From the IMG/VR virus record IMGVR_UViG_3300025530_000023, positions 1 to 41,941 of that record: a stretch of 41,941 bases of DNA. One strand, 5' to 3'. A model generated the notes under the pieces. It saw only the letters and a list, made by a program, of their open reading frames with translations, made no database searches and had not been told where the DNA came from. Positions 1-41,941 of the stretch are shown here, in pieces. Within the stretch, counting starts at the first letter, position 1, and each line of letters starts with the position of its first letter. Origin of the DNA: a virus. Its lineage: Duplodnaviria; Caudoviricetes. Made by a program: the position numbers and the translations under genes.

Positions 1-2
1 TC

Positions 3-1739
3 ATATTTAATGGCAAAAAGAAGAACGGAGAAGAAATTACCAAGCAATTTAAGAATGGAAAGTTGAAGGATTATGTTAATCAATATAAAATCTCCAGTCC
101 TGTAGCTGATTATAAATATGAGTCTGGCAATACTAAGGTGGAATTTGTATTTGGTTATGACGTTGAAAGCGAACAGACCGATATCATCGGCTATACTAAT
201 GGTTCTTATAATAAGGCTGGTGGCTCACATGTTATTGGTTTTATAGAAGGATTTTCCTCATTTATGAGGAAGTATATGATGGAATCTTATCTTAATGAAA
301 AAGAGAAGAAGGATATCAAGATTTTTACTGAAGATGTTAAACAGGGATTGGTGGGTATCGTATCTATATATGCCCTTAATCCTAAATATAAAGGTCAATA
401 TAAAGAGGGTATTGATGATAATACCCTTAAAAATTTCGTATTTAGTGCAGTAAGAAAATATCTCAGAGAATGTGATAAAAATACGCTTAATAAGTTTGCT
501 CAAATTATTAAAGCAAATGCTAAAGCTCGTATGGCTGCTGAGAACACTAAAAAGAAAGTTAAGAAAGATATTGTCAATGCATTTTCTGCAGACAGGATTG
601 AAGAATATATTCCCATCTCGAAATATTCGACTAGCAAATATAAAGAATTGTGTATTGTCGAGGGGCTTAGCGCTAGGGGTGGATTTAAAGCCTCCCGCGA
701 TAAAAATCAAATGGCGGTATTGGCTATTAGAGGTAAGGTTGAAAATATTTTCGATTTACCTCCAGCCGAAGCCGTAAAAGATTCTAAGTTCCTGTATAAT
801 TTGGTTCAGATTTTTGAATGCGAGAATGAAAATATTAAAAACTTCGATATCAATAAACTCCCGTTCACCAGAATCAATATTGTTACAGATGCTGATACTG
901 ACGGTGATGAAATTTCTTGTCAGATCGCTATGATCTTTGCTAGATTCTTCCCGAGTATTGTTCTCGATGGAAGACTGTACAAAATTGTACCTCCGTTGTA
1001 CGAAATTAAACTTAAAGGAGAAACTGTATTTGTCCCGACCATTAGGGATTATATGAGATATGCTCAAGAAAGTTTTGCTAAAGATCATAAGATTTATTTG
1101 AATGGTAAGGAAATGAAGCATGAAGAACTTTTAGACTTCCTTGTAGAGTTTCATCAATATAGAGATAATTTGAATCATCTTTCTAATCAATATGCATTAA
1201 CTCCTGGGTTTACCGAATTCCTAATTGCAAATCTCAAAGTTGGTTTTGAAAATGATAAAGTGGATATTTGGAATACAAAAATACTTCCTTCGAGATACAG
1301 ATTTATGAAAGCTAGACCTGGTGACAATGGATATATTGAAATCGAAGGTATGGTTGGTTCCGAATACAACCTCTTCGAATTCAATCCTGAATTTATTGAA
1401 GATGTGACTGAACGTTATCAGATTAATCCTGATGTGGAATTTTACGGTTATTCTGTTGATGGCAAATCTATGAGCCTCTATGGTGTTATGGAAGAGGTGT
1501 CTAAATATACACCAAAGATAGTCAATAGGTTTAAAGGTCTTGGTGAAATGGCCCAAGAGGACCTTGAACGGACTATCATTGACAGAAAAGTTCGTCATAG
1601 CATAAGACTCACTATAGAAGACATTGAGAAAGATTATGAAAGAATGGCTGTAATGCATTCAAGGAAACCTCTTTACGCTCAAAAACGGAAAGAATTCATG
1701 AGAAATAGGAAATTTGACATAATGGATATTGATACCTAA
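3..1739 (+). CDS. gyrB: Type IIA topoisomerase subunit B (GyrB/ParE-like), 5' truncated by window edge
   Basis: The frame is open from nt 3. Motifs: GGSHVIGF, TOPRIM EGLSA, IRGKVEN, TDADTDG, PPLY, RFKGLGEM. Confidence 0.93.
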   Translation: MFNGKKKNGEEITKQFKNGKLKDYVNQYKISSPVADYKYESGNTKVEFVFGYDVESEQTDIIGYTNGSYNKAGGSHVIGFIEGFSSFMRKYMMESYLNEKEKKDIKIFTEDVKQGLVGIVSIYALNPKYKGQYKEGIDDNTLKNFVFSAVRKYLRECDKNTLNKFAQIIKANAKARMAAENTKKKVKKDIVNAFSADRIEEYIPISKYSTSKYKELCIVEGLSARGGFKASRDKNQMAVLAIRGKVENIFDLPPAEAVKDSKFLYNLVQIFECENENIKNFDINKLPFTRINIVTDADTDGDEISCQIAMIFARFFPSIVLDGRLYKIVPPLYEIKLKGETVFVPTIRDYMRYAQESFAKDHKIYLNGKEMKHEELLDFLVEFHQYRDNLNHLSNQYALTPGFTEFLIANLKVGFENDKVDIWNTKILPSRYRFMKARPGDNGYIEIEGMVGSEYNLFEFNPEFIEDVTERYQINPDVEFYGYSVDGKSMSLYGVMEEVSKYTPKIVNRFKGLGEMAQEDLERTIIDRKVRHSIRLTIEDIEKDYERMAVMHSRKPLYAQKRKEFMRNRKFDIMDIDT

Positions 1740-1765
1740 AAAATTTAAGAAGGGGTTGGTGTTAC

Positions 1766-2218
1766 ATGGGTAAAAGTAAACAATTTAAAATCATCTATCA
1801 AGATCACGATGATGGTGAGTTGTACACGATTATTCAGGTAGCACCAACCCAACAAAGTGCTATCATCAGAGCACAAGAAAGACTGGAGAAGTCGGGAAGT
1901 AATTTTTTACTTCTTGAAATGGAAGAACTTGGTACTGAGGCGTTTATCAGACAAATCAGACGCACATTAATCAGCGCAATAGAAAAGGAGAGAGAAAGAA
2001 ATATGGCAAAGAGACCGACGAAGGACAAGAAGAAAGAGAACAGCCTCAAAACGTTTGAAATTGTTTACACACGCTCTCTCAATCCTGGTAGTTTTGTAAC
2101 AAATGTAGAAGCCCATGATAAATATAATGCTATAATGAAATTCAATGAACTTTATAAAGGGGCAAGGATTAAAAATATAGAAGAGGTTAAACCTCAAATT
2201 GAGCAAGAATCCGTTTAA
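1766..2218 (+). CDS. Hypothetical protein with two similar ~50-aa domains
   Basis: RBS GAAGGGG; fills the gap between gyrB and gyrA; internal sequence repeat. Confidence 0.75.
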   Translation: MGKSKQFKIIYQDHDDGELYTIIQVAPTQQSAIIRAQERLEKSGSNFLLLEMEELGTEAFIRQIRRTLISAIEKERERNMAKRPTKDKKKENSLKTFEIVYTRSLNPGSFVTNVEAHDKYNAIMKFNELYKGARIKNIEEVKPQIEQESV

Positions 2219-2254
2219 GTTGCTGCTATATAGTTTAAATGGGGGAGTAGATTA

Positions 2255-4675
2255 ATGGGTTATATTGTAAAACCGAAAAAAGGGTTCTTTACTATTGAAA
2301 ATATCGAAGAGAAGAATATTGCGGAATTCGATGAAGAGGGAATGTCCCTCCATGGTATAAACAGAAACCTTCAAAGAAATATTGCAATGTTCTACGATAA
2401 TCTCAAAGTTGTACACCGCAGACTTTTGTATGCGATGGCAACTATGGGACTGCGTCCCAATAAGCATCATTCAAAAGCGGCTGGTGTTATAGGACGGACT
2501 ATCGAGAAATTCCATCCTCACGGCGATGCGGCAGCATATGAGGCTTTGATTTTCATGGGGCAACCTTGGAGAAATATAATGACTCTCGTTGATATTGAGG
2601 GTAACTATGGGAATGCGGAAAATCCTAATGAATACGCTCAAATGCGTTATGTAAAATGTAGACTTAGTTCCTTCGCATGGGACTGTTACTTCAGTGAATG
2701 GGACCTTAAATCTGATCTTGTTGATATGAGACCCACGTTCAGTGGAGATGATTTGGAGCCTATTTATCTTCCGGCAAAATATCCGCTATTCCTAATGAAT
2801 TGGGGAAGCGGTATGGGATATGGTCTCGCGACCTCCAGCCCAGGTTTTCTCCCTCAGGATGCGATGCAAGCCGTGATCGATCTTATTAAAGATCCGAATG
2901 CGAAAATTGTATTGTATCCTGAGGACCCAATGGGTTGTACTATTGTAGGAAAGAAAGTGTTTCAAAAATTTACTGATTTCAACTTCAATAAATATAAAGA
3001 CGACGATCTTCTCAAATTCAGAGTAAGATCGGATTACGTTGTGGAAAATGGTATTATAAGAATATTGAATACTCCTTATGAGGTAAACCCTGAAACTGTT
3101 ATTAAGAAAATTGTAAAGCTTAAGAATAAAAAGAAGATTGATGGGATAGTAGATATGGAAGTTGAGTTGAAACCAGGTAAAATCCCTCAGCTCAAATCCA
3201 AATCCGATACAATGAATATCATTATTGAATATTCCAAAGGTGTGGACCCCCATATCCTTATGGAAAAACTGTACAAACTTACTCAGCTTGAAACTACTTT
3301 CTCATTGAATTGTGTTTACGTTGATATGAACAAGAATGTTAAGTTCAATCTTCGAGAAAGTATTTTGTACTGGATAAAGCTTAGAAGAAAAGTATTGAAG
3401 AGAATGTATAGGGCTGAGCTTACAGCAAAGTCCAAGAGGAACTACGTTCTCGATGCTTTGATAATGCTATTCGATAAAAATCAAATAGATACGGTTATAA
3501 ATATCTTCAAGAAAAATAAAAGGTCTGACGTTCAAGAAATACTAATTCGGAAATATGGTATAAGTGATTATCAGGCTGAAAAGATTTCTGAAATGAGATT
3601 TGGAGACCTCTCTCCCGATTCGTATAATGATTATGTGAAGGAAAGGGAAGAAAATAAGAAGAAAATTAAACAACTTCAAGAGATTTTGAAAAATAGAAAA
3701 GCATTGGATAATATTATAATCTCCCAAATGGAAGAAGGAATTAAGAAATATTATCGTCCAAGACAGTCAAAAATTATTGAAGCTCTTGATGATGATAGGG
3801 AAGAGCAATTTTTTGACATCGAGGTACTGAATACAGGACATGTTCGTAAGATTAAACATGGGTCTGATGTAGAACTCAACACTGAAGAATCAAGCCTGGT
3901 AAGTAAGTATGAGAACATTGGAGATTCCAATAAGTTATTCGTATTTACCAATACAGGATTGGTATTCAGTGATTCCATATCAAAAATAAGAACCTCCAAA
4001 GACAAAAGTCTTGGAAGTATAATCTCCAAAAAGTACGATCCGATCAAATATAATACAGTCGGTTCTGTGATTGCTAAAGAGAATACTTCTAATAATGTAA
4101 TTTGCATTACAAAATTCGGGCTTGTTAAGAATAGTAAACTCTCCGATTACTTTATCTCATCTCAAGGAAGCTATGGAATCAAGCTTGCCAAGAATGATGA
4201 GCTTGTTTCGGTATTAGAGTTTACTCCTAATGATATTAAGAATTCAAAAATAATGGTCTATACCAAGAATGGTAAATGTTCAATATTCCAACCTAATGAT
4301 GCAACTTCCCGGTTTACAATGGGGAGCACAGGGATAAAGCTCGAAGATGGAGATTATGTTATCGGGGCAGATATTGTTAAATCGAATGATGAATACATGG
4401 TGACAATCTCCGAAAATGGTTATGTAAAGAAATTCTCTATTGAAAATACTTTCAACAATACAAAACGGGGGATGCCTGGTATAGCCATTGTATCCTCAGA
4501 TGAAAATCTGTACAGAGCTGTTACTGTTAATTCGAAGATTACTAAACTTTTATTGGTTTCCTTACAGGGAATTGAGGAGGTGAATCTGGCAGACATCCAG
4601 CTCAAGACAAGATTGTCTGCTGGAGAGAAACTCCTTAGAGCAAGACGACGTGGGGAAATCATCTTAAAAAGATAA
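2255..4675 (+). CDS. gyrA: Type IIA topoisomerase subunit A (GyrA/ParC-like) with beta-pinwheel CTD
   Basis: LKVVHRRLLY, HPHGD, GNYG, catalytic AQMRY, and C-terminal blade repeats (ITKFGLVK, ISENGYVKK, GIKL). Confidence 0.93.
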   Translation: MGYIVKPKKGFFTIENIEEKNIAEFDEEGMSLHGINRNLQRNIAMFYDNLKVVHRRLLYAMATMGLRPNKHHSKAAGVIGRTIEKFHPHGDAAAYEALIFMGQPWRNIMTLVDIEGNYGNAENPNEYAQMRYVKCRLSSFAWDCYFSEWDLKSDLVDMRPTFSGDDLEPIYLPAKYPLFLMNWGSGMGYGLATSSPGFLPQDAMQAVIDLIKDPNAKIVLYPEDPMGCTIVGKKVFQKFTDFNFNKYKDDDLLKFRVRSDYVVENGIIRILNTPYEVNPETVIKKIVKLKNKKKIDGIVDMEVELKPGKIPQLKSKSDTMNIIIEYSKGVDPHILMEKLYKLTQLETTFSLNCVYVDMNKNVKFNLRESILYWIKLRRKVLKRMYRAELTAKSKRNYVLDALIMLFDKNQIDTVINIFKKNKRSDVQEILIRKYGISDYQAEKISEMRFGDLSPDSYNDYVKEREENKKKIKQLQEILKNRKALDNIIISQMEEGIKKYYRPRQSKIIEALDDDREEQFFDIEVLNTGHVRKIKHGSDVELNTEESSLVSKYENIGDSNKLFVFTNTGLVFSDSISKIRTSKDKSLGSIISKKYDPIKYNTVGSVIAKENTSNNVICITKFGLVKNSKLSDYFISSQGSYGIKLAKNDELVSVLEFTPNDIKNSKIMVYTKNGKCSIFQPNDATSRFTMGSTGIKLEDGDYVIGADIVKSNDEYMVTISENGYVKKFSIENTFNNTKRGMPGIAIVSSDENLYRAVTVNSKITKLLLVSLQGIEEVNLADIQLKTRLSAGEKLLRARRRGEIILKR

Positions 4676-4712
4676 ATAAGGGAAGGAGAAATCCTTCCCT
4701 TATTTTTTTTTT
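4676..4712 (+). terminator. Intrinsic terminator
   Basis: ATAAGGGAAGGA-GAAA-TCCTTCCCTTAT followed by a T run. Confidence 0.9.
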
Positions 4713-4740
4713 GATTTAATGAATTTATTTTATTAACCGA

Positions 4741-4752
4741 AACACACAGATA
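4741..4752 (+). promoter_or_regulatory. Late-type promoter AACA-N6-TA
   Basis: AACA-CACAGA-TA between the terminator and the next RBS; motif recurs across the window. Confidence 0.65.
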
Positions 4753-4782
4753 ATACTAGTCATTGTTGAGAGGTGAAAAACT

Positions 4783-5952
4783 TTGTCAGATAGACTCATT
4801 ATAGATACCCTTTATCCAAAAGTGGAACAAGCATTGAAAAATCCGGAGAATGTTAATAAACTTAAACAGTACTTATCGAAATATTTTGACAGAAATTCAC
4901 ATATTCTTTTTTCATTGAATTTTACTGATAAGCTTATTGTATTTGATGCGGACAAAGCTATATTGTTTGATGTAATAGGTATTAAGGAAAAAGAGATACA
5001 AGATGTATTAAAAAAATCTCCTTTCGGTAAAATTAATTGGGTATTAAATCCCACCACTGTGACTTTATTTTTATGTATTTTTTATTTTGATAATCATAAG
5101 ATGGAAAAAGAATCAGAAATATTCCAAATATTCTTAACATGTTATTTCTATTCGTTGCTCCACCCTAAGATTTTTAGATTCCCTCCTAATCCGGCTATAA
5201 TGGAATATACGCTGACCAAAAATCCCAATGTTACCGGGAACTTTATATTCAAAAGAGAAGGTTCATTATTTAACTCATTCAAACACCTGTCTAGAATATC
5301 TCATGAAAACTATATTGAAGAACTTCGTTCGAAGAGAACTGATAAAATGGTCAATGATTATATTGGTTCGATAAGAACTCGTTTGAATTCGCTCCTTAAA
5401 AATATAATGGAAAGATTCCTTGAAGATCATAGGGCTGGCAATTATTTTAATAGAGAAGCAGATGTTCATGAAGAAGATAAATTTAGAATGGCCGATAGTA
5501 CAATATTGGCCATATCTAAGCTTGCTACGAAAACGACTATGAATATTATTAGTTATAGATTTAGCAGAACTTTGATCAAAAATATAGCTAATACCGATAT
5601 AAATGTACACCCGGTCACTCTAGAAAATATACTTAATACAATAATCGATGTTTTTAGAAAAGATATTGATAGATTCGTAAGCACTATTATAGAACTTTAC
5701 GTGATAGACGGAAATAATAATATTAAAACTATAAATTCTGCCAAATTTATAGACGATTGTCTCTATTTATATAAATCTAACTCAAGTAAACCAAGGGTTG
5801 TTTTCCTTAAGGATACTCTAGATAAATGGATTGACGAAGGTTCCAGATTAAATGGTCAGAGATTTATACGTGAAGCCACTATTTATGCTTATCGTAAAGC
5901 CATTTTTAAAATATTTGTTCATTCTATTAACAAAGAAAGTAAACCTACTTAA
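4783..5952 (+). CDS. Hypothetical protein co-transcribed with virion RNAP fragment
   Basis: 389-aa ORF, RBS GAGAGGTG, TTG start; no motif recognised. Confidence 0.8.
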   Translation: MSDRLIIDTLYPKVEQALKNPENVNKLKQYLSKYFDRNSHILFSLNFTDKLIVFDADKAILFDVIGIKEKEIQDVLKKSPFGKINWVLNPTTVTLFLCIFYFDNHKMEKESEIFQIFLTCYFYSLLHPKIFRFPPNPAIMEYTLTKNPNVTGNFIFKREGSLFNSFKHLSRISHENYIEELRSKRTDKMVNDYIGSIRTRLNSLLKNIMERFLEDHRAGNYFNREADVHEEDKFRMADSTILAISKLATKTTMNIISYRFSRTLIKNIANTDINVHPVTLENILNTIIDVFRKDIDRFVSTIIELYVIDGNNNIKTINSAKFIDDCLYLYKSNSSKPRVVFLKDTLDKWIDEGSRLNGQRFIREATIYAYRKAIFKIFVHSINKESKPT

Positions 5953-5967
5953 TAGGAGAGTGGGAAA

Positions 5968-6699
5968 ATGGCCAAAAAACATCAAAAGATACTTGATTAT
6001 ATATACGCTTCTATCGATGCAATAGATCCTACTGGAAAAAATACCGAAAAATATAAAGAATTTTTTGATAATTTATCTGAAGATGAATTTAGAAATTTTA
6101 TGAAAGAATTCCTCCAGGATGATAAAGATCATTTCACAGTTGAGATGGATCAATTTGATCAAAATGTTACAATAGAACAAATAAAACACGCAGCCGATGT
6201 AGCGAATGTTATAGTCGAAGATTATCTTGTTAGACCTGACCTGAGTGATGATCCCGAAAACCCATATGTTTCAAATGAAAAAGTTCTTCTCTTATACTTG
6301 AACCAACGAAGGGTTCAGCAAACGCTTTCGGTTAAAAACCACGTTTCTACTTCTATTGATAAAAGAAATCCAAAAGTCGGTCAAGTTATCGACGATGATA
6401 AAAACTCCTCTACTACGGCATTGGAAATGTATCAATTGGTATTCCAGGGTGCGTTTAATAAGTTGAAAGAGGATTTTGGTCCCAAATCTGATAATTTGGT
6501 TGCCAAAAATGAAATGCTTTATCAAATCCAGAGAAAAGGTTCTGTATCTCTTAATGAACTTCCAAATCTTCCTAAAGATAAAGTTGCTTTAAACTATATG
6601 AATTTCCTCTTTTTAGCTGCCGGTTATCAAACAGATTTGATAAATGATAAAGAACTTCTCCCTATTGTAATTGAACGTGGAGGTAAATTATATGAGTAA
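5968..6699 (+). CDS. RNA polymerase beta C-terminal fragment (probable virion RNAP subunit)
   Basis: NPKVGQV..TALEMYQLVFQGAFNKLKEDFGPKSDN aligns by eye with bacterial beta C-terminal [34 protein letters not shown]. Confidence 0.75.
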   Translation: MAKKHQKILDYIYASIDAIDPTGKNTEKYKEFFDNLSEDEFRNFMKEFLQDDKDHFTVEMDQFDQNVTIEQIKHAADVANVIVEDYLVRPDLSDDPENPYVSNEKVLLLYLNQRRVQQTLSVKNHVSTSIDKRNPKVGQVIDDDKNSSTTALEMYQLVFQGAFNKLKEDFGPKSDNLVAKNEMLYQIQRKGSVSLNELPNLPKDKVALNYMNFLFLAAGYQTDLINDKELLPIVIERGGKLYE

Positions 6700-6719
6700 T
6701 TATACCACTACTAAAAATA

Positions 6720-6734
6720 TATATTATTATTAAG
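6720..6734 (+). promoter_or_regulatory. Early-type promoter TATATTAT-N6-G
   Basis: Exact motif, one of 8 intergenic copies. Confidence 0.7.
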
Positions 6735-6756
6735 TAGGAAAATTTAATATAATCAA

Positions 6757-6768
6757 AACACTATTATA
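6757..6768 (+). promoter_or_regulatory. Late-type promoter AACA-N6-TA
   Basis: AACA-CTATTA-TA. Confidence 0.6.
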
Positions 6769-6796
6769 ATTATTTTCTCTTAAAGGAGGATTAACA

Positions 6797-6943
6797 GTGA
6801 TTAAAAATCAGCAAAAGGATCAAAATAAATCTCCGAAGCCAGATCAATTCAATATCCAGGGCGGCTTGATTCAGGAGGTTGCCATCGGTCCGGCTCTTGC
6901 AGGACAGCAATTGAATGAATCGCAGATCAATAAGAAAGGCTAA
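6797..6943 (+). CDS. 48-aa small protein (not in ORF track)
   Basis: RBS AAAGGAGGA, GTG start, MIKNQQKDQNKSPKPDQFNIQGGLIQEVAIGPALAGQQLNESQINKKG; has its own promoters and terminator. Confidence 0.8.
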   Translation: MIKNQQKDQNKSPKPDQFNIQGGLIQEVAIGPALAGQQLNESQINKKG

Positions 6944-6967
6944 AGCTTAATGCTTTAGCCCTTTTTT
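6938..6967 (+). terminator. Intrinsic terminator
   Basis: GGCTAAAGC-TTAAT-GCTTTAGCC followed by CTTTTTT. Confidence 0.85.
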
Positions 6968-7099
6968 ATTAGATTTTTTAAAGGAGGTGTTGCTTATAAG
7001 ACCGCGATAATTATTTTATGGGAATTAAATTTGCTAAAATATTTCTTTGATGTAACATTTTTCCTATATTGCATTATACTCTTTTAGGAGGTAAATTTC

Positions 7100-7966
7100 A
7101 TGGCAAGTTATATTATTAATAATAGAAGGTATCGTGTAACATCAAAATCAAAATTCATACTTTCATCTTTATTTATTACAACGATATTTGTAATTACCAT
7201 TGCTGCTATAATTACATTCGCTATAAACTATATTAATGAGACTAATGCTCGTAAAGAGCTTGAACGACAACAGCAAGAGTTGGCTATGCTTAAAGAAAAA
7301 TATTCGTTTACGGTCGGCGATATTCAAATCGAAGCAACAAGCGCTGACGAAGCTCTTAGTAAACTTATTTCTAAAGTAGAGATTGTTTTACAGGAAAAAG
7401 ATCAAAAAATTATTGATCAGCAAAATATAATAATTGGCCTGGAAGAAAAATATCAAACAGAAATCGCTCAAGTTAAAGAAGTAACCAGACACGAAGTAAA
7501 ACTTTACAATGAATTCGCATACGCAATTGACCACCCAGGCTCCGATATTACCCTGGAAGATATCAAAATGATCGTTCAAATCTGTGAAGAAGAGAACGTG
7601 AATCCCCATCTTTGGTTAAGTTTGGTTAAATTGGAAAGTAATTTCAAATCAACCGCGCGTTCTTCAAAATCAACGGCGGCAGGATGGGGACAAGTATTGA
7701 AGGGAACGGGACGGTTCCTTTACGAAGATTCTCTTAAGCTTGGTAAATACAACCATGAAAAAATGGGTACAAATAAAGAGATAAATGCAAGGATGTCCAT
7801 CCATTACTTGGCTTTGCTAATAGAAGAAAAGGGAAGCATCGAAAGGGCTTTGATAGCCTATAATGGTAACGAACTTGGAGAGAAATACGTTTCGATCGTC
7901 GATGCTAACCTCAAAAAATACGCTGACCTTTCACTTTCTAAACTGAGCAAAGCCAATTCAGTATAG
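7100..7966 (+). CDS. Membrane-anchored lytic transglycosylase (SLT domain)
   Basis: N-terminal TM helix, coiled coil, then LVKLESNF..A.S.KSTAAGWGQV..ALIAYNG SLT motifs. Confidence 0.85.
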   Translation: MASYIINNRRYRVTSKSKFILSSLFITTIFVITIAAIITFAINYINETNARKELERQQQELAMLKEKYSFTVGDIQIEATSADEALSKLISKVEIVLQEKDQKIIDQQNIIIGLEEKYQTEIAQVKEVTRHEVKLYNEFAYAIDHPGSDITLEDIKMIVQICEEENVNPHLWLSLVKLESNFKSTARSSKSTAAGWGQVLKGTGRFLYEDSLKLGKYNHEKMGTNKEINARMSIHYLALLIEEKGSIERALIAYNGNELGEKYVSIVDANLKKYADLSLSKLSKANSV

Positions 7967-8003
7967 ATCGAATCAAATCTTTCCGGATTCAGAGTCACAA
8001 ATA

Positions 8004-8045
8004 TATATTATTATTTTGTGATGACTACTAATTAGTAGTCATCAC
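8004..8045 (+). promoter_or_regulatory. Early-type promoter followed by a perfect 28-bp palindrome
   Basis: TATATTAT-N6-G(8018); GTGATGACTACTAATTAGTAGTCATCAC at 8018-8045. Confidence 0.7.
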
Positions 8046-8078
8046 TTTTTATATTACTCTATATTGGAGGGTTAACAG

Positions 8079-9272
8079 ATGGCAGGCAAAAATCCGGGTG
8101 AAATTCTCACGGAATCTCTCAACGAATCTCTTCCCAAAATTAGGGCAAGAAAAGGTGAGTTTCAAATGCGAATGAGCACAAGCGTTATCGGCGTCGGCGC
8201 AGGCGGTGGAAATATCGCTCATCTGATGAGCGATTACGACGGATACATGACGGCTGCGTTCAATACAACGGAAGCAGATATGATCGACTTGAACGTGAAG
8301 CACAAAATCGTTATCGATGGGGTGAACGGTTCCGGTAAAGACCGTGCGTTCTCCGCAATGGAGTTCAAACGGTCGTACAAGACGTTCTTCGAACATCCCG
8401 GAATCAAGGAACTCATGAAAAATGATCTGATCATCATTGTAGGTACGGGCGGCGGCGGTACTGGTACGATCATTTCGACTATGGTGGCTGCCTATTTGAA
8501 GTCCGAGTATCCGGACAAGACGATCATTTTGATCGGCATTCTCGGATCTATTAAAGAAGATCTTGTATCTCAGAGAAATATGCTTGAATTTATGTCCGAT
8601 GCTGAAAACAAATTGGAGATTCCCTATCTACTCTTCGATAACAATCGGGCCAAGAACAGAGTAGGGGATGAAGTTTATGAGAAGGTAAATCAAGATATCG
8701 TGGATGCAATCCGCGTCATTTCTAAGGAGTTCTTTATTGAAAACTCTAGGAGCAACATTGACGGCCGTGACTACGCTCGGCTTACTCACTTCAAGGGCCT
8801 GATGTCGGTTGTCACGATTCCGAAGCTTAACATCAGCGTTTCTGAAGAAAATGTAGATCTCGTTGGTCGAATTCAAGCTGCGATCGAGAATTCCACTATC
8901 ATCACTACAGAATCCCCGGATGCATATGGGTTCTTTGTGAACGCAGATCCGGAGGTTTATAACCTTATTGATACCACTTTTGAATCGGTTCAAACATCTA
9001 TTGCTGGTATCCCGACCAGCGGTCTCGTATTCAGACACCTTCAAAACAATTCGGGCGAAGGTCCTGAATTTGCGATGATCATGACCGGCATGGCGGCACC
9101 GATTTCAAGGTTTAAAATGATTGAGCGTCGGATTGCCGAATACGAAAACGTGAAGGAAAAAGAGCGGCTTCCAGAGGTTGAACGTTCGTCCTCCTCTCCG
9201 CTGAAGCTTGCTGGCGACAGCAAATCCGACAAAGGAACTGGCAAAGGGTTCTCGGCGTTGGAACAATTCTGA
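8079..9272 (+). CDS. Tubulin/FtsZ-family GTPase (PhuZ/TubZ-like)
   Basis: GVGAGGGN, GSGKDR, tubulin signature GGGGTGT, NIDGRD (T7-like loop). Alternative start at 8166. Confidence 0.9.
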   Translation: MAGKNPGEILTESLNESLPKIRARKGEFQMRMSTSVIGVGAGGGNIAHLMSDYDGYMTAAFNTTEADMIDLNVKHKIVIDGVNGSGKDRAFSAMEFKRSYKTFFEHPGIKELMKNDLIIIVGTGGGGTGTIISTMVAAYLKSEYPDKTIILIGILGSIKEDLVSQRNMLEFMSDAENKLEIPYLLFDNNRAKNRVGDEVYEKVNQDIVDAIRVISKEFFIENSRSNIDGRDYARLTHFKGLMSVVTIPKLNISVSEENVDLVGRIQAAIENSTIITTESPDAYGFFVNADPEVYNLIDTTFESVQTSIAGIPTSGLVFRHLQNNSGEGPEFAMIMTGMAAPISRFKMIERRIAEYENVKEKERLPEVERSSSSPLKLAGDSKSDKGTGKGFSALEQF

Positions 9273-9291
9273 CATCAAGAAAGGTGAGTAT

Positions 9292-10221
9292 ATGAAAATA
9301 AAAATCAGGAATCTTAAAAACCGTAATCAAAACGGGCCGGCTGGTGATAGGCCGGCCCGTGCTAAAAAGCTTGAAAAAATTTATGAATCTCCTAAAAACT
9401 TTTTACGTGAGCCTTTGGAGGTGATAGAAATTTCCGTTCATGAACATTTGGAAACTCTGTTTAATGATTATCTTGAATGGAGGAAAGGGCATAGGAAGAA
9501 GCCTGATTACATTTTCAATATGAGTCAGGATTTCGGATTTGTGTCTGTTCTTCCTAAAATTGTAAAGAAGAATTATGATTTGATTCTGAAATATGGTGAG
9601 GCGTTTAGTGAGATCATTTCTAATGCGGTCGTCGAACTCACCAAGTTCAAACGTAACCGTTATAAAGAGATGATTTCGATCTATTCTAATATTTATGAAG
9701 ATTTGAATGAGAGAAGGATCAGGAAAATCGCTTCCCTTGATCTCAAGGGGATTGATTGGAATGAGGCTTTGAAACTTTGTATTGTATCTCATGGGTCTCC
9801 TGGGCACACTGTTGTAAATACGCTCAGGATGATGTATAGCGTAATAAAATTTAACGATTATAAAAGTGTCAGGAAGCTTCTTGTTAAACTCTATGGTAAA
9901 AAGGATATGCCGAAGGTTGCGGTGTATATCCTGCTCGAAAAGAAACCTGACTTCTCAAAATCAACTTGGATAGATTCCGAGCTATACGCGGTTCTTACCA
10001 AGATAGCTTTGGATGAAATAAATGTACAGGATAAGAAAACTATTAAAAATCTTTTGAAACTCTATTGTAATGAAAGAAGACGTACTGAATTTGAACAATA
10101 CGTTCGCAGACGTATCAATATGTCTACAATCGATAAGGAAGACTACAAGAAAATTTGGAAAGTTATGAAGAAACTTGCTAAGAAGAATAATATGTATAGA
10201 GTTTATCTGGATTTACAATGA
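9292..10221 (+). CDS. Hypothetical basic helical protein
   Basis: RBS AAGGTGAG before ATG 9292; the track start at 9208 overlaps the tubulin gene and is unlikely. Confidence 0.8.
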   Translation: MKIKIRNLKNRNQNGPAGDRPARAKKLEKIYESPKNFLREPLEVIEISVHEHLETLFNDYLEWRKGHRKKPDYIFNMSQDFGFVSVLPKIVKKNYDLILKYGEAFSEIISNAVVELTKFKRNRYKEMISIYSNIYEDLNERRIRKIASLDLKGIDWNEALKLCIVSHGSPGHTVVNTLRMMYSVIKFNDYKSVRKLLVKLYGKKDMPKVAVYILLEKKPDFSKSTWIDSELYAVLTKIALDEINVQDKKTIKNLLKLYCNERRRTEFEQYVRRRINMSTIDKEDYKKIWKVMKKLAKKNNMYRVYLDLQ

Positions 10222-10223
10222 TT

Positions 10224-10258
10224 CTCGGAGGGGTTATACCCCTCCGAGTATTTTTTTT
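10224..10258 (+). terminator. Intrinsic terminator
   Basis: CTCGGAGGGG..CCCCTCCGAG followed by a T run. Confidence 0.9.
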
Positions 10259-10302
10259 CTTTTTATTATTCACTTAACTCTAAAATAGACAAATATTTCA
10301 TT

Positions 10303-11016
10303 ATGAAAGGATTTGAAGAAATGATTCGGTTGTATAATCAAACCCCTGACGGAAGTGAAATTAAAGGATGGGAAGTATTTACCAAGGTAAATCAAGAAAA
10401 TACTAAAAAAAAGAGTTATTCAATTTCTTTATCCGGGGCCGATAGAGGCATCTTTATTGCACTTGATAGGAATAATTATGAAAATCTTACAATTGTAGAT
10501 GCCGGAAGAGTGTTTCCGGATACCAATAAATTTACGAAATTATACTCGATTCATCTCGGGGAAGACAGATTCCTTCCTGTGATAACCGCTGCAGAAAATG
10601 ACAGTGAAGACAGGAACATTCTTTTGTTCAATTATGAAACGAATACTGGTGAAGTAATTACTGAAGTTAACTTAATAAATATGGCAGCAATTTCTAGTTT
10701 TGTAACAAATAAGGATTTTAAAACTAGAGTAACGATTGCAGCTATTGATTTGGATAATAAAGAGGATTTCGGAATTGAAATTAAATATGGTTTCAACGGA
10801 GGAAAAGTTCACCAGATTGAAAAAATTATGTTCGCTAGTTATAACTCTATTGTAAATAAAATGAAGAATAAATCAATGTACGGAAATAATGCTCCTTTGG
10901 AGTATTTCAATATTTCAAAATCCCATGAATCAGGGGAAAAAATTGTTGCTAAACGTCTTGATATTCCCAGAATTGACCTTTCAAAATTTTGTTTAAATTT
11001 AAAGAATGATGACTAA
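10303..11016 (+). CDS. Hypothetical protein
   Basis: 237-aa ORF between two terminators; no clear RBS, so the start is uncertain. Confidence 0.7.
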   Translation: MKGFEEMIRLYNQTPDGSEIKGWEVFTKVNQENTKKKSYSISLSGADRGIFIALDRNNYENLTIVDAGRVFPDTNKFTKLYSIHLGEDRFLPVITAAENDSEDRNILLFNYETNTGEVITEVNLINMAAISSFVTNKDFKTRVTIAAIDLDNKEDFGIEIKYGFNGGKVHQIEKIMFASYNSIVNKMKNKSMYGNNAPLEYFNISKSHESGEKIVAKRLDIPRIDLSKFCLNLKNDD

Positions 11017-11021
11017 AGATT

Positions 11022-11056
11022 TAGAGATAGGAGATATTCTCCTATCTCTTTATTTA
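11022..11056 (+). terminator. Intrinsic terminator
   Basis: AGAGATAGGAG..CTCCTATCTCT followed by TTATTT. Confidence 0.8.
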
Positions 11057-11069
11057 TTATTTTATTTCG

Positions 11070-11081
11070 AACACGCAATTA
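11070..11081 (+). promoter_or_regulatory. Late-type promoter AACA-N6-TA
   Basis: AACA-CGCAAT-TA. Confidence 0.6.
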
Positions 11082-11100
11082 GATATGCAAACCAGAGAGG

Positions 11101-12462
11101 ATGGTAATTTTGGGTCTCCTTAGCATGATCCAACAACAACGGAAAGCAGAAAAGAAACATGATGATACCGTTGTAACTGAAATAAGTTATCCTACAGGAT
11201 ATCTTCCTCTTGACTATGCAAATGGTATTCGTGTGACTTCATACGATGAATTTGACAATCCGATTGCTAAAACAGATTTAATTGGAATTGTTGGAGGAAC
11301 GTTTGTAACAGTTATAGGTATTTCTGGTACTGGCAAGACGGCTCTCGCAATCGGGATCTCATGTTGTGGAATCCATAAATTCGGGGAGATGTCTGCTGTA
11401 ACCCATTATGACCTCGAACTTGCGTCAACCATTCAAAGACCGATTACTATTACAAGATTACGACCTTCCCTGCTGAAGAAAACTTATCAGATTTATCGAG
11501 ATAGAGCGGCAGAAGATGTTGTGGACAATTTCAAAACCCACTGTAAAGTCAAACTCGATAATAGAAAACTGTTTACCTATAAAACTGGTGTTTTGAATAC
11601 TTATGGAGAGGAAATTGAGGAACTTTATCCATCATTTGCTATGATGGATTCTTTCGCAATGTTTAAATCTGGTGAAATTGATCTCGAAAAGAAGAAAGTT
11701 GAAGATATCACTAACAATATGCAGGCGGCGACTTCAGCAAAATTTAATAAAGCTATTCTTTCCCAAATGCTGGCGTATGGTAAAAAAGCAAATGTGGGTA
11801 TTGTGGCCGTTAATCATATTAACCAAGATGTCAATACTGGTTTCTTGCCCAAAGCAAGTCAGCACATGTATCTCTCTCAAGGGGAGAACATGCCTGGTGG
11901 TACAGCATCACTCTATCTTGCTAATAACATTATTAAACTTAAACTTATCAAGAAATATCTTGCCGACAAACCTGACACTATGGAATATGGGATTCCTGGT
12001 TTCTTGGTCGAGGCAAGATTTATAAAATCTCGTACAAATGCTTCAAACATTCCGGTTGAATTGGTGTTTGACCATCGTAGAGGCGGATTTTCTAAAATTC
12101 TTACTTTGTTTAACTTTGCAGTTAAAAATGAGATTCTTCTTGGTAATAATCGTGCAATGTATATTCCAGGTCTTGAAAGTGTTAAATTTACGAAAAAGAC
12201 GTTTAAAGACGTTGTATTGAAGTCTCCTGAGATCCTTGAAGCCCTGTATGAAGCTTGTAAACCTCATCTTGAAGCAATGCTTTCAACTGATACTGGTCAT
12301 ATGGGATTTGCCGAATCCGAATCCCAAAAAATTGATGCAATGTATAGGGCTCTTGAAGAACATGAAAAAGATGTTGAGTTTTATATGGGCCAAGGATGGA
12401 CTGATTTTCTAAATGGAAAACCGGTTAATTTTGATAGGAAGAAGTATTGGTATAAAAAATGA
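11101..12462 (+). CDS. recA: RecA/UvsX-like recombinase
   Basis: PTGYLPLD, Walker A GISGTGKT, MMDS (Walker B), VNHI, PGG, IKSR. True start may be TTG 11110 given RBS spacing. Confidence 0.8.
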   Translation: MVILGLLSMIQQQRKAEKKHDDTVVTEISYPTGYLPLDYANGIRVTSYDEFDNPIAKTDLIGIVGGTFVTVIGISGTGKTALAIGISCCGIHKFGEMSAVTHYDLELASTIQRPITITRLRPSLLKKTYQIYRDRAAEDVVDNFKTHCKVKLDNRKLFTYKTGVLNTYGEEIEELYPSFAMMDSFAMFKSGEIDLEKKKVEDITNNMQAATSAKFNKAILSQMLAYGKKANVGIVAVNHINQDVNTGFLPKASQHMYLSQGENMPGGTASLYLANNIIKLKLIKKYLADKPDTMEYGIPGFLVEARFIKSRTNASNIPVELVFDHRRGGFSKILTLFNFAVKNEILLGNNRAMYIPGLESVKFTKKTFKDVVLKSPEILEALYEACKPHLEAMLSTDTGHMGFAESESQKIDAMYRALEEHEKDVEFYMGQGWTDFLNGKPVNFDRKKYWYKK

Positions 12463-12478
12463 TGTTTTTTGAGAAATA

Positions 12479-12519
12479 TATATTATTTATGTGGATAGGA
12501 TGAATATCCTATCCACATA
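12479..12519 (+). promoter_or_regulatory. Early-type promoter with adjacent hairpin
   Basis: TATATTAT-N6-G(12493); ATGTGGATAGGAT-GAAT-ATCCTATCCACAT. Confidence 0.7.
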
Positions 12520-12532
12520 TTATATTTGAGAG

Positions 12533-12874
12533 GTGCATTATATCATAAAAACCGTAAGACTCAGCGACTTTACGAGAGATGTACAAGATTTGAATGAACA
12601 ACTAAATCATCGACTCCCTCTATTGGAATGTATTGATCTCGTTAAATTTATCTATCAATCAGACCGCGTATTATATAAAGATGGTAAACCCCATGTAATT
12701 TATCCTAATCAAATTAACCAAATCGTCTCAGAACTTACTGAAGAATTTTTGTCATCAGAAGAACCAATACAATTTGTATTGAAAACTATTAAGATCGAAG
12801 GAAAAGAGTATAAATTATTTACTGTATTCCACGGAAAATATGTAAGAATTTATTTTGTTATAAAATATGAATAA
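12533..12874 (+). CDS. Hypothetical protein, paralogue A
   Basis: 113 aa; colinear similarity to the next ORF. Confidence 0.75.
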   Translation: MHYIIKTVRLSDFTRDVQDLNEQLNHRLPLLECIDLVKFIYQSDRVLYKDGKPHVIYPNQINQIVSELTEEFLSSEEPIQFVLKTIKIEGKEYKLFTVFHGKYVRIYFVIKYE

Positions 12875-13208
12875 GGAAATGGACAAGAACGGTTTTAAAA
12901 ATTTTACAGAAGATGTTGAAATATTAGCTCGTCAATTAAGTTTTATAGTTCCTTTCTTAGATTGTATTGAAATCGTCACTTCTTTTTATAAAGAAGGTTA
13001 CACTCTTTACAGAGATGATAAACATCATCTTATTAAGGTCCAAGATTTTAAAACCAATGTTTTAGAAATTATTGATAAGTTCGCATCTTCGCATAAAAAT
13101 GCGAAAATTACAATGAATAATATGATTATCAATAACGGAGAATTTAAACTGGTAAAGATTTATTTCCAGGATACTGTAAAAGTTTATTTATTAACAGATA
13201 TCAAATAA
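12867..13208 (+). CDS. Hypothetical protein, paralogue B
   Basis: 113 aa; overlaps the stop of paralogue A. Confidence 0.75.
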   Translation: MNKEMDKNGFKNFTEDVEILARQLSFIVPFLDCIEIVTSFYKEGYTLYRDDKHHLIKVQDFKTNVLEIIDKFASSHKNAKITMNNMIINNGEFKLVKIYFQDTVKVYLLTDIK

Positions 13209-13221
13209 AGGAGGAGATAGA

Positions 13222-15306
13222 ATGCTTCAGCCAGAACAAATGGAAGAACTTGACCAGATAGCCAAAGAACTTAAGAACTTAGACCATGCATATGGATCTG
13301 GTCTATTCATTCCTATTGGGAATAAGGTCAACTCCTCTCGGGCAGCTCTGGTTTACCAGCAGATTGCCCAATCTAAAAACCTCGAAAACCCTGAAATACC
13401 GAAGGTGGCTACCGGCTATGAAAAAGTATTCGGCGATAGGTCCACCTCTTATCATAAAGCAGACAAAGAATACGAAGTGATCGCAAAAATAAGGAAATTT
13501 GATAATGATTATGTATATGCGTTAGTATTGAAAGAAGTTGGAACAAACTACTATGATATCGTATTCAGAAATGAAGTAGAATCTTTTGCAGAATCGTCCG
13601 GCGTAAGGATGGATAACCAGGTTATCGACTCCAAGAAAGTTGGAGACATCATACAACCTGGAGAGGTTCTGTATAAATCAAGATCATATGATGAAAATAT
13701 GAACTACCGTTTGGGTATTAATGCTAAAACTTTATATCTTGTAGATCCAGCTATTGTTGAAGATGCTTTCAGAATTTCTGACAAACTTGCGGAAAGGCTG
13801 AGAGCTACTGAAGTAAATACTTATAAGATTCCGAAGAATACTAATGATATCCTCTTGAACCTCTATGGTAATAGCGAAGAGTACAAAGCTTTTCCGGACA
13901 TTGGAGAGAAAATAAAGAATAAAGTCCTGTGTGGAAGACGCAGGATTGATTATAATAATGCTCAATATATGCTGAAAAGTAAAAATCTCCGTAGAGAAAT
14001 GTTTGGGGACACGCTTTATTATAGTGAAGGTACAGTAATTGATATTGATATTTATTCAAATATTCCGATTGAAGAAATTCCTAATGATAAAGTAAATCAT
14101 CAGATTCTGAAATATCTTAAAATGATTACGAAATATTGGCATGAACTTAGAAAAGTACTTGGAAGGATTGTTGAGAATCCCGAAAATGAATATTCTGATC
14201 AAATCGGAATTACTTATGCAAGAGCTAAGGATGTTTTGAGTATTGGAAAGCATATTAAATGGGATGATGACGGTTCGATTTTCGATTCTATGATCATCTA
14301 CATTACCGTAGTAAATAGTAAGAAAGCAGTTGTTGGTACAAAGCTCGTTGGACGCCACGGGAATAAAGGCGTCGTATCCGAAATTGTCCCTGAAAAATAT
14401 ATGCCTAGAAGCGAAGATGGTGAATATGCTGAGATTATTTTCAGCGCTCTTAGTGTTATCGGCCGACTTAATCCTTCACAGCTTTATGAACTTGAGCTTA
14501 ACTGGATAGTCGATGAGATTCTTTCGGGCGATGCATCGAATAAAGAAAAATTTGAGTCACTTCTGGATTTCCTGTCTATTTGCAACCCTGATCAGGAGAA
14601 ACTTGTAAAAGATTTTTATGAGTCGCTTAGCAAAGATGAAAGGGATGAATTCCTTTCTCAAATTACTAAGGATTTCGTGACATTCCAACCACCCAGCATG
14701 TCCATAACGTTCAAAAATTATTCCAAGCTTATAGATAAATTTGAGCCGAAGAAGAAACGGTTCACAATTATGGATAAATCAGGCGAAGTCTATACTATTC
14801 AAAGAAAGTTGATCATGTCTGATACTTATATTTACAGATTGAAACATGAACCTATTACTAAATTCTCAGTAAGATCTAAAGGAACTATCAATCCTAGAAC
14901 GTTCTTGCCGATTAAATCCCATGCTTATAGTAGGGGCACGGCACTGTTTAACAACCAGGCTATCAGGATTGGTAATATGGAGATGGATATTCTCAATCTC
15001 TGTAACGATCCTGCGGCTATAAACTTCTTTACAAGATTGTATTGTACTTCAGTTACTGGAAGACGCGAATTCTCTCAACTTCTTGATACAAACCTGTTCC
15101 AAGAAGATATTCAGATCGATATGCCGAATCCAAAGTCTCGCGTTGTAGATTTGTTCAATGCGACATTCTTGGTTTGTGGAATGGCGCTTGAATTTGAATA
15201 CGACGATGAGACGGAAGTTAGAGATGATAGTCTTCTTAATGAGCTTAAAAACATGGACAAAAAATCCCTTAAAATATTCTTTGATGGGTGGGACAAACTG
15301 AAATGA
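13222..15306 (+). CDS. RNA polymerase beta C-terminal half (probable non-virion RNAP)
   Basis: LGINA, EDAF, GTKLVGRHGNKGVVS, GRLNPSQ, YIYRLKH, RIGNME. Confidence 0.92.
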   Translation: MLQPEQMEELDQIAKELKNLDHAYGSGLFIPIGNKVNSSRAALVYQQIAQSKNLENPEIPKVATGYEKVFGDRSTSYHKADKEYEVIAKIRKFDNDYVYALVLKEVGTNYYDIVFRNEVESFAESSGVRMDNQVIDSKKVGDIIQPGEVLYKSRSYDENMNYRLGINAKTLYLVDPAIVEDAFRISDKLAERLRATEVNTYKIPKNTNDILLNLYGNSEEYKAFPDIGEKIKNKVLCGRRRIDYNNAQYMLKSKNLRREMFGDTLYYSEGTVIDIDIYSNIPIEEIPNDKVNHQILKYLKMITKYWHELRKVLGRIVENPENEYSDQIGITYARAKDVLSIGKHIKWDDDGSIFDSMIIYITVVNSKKAVVGTKLVGRHGNKGVVSEIVPEKYMPRSEDGEYAEIIFSALSVIGRLNPSQLYELELNWIVDEILSGDASNKEKFESLLDFLSICNPDQEKLVKDFYESLSKDERDEFLSQITKDFVTFQPPSMSITFKNYSKLIDKFEPKKKRFTIMDKSGEVYTIQRKLIMSDTYIYRLKHEPITKFSVRSKGTINPRTFLPIKSHAYSRGTALFNNQAIRIGNMEMDILNLCNDPAAINFFTRLYCTSVTGRREFSQLLDTNLFQEDIQIDMPNPKSRVVDLFNATFLVCGMALEFEYDDETEVRDDSLLNELKNMDKKSLKIFFDGWDKLK

Positions 15307-15595
15307 GCAATCAAGTAAACGTTAAAAAACCTACTATTGGAGTCTTGGCTCTAAATGGTGCTATATTTAGAAAAATGGAGAAACTGTAACTCTCCAAGAT
15401 TTCATAATGGACCTTAATTCTATGGGATATGAATTTAATGGCAAGATAATGCAGACACAAATTGATGGAGAACCTATTGTCATTGTTCCAATTCCAGAGT
15501 CGAATGAAGATGGAAATAAAGGTAATGTAACAGCAAACTCTCCAGAGGGTGATCAGCAACAATGCCAAGCTTCAGAAAATCAACAAAACGAATAG
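15303..15595 (+). pseudogene. Frameshifted small gene (15303-15389 plus 15371-15595)
   Basis: ATGA-coupled start; adding one A to the A5 run at 15371-15375 gives a continuous 97-aa ORF. Confidence 0.6.
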
Positions 15596-17808
15596 TTCAG
15601 GAATTGGACAGCGGAAATTATCTTTCCGCTGTCCTCAAACTTCATGATCCTGAGATTGTACTCACGTTACACGAATTAACATTTAAACCTGAAAAATCTT
15701 TAACTGAAGATGAAATTGAAGGCCTTGAAAATATCCTGAAAGCAAGTAAGGCTCTTTATGAGCTTAATCAATATATGAGCGGTATTCTTTACAAATTGAT
15801 TCCAGATGAAATGTATGATAGACTTCTTGAAAAGTATAAAAAGTTGACTGATGGTAAAGAACCTTTTCAGTCTTTCATTCCAACAGGAATGAGAAGTACC
15901 GAACAGGATTTTCCTGAACTCTCTGGTACACTTGATAAAGCTTACACGGTATACGATGTTAACGATAAACCATCTGTAGAAAGATGGTTAAAAAAAATAA
16001 TGAAAGAAACTGGAAAACATACATTGAAACTTATCATAGCTCCGAAATTTGATGGCACTTCAGTTACAATAACGTTTGAAAACAAAAATAATGTTCTTAC
16101 TCCGGTTAAAGCTGTAACTAGAGGAGATTTTGAATCTAATAAAGGTGTAGATCTTTCAAATATTCTTGTGGGTAGAAAACCTCTTGGACTTGGAATGAGA
16201 GAGGGATTATTGGAAAAATGGGCAGATATTATAATTAGAGAAGATAAAAAATGGGTGGATAATTTATCTCTTCCTGATAAAGTAGGGATTCAGTTTGAAG
16301 CTCTTGTTACAGAGTATGGAAGAAATATATTAAGTAAAATTGTAAAATTTGATTATAAAACTAGAAGAGCGGCTATTGCATCTGCAATGAAAAGGATTTC
16401 CAATCCGAAGACACCTAAAGATGAATTGAAAAAAATTAATAAATGTGTTACTCTAATCCCTCTTTTGATGGATGATAAATCAATTGAAGCTTTCAGTAAA
16501 TTAGATAAGAATACTTTTGAGAAAATGTTTATAGCTCTTGAGAATTATTGTGTTTACTATGATGATTCTGGAGAATTTGAATTTTGGTATGACTATCTTT
16601 ATGATAATATAGATGGTTTGCTTAAAGCTATCGATTCTATAGTTAAAGATTATTCTTCTAATAGACATTCTATGTTATATAGCATAGACGGGCTGGTTAT
16701 AACTGTTTTAGAATATGATGCGGTAAAACAACTTGGTAGATCAAATAATAAAAATAAATGGCAAATTGCTTATAAGTTTGATGCAATGGTTCAAAGAACT
16801 AAGATTACTGGTTTAGTTCCTTCTATGGGCAAACAGGGGTTCATTGGAGCCAATATTACATTTGAACCTATTGAGTTCAACGGAGTTCGTTACGATAAAG
16901 CTCCTGTAAATAATATATCAAGATTCAAAGAACTTGATCCTCATGTCGGGGATGAAGTTATTGTATCCTATAACGCAGATGTTATGGGGTATATCTATAA
17001 GGATGAAACTTGTGAGCCTGCAAAAAATGGCGAACCTCTCAAACTTCCAACTCATTGTATTAAATGTGGTTCTGAGCTTATTGTTACTAAAGATATGCTT
17101 AAATGTGTAAATGAAGAATGTCCTGGACATAAAGTCGGAAGACTTTTGGAAGCTATTCGTATATTGGACCTTGATTTCTTTGGAGAAGAAACTGCCAACG
17201 ATTTGGTTGAAATAGCTGGAATTTCGAATGCTATTGAATTTTTGAAGATGACCCATGACGATCTTTCTAAAGTTCTTAAAGGATTAAACCTTGAAAAAGC
17301 TTGGGAAGAATTCCAGAACAAGATTAAAGCTCCTATAAGCTATGCAAAAGTTATAGATCTTCTCAGAATACCAGGTCTTAGAACAAAGACTGCTGAAAAG
17401 ATTCTTGCGGAGATCCCTATAAAAGAATTGAAAGAATTGATGCTTTTTAAACAAAAAGATTCTTTGTATAAAAAACTCAGGGCTGTAAAAGGCATTGATA
17501 AGAAAGCTAAGGATTTTGCAAATGATTTAATCGAAGCATATAATGATTTTTCTGATTTGTGTAAACTACTCAACTGTGAAGAAGAAAAGAAAGATTATGA
17601 TAAAGTAATTCTTGTCTCCGGATTTAGGAGTAATCCGGAGTTTGATAGTATATGTAGAAAGTTAAATTTTAAAGTTATTGAATCAGGAAGTAAATACGAT
17701 TTACTTGTAGTAACTTCTGATAGACTTGATGGAAAGAAAGCAATAAAGGCCCGCAAAAACGGGATTCCGATAATGCTTCTTTCAGAGTTTATCAGAGAAT
17801 ATTCTTGA
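15562..17808 (+). CDS. ligA: NAD-dependent DNA ligase
   Basis: IPDEMYD, KFDG adenylation motif, VTRGD, IDGLVI, IAYKF, C4 zinc finger, HhH, BRCT-like tail. Confidence 0.93.
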   Translation: MPSFRKSTKRIVQELDSGNYLSAVLKLHDPEIVLTLHELTFKPEKSLTEDEIEGLENILKASKALYELNQYMSGILYKLIPDEMYDRLLEKYKKLTDGKEPFQSFIPTGMRSTEQDFPELSGTLDKAYTVYDVNDKPSVERWLKKIMKETGKHTLKLIIAPKFDGTSVTITFENKNNVLTPVKAVTRGDFESNKGVDLSNILVGRKPLGLGMREGLLEKWADIIIREDKKWVDNLSLPDKVGIQFEALVTEYGRNILSKIVKFDYKTRRAAIASAMKRISNPKTPKDELKKINKCVTLIPLLMDDKSIEAFSKLDKNTFEKMFIALENYCVYYDDSGEFEFWYDYLYDNIDGLLKAIDSIVKDYSSNRHSMLYSIDGLVITVLEYDAVKQLGRSNNKNKWQIAYKFDAMVQRTKITGLVPSMGKQGFIGANITFEPIEFNGVRYDKAPVNNISRFKELDPHVGDEVIVSYNADVMGYIYKDETCEPAKNGEPLKLPTHCIKCGSELIVTKDMLKCVNEECPGHKVGRLLEAIRILDLDFFGEETANDLVEIAGISNAIEFLKMTHDDLSKVLKGLNLEKAWEEFQNKIKAPISYAKVIDLLRIPGLRTKTAEKILAEIPIKELKELMLFKQKDSLYKKLRAVKGIDKKAKDFANDLIEAYNDFSDLCKLLNCEEEKKDYDKVILVSGFRSNPEFDSICRKLNFKVIESGSKYDLLVVTSDRLDGKKAIKARKNGIPIMLLSEFIREYS

Positions 17809-17814
17809 TAAATA

Positions 17815-17846
17815 GAGCCGGAGAGAAATCTCTCTGGCTATTTTTT
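17815..17846 (+). terminator. Intrinsic terminator
   Basis: AGCCGGAGAGA-AA-TCTCTCTGGCT followed by ATTTTTT. Confidence 0.85.
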
Positions 17847-17989
17847 CAAAGGTTTATTCTCTTAAAATAGTTGATGACGAATTGGATTTTCTGTAAAATA
17901 ATAAAAATATTATTTTAAAATAAATTAAACACCTGGTAAATATAATTGTTAATATCAGAACCGTTTCAGGTAATTTTTGGAAATGTATA

Positions 17990-18001
17990 AACAGTATATC
18001 G
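17990..18001 (+). promoter_or_regulatory. Late-type promoter AACA-N6-CG
   Basis: ATGTATAAACA context is identical to the promoter at 40343-40353; predicted +1 is G18001. Confidence 0.55.
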
Positions 18002-18290
18002 GGAATGAATTTGTGAGAGAGTCAGATTAAGCAAAAACAAAATGAAACCACCGGGTCTGGCCCGTAGATCTCTTTGAAAAACTAAAAACTTCAAATTATC
18101 CCAACGATGATAGGGGTAATCGGCGATATTCCTCGGATTTTTCTGCCTGGGTTGGTCTACTGTTTGAGGTCAACCGTCGCGGAAAGTGAAGAGGTCCTTG
18201 CTGAGGTTTTTAGAAAGGGAACTATAGGGCTAGTAGGTGGAAAATAATTTTGGGAAAAGTTAATGACTCAATCTCACAGTTCATATCCTC
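18001..18290 (+). ncRNA. Putative structured rod-like ncRNA (6S-like architecture), family not recognised
   Basis: Nested long-range complementarity between the 5' and 3' halves; no ORF; flanked by a promoter motif and a terminator. Confidence 0.65.
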
Positions 18291-18302
18291 AATATAAAAA
18301 AT

Positions 18303-18344
18303 GAGCCAGAGGGAGTCACATCCCTCTGGCTTGTTGTTTTTTTT
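18303..18344 (+). terminator. Intrinsic terminator
   Basis: GAGCCAGAGGGA..TCCCTCTGGCTT followed by GTTGTTTTTTTTT. Confidence 0.85.
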
Positions 18345-18360
18345 GATTAATATGCAAATA

Positions 18361-18375
18361 TATATTATTAATCAG
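18361..18375 (+). promoter_or_regulatory. Early-type promoter TATATTAT-N6-G
   Basis: Exact motif. Confidence 0.7.
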
Positions 18376-18400
18376 ATAATATAAATGGAAGGAGGATAAC

Positions 18401-18836
18401 ATGTCTCTCAATTCTGTTATAAATTTCGATAAAATTTCTAATGAAGCATCTAAACAATTGTTTTTGTGCGAAAATGATGGAGAACCTCCAAAAAAATACA
18501 CTTATTGAAGCTAATGCTGAATATATTGAAGAAAATAAATGAAATAAATATTTCTTATCCACATTACTACATTATCTCGAAAAGGACAGATATGACAAAA
18601 AATCTAAAAGATGGATCAAAGTTAAAAATAAAGATGAAGATAAAATTATTATAGATAAAAAGAGCGCAGCTATGTTTGTTTCTATTCATGCTTTAACATT
18701 ACTATGTATTCTTAACATTATTTCAAGGGAAAATGAAGACTCTCTGGAAGAAATTACTTTTGAGAGGAATGAAGAAACTTACTGTTTAAAGAAAGTAGAT
18801 AATACGTGGTTACTCGGATTCACTTTGAGTAACTAA
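18401..18836 (+). pseudogene. Degraded paralogue of 18929..19633
   Basis: RBS AAGGAGG plus ATG; frameshift at A7 (18490-96); TGA at 18540; downstream frame NKYFLSTLLH..D.YD....W..SAAMFVSIH aligns to the next gene. Confidence 0.8.
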
Positions 18837-18839
18837 TTA

Positions 18840-18890
18840 TATATTATTATTGTGTATATGACACATTATTAGCATATGTAATGATGTGTC
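18840..18890 (+). promoter_or_regulatory. Early-type promoter plus 5' hairpin
   Basis: TATATTAT-N6-G(18854); GACACATTATTA..TAATGATGTGTC. Confidence 0.7.
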
Positions 18891-18928
18891 TTTACAATCA
18901 AACCAAAAAATCAGGAGGAGAAAGGTAA

Positions 18929-19633
18929 ATGGCGAAAAAACTCATTGAAATCACGAACTCTGTGTCTTCGAAGGCGTTCCATTGCGAGCGCAACATCAAC
19001 GGCGAAGCTACGAAGGCCGAAATTGACATGCCGATCCAGGCCATCATCGACACCGGCATCTCCAACGCAATTTCCCGCACCTTGTATCTGAAGATGAACC
19101 AGGAACCGGCTGAAGAGGTCCAGCTGGTTGTTGGTCCGTTCACCTACGGCGTCGTTGCGCGACGGTCGGGCGAATCCCTGTCGCTGAACCCGACGTTCAC
19201 GCTGACGAACGAGAAGAAGCTTCTCAGCGAACTGGACAACTTCCAGGAGAAGCTGTACAACAATGTATCGCTCATCGAATCGATCGCAACCACTATCGAC
19301 GACAAAGTCTTCCTGGACACCGTCATCCATTGCTGCAAGCTGGATGAATACGATGTTGCGGAAGGCGAATGGGTCGAGAAGAAGACGGATGCTGACCGTG
19401 GGGTTGAGCTCGACGAAATGTCGGCGCAGCTGTTCGTTGCGATTCACGTCGCGGCAATCCTTCACGTTCTGGCGAACAGCAAATCGCCGGAAGAAGTCGT
19501 GAAGTACGAAGTTCCCGGCGAGGGAACATACACGATTGAACTCAAGAAGGACAAGTGGGAAATCGGTTTTGTTCCTTCGAAGGAGTTCAAACAAACGATC
19601 AAGAACGACCGCCTCATCGAAGCTCTCGTCTGA
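18929..19633 (+). CDS. Highly expressed protein, possibly tandem HU/IHF-like DNA-binding
   Basis: Strong RBS, GC-rich biased codons; EVPGEGTYTI..FVPSKEFKQTIK resembles the HU C-terminal pattern. Confidence 0.6.
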   Translation: MAKKLIEITNSVSSKAFHCERNINGEATKAEIDMPIQAIIDTGISNAISRTLYLKMNQEPAEEVQLVVGPFTYGVVARRSGESLSLNPTFTLTNEKKLLSELDNFQEKLYNNVSLIESIATTIDDKVFLDTVIHCCKLDEYDVAEGEWVEKKTDADRGVELDEMSAQLFVAIHVAAILHVLANSKSPEEVVKYEVPGEGTYTIELKKDKWEIGFVPSKEFKQTIKNDRLIEALV

Positions 19634-19645
19634 TCATGTTCGGAA

Positions 19646-19688
19646 CGCCAGCCGAAACCGGATTATTTTCCGGTTTCGGCCAGTGGCG
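19646..19688 (+). promoter_or_regulatory. Intergenic hairpin (weak terminator or 3' stabiliser)
   Basis: GCCGAAACCGGA-TTATTT-TCCGGTTTCGGC with no immediate U tract. Confidence 0.65.
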
Positions 19689-19750
19689 TTTAGTAAAATT
19701 TTTTATAAAATATATTCATCAGACACCATAGAAGGGAAGGAAGAGGAGTC

Positions 19751-21640
19751 TTGGCAATAAACTATCTTGGCCAAATGGTCGCAGAGATGTCAGACAAGAT
19801 GGCTGCTGATGTCAATGAAGATTTGTTTGATAGAAGAAAAGGAAAACAAATTTGGGAATTCATTGCCGAAGACTTAAAATCAATCGAAATGCTTCCCGAT
19901 ATATTTGTAAGGGATATTGAATATATCCGCGATCCTTCAAAAATTGATGTTCGTCTCAATATGAGGAATATCAAGAATAAAAAGATTATAAAAAATCGTA
20001 TTGAAAAACTTATTCCGGTGCAACAAGATGTTTTTGATGCAATAAAATTCACTGTGGATATTGTTGGAGGGAGCAAGGTCGAAAATATTATTCTCCTTCC
20101 AAAGTATATAGATAGGTATCATTTTCTGATTTCCGGTAACAAAACTCTTGCAATGTTTCAGGTCGTTGACAATGCTACTTATAACCGCAAGGGAGAAGTA
20201 ATACTCAAATCTAGAATACAACTTAGACTCAGTAAAGAAGATAAACGCAAAAGGTTCCACCTTATATGTGTCGAATCAGGAAAAGAATTCAAGATTAGCA
20301 ATCTCATAGTAAATCTATTCAAGAAGAAATTCAACCCGCTATTCTATTTTGTAGCCAAAAAAGGCATTCTGGGTACTATTGATTTCTTTGGTTATACAAA
20401 ATTCCTCAATGTAGTTACAGAAGTTAAAAATCCAGATCTTTTCTACTATTTCAAAATAAATTCGAATATCCTGCTTGAAGCTGAAAAGAATTTATTTGAA
20501 GAAGATCCGTTCATGAGAACGTTCGCAGGAATGTTCATTCAGGTTTTCAATACGAGAAATAAAATAGAAGATATCTATGATGATGAACTTTGGGTAAAAC
20601 GTCTGGGTTCACTTTTTACTTCCGCTCCAAAGAATCAACTTAATAAAGGTTATGATGTTCTTAAATCGTTTAGGAATGTTCTTGATACCACAACACAGAA
20701 CGCGTTAAGGATCGATTATAAAGATAAAGCAGATATTTACTGTGTTCTTCGTTGGATGATGAGAGAGTTTAATGAACTCAGAAATATGGATAACAACTCT
20801 CTCTTCAATAAAAGAATCAGGATTAACGAATATATTGCTGCACATTTTAGCAGATTTCTTAAGGATAAGGTTAATTATGCTCTTAATCTTAAGCCTTATG
20901 ATAAAGAGAAACTTTCTAAGTTCTTCAAATTCGATGAATATATCTTGATAAAGACCCTGTTTAAAAGCAAGAAACCTTCGCCACTATTCAGATATAATAT
21001 AGATATTAATGATCTTCAAGCACTGAATGGATTGAAATTTTCGTTTACAGGAATTCAGGGACTTCCTTCTGATAAGGTTAAAGATGAGCAAAGGGATATT
21101 TACCCCAGCCATCTTGGAAGATTTGAACTTAATGCAATTTCATCAAGTTCTCCCGGCATCTCCGGCATGTTGACTCCATTCTGCAAGATTTACGATGGAG
21201 GATATTTCGGAGAATCGCAGACTATTGAGAAACCTTATGTGAAGAAACTTCAAAAACGTATTAGACAAATTGAAGAAAATGAAGAACTCAATCAAAAGAT
21301 CGAAGAGCATTATAACTCAATCCAGGAAGAACATGAGAGACGCAAATTTGATATTAAATATAGAGATCTCCGGAATGAGAGAGGATATATCAGGATCGTC
21401 AGACCTGTTTACAATCGAACAGGTGGATTTATCAGAGTAGAAAGAAGATTAGATCCTTCTAGTTATGTAAGAAATTCAAGAGGTTTTATTGTAATAAAGA
21501 AAACTTTCCGACTTATTAAACTTAAAGTAAGAATTAAATCAGAATATAGTGTTAGTTCATACAGACGAAATGAAGATGGGTTAATAAAAATCTATATTAA
21601 TAAAAATGGACCGTTCAGAAGTTGCGGAACCTTTAAATGA
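19751..21640 (+). CDS. RNA polymerase beta N-terminal half (probable non-virion RNAP)
   Basis: LPKY..HFLISG, LFNKRIRINE, RDIYPSHLGRFE..SPGISG (cf. bacterial RDVHPTHYGR). Confidence 0.85.
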   Translation: MAINYLGQMVAEMSDKMAADVNEDLFDRRKGKQIWEFIAEDLKSIEMLPDIFVRDIEYIRDPSKIDVRLNMRNIKNKKIIKNRIEKLIPVQQDVFDAIKFTVDIVGGSKVENIILLPKYIDRYHFLISGNKTLAMFQVVDNATYNRKGEVILKSRIQLRLSKEDKRKRFHLICVESGKEFKISNLIVNLFKKKFNPLFYFVAKKGILGTIDFFGYTKFLNVVTEVKNPDLFYYFKINSNILLEAEKNLFEEDPFMRTFAGMFIQVFNTRNKIEDIYDDELWVKRLGSLFTSAPKNQLNKGYDVLKSFRNVLDTTTQNALRIDYKDKADIYCVLRWMMREFNELRNMDNNSLFNKRIRINEYIAAHFSRFLKDKVNYALNLKPYDKEKLSKFFKFDEYILIKTLFKSKKPSPLFRYNIDINDLQALNGLKFSFTGIQGLPSDKVKDEQRDIYPSHLGRFELNAISSSSPGISGMLTPFCKIYDGGYFGESQTIEKPYVKKLQKRIRQIEENEELNQKIEEHYNSIQEEHERRKFDIKYRDLRNERGYIRIVRPVYNRTGGFIRVERRLDPSSYVRNSRGFIVIKKTFRLIKLKVRIKSEYSVSSYRRNEDGLIKIYINKNGPFRSCGTFK

Positions 21641-21667
21641 CCGATATTCAGTTCTAAAAGAATAACC

Positions 21668-21703
21668 AAAAGGAATCCGGATTTATCCGGATTCCTTTTT
21701 TTT
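21668..21703. terminator. Bidirectional terminator
   Basis: AAAAGGAATCCGGA-TTTA-TCCGGATTCCTTTT between convergent genes. Confidence 0.9.
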
Positions 21704-21805
21704 TATTTAAGATGCTTTTAATAGAATGAAAGTATTCTTTTTTCCAACATATGACAATCTTTGACATTTAAAGCGTCAACTTTGTGTTCTTGTATATGAT
21801 CCTCA

Positions 21806-22522
21806 TTATTCATAACGATGATAAAATTTGATAGCCTTATTTGGATAGCCTTTGGTATTAAATCTGTCTATGAGCTCTTTCCGTTCTGATTCCCCATTTT
21901 CAAATATACCAAGTTTAAGATCAACATTACCAATCGGCATAGTGAGCTGATCGTAATGTTTCAGTTTATTATAAATGAAAATTTTTATATCACATTCGGC
22001 AAGATCCAAGAATTGTTCGACTACTGAATCAGGAATAGCCGAAAATGATGGATAAACAAGTTTAAATGTTATATAAACATCATATTCTCCGAATCCTTTT
22101 AATCTTACCTTATTAGGAGGAATGAATTTAAATGATCTATAGCTATAGTTTGATAATGATGCAATATTTGTAGCTGCTGAGTTGACAAGAACATCTTCTA
22201 TAGTTAAGGCAAATGGTCTATAAGTATCCATAAATGAGTTTCCTTCTACACCTGATTTCGCACGAACATCCGCTATAGAAATTATTTTTAATTTATTTGC
22301 ATCTATTTCTGGAATATTCAAATAGTATTCATTTTCCACATCAGATTTATTTTGACTAGGATTGTATAAAAATCTTCTATAATAGGGAAAGTATTGAGAG
22401 AAAATAGGTAGGGTATTTGTAAGAAGATTTCTATGAATCTCTGGATAGAGATAATCTAGTTTGTACTCAACCAAACCAAGTCTTTGATTAAGGAGAATAT
22501 CCAATATTGTATTTATATTCAT
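21806..22522 (-). CDS. Putative neck/head-completion protein (T4 gp13-like)
   Basis: C-terminal FLDLAECDIK..QLTMPIGNVDL..ERKELI resembles gp13 pattern (LPGGVTI..EKEAL); adjacent to the protease. Confidence 0.5.
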   Translation of the reverse strand: MNINTILDILLNQRLGLVEYKLDYLYPEIHRNLLTNTLPIFSQYFPYYRRFLYNPSQNKSDVENEYYLNIPEIDANKLKIISIADVRAKSGVEGNSFMDTYRPFALTIEDVLVNSAATNIASLSNYSYRSFKFIPPNKVRLKGFGEYDVYITFKLVYPSFSAIPDSVVEQFLDLAECDIKIFIYNKLKHYDQLTMPIGNVDLKLGIFENGESERKELIDRFNTKGYPNKAIKFYHRYE

Positions 22523-22554
22523 TCAATCATCTCCTAAGTTTTTATTTTTTTTTC

Positions 22555-23433
22555 TTAATTATTCTCTCTCAGACCGCGGATCATATGTCTATAGTTCTCT
22601 CTTATATATGATTCGATAGGAACAAATACTGTTATTGAGGTTCCGAGATACGAACCTTCAAGAATAACCTGCCCTTTTTCATTGAAAGTGCCGCAGGATT
22701 CTTCAAGTCCAAACAATTCTTTAGCAATTTTTACATTGTCAGACTTTTCGAGAATGAAGTTAGTAATTTGATGCTCGAGTTTCGTAGTATCTACCGGGTA
22801 TGAGACAGAGCATTCTTGGAGGAAGTCATCAGTATACTCATTCTTAGAAGTAACGTCATCTCTGGTTCCATATGCTTCTTTATGAGAAGGTCTATTAACT
22901 TGGTCATAAGTGATAATAGTAAGAGGATGCAATGCAACATTATTTGAATCGGTAGCACCGAACGCACGGAGAGAGAAACCCCATGGGCGCCCTGCCATCA
23001 ATTTATTATACATATCAAATCCATAACCATAAGGAGCAGTTGTTACATGGGCTTTAAGAAGATGTCCATCCTGCCAATATTTATCAATAAAGTGTGATAC
23101 ATAGGGATCAAGAATCTGAGATTGACGGACTGGATCTTTGCTATCCGGATGGCACCATTCACCAGCCCATTGTTTCTTACTAATATCATTCTGAATTTTG
23201 GGATTTTCGTTCAATCCACGCATAACGACCTTTGCAGGATAAGTACGTCCGTTCCAATTCAAACGTTCAAAGCTCTGAAGGACAGATTCAGCAGTTACCG
23301 TTTTAACTTTGGAGCCGGTCGCAGTTTCTATTACGTTCTCTCTAATGATATTAGTTCTTATATCACTAGGATTAACCGCTGCTTCTACAATGTAGAAAAT
23401 GGGAAACTCTTTCTTAGTCGTAGTAGTAATCAT
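22555..23433 (-). CDS. Prohead protease (T4 gp21-like)
   Basis: LQS..NWNGRTY, GEWCHP, VSH, GFSLRAFG, TYDQVNRPS. Confidence 0.88.
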   Translation of the reverse strand: MITTTTKKEFPIFYIVEAAVNPSDIRTNIIRENVIETATGSKVKTVTAESVLQSFERLNWNGRTYPAKVVMRGLNENPKIQNDISKKQWAGEWCHPDSKDPVRQSQILDPYVSHFIDKYWQDGHLLKAHVTTAPYGYGFDMYNKLMAGRPWGFSLRAFGATDSNNVALHPLTIITYDQVNRPSHKEAYGTRDDVTSKNEYTDDFLQECSVSYPVDTTKLEHQITNFILEKSDNVKIAKELFGLEESCGTFNEKGQVILEGSYLGTSITVFVPIESYIRENYRHMIRGLRENN

Positions 23434-23467
23434 ATTATCATTTCCTTTCCTATTATAGTATTTCTAT

Positions 23468-23479
23468 TAATGTAGTGTT
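23468..23479 (-). promoter_or_regulatory. Late-type promoter AACA-N6-TA
   Basis: AACA-CTACAT-TA on the minus strand upstream of the protease. Confidence 0.65.
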
Positions 23480-23516
23480 TAAAAAATGGTGAATGCTGTA
23501 GTATTGTATATTTTGA

Positions 23517-23528
23517 AACATCAGAATA
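23517..23528 (+). promoter_or_regulatory. Late-type promoter AACA-N6-TA
   Basis: AACA-TCAGAA-TA. Confidence 0.65.
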
Positions 23529-23557
23529 ATTAAATATTTATAAGGGGCGATTCTTTC

Positions 23558-24259
23558 ATGGATAGAAGCTTCTATAATAGTAAGCTTTTAAGCGAATATA
23601 AATCTAAAATGATTGAATCAACAGGAACAAATATTGATATGGCAATATTTGATGGACTTAGTTTTACTGAAAGCGATAACGATATAAAAACTGAGGCTCT
23701 TATAGAGTCATTTATTGAACTTATTGAAGAGAGTGGACTTGTACTGGATATAGAAGAAACGCAATTGAATGAAGGCGCAGCTCAAACTTTGAGAAAAATA
23801 AAAGATAAAGTATCTCAGGCAGTTGTAAAGGTTACCCTTGCAGAAAAACAACTTTACGAAAGAATAAATGAGAAATTCAATCGTTATATTAAATTGTACA
23901 GAGAAGGAAAGAGAAATGCTACTTACGATTCAATTGTAAAAAGATCTATCGACCTTTCTAGAATATTAAAAAGTCTGATACGTTCTATAGTAGTCGGTAT
24001 TTTGGTTCCTGGAGGAGTTCAAATAAAACTTGTTAGCGCTATAATAGCTATTATTATCCAAACTGCTCTTGATAAAAGAACTGATAAGAAATACAAAAAT
24101 CTTATATTTAATGATCTTAAATTTGAATTGAAAATAGTTCAGGAAAAAATTAAAGATGCAGAAGCAAGAGGAGATATTAAATCTAAATATAAACTTATGA
24201 GAATCGAGAACCAAATTGGTAGAGCAATGGATAGAATCAAATATAATATAAGGGATTAA
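23558..24259 (+). CDS. Putative internal head protein with propeptide
   Basis: Acidic N-terminus with MIES/FTES/LIES/LNEG motifs; basic C-terminus with hydrophobic hairpin. Confidence 0.6.
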   Translation: MDRSFYNSKLLSEYKSKMIESTGTNIDMAIFDGLSFTESDNDIKTEALIESFIELIEESGLVLDIEETQLNEGAAQTLRKIKDKVSQAVVKVTLAEKQLYERINEKFNRYIKLYREGKRNATYDSIVKRSIDLSRILKSLIRSIVVGILVPGGVQIKLVSAIIAIIIQTALDKRTDKKYKNLIFNDLKFELKIVQEKIKDAEARGDIKSKYKLMRIENQIGRAMDRIKYNIRD

Positions 24260-24274
24260 TAAGGAGGAAAAGAT

Positions 24275-24970
24275 ATGTCAATTAGAAATAAGCTTAAATC
24301 TATTTTGGAAGGAAATCTTCTTCTGGAAGCAGAAGAAGATAAGTATGATTTGGAAAATCAAGATGATAACTCTTCAGAAAATGATGACAATGCGGACCAA
24401 CCTGATACTAGCGATCAAAATGATAATGAAAATCAAGAAAATGATGATAATAAAGGTGAAGAAAATAACCAGGATGATGAAAATGAAGAAGAATCCGGGG
24501 ACCCTGATTATGGCTTAGATGATGATAACGACGAAGAACAAGAAACTAATGAAGGTGGTGATGAGCCTTCCACTAGTGATTCCGAGACAGCGGATAATCC
24601 TACGGATAATTCTGGTTCATCTCCTAATCAAGAAAAACCTGGAAGTTTGTTAAATATTGATGCAAAGTCTAGATCCATACTCACATTCAAAAATTTTGAA
24701 AGATATAGGAATCTTAGAGATGATACTGGCAGATTAATAAACGAACTATCTGAATTTGTTCCCACTTCTGATGAGGCAAGACAATATTTATTGATAGCAG
24801 TAGAAAAGGGCAATGATCTTTTTAAGAAACTTAATGATTATATACTATATAAGTATATTGATAATTCATATGAGGTAAACTATAATAACTATATGCAATT
24901 TATACTGGAAAAACGCTATTTGGATGAATTATACAGAAATATAATCCGCATGTCAACTCAGAAGGGATAA
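24275..24970 (+). CDS. Acidic low-complexity protein, putative prohead core/scaffold
   Basis: ILEG/LLEA motifs, ~100-aa D/E/N-rich tract, directly upstream of the capsid gene. Confidence 0.55.
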   Translation: MSIRNKLKSILEGNLLLEAEEDKYDLENQDDNSSENDDNADQPDTSDQNDNENQENDDNKGEENNQDDENEEESGDPDYGLDDDNDEEQETNEGGDEPSTSDSETADNPTDNSGSSPNQEKPGSLLNIDAKSRSILTFKNFERYRNLRDDTGRLINELSEFVPTSDEARQYLLIAVEKGNDLFKKLNDYILYKYIDNSYEVNYNNYMQFILEKRYLDELYRNIIRMSTQKG

Positions 24971-24990
24971 AAAATAATTTTTAAAGAATC

Positions 24991-25002
24991 AACATAAAAT
25001 CG
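24991..25002 (+). promoter_or_regulatory. Late-type promoter AACA-N6-CG
   Basis: AACA-TAAAAT-CG upstream of the capsid gene. Confidence 0.55.
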
Positions 25003-25068
25003 AGGTTTTTCAAAACCCCAACAAGAGATAAATATTTTACTCACTCTTTATTAAAGGAGGAAATCAAG

Positions 25069-26724
25069 ATGTCACGTGAATATCTTGAACTGACGCTTGG
25101 TATGTCGACGGCACGGGATCAGAAAGTCGAAGAATTCTATCAACGACTGTTCGAGTCCTACGGCCCGAATGTTAGCGGCGAAATCGCAAGCATTTTCAAA
25201 AGCAGAGAGAGTGCACAGGCGTTCCTGGAGACGGTCAACGAGATCCTCGAAGACAAGAATCTCGAAGGACAAGGTCTGTCCAATGCTATTCTCCGAGAGG
25301 ACGCTGCAGCTCGCGGCGTTGCTATGCAAAACGTCGTGAATGAGCTGCTCATGGAATCGACACAACAAGGCCTCGCTGCCCTGCGGCCGATCTCGCTGAC
25401 TTCGTTCGGCTTCCAGATCCGGTCGTATGTCAAGGCTGCAATGCACCGGGCTGTCAAGACGGTGCAAGCTGAACGCCCGGCGTTCAAGATCACGGAGCGC
25501 AAGCAATACGTGATCGACATCCAGGGCAACAAGCACTACTTTGTTGACGCTTTCAACCGGAATTCCAACATCATCAACAACCTGCACCAAAAATTCAACT
25601 TCACCGTCAACGTTCCGACATCGGACTACGACATCTTCACCACGAACTCGATCGATCCTCGGAACAAGCTGGCGGTGGATATCGCTGTGAAGTCGTTCAC
25701 GGCTGTCGAACCTGGTGAAGATCCAGAACCAGCTGCAGAAGAAACGCTCAAGATCATCGGTCGGAATCGTCAAATCGACATCGAAACTGGTCGCTTCAGT
25801 GTCGATGTCCAATTCGGTTCGGACAATGCGAAAGCAACGATCATGGGCGAAATCGATTTTGAATCGGCCAAGCTGGTGAGCATCAGCTCGACTTCTCCGC
25901 GCATCACAACGGTTACGTTCGCTGCGCGTCTGTCGTCCGAAACGCATCTCAAGGCGCTGGTTACCGGCTTCGAACACAAGCACACCAACGTCGTGATTCC
26001 GGACGGCGCACATATCGAAGTCAATCCGTCGGTTGAGTTCATCGACGACGTGAACCGCATGCTGGGTGTGAATGCTCTCGAAGAGTATACCAACCAGATG
26101 GGACAACTCGTCGAACAACTCGAAGACCGGAGCATCTACGAATACCTGAAGGATCTTGAATCGCAGGCCATCCTGACGAAGGACTTCAACGTTACGCCAG
26201 ATGCCGGCTTCAGTCTGGGCCGCGAAGAATGGCTGCGTCGTGAGTTCCATCCGTTCATCGAGCGGATCTGCATCCGCCTGAAGGCTGAGCTGCAACTTGA
26301 CGACTGTCACTTCCGCGTGGTCGGCAACCCGATCGATATTCGGGTCCCGAACGCATCCGGTGAGCAGTACATCTTCCGTCGCAATCAGGACATGACCGGG
26401 GCGTCGCAAGTCAACTACGACTTCGCGGTGATGAGCACCGGTATGACGATCTTCTACCTGTCCACGGATCGCGTGGCACCGGGCAAGATCTACATCAACC
26501 TGATTCCGAACAGCATCCAGAACAACATGATCACGATCAACCACTACCGGTATGCGAACTACGTTTCGAACAAGTACCGGAGCAGCGTGAACCCGGCATT
26601 GCCGGCCATCATGGTGTCGAGCCGCTATCAGACCAAGGAGTACTATCCGGTCATGGCGGTTGTCAACATGCAGAACAACTATTCTGACTACTACCAAGGC
26701 TTCTACCTGAATCAGCAGCAATAA
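25069..26724 (+). CDS. Major capsid protein precursor
   Basis: 551 aa, strongest codon bias in the window, near the protease, propeptide ending LLME|S (E96), strong terminator. Confidence 0.8.
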   Translation: MSREYLELTLGMSTARDQKVEEFYQRLFESYGPNVSGEIASIFKSRESAQAFLETVNEILEDKNLEGQGLSNAILREDAAARGVAMQNVVNELLMESTQQGLAALRPISLTSFGFQIRSYVKAAMHRAVKTVQAERPAFKITERKQYVIDIQGNKHYFVDAFNRNSNIINNLHQKFNFTVNVPTSDYDIFTTNSIDPRNKLAVDIAVKSFTAVEPGEDPEPAAEETLKIIGRNRQIDIETGRFSVDVQFGSDNAKATIMGEIDFESAKLVSISSTSPRITTVTFAARLSSETHLKALVTGFEHKHTNVVIPDGAHIEVNPSVEFIDDVNRMLGVNALEEYTNQMGQLVEQLEDRSIYEYLKDLESQAILTKDFNVTPDAGFSLGREEWLRREFHPFIERICIRLKAELQLDDCHFRVVGNPIDIRVPNASGEQYIFRRNQDMTGASQVNYDFAVMSTGMTIFYLSTDRVAPGKIYINLIPNSIQNNMITINHYRYANYVSNKYRSSVNPALPAIMVSSRYQTKEYYPVMAVVNMQNNYSDYYQGFYLNQQQ

Positions 26725-26737
26725 TTGTTCTGCCGCG

Positions 26738-26776
26738 AAACTCCCAGTGGTTAATTCCACTGGGAGTTTTATTTTT
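26738..26776 (+). terminator. Intrinsic terminator
   Basis: AAACTCCCAGTGG..CCACTGGGAGTTTT. Confidence 0.9.
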
Positions 26777-26833
26777 GTATTTAAATTTCAGAACTTAATA
26801 TAAATTTGAATATTTCCAAGGGAGGAACTTCAT

Positions 26834-28066
26834 GTGAATAAATATGTATTTCATATTCTCGCTGCTACCTTTGATGACTTAAAGAGGGATTATACGAATA
26901 ATCTGGAATATCTTGAAAGAATCAAAACTATTCTTAATAATGAGGTTAAAAATCCTCCGTGCATAAATGTAATCATAAACGATTCAACTGTAGCTCAAAC
27001 TTTCTATGGAATGATCGTATTCCCTAAAACTATTCTGTCTAATAATAAGGGAATAGAGATTAAAAGCTATGCAGTCGAGATACAAAAAAGCCTCCTTGAT
27101 TTACTTAATGGGCAGCAATTGGCGGCACTTCTTATTCATGATATTTCACATAACGTATTGACATATACAGCAATCGAACGATTCAAAGCCGCTATTTATC
27201 AGGCTTGTAAAATGTCTCATATGAAAGTAATTGAAATTCTTTACAATCTTGACAATAAAGCAAGGGATCTTGCTATTCTTGATATTGCTAACCGTACTTA
27301 TAAAGAACCTGTTCTCCCGGACGTGGAAATTTATGAAGCTGATCGTATACTTATCGATATGGAAATTTATGATTATTTCAATTCTGCTATTAAAAAGATT
27401 AAGGAACAAATCGAAGAGTTTGATCTTTCCAATCCAGATCATCAGAATATCGCAGATGTATATACAGCGACTGTAATGATTAAGATTGTAATGGAAAAAG
27501 CTAAAGGGATCATGCGCCAATATAATTGGCATAAGGGATATGTTGAGAAATTCTACGATACTAAAATATTTAAATTATTCCCCTCAATTGATATTGAAGT
27601 AAGAGAAGAATTGTTTGGTCAAAAAGTTAGTGAGATTGAATATTACAAACCATATGAGCTTTCAATGCTTAAAGAGTCTGCAATACTTCAAGAATCTACG
27701 CTCGATTTTATTTATAGGAAACAAGGCACTGATAACGGTTCCTTGATTATAGAAAGTGTAAAAGATTATCTGCTTACGGAGTCATTTAGTAAACGTCCGA
27801 GATTGACAGCTTTACAGAAAGAATATGATATTATTACGTTTAAAATGCAAAATATGTCTTCAAATTACGAAAGACTTAGCCTTCTTGACAGAATATATGA
27901 TAACATTTATCTTATTGAAAAATATCTCAAAAAGAATCCGGGTGATACCGAGATTCAAGAATTTATGGATAAATTCCTTGAATTGCCGAAAATTCTTAAA
28001 GAGCTCAAACCTTCCAAAAAAAGATATGATATCTATGTAGAATATCCTGCAGGTTACGAAGGATAA
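26834..28066 (+). CDS. Putative virion protein with degenerate zincin motif
   Basis: LAALLIHDISH..EADR; cluster of LKES/LQES/IIES/LTES. Confidence 0.6.
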   Translation: MNKYVFHILAATFDDLKRDYTNNLEYLERIKTILNNEVKNPPCINVIINDSTVAQTFYGMIVFPKTILSNNKGIEIKSYAVEIQKSLLDLLNGQQLAALLIHDISHNVLTYTAIERFKAAIYQACKMSHMKVIEILYNLDNKARDLAILDIANRTYKEPVLPDVEIYEADRILIDMEIYDYFNSAIKKIKEQIEEFDLSNPDHQNIADVYTATVMIKIVMEKAKGIMRQYNWHKGYVEKFYDTKIFKLFPSIDIEVREELFGQKVSEIEYYKPYELSMLKESAILQESTLDFIYRKQGTDNGSLIIESVKDYLLTESFSKRPRLTALQKEYDIITFKMQNMSSNYERLSLLDRIYDNIYLIEKYLKKNPGDTEIQEFMDKFLELPKILKELKPSKKRYDIYVEYPAGYEG

Positions 28067-28084
28067 AATTTCTCTATGTTCCGA

Positions 28085-28123
28085 AAAAAAATCCAAGGAG
28101 GACTCACTCTCCTTGGATTTTTT
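28085..28123. terminator. Bidirectional terminator
   Basis: AAAAAATCCAAGGAG..CTCCTTGGATTTTTT between convergent genes. Confidence 0.88.
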
Positions 28124-28319
28124 CATTTGAATCCGGATTCTTAATAATTGTAGTACCCTTTTTTATTTTCTTACGAAGGAGATTCAATGCAGATTTCAGG
28201 CAATTTTCATGTACATAGGCATTCAATTCTATATTATAAACAAGCTTTTCTTTCTGTTCAGGTTCATTGCAAAGCCAAAATTTTTTACTTCCGAAGTAAT
28301 GCATTCTAGCTCTGGCCAT
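28104..28319 (-). CDS. Small hypothetical protein (possible degenerate zinc finger)
   Basis: RBS AGGAGATG, WLC..HENC, early-type promoter upstream. Confidence 0.65.
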   Translation of the reverse strand: MARARMHYFGSKKFWLCNEPEQKEKLVYNIELNAYVHENCLKSALNLLRKKIKKGTTIIKNPDSNEKIQGE

Positions 28320-28357
28320 GGATATAGTATCATCTCCTATAAAATATAAAAAATGGT

Positions 28358-28372
28358 CAATTCAATAATATA
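28358..28372 (-). promoter_or_regulatory. Early-type promoter TATATTAT-N6-G
   Basis: Exact motif on the minus strand. Confidence 0.7.
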
Positions 28373-28539
28373 TGATTCCCAAGGGATTTATTAACACCCC
28401 TTGGGAAACGTTGTTTTCCTCCTTAATATTTTTAAAAATATTATTGACCTGTTTCAATATATTTTTCCCTTATATTTTATATTAAAACTAATAATAAAAT
28501 CATGATCTTGGATATTTTTAATTTAAAGGCGGTGAGAAA

Positions 28540-30717
28540 ATGCTTAAACGCCCATATAATAAATATGAAGAAAAATTCCATATACATTGGGAAACGTCCA
28601 ATACTTCATTCTTAAAAGTTGCCCTTCTTTTAAAGAAGGCTGGTATTGAAAATTACTATTTTATGCTAAAATTATATGACGAGGATCTGGTCAATATTGA
28701 TCCATATGATCCGGATATAACTCCTGAACAAATGGGCAAAGTTTTAGTAGAGGTTTCTAGAAACTATTATTATTTCCTTCGTGAAGTTGCAAGGGTTCCT
28801 GAAGAAGGTGCTTCGACCGAAGTTGGTGGTGGCAGCCCGTTCCAGCTCCACCGTGGCAATCTGGCTCAGGCGTTCTGTTTTGAGCATAATATAAGCCACT
28901 ATCTGGAACTCCCTCGCCAGTTCGGTAAAACCACTGGGGCAGTTCAAAGATATTTATGGCAATTCTCCTATGGTACGACTTCATCCACTACTATATTCAT
29001 GCATATGGACAAGGCCGGTTCGGTAGGCAACTTAACCCGTCTTAAAGATAGCAGATCCCTATTGCCTGAATATATGCAAATGGTATTTACCCTTGATGAA
29101 AAGACAGGTCAGCTTAAGAAAGATACGGATAACGTTAATGAAATTAGGAATAAGAAACTTAAGAATACCATTATCACCAGAGCAGGTGCCAGAAACGTCC
29201 AATCCGCTGAACGGGTTGGCCGGGGTCTTTCAGTTCCTTCTATCTGGTTTGATGAGTTTAACTTTATACTTCTTAACGAAACTATTCATGCCGCTGCTAT
29301 CCCGGCATTCTCTAAAGCATCTGAAAACGCTGCTAAGAACGGAAAACCGTTTGCTATATGTATAACCAGTACTCCTGGAGACCTTGGCACAGCACATGGT
29401 GCTTACGGATTTGATTTAAAAGAAAAAGCTGCCAGATTTACCGAATCGTTGTACGATATGGAACCAGACGAAATAAAGGTCTGGCTCCAAAAGAATTCAA
29501 GTAACGAAATGGTATATATCTCATTCTCTTACTTACAATTGGGTAAGAATAGAGAATGGTTTGAAGATCAATGCAGACGGATGAACCATAACTGGTTAAA
29601 GATCCGTCGTGAACTTCTTCTCCAATGGAACAAAGCATCTAATAACTCGCCGTTCTTACCTGAGGATATCGATGAGCTGGAAATCATGTCGATTCCGGCA
29701 ATCGAAACGCTTAAGATTAATAAGTACTATGAGGTTCTCATATATAGAAAATATGATCCCTATAAACGCTACCTCATAGGTGTCGACGTTTCTAAGGGTA
29801 TTGGTCGCGACTCAACTGCAGTAGCAATTGTTGATTCACAAACCCTTGAAATAGTAGGCCTGTTTATAAATAATACTATTAGATCTAAAGAGCTTAAGAG
29901 ATTCTTATTAACTCTTGTACTTGATCACTTCCCGAACTCTGTACTGATTATAGAAAATAACAATATTGGCGATGCAATAATTGAAGATCTTAGACATACT
30001 GCATTAAAACATCATCTCTATTATGATTATGCTATAAGACTTGCTGAAGAAAAACGCAAAGATGGCATAATTCAAAAGAAGCAAAAGAATAGAATTATTT
30101 ATGGTCATGAAGTAACTTCCGTCACCCGTCCAAGAATGATGGAGTTGTTACTTCAGTTTGTTTCTAAACACAAAGAGAAGATTAATGCAAAAGAACTTGT
30201 TGACCAAATTCGTCACCTCGAATATAAGAATGACAACAGGATTGAACACGCTTCAGGGCAACACGACGACGCAGTATTTGCATACCTTGCTTGTATCTAC
30301 ATCATGTTCTATGGAAAGAATCTTGCAAGGTTTGGTTTGTTTAATCCTTATAATTTTGATGGTTCTGAAATTCAAGAGAAAAATCATGGTGAAGATAAGA
30401 TTGGTAAAATATTTAAGAGACTTCATGTTCAGAGAGCTATTAAAGATAATCCATTCCTGGCTGGTTTGTTTGAAGATTTATTAACTATTGAAGATGAAGA
30501 TCGTGCAATTCAGCAAGAAATATTTGATATTGAAGCTAGTGATGATGGAACAAGCACATTATATCAATCTGATGGATTTTCAAGATCAAAAATTAAGAAG
30601 AATGCGTTTAGAGAACTTAATGCAAGAGCGTCTGGAAGAATGTTTAATGGTTTAGGTAGTTCTAAGAGTACGTTGTTCGGTGTTTCCGATAAATACTCAG
30701 GGAGTTCCTGGTGGTAG
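28540..30717 (+). CDS. terL: Terminase large subunit
   Basis: PRQFGKT (Walker A), WFDE (Walker B), TSTP, GVDVSKG, IENN, HDD. Confidence 0.93.
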   Translation: MLKRPYNKYEEKFHIHWETSNTSFLKVALLLKKAGIENYYFMLKLYDEDLVNIDPYDPDITPEQMGKVLVEVSRNYYYFLREVARVPEEGASTEVGGGSPFQLHRGNLAQAFCFEHNISHYLELPRQFGKTTGAVQRYLWQFSYGTTSSTTIFMHMDKAGSVGNLTRLKDSRSLLPEYMQMVFTLDEKTGQLKKDTDNVNEIRNKKLKNTIITRAGARNVQSAERVGRGLSVPSIWFDEFNFILLNETIHAAAIPAFSKASENAAKNGKPFAICITSTPGDLGTAHGAYGFDLKEKAARFTESLYDMEPDEIKVWLQKNSSNEMVYISFSYLQLGKNREWFEDQCRRMNHNWLKIRRELLLQWNKASNNSPFLPEDIDELEIMSIPAIETLKINKYYEVLIYRKYDPYKRYLIGVDVSKGIGRDSTAVAIVDSQTLEIVGLFINNTIRSKELKRFLLTLVLDHFPNSVLIIENNNIGDAIIEDLRHTALKHHLYYDYAIRLAEEKRKDGIIQKKQKNRIIYGHEVTSVTRPRMMELLLQFVSKHKEKINAKELVDQIRHLEYKNDNRIEHASGQHDDAVFAYLACIYIMFYGKNLARFGLFNPYNFDGSEIQEKNHGEDKIGKIFKRLHVQRAIKDNPFLAGLFEDLLTIEDEDRAIQQEIFDIEASDDGTSTLYQSDGFSRSKIKKNAFRELNARASGRMFNGLGSSKSTLFGVSDKYSGSSWW

Positions 30718-30724
30718 AAAAATT

Positions 30725-30761
30725 ATATGGTCTAGGAGAATAACTCCTAGACCATATTTTT
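30725..30761 (+). terminator. Intrinsic terminator
   Basis: ATATGGTCTAGGAG..CTCCTAGACCATAT followed by TTTT. Confidence 0.88.
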
Positions 30762-30821
30762 ACATATAAAAATATTATCATTAAACCATAGTATTAGTAT
30801 ACACAGATGGAGGGGAGAATT

Positions 30822-31595
30822 ATGGTAGACCTTGAGTTCGATGATGGTCCACAGAATAGTACCAACGTACGGACTATCATAGAATTCATAGACAACGAAT
30901 TCTATACTGAAGCCATAAAAGAGCAAATTTTTGAAGGTATCGATTGCAATAATGTTGACTACATTGAACAATTCAGAATGAAGATCGAAGAAATTTCTGA
31001 AAAATATGATGAGGATGATTATCAATCCGTTATTCTTTTTGAGGAAGAATTATATAGAAATGTAATTTCGTGGATTCAAGATAAGTATAATATAGAAATT
31101 GAATATGATGATGACTCTTTAAAGGCTGTTGCTTATGATATGTATAAATTCTTCGTTGTTGAACTTAAAAATATAACTACGTCATTCTTACTTAATTATA
31201 TAATCGAGAACTATAATTATATCATTTCCGGAATCCCGGAAGAAAATCTTAATAAGCAAGTAATAGAAAGGCTTGAACCAGATAAAGAACCTAACAAGTA
31301 TATTGCTGTAAGTAATATTAATGAACTAATCAAACAGGTAAGTCTCCTTGATTTTGATTTTGAGACATTTATTAGGTATGCTTCAAAGTCAGGAGACATT
31401 GACTCTTTCTCAGAAAGAGATGAAGACGGCACTCCTTCTATCTCATGGAAATTCATTGATGAGGGAGAATTTGTCCAAAAAGTTCTTAGACAAATTGCTG
31501 ATGGTGAGTATGACAGGACTATAATTTTGTCAATCACAGATAATCTTATCTCTTCTTTTGATATCAACATAACGCTGGACGAGGAGAATGAATAA
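30822..31595 (+). CDS. Hypothetical acidic protein
   Basis: RBS GGAGGGG precedes ATG 30822 (preferred over track start 30807). Confidence 0.8.
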   Translation: MVDLEFDDGPQNSTNVRTIIEFIDNEFYTEAIKEQIFEGIDCNNVDYIEQFRMKIEEISEKYDEDDYQSVILFEEELYRNVISWIQDKYNIEIEYDDDSLKAVAYDMYKFFVVELKNITTSFLLNYIIENYNYIISGIPEENLNKQVIERLEPDKEPNKYIAVSNINELIKQVSLLDFDFETFIRYASKSGDIDSFSERDEDGTPSISWKFIDEGEFVQKVLRQIADGEYDRTIILSITDNLISSFDINITLDEENE

Positions 31596-33052
31596 TGGTA
31601 AAAAGGAAAAATACCACCAAAAAAAAAGCAACTGCAGAAGCAACTGTCGAAACCAATCCTCCTGTTCCTTACAATGTAATGGCTTCAAACCAGGAGCCTA
31701 CTCCTATTAAAGCTTTTACTGAAGAAGGGGATATTTTTGAAGGGAAATCCCGTGAAGATATTATCGAAGAACTCGGTAAAACCGGTGTGGATATGGAAGA
31801 GGCAACCGGCGTGGTTGTAGAAGATGGTGTAACAGGAGAAAAAATTCCTGGTTTTGCAAAAGATCTTCCTAAAATAAATTCGCTCCAAGAACTGGAGCCT
31901 GAGAATATTAAGAAATTTTTGTCAAATATGGTTAAGCAAAATCTTCAAGTTCTTATTCCTGAAGACCTCACTGATGAAGAAGCCGAAGAAATTATCAATT
32001 CCATTGAAAAGAAAATCATTAGTCTCGACAGGAAGGAAATCAAAAACCTCGATCCGGTTGAGATTAAGAATATTTATGGAAGTGAAGTATTTAATCAAAT
32101 CAAGAAATTCAATCCCACTGATTATGTAAAACTTGCTAGGAAACTTCTTGTAGATTTTAAAGACGGAATTGTTGAGTATCAAGATATTATTGATGCAACT
32201 GAAGAAATCAATCGTCACATTAAATTCTTTCAAGATCTCGATGTCGATAATGTTCAGAAAGGGATTAGAGAGACAATTGAAAATGACTCAGAAAATTATC
32301 CTACTGAATTCCATAAATATAAGAAATATTTGGAGATGTATCTTGATTATCTTAATAGTAAAGAGGGTTATGAAAATAACCCCTTCATGGAGAAAGAAAA
32401 AGAAGTCACTGCACAGAAAATTAGAGCTGTTGAAGAAGCTCTTGATTTCAGACATATTTATAGTAAATGTGAAAATGGTAAGCAAAAGATTCTTAGGGAT
32501 TTCAAGACTCCTCAAGTTCTAAATAAAGCAATCTTTGATTTCATTGGGAAACTCAGCAATGATAATTCCATTAATATAGCATTCCCAATTCCTGCAAACT
32601 TTAATGTTAAAGTAAATGCATCTGAAGCTCTTACAGCAGTATGGATTACGTTCCTTGAAATGTCTATCTTGAGAGGTAAATTCGAAAATATCAAAAATAT
32701 TACCCCCTCTGAATATGTAGAAATGGTACAGATTATTAGAGGAGAAACGCCTAAGAAATCTGATAAAAAGAAGAAAGATGAAAATGTTAAAACTGAGGAT
32801 GGTATCGATATTAAGAAATTTGTAGAGGAAAATAATATTACTATTGACGATGTAAGCTATTCCCGGAAAGCTGCAATTGCAGTTTCTTACATTATTGCGA
32901 GAACATTTAAACCAACTGTCATTAATAATAGCACTCATATGAAATACGTTCTTTCTTATACTATGAAACTTTTGACTCAAAGTTTTGTTCATGATGGATG
33001 CAATAAATTGCTTCTCGAATTGGTTAATGGAGTCAAGGAACGTTTAGAATAA
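31595..33052 (+). CDS. Hypothetical protein
   Basis: 485 aa, TAATG-coupled to the upstream gene, RBS GAGGAG. Confidence 0.85.
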   Translation: MVKRKNTTKKKATAEATVETNPPVPYNVMASNQEPTPIKAFTEEGDIFEGKSREDIIEELGKTGVDMEEATGVVVEDGVTGEKIPGFAKDLPKINSLQELEPENIKKFLSNMVKQNLQVLIPEDLTDEEAEEIINSIEKKIISLDRKEIKNLDPVEIKNIYGSEVFNQIKKFNPTDYVKLARKLLVDFKDGIVEYQDIIDATEEINRHIKFFQDLDVDNVQKGIRETIENDSENYPTEFHKYKKYLEMYLDYLNSKEGYENNPFMEKEKEVTAQKIRAVEEALDFRHIYSKCENGKQKILRDFKTPQVLNKAIFDFIGKLSNDNSINIAFPIPANFNVKVNASEALTAVWITFLEMSILRGKFENIKNITPSEYVEMVQIIRGETPKKSDKKKKDENVKTEDGIDIKKFVEENNITIDDVSYSRKAAIAVSYIIARTFKPTVINNSTHMKYVLSYTMKLLTQSFVHDGCNKLLLELVNGVKERLE

Positions 33053-33080
33053 TTAACGCACTTAATATCATTATTGATTA

Positions 33081-33125
33081 TATATTATTGAAATGAGCCG
33101 CAACCGGGAATCCTGGTTGCGGTTT
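33081..33125 (+). promoter_or_regulatory. Early-type promoter plus 5' hairpin
   Basis: TATATTAT-N6-G(33095); CCGCAACCGGG-AAT-CCTGGTTGCGG. Confidence 0.7.
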
Positions 33126-33160
33126 CTAATTCTATAAGCTCACAAGAGGGGTGAACAACA

Positions 33161-33682
33161 TTGTCTAACATTAAAAGTATGATTAGAAGATTCGTTGTAA
33201 ATATTATTAACAGATTCACTAAAAAAGGATATACCGAGGAAGAATTGGAAGAATTCAGAAAATTGGTTGAGATTATGATACATAATGAAGCTCCTATAAT
33301 ATTAAGGGAACTCGGGATACATGAAGATGAGTGGAATTACAAACATAGGATTCGTCTATATTGGGAAGGACCGAGAAAAAATAGAACAGGATTTACAGGT
33401 ATTCTCGACGATGGAGAATTTTCATTTGGAACTGTAAATGTCCATCTGTACGTGAGAAACATATTGAGAACCAATAAGTACAATAATTTCCCCAAATCTT
33501 TTATTCATACACTCGCACATGAACTGAAACACGTTCAGCAAATAAAGAACGGGTATGATGTAACCGGATATATAAGACCTGAAGATGATATCGAAGGATA
33601 TAAAACACAGGATATAGAAATAGAGGCTGAGGAATTCGCACGAAATTACGTTCTTAAAAGATTTAGGAAGTTAGCCGGTTAA
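33161..33682 (+). CDS. Zincin-type metallopeptidase
   Basis: TLAHELKHVQQ (HExxH) and downstream EIEAEEFA. Confidence 0.8.
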   Translation: MSNIKSMIRRFVVNIINRFTKKGYTEEELEEFRKLVEIMIHNEAPIILRELGIHEDEWNYKHRIRLYWEGPRKNRTGFTGILDDGEFSFGTVNVHLYVRNILRTNKYNNFPKSFIHTLAHELKHVQQIKNGYDVTGYIRPEDDIEGYKTQDIEIEAEEFARNYVLKRFRKLAG

Positions 33683-33704
33683 TCCGGCTAACTTCTTTTT
33701 TTTT
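33667..33704 (+). terminator. Intrinsic terminator
   Basis: GAAGTTAGCCGG..CCGGCTAACTTC followed by a T run. Confidence 0.9.
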
Positions 33705-33723
33705 TCTATTACTTTATTATGAA

Positions 33724-33735
33724 AACACCTGAATA
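33724..33735 (+). promoter_or_regulatory. Late-type promoter AACA-N6-TA
   Basis: AACA-CCTGAA-TA. Confidence 0.65.
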
Positions 33736-33759
33736 AATCAATAAGAGAGGAGAAGTAGA

Positions 33760-34494
33760 ATGTCTTCTTTAGATAAACAGTATTTCGAACAAACTGAGTC
33801 ATCTATACTATTGAATACTTACAAATGTGAAATTTTTGTTCCAGAGAGTTATTTTGAATCGAAGTTGGCAGTTCAAGATGGAGAAATATATAATTTATTT
33901 TTTATAGTAAAATATAAATTATATCATAGTGAAAATGATTCTGGGCAAAAGAATTATGGAGATTTTCTCTTCCCGTCTATTGTAACTACAAAACCTGACA
34001 GCGTAGATTCAGCAGAGCTGGATATTTATGGAGAGATGGAAAAATTCCGTGTATTCACCTACTATAAAGGGTCTCCTATATTGAATAATAGATTTATAGT
34101 AAAAACATCTATAATGGTTGAAAGATTCGTAAGTTTAAGAAACGATGGAAAGATTAGAGCTTTCTATGGGAAGATTCCCGATATAGAAAATAAAGTACAA
34201 AAAATCCATGATACAAAATTAGGCATCCCTCAATATATTCAACAACTTACTATTTCTGAGGTTTATAGAGATAGAAACGATTATTCAAGACCTTCAAGAC
34301 TTGTGCTCACATCTCAAGATAGAGATAATTCAAAAATTAGAGCTCTTAATATGAGAGAGAACTCCGCATTTACTTCTACTTTGGCTGGTATAGGGTTTGA
34401 GGACGTTAAATCAATGCTCACTGTCGCTGACAATAGAGACGACAGAAATGTCAAAACAATAAGCCCTATAGAGAAAGTTATAAAAGGTATCTAA
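33760..34494 (+). CDS. RNA polymerase beta' extreme C-terminal fragment (probable virion RNAP subunit)
   Basis: IQQLTISEVYR..TSTLAGIGFEDVKSMLTVA..SPIEKVI parallels beta' HIEVIVRQM..SFISAASFQETTRVLTEAA..LKENVI. Confidence 0.6.
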   Translation: MSSLDKQYFEQTESSILLNTYKCEIFVPESYFESKLAVQDGEIYNLFFIVKYKLYHSENDSGQKNYGDFLFPSIVTTKPDSVDSAELDIYGEMEKFRVFTYYKGSPILNNRFIVKTSIMVERFVSLRNDGKIRAFYGKIPDIENKVQKIHDTKLGIPQYIQQLTISEVYRDRNDYSRPSRLVLTSQDRDNSKIRALNMRENSAFTSTLAGIGFEDVKSMLTVADNRDDRNVKTISPIEKVIKGI

Positions 34495-34502
34495 CTAAAA
34501 TC

Positions 34503-34535
34503 AACACCTATATAGGGTTTACCAACAATGAATTA
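34503..34535 (+). promoter_or_regulatory. Two tandem late-type promoter motifs
   Basis: AACA-CCTATA-TA (34503) and AACA-ATGAAT-TA (34524). Confidence 0.6.
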
Positions 34536-34573
34536 AATACTAATTTACTCTGTAAAGAGGAGGGTTTTCACAG

Positions 34574-36358
34574 ATGTTCGATAGAATTGTCCTTGTCGAC
34601 CAATCAACTTTCACTCCGGCACCAACAGCCGTGGCTTCACCGGATCGGCCCCGTGCATTTATTCCGATCTTCTCAACGAAGGGTTTCGGCAAAGACGATG
34701 AAGTGAAACTTTTCGAAGCCTATAACCACGGCACCCTTGTAAAGAACTATGGTAATCCTAACATTCTTATCACTCTTGCTCCGCTGTATTACGCTTATGA
34801 ATTCCTGCGGGGTGGCGGCGATGTCTATATTCGTCGTATTGTATCGGCGACTGCCACCCATGCCCATATTGTCATCGTAGCAAAAGTCCGGTTCCCATCC
34901 GAGGGTGCGAACGAAGGTAAAGCTGAAGTTATCTTCGAAAACCGGACTCTGAACAGCGCTACGGATCTGGAAACTATGATTACTGATGCTGAAGATCTTC
35001 TGAATCTTACTCCGGATGCTGATGGATTCGTAGTTTATCCGATTGCTATCACGGGCGTGAGCTGGAAGGGCGTTGAAGGTAACAAGTATACCATCCGCCT
35101 TATTCCTAATACGTCCCTGGATAAGCAAATCGATCAAAAAGCATATACCCTTGAAACGCGTGAATCCGCTTCGTCATCTCCGAAGTCGGTCGGTTTCACG
35201 TTTGATGAAAATGCTACTCTTGACGGCCAAAGCATCTATGCTAACGATATTTTTGAAGAACAATCTCCTAACGTATTCTTCAATGTTCTTTCGACCTATT
35301 CTCAATTCATTGAAGCTATTAAGGATTACATTCCGGAAGGAGAAATCGGTCGTCCTGACATTTTCTTCGGTCGGGATAAATCCGGTAATATCTATCCGGA
35401 TTATGTAATTCTGAATACTTCAGTTGATTACACCGTTTCCGGCGGTATCGCTATGCAAGGTGGTAGCGATGGAAGCTTTGCGGTCGACCAAGCGAACCGT
35501 GAAGATAGCATGATGGAACGGTATGTTGAATCATTTGATGAAATGCCGACCCAAATGCTCGAAAATGAATATAAATATTTCATTGACTATGTATTTGACT
35601 TCGGTGCTCCGCAGGAAGTCAAGGATGCGATTATTGGGTTTACTCAACGTCGCAAGACTACTAAGGCTATTATCGATACAGGTCTCAACAATAAGACGGT
35701 AACGTCAATTGTAAATGCACGGGTTAGCGGCGGTGTCACTTACAGCAATGAAAGTGCCACTATTGTCAGCGGCGTTGCTGCTTACCGCGATCCGTTTACG
35801 AATAAGAAGATTATGATGCCGCTTTCCTTCTTCGAAGCATTTGCTGTTCCGAACCACATCAGCATGTACGAAGGCGGAGCGCGTCCGTTTGCTGGAGCAA
35901 ATTACACCTATGACAATATGATTCCTGGCACGTACCAGCCGATTATTTATGATGAAAATAGCGATTCGGCTAGAAAGCTGGTTGACAATCAAATCAACTT
36001 CGCTGTCGAAGACGCTAATACTTATCAAGCATTCCATCAGACGACTTCTCTTAAAGTTCGTTCCCTCGGACTGGGTGAGCGCAACAACGTTCATCTGCTC
36101 CATCTCATGATTCGTCTGTGTCTGCTGGAAGCTAAAGCCGAGCGCTGGAACTTCCTTGAGGATGCAGATATTGAACGTTATGGTTCCCGTATTCAACAAC
36201 GCCTTGAAATTGCAATGCAAGGCAAAGTCGGCGAACTCAGTATTCAAACTGAGCGGGCTGGCCAATATGGAGAAGATCGTAATCGTGTCAACGTTACGAT
36301 CAATGTCCGCTTCAAGAATATTAATAAGGGTACTACGTTTACCTTTACGATTAACTAA
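34574..36358 (+). CDS. Tail sheath protein
   Basis: N-terminal DQS, KG, YGNP, FLRGGGDVYIRRI, GGSDG; C-terminal sheath-like fold pattern; precedes the tube gene. Confidence 0.85.
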   Translation: MFDRIVLVDQSTFTPAPTAVASPDRPRAFIPIFSTKGFGKDDEVKLFEAYNHGTLVKNYGNPNILITLAPLYYAYEFLRGGGDVYIRRIVSATATHAHIVIVAKVRFPSEGANEGKAEVIFENRTLNSATDLETMITDAEDLLNLTPDADGFVVYPIAITGVSWKGVEGNKYTIRLIPNTSLDKQIDQKAYTLETRESASSSPKSVGFTFDENATLDGQSIYANDIFEEQSPNVFFNVLSTYSQFIEAIKDYIPEGEIGRPDIFFGRDKSGNIYPDYVILNTSVDYTVSGGIAMQGGSDGSFAVDQANREDSMMERYVESFDEMPTQMLENEYKYFIDYVFDFGAPQEVKDAIIGFTQRRKTTKAIIDTGLNNKTVTSIVNARVSGGVTYSNESATIVSGVAAYRDPFTNKKIMMPLSFFEAFAVPNHISMYEGGARPFAGANYTYDNMIPGTYQPIIYDENSDSARKLVDNQINFAVEDANTYQAFHQTTSLKVRSLGLGERNNVHLLHLMIRLCLLEAKAERWNFLEDADIERYGSRIQQRLEIAMQGKVGELSIQTERAGQYGEDRNRVNVTINVRFKNINKGTTFTFTIN

Positions 36359-36388
36359 TTAAAACAACCAACGGGGAGGTAAAAATAT

Positions 36389-37213
36389 ATGTCAGAAGTC
36401 CTTCAATCATATGCGCTTTGGCTGGGCGTCCCCAACCTTAGCAAAGAACAGCTCAAGAATTTCGACCCTGCATATACGGGATATGTCCATATCTTCGTTA
36501 TCAGGGTTCCGGAAGTTCTGAAAGAGCATGACAAACATTTCAGCACCAAACACTCCCAGAACTTCAAGGCAATTTTTGAGCGTCTTTCTACCAGTGTTAG
36601 CGGTCTTCCTGAAATTACCGTAAACTATCAAGATCAAGTCCATGGTTTTGCTGACCGTAAAGTTCCTCATGCTACGAATATTGAAAGCAACTTTGATACG
36701 ATTACGATTCGTACTCTTGAATTCAAGGGTCTCCCGACATATACTATGATTCAAGACTGGCTCACTCTGGTCGGTGGCGATGAAATCAGTAAGATCAAAG
36801 ACTACAAGGGCATGGCATCGTATATGGCCGGTGGTTATTCTCTTGAAAATCATACAGCATCATTCATTATTTGTACCACGAATCCTGAAATGACTGCAAT
36901 CCAAGGGCGTGCTCACTATATCACGGCTGCAATGCCGGTTTCCCTCCCAAGGGAAATCTACCACATGAATGCTGGTGAAATCTCCATTGTGGAAGGGCAT
37001 GATATCTCCATGCGGGGTGTCATGAGATACGGCCCGGAAATCAACAAGAAAGCTCTTGAACTTCTGATTGAGCGGAAGAAAGTCATCAACTACTACGCAT
37101 CTACCGCTTACCGCATGAATGCTCAGGGCAAATACGGCGTTATCGAAAATCCGTACCACAACGGCGGCCCGCTCAACGGCGAAACCATTCAGGCGCAAAC
37201 GTCGCTCATTTAA
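36389..37213 (+). CDS. Tail tube protein
   Basis: Follows the sheath gene; SVSGLPEIT, ITIRTLE, IQDW, AMPVS pattern; highly expressed codon bias. Confidence 0.7.
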   Translation: MSEVLQSYALWLGVPNLSKEQLKNFDPAYTGYVHIFVIRVPEVLKEHDKHFSTKHSQNFKAIFERLSTSVSGLPEITVNYQDQVHGFADRKVPHATNIESNFDTITIRTLEFKGLPTYTMIQDWLTLVGGDEISKIKDYKGMASYMAGGYSLENHTASFIICTTNPEMTAIQGRAHYITAAMPVSLPREIYHMNAGEISIVEGHDISMRGVMRYGPEINKKALELLIERKKVINYYASTAYRMNAQGKYGVIENPYHNGGPLNGETIQAQTSLI

Positions 37214-37221
37214 CGGCGAAT

Positions 37222-37260
37222 CCCCATACCCCATCAGCTGGGGTATGGGGAATATTTTTT
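37222..37260. terminator. Terminator between convergent genes
   Basis: CCCCATACCCCA..TGGGGTATGGGG followed by AATATTTTTT. Confidence 0.85.
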
Positions 37261-37266
37261 CTCATA

Positions 37267-39573
37267 TTAGAACGAGGATGAATCTTCTCCTCCAGAGGAA
37301 GTTTCAGAAGTTTTATTGACATTGTCTAAAAGTTTTTGCTCAATTAAAAGTTCTCTTATCCGTCCAATAATGCCATCAATAGTCTTCCAATCGTAGGTAA
37401 GATTATTACGAACAAATTCTTTAACAAACAGTTTTCTCAAGGTTTCATCATCTTCAATTATATTGATTTCAGCCATCGATTGACCAAGATCTTTAATAGT
37501 ATTCATAATTTCATTAGTTATTTGCATGAGCATGCTTTTTGATGGGATAAGAGTAGCATATATGGTTTCCATTTCTTGTTCAGTTAGATCAAGTTCATAA
37601 GCCATCACATAACGGAGTAGTTTGGTTAAAGGTCCATTCAATTCTGCTTGCGCGTGAGCACTTGATGATGCAATATCAAGGTTTGCCATTGAAAGAGTTT
37701 TAGCAAAATCAACTTCTTCACTATAGTCAACAATAACTGACGGTACATTGAATGAAAGAATAATCGATTTAATGAGGAATTGGAGGAACGGTTCATCCAT
37801 TTCCACCTGTTGACCCGATACCACTTCAGGTTTTATAGGTTGATCCCCTTCACTACTTTGAGGAATAAATAAATCAACAATAGCGCCAACAGAACCAACT
37901 ATCCCACTAATAGTACCAACATCGCTCCATCTAATCTGGGATTGTTGGATAGCTTCGATCGCTTGCATAACAGAATCTTCAATATCATTTGATAACCCGT
38001 TACTAACATACCAAACAGTTCTATCAGAACCTCTGCGGACTTTTGTAAGAATATTGCTAAGAAGAAGCAACAGATACAATTTCAGGAAAAACAACGAATT
38101 TTTCATAATGGAACCTTGTTGACGTCTAAATTCAATCACATCATCAGGGTGAAGTATAATAATATCTCTTGCCTCTTTATGAATTTGACGATCCCTTAAA
38201 AATTCATAAAATACATCCATATTATCAAAGTTAGCTTCAATGAATTTTGGAGAGATATTAGCAAGAACTGCGTTTCCGATATTCCTTATAATTTGGTTTT
38301 CAAGCATTTTCAAAGTATGCTCATTATACTCAGTGGATGCAGTCCTATAGAATGAGAAATGATTTTGGAAATGATTCCTGAGATTCATTCTAATACTATC
38401 ATCACGACGTTCCTCAATATAAATGTAAGCAACTACAGTATCTTTGATTCTGAGAGGCCACGTTCTGGCAGGATCTAATCTCTCAATTTTACATCCATTT
38501 ATTTTAATCTTATCATAATCACTAGCAGACCCTGTATCTATTAATCCTTCGCTAGCGGAATCTTTTTGAGATGTATTTTTAATTTTCGCAACTTTATCAA
38601 ACATTTCGTCAAAAGATGATTCAATTAAATATGAACTACGTTCATCTCTTACAGCTTCAACTAAAGCTGCATCATATACCAATTTCTTATTTGATTTATA
38701 GACTTTTATATTGCTAATGTATTTATTAATTTCCTTATTAAATGAATCTAAAGCTTTTTTCCTTTCATCTTGATTCATATTTCTTAATTTTTCTTTAAGT
38801 TTATCTCCAAATGCATCCATAATTGTAGATTCAGATAATATCTGTTTATTACCATCCTTACCGAAATCTATGAGGGATGATTCTCTAACTATTTTCGATT
38901 TTGAGGCAGTATTAAGTTTATCTTGTTTAATAGAATCTATTATTGCTCTATAAGGTACTACAGTTATATATTCTGTACCAATAATAAGATAATTTTCGAC
39001 TATGGTCTTAATTTTATTATTGAGATCATATTTCTCTTTTATCTTTTTGGCGAGAGTATTTTTTGCATCTGATTCAAATTTATATTCAAGTGAAAAGATT
39101 TCAGAAGTAATAGCCTCAGGAGTAATTATACTATTGATAAGAAGATCTATGACTCTTGATACTTGTGGTATTGCCCTTCTGAATATTTCATAGTCTTGAA
39201 GTGTTTCGTAAAGCCTTTCATTCATTAAAATTTGATTTTTAAGTTCCATGAAAATATTTTTATTTGAAGAAACTATATCAAAAATGTCTCTTTTGTTATC
39301 ATTCGTCTTATTAGTTCTTGATGTTAACCCAAATGTGCTTATTCTTGTATTATTATAAATACTTCCCTGTACAGTTGCTTTTAATGATTTTTCATCATCT
39401 TTTGAAACCTGATTTAATGTATTAATCATTCTTTCAGTGTCATAAAGATCTTTGCTCATTCCGTAAGTAGAGAAATTCGTTATTCTTGATAATCTTGCAA
39501 TATTATTTAATATAGAATTCATGTTTCTTGTAATATTTCTCTGACTTTTTCCTTTAGATTTATTTTCGGCCAA
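37267..39573 (-). CDS. Portal protein (T4 gp20-like)
   Basis: PQVSRVID, KVRRGSDRTVWYV (cf. RITRAPERRVFY), DLFIP, FNVP. Confidence 0.75.
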   Translation of the reverse strand: MAENKSKGKSQRNITRNMNSILNNIARLSRITNFSTYGMSKDLYDTERMINTLNQVSKDDEKSLKATVQGSIYNNTRISTFGLTSRTNKTNDNKRDIFDIVSSNKNIFMELKNQILMNERLYETLQDYEIFRRAIPQVSRVIDLLINSIITPEAITSEIFSLEYKFESDAKNTLAKKIKEKYDLNNKIKTIVENYLIIGTEYITVVPYRAIIDSIKQDKLNTASKSKIVRESSLIDFGKDGNKQILSESTIMDAFGDKLKEKLRNMNQDERKKALDSFNKEINKYISNIKVYKSNKKLVYDAALVEAVRDERSSYLIESSFDEMFDKVAKIKNTSQKDSASEGLIDTGSASDYDKIKINGCKIERLDPARTWPLRIKDTVVAYIYIEERRDDSIRMNLRNHFQNHFSFYRTASTEYNEHTLKMLENQIIRNIGNAVLANISPKFIEANFDNMDVFYEFLRDRQIHKEARDIIILHPDDVIEFRRQQGSIMKNSLFFLKLYLLLLLSNILTKVRRGSDRTVWYVSNGLSNDIEDSVMQAIEAIQQSQIRWSDVGTISGIVGSVGAIVDLFIPQSSEGDQPIKPEVVSGQQVEMDEPFLQFLIKSIILSFNVPSVIVDYSEEVDFAKTLSMANLDIASSSAHAQAELNGPLTKLLRYVMAYELDLTEQEMETIYATLIPSKSMLMQITNEIMNTIKDLGQSMAEINIIEDDETLRKLFVKEFVRNNLTYDWKTIDGIIGRIRELLIEQKLLDNVNKTSETSSGGEDSSSF

Positions 39574-39575
39574 CT

Positions 39576-40277
39576 TTAGTCATCTCCTTCTAGGTATAAT
39601 ACGTTAAAAACATTGAGTATCTGATATTCCGATTTATTGACTGTCGTTATAGTCAAAAAAACTAAAGAATCTTCATCTTTATAAGGAATACATTTTATTA
39701 AAGCTACATCTCCTTTAGTTACATTTTGAAAAGTTGATTTGGATAATCTCGTATAAAACTTTTCATCTTCTATAATAAATGGAATTTCTGAATTATTTAT
39801 TTCTTTATAAATATCGATTTTAAATTCTTTACCATTGCTAAAATCAGCATTACTTATCGAATTAAAAATTGAAATAATTTTCTCATATAACTCAGTTTTT
39901 TCAAACTTTATAGTTATAATATAATCATTATTCTCTTTTGAAATAAACTGTGCGATCTTACTAAAATTTTTATCTTCATACATAGATTTAGGATTTGCAC
40001 ATTTATAAATAAAATCTACACCATCTAGTGTAAATCTAATGTCCCTGATTTCTAAATATTTCTCAGTTATTTTAAATACTGCGGGATGGATGTCGAACTT
40101 AAACGGAAATAATTCTGTGATATCTTTCTCTATTTTTTCGCTAAAAGTTATAACTGTCATAATACCTTCTTCATATGAAGAAAATACACCTTTTGAAAAA
40201 TTAAATTCATCTGCCTTAAATTTATTTAAAGTATCTACAACTTTCATGAATGATTTATAAAAATTTTGGATATTCAT
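39576..40277 (-). CDS. Hypothetical protein
   Basis: 233 aa, RBS AAGGGTG, coupled to the portal gene. Confidence 0.8.
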   Translation of the reverse strand: MNIQNFYKSFMKVVDTLNKFKADEFNFSKGVFSSYEEGIMTVITFSEKIEKDITELFPFKFDIHPAVFKITEKYLEIRDIRFTLDGVDFIYKCANPKSMYEDKNFSKIAQFISKENNDYIITIKFEKTELYEKIISIFNSISNADFSNGKEFKIDIYKEINNSEIPFIIEDEKFYTRLSKSTFQNVTKGDVALIKCIPYKDEDSLVFLTITTVNKSEYQILNVFNVLYLEGDD

Positions 40278-40349
40278 GTTTGATTCACCCTTTTATAGTT
40301 TATCTTATCCATTAATGGTTTTAAGCTTTATAGATTAAAATTATGTATA

Positions 40350-40361
40350 AACAAAATATTA
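40350..40361 (+). promoter_or_regulatory. Late-type promoter AACA-N6-TA
   Basis: AACA-AAATAT-TA. Confidence 0.65.
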
Positions 40362-40398
40362 AAGAGAACTATTTTATCACTATTAAGGAGGAAAAGAA

Positions 40399-40929
40399 AT
40401 GACCGATATTTTCAGGGAAAGCATGAGAGCTTACCACGAAAGTGTTGCTGCTCAAAAACGGAATACTTCCGATAAAGAGCAGAATAAAAATGAAGAGCCT
40501 ATCGGTGAAAGCGATATCACTCCTGAAATGATTTCTGAAGCAACTATTGTTGCAATTTACGAAGCAGCTCATGATCATGCCATGGAAATTGTTAAACAGT
40601 ATCTTACTGAAAGTGGACATGAGTTGGTCCGCGACGGTCTACTTACAGAAAATGCGATGGGTCAATCTTTCGTTGTCCTGTCCCGTGAATCACAACGGAG
40701 CAAGGCAGAGAGACTCCTGCGCATGCAAATGGCACGTAAAGCGGGAGACCCTCGTTATTTCAAGATTGCATCGTATCGCCGCAAAATCAAGCAGCTTACT
40801 AGAGAAATTCATAATGATTCCCGTTATAACGAAGCAAGAACTATTGTTATGAAACGTCAATTCCGTTATGTTCCTGACCCGAAAGCGCTTGCGGCTAAAA
40901 GAACGCAAGGTGCAATGAGGCTTATGTAA
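40399..40929 (+). CDS. Putative internal head protein (acidic propeptide, basic mature part)
   Basis: FRES, IGES, ISEA, IYEA, LTES, LTEN motifs followed by an R/K-rich C-terminus. Confidence 0.65.
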   Translation: MTDIFRESMRAYHESVAAQKRNTSDKEQNKNEEPIGESDITPEMISEATIVAIYEAAHDHAMEIVKQYLTESGHELVRDGLLTENAMGQSFVVLSRESQRSKAERLLRMQMARKAGDPRYFKIASYRRKIKQLTREIHNDSRYNEARTIVMKRQFRYVPDPKALAAKRTQGAMRLM

Positions 40930-40934
40930 TAATT

Positions 40935-40971
40935 AAAACTGATGATGGCTTGGTTAGTCATCATCAGTTTT
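40935..40971 (+). terminator. Intrinsic terminator
   Basis: AAAACTGATGATGGCT..AGTCATCATCAGTTTT. Confidence 0.85.
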
Positions 40972-40981
40972 ATTTCAAATA

Positions 40982-40996
40982 TATATTATTGTAATG
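40982..40996 (+). promoter_or_regulatory. Early-type promoter TATATTAT-N6-G
   Basis: Exact motif. Confidence 0.7.
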
Positions 40997-41037
40997 TACG
41001 ACGGTGTCAAAACCTTAAGAGAGAAAGGAAGACATAA

Positions 41038-41829
41038 ATGGGTAAGAAAGCTAAGGCAAAGAAAAAAAGAACTACTGTTGTATTCAAAAACTGGACACAC
41101 AATTTAGCGAGAATTGAGGAGCAGTTGAAAGAACAGGGCAAATATACCCAATTCGGTGAAATCAACAAATTGTATCCTATCATTAACGAATTCGAGTCTA
41201 TTGATGAATATGATTCATATATTGAAAGTTTGATCTCTGGGACGAAAAAACTCCTTTCACATTCTAAGGATGAATTGTCTAAGTTGACAATGGCATATAA
41301 GTTTAATTCTGATGATGACAAATTCCAGGAAATGAACTTTGTTCGGTTCCTGTTTAATATTATTATGTGGAGACCCTATATTGTATCCGGAATCCCGGTA
41401 ACTGAAGAGGCTATTTTCAACGCAGAAGTATTCCATAATAAAAAATATGAAGAATATTTTAATAAATTTGCTGATAAATACAGGGACAGATTCACGGTTC
41501 CTGAATTCTCAGAAATTTTGTTTGATATTCAAGTCTATTTCAATAAAATCGCTGTTGAACTTGGCCCTCTGTTTGGTAGTTCCATATCGATTTATGATAT
41601 GGTCAAGATGGCCAAAAGGAATAATGAGATTAATGCTATAATGAATACTCAAATCAATTTGGACAATTTCCAAGTAAGTGAAGTTGAGAGATTCCTTATT
41701 AAACAAACTGATAGGTTTTTCCAGATTCTCATGAATGAATCTGATAAGAATAATCCTCTTAAACCTTTTATTCGGGCTGGTGTCGGTGTCAATAAAAGAC
41801 AAGTTCAAGAGATTTTCATCCATTTGGGT
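41038..41829 (+). CDS. RNA polymerase beta' C-terminal half (non-virion RNAP), exon 1
   Basis: FGSSISIYD..NPLKPFIRAGVGVNKRQVQEIFIHLG matches beta' [26 protein letters not shown]; the ORF stops mid-domain at the intron. Confidence 0.8.
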
Positions 41830-41941
41830 TAAAGGATAGCCCCTTCTGGCTGGAAACGGTCAGTCGAATAATCTGCCTAAATGCTGGGACCGACTAAAGC
41901 CTCTATGCCTATACGTCTGGTCAACGTATATGGAGCGAAAG
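41830..41941 (+). mobile_element. Group I intron, 5' part (continues beyond window)
   Basis: P1 GGGU|UA..UAGCCC with U.G at the splice site, P2 CUGGCUG-GAAA-CGGUCAG, P-element-like AAAUGCUGGGA. Confidence 0.85.

Follow-up and report, generated by a model that had tools for sequence, protein, structure and literature searches.

A clade-restricted structured RNA family of AR9-like jumbo phages with a possible 6S-like action

Downstream of the NAD-dependent DNA ligase gene, the jumbo phage sequence analyzed here encodes a stand-alone, structured RNA, predicted to be 290 nt long, that represents a real, uncatalogued and clade-restricted family of phage RNAs. The sequence (hereafter the window) comprises the 41,941 nt of IMG/VR record IMGVR_UViG_3300025530_000023. 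An earlier note, made from the letters alone, had proposed a rod-shaped non-coding RNA with a central A-rich bubble, perhaps a decoy for the host or phage RNA polymerase. The structured, stand-alone RNA is borne out by covariation, by a conserved promoter and terminator, by G.U pairs on the plus strand and by the absence of an Rfam family. As to function, the reading preferred here is that of a new RNA family that is not a member of the 6S family and would work like 6S RNA on the host sigma-A RNA polymerase, to which, weighing all the analyses, a probability of roughly 0.45 is given.

Genomic context and transcription signals

The window covers part of the genome of a jumbo phage of the AR9/PBS1 kind. 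Genes assigned with Pfam and PHROG include those for split RNA polymerase beta subunits, gyrase, a PhuZ-like tubulin (8079-9272, + strand), NAD ligase, capsid, terminase and sheath, and the nvRNAP subunit is 37% identical to that of AR9, its best match among cultured phages. The RNA unit lies between the ligase gene (15562-17808) and an ORF of 234 aa, all on the + strand, and it is the next element after the ligase in all seven clade members found. A terminator-like hairpin after the ligase transcript (about 17816-17846) parts the RNA from upstream transcription in the window genome. An AR9-type late promoter, AACA-N6-(C)G, occupies 17990-18001 and sets the +1 at G18001; AACA-N6-YR(+1) precedes 7/7 units, in the form AACA-N6-T(A/G) in the four close relatives. 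The RNA body, as delimited by fold and covariation, runs from 18001 to 18290, with a predicted primary transcript to about 18344, the end of an intrinsic terminator (18300-18344; stem 18300-18335 with a T-run). A 3' hairpin is present in each of the seven units, the four close relatives included, and in one of these (L009) it has no T-run directly after it. The downstream gene has its own promoter at 18356-18375, an exact match to the AR9 early type (AAATATATATTAT-N6-G), and this motif is found 3' of the RNA in all five close homologs and in neither of two distant units. Since this promoter serves the next gene, the RNA is not the leader of that gene, and the two terminators and two promoters together make it a separate unit, as had been claimed from the late +1, the terminator and the want of an ORF. 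The longest ORF within the unit has 46 codons, and a small-ORF reading was rejected; the claimed GC enrichment also stands, at 42% for the unit versus 36% for the window.

The early and late promoter consensus motifs are those described for AR9 (PMC5312081, in part). The late motif is enriched about twofold upstream of ORFs in four complete relatives, with 35/154 observed and 15.6 expected in the closest of them (G002), and 40/217 (21.4 expected), 38/186 (15.5) and 32/224 (17.0) in the other three; in AR9 itself it precedes 74/226 ORFs versus 23.6 expected.

Predicted fold and anatomy

The stretch 17983-18344 folds at -136.6 kcal/mol, with a z-score of -9.2 (0/100 shuffles as good) and of -5.3 for the reverse strand. 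With the terminator excluded (18001-18290) the z-score is -7.3 under RNA parameters and -4.75 under DNA parameters, and in each case 0/200 shuffles are as good. In all five copies of the RNA it is the + strand that has the better fold (z -7.3, -6.6, -6.3, -2.3 and -2.6, against -3.5, -4.3, -5.2, -1.1 and -1.9 for the - strand in the same order). Pair changes on one side only go to G.U on the + strand, which upholds the earlier argument from G.U pairs for an RNA of this strand.

The helices named in the earlier note are present, from the closing stem through CCACC/GGTGG and the middle stems to two apical hairpins. The closing stem joins the 5' and 3' ends of the RNA (18001-18030 with 18260-18290), the first paired base being +1 to +3 in 7/7 units; it is about 30 nt long and is paired in each homolog's own fold, with a variable sequence (1/31 and 0/31 columns invariant). 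It is followed by a weak A/U zone, the candidate bubble, with its 5' side at 18031-18047 and its 3' side at 18241-18259 (5/16 and 4/19 columns invariant). The 5' side carries an invariant CAA (18032-18034), the C of which is a putative template for the start of a pRNA, and the A-rich start of the 3' side may be a -10-like strand, a likeness that draws on the role of A-11 in the -10 element. This zone had been described as an unpaired bubble. Its weakness holds, but in the predicted fold of the window it is not fully open, since a 6-bp A/U helix lies in its middle (7x7 loop, 6 bp, 4x6 loop).

The apical arm begins with helices at 18048-18075, paired with 18214-18240 and holding a conserved 4x2 loop (C-GNRU-C / G-UA-G), and continues with a six-base bulge, GAAAAN (18076-18081), in which GAAAA is invariant and which is flanked by invariant UUU/AAA and CU/AG pairs. 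A nested pairing of this bulge with an invariant UUUUC was considered and rejected, as it costs 21.6 kcal/mol. The conserved apical domain (18082-18213) had been drawn as a multiloop with hairpins, and a junction is indeed found, but it is three-way, with one short hairpin (18095-18120) and one arm of about 80 nt (18122-18202) that has further internal loops. This long arm includes an invariant GGA/GAA loop (18135-18138 / 18187-18190) and a tip hairpin (18150-18175). GGA/GAA loops of this kind would form three sheared G.A pairs, the triple-GA motif. All five close copies share the three-way junction and have lengths of 287-298 nt, and conservation peaks in the apical domain (61/151 columns invariant at +70 to +220), not around the bubble.

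Homologs and covariation

Homologs were sought via the neighboring proteins, which led to the seven clade members. A homologous unit is found directly after the ligase in four relatives besides the window (L006, identical to L007, and L008, L009 and L010), and the five RNAs are 61-74% identical. In a core of 166 alignment columns, 96.8% of cells pair and 17/50 pairs are altered on both sides, compared with a mean of 6.4 in shuffled controls (0/500 reach 17) and 2-8 in slid controls; as the sequences are only five and are related, such controls do not amount to probabilities, the margin nonetheless being wide. Across the wider structure, 30/76 pairs are altered on both sides. The closing stem is outside these counts, as it was aligned poorly by MAFFT. 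Covariation across related phages thus bears out the fold that had been read from a single sequence.

Further searches left the homolog total at five distinct sequences. No blastn hit in phage and plasmid records exceeded 12% coverage. A three-motif pattern search returned seven viral loci (six known, one by chance) and 62 metagenomic loci (five copies of known sequences, 57 by chance), and in a second pattern scan, with 25 of its 64 parts covered, two of 120 loci matched the covariance model R1, both of them known. Within its scope of 158 core positions, R1 matched only its training sequences among 80 loci around AR9-like nvRNAP genes and among 33 records searched out of 42. The other AR9-like records, 31 in number and with AR9 among them, had no match, and a single weak, partial match of 25 bits came from 151 Bacillota genomes.

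Two distant units also stand after the ligase (L096:6652-6931 and L095:5765-6040), each with a late promoter, a closing stem that starts from the +1 and a terminator. Neither matches R1 or shows sequence similarity to the family or to the other (z about 1), and their fold z-scores are -2.85 (L096) and -0.37 (L095). L096 is a predicted rod that branches at a three-way junction; in L095, the fold of which is not significant, there are box C/D-like words (AUGAUGA, CUGA). Judged by sequence they are positional analogues only, and with no similarity and weak folds they were left out of all covariation counts. In a distant AR9-like phage (L141), the 450 nt that follow the ligase stop contain no obvious gene start and are richer in GC toward their middle; R1 did not match them. 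Elsewhere in the relatives, strongly folding windows of 270-290 nt occur in ORF-free gaps at L202:14323-14772 (G001), L214:926-1788 (G004) and L230:453-928 (G003), with energies of -113, -97 and -94 kcal/mol, and these are possible further phage ncRNAs.

Transcription

Transcription of the unit is predicted from its promoter, its terminator and one low-depth RNA contig. The contig, of 229 nt at depth 3.6, lies wholly inside the RNA (18049-18277) and comes from one of three RNA runs; because strand, ends and level are not readable from it, and RNA libraries of this kind may contain DNA, it lends transcription weak support. When its four transitions are set on the fold, one retains pairing as G.U, two fall at unpaired positions and one disrupts a U-A pair. 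Runs X1 and X3 gave no contig on the RNA, though X1 has half of the words of the wider region, and this is not proof of absence.

Comparison with 6S RNA

The phage RNA is not a member of the 6S family. The 6S model RF00013 matched 0/5 records at E ≤ 10, while 39 of 41 control Bacillota genomes matched at E ≤ 1e-5, and a profile built from 30 Bacillota 6S RNAs gave no match. The 6S motifs GGGAG, CACCCACCUG and GGUUC are absent, as is the 3' bubble hairpin; the RNA is 290 nt, compared with about 180 (180-200) nt for 6S, and it ends in a three-way junction in place of the unbranched arm and simple terminal loop of 6S. Its closing stem is shorter, with the CAA at +31 to +35 and not at +40 to +45, and it is phage-encoded, behind a phage late promoter.

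What it shares with RNAs of the 6S-1 type is a closing stem of the 5' and 3' ends, a bulged apical arm and a weak zone of 15-16 nt that starts with CAA. In 5/5 close homologs the first covarying apical helix follows the invariant CAA at a distance of 15-16 nt, and L095 and L096 have no CAA at this place. CAA opens the bubble in 28/30 Bacillota 6S RNAs, mostly as CCAAC, and in all 24 of the 30 in which both anchors were found it stands 15-16 nt from GGGAG; the match amounts to three bases noticed post hoc in five copies of shared ancestry, and CAA falls in such a zone by chance in 8-21% of shuffles per sequence. Since predicted folds pair much of the bubble, it looked at first as if the bubble was not conserved, a reading that was changed by comparing pairing registers and opening costs. 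The predicted pairs of the weak zone differ in register between homologs, which share none: each diagonal has at most one column that can pair in all five. To open 14 nt of the weak zone costs 2.1-5.1 kcal/mol, in the upper part of the range for 28 6S RNAs (0-5.1), whereas in four of the five RNAs the other zones of 14 nt need 7.4-23.7 kcal/mol; the exception is L008, which is weak throughout its base, so that parts of its closing stem open as easily. In predicted ensembles the open run on the 5' side is 4-10 nt, versus a 6S median of 15 (range 4-28), by which measure the window and three relatives rank among the bottom 13-20% of 6S RNAs, six of 30 true 6S RNAs having 7 nt or fewer. The length, starting CAA and low predicted opening cost support a 6S-like geometry of the weak zone, and as short, post hoc features of related sequences they raise the odds of a likeness to 6S and do not settle it.

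In B. subtilis, 6S-1 RNA starts its pRNA at C40 and the polymerase needs to initiate with GTP (PMC8876501, PMC3753640, each in part), and the invariant C of the CAA fits this. Cut down to its bubble and short arms, 6S-1 remains functional (PMC8876501, in part), so that a different apical end may be tolerable. A phage 6S-like RNA was not found in the literature searched; the supplements of PMC10690425 could list the element as an unnamed candidate, and neither the core motif nor the contig names of the relatives occurred in the parts of them that were searched.

Comparison with other RNAs

A scan of the window with Rfam 15 gave five matches at E ≤ 1, all below the gathering score and none on the RNA body, and there was no match on the units in L092, L095 and L096; the RNA thus has no Rfam family. 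ARAGORN found 0 tRNA or tmRNA genes in the window, and the large SRP model (RF01854) matched 0/5 records at E ≤ 10, a cut-off passed by 3/14 controls, in line with the lack of tRNA, tmRNA and SRP signatures remarked on earlier. In large SRP RNA a long rod ends in a junction, the S domain, and the phage RNA is alike in its long rod, its junction with a short and a long hairpin and its similar length; it differs in having no Alu domain, no conserved tip tetraloop and no model score. The pRNA of phi29 is a rod with a three-way junction and complementary hand loops. For the phage RNA a loop-loop pairing of 3-4 bp can be drawn in 5/5 copies, as it can in 63-93% of shuffles, and loop kissing of the phi29 pRNA type was rejected. 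An antisense role was also rejected, the best matches to other sites shown for three of the phages' own genomes being 11-16 nt (best E 0.046).

Actinobacterial Ms1 RNA resembles the phage RNA in being about 300 nt long and a rod with a central bubble, and as it binds the RNA polymerase core (PMC9130861, in part) it is a precedent for an RNA polymerase-binding RNA of this size. Ms1 has extra hairpins at its 5' and 3' ends and not an apical junction, and its model (RF02566) matched 0/5 records at E ≤ 10, a cut-off that no control genome passed either. Structured ncRNAs of a jumbo phage are also known from Grad-seq of phiKZ, a fragment of one of them being reported from the RNA polymerase-associated and 30S fractions; these are about 100 and 180 nt, the larger is a fragment of a 5' UTR, and no 6S-like role is assigned to them (PMC8545117, in part).

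Host and phage gene content

The closest complete relative, G002, encodes SpoIIID (L197:2713-2985), S-layer-homology (SLH) proteins, ThyX (L192:14772-15989), thymidylate kinase and dUTPase, along with a polyphosphate kinase (L197:15446-17584), and its NrdIEF proteins are about 49-50% identical to those of Bacillus/Paenibacillus records. Based on SpoIIID, the SLH proteins and the Bacillus/Paenibacillus-like NrdE, the host is likely a spore-forming member of the Bacillota. The presence of ThyX, thymidylate kinase and dUTPase suggests that this AR9-like phage has thymine DNA and yet retains the AACA late promoter. No Ro60, reverse transcriptase, Hfq, CsrA, Ffh, RnpA, SmpB or sigma family was found among the 158 of its 188 ORFs that were scanned, the other 30 being for the most part short overlapping frames or genes with an ortholog in the window. 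Thirty-two G002 ORFs are common to G001, G003 and G004 and absent from four outgroup phages, and nearly all of these are unannotated.

A model of function and its alternatives

If the RNA acts like 6S on the host enzyme, it would be a late product of the phage nvRNAP, with a closing stem that would shield it and make it stable. The weak A/U zone would then open into a bubble of 15-16 nt that host sigma-A RNA polymerase binds as an open promoter, and capture of the host holoenzyme, which these phages would not need, would damp host transcription of defense, stress and sporulation functions. A G-initiated product RNA may be made from the invariant C, and the domain with the three-way junction could add affinity or bind a second protein. 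AR9 infects without host RNA polymerase, and host mRNA falls during infection (PMC5312081, in part). Loss of 6S-1 brings sporulation forward (PMC3753640, in part), and as SpoIIID is encoded by these phages, they might plausibly gain from a shift in when the host sporulates. For host shut-off, however, expression late in infection is a poorer match than early expression would be. In a fuller and more tentative version, the RNA would be a two-domain analogue of 6S in which the bubble traps sigma-A RNA polymerase and the junction domain locks the complex or brings in a second factor, so that a phage independent of that polymerase silences host transcription and steers sporulation by means of an RNA and not a protein. 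The host RNA polymerase is a known target of phage proteins, and a phage-encoded promoter-mimic RNA was not found described in the literature searched; an RNA decoy, if true, would add a new way in which phages take over their hosts, and as a natural 6S analogue with an extra domain it would show what the polymerase needs in an RNA promoter mimic. Even without a decoy role, this is an uncatalogued family of 290-nt RNAs that covary clearly, have defined ends and share invariant motifs in their loops. The phage is uncultured, yet in vitro synthesis of the RNA and tests with B. subtilis enzymes are feasible.

The 6S model leaves the apical domain unexplained, which supports the leading alternative, doubtful on balance, that the RNA is a scaffold or decoy for a protein other than RNA polymerase, such as a host RNA-sensing defense protein, a nuclease or a ribosome-associated factor titrated late. 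Its working end would be apical (the A-rich bulge, the junction and the GGA/GAA loop), where invariant residues cluster in unpaired motifs, and the basal rod would be a stabilizing stalk; the RNA is also clade-restricted, as seen from the 31 other AR9-like records, and fast-diverging, as counter-defense genes often are. Against it, the scanned G002 ORFs offer no candidate partner, and the fixed weak zone starting with CAA is left unexplained.

Far less probable is an architectural role with the adjoining 234-aa protein, in which the two would condense phage DNA as naRNA4 is reported to do with HU (PMC4550694). The AlphaFold model of the protein (18929-19633, + strand; pLDDT 90) matches single-chain IHF with Z 6.3 (rmsd 3.8, 125 aligned) and HU/IHF/Hbb with Z 4.1-4.7, and a paralog is found directly 3' of the RNA in several relatives. 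However, Z under 8 may reflect a common arrangement, the protein is acidic (pI 4.8), and the paralog is broken in the window and missing from L006 and L009. In many distant relatives an ORF lies so near the end of the ligase gene that the RNA would not fit between them, and in at least several of these the ORF resembles the 234-aa family by eye.

A decoy for the phage's own nvRNAP, acting as late feedback, had been argued from the AACA in the bubble and ranks slightly lower again. The nvRNAP of AR9 reads 3'-UUGU-5' on the template strand, with uracils in single-stranded template (PMC5449584, in part), and UGUU is found in the tip loop of the window and in the weak zone of L008 and L009. The AACA argument fails, because AACA is present in one of five copies and is the wrong strand for a polymerase that reads its complement; UGUU has no fixed place either, being absent in L006, paired in L010 and elsewhere at differing positions, and if G002 has thymine DNA the reading of uracils may not apply. 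Less probable still is an SRP-like, phi29 pRNA-like or antisense RNA, for which the long rod ending in a three-way junction is a likeness to the SRP S domain and to pRNA; the absence of RF01854 matches, a loop-loop pairing within the range of shuffles, AR9 packaging its DNA without a match to the model, and the shortness of the best other-site matches shown all speak against it. A DNA-level structure or chance fold with no functional RNA, which would suit the single contig of unreadable strand and ends, is the least probable of all in view of the two-sided pair changes, the + strand bias and the conserved promoter and terminator.

The genes adjoining the RNA

The 234-aa protein has a predicted tandem HU/IHF-like fold and also resembles microtubule-doublet chains (best Z 8.4), which we take to be CCDC81-type HU domains. 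No match was found at E ≤ 0.001 with Pfam, PDB sequences, the Atlas or Foldseek, and a match to a CshA repeat in relatives is below threshold. Including itself, it has 18 homologs of 53-100% identity, and its GC-rich coding, like that of the major capsid gene, suggests high expression. Between the RNA and this gene lies a broken paralog (18401-18836, + strand), with a frameshift and an in-frame stop, behind the early promoter and 32% identical to the 234-aa gene over 135 aligned positions; intact paralogs occupy this site in L008, L010, L095 and L096. Just past the early promoter of the 234-aa gene is an inverted repeat, GACACAT...ATGTGTC (18847-18886, + strand), that is conserved in L006, L008, L009 and L010 and is possibly an operator or a leader hairpin.
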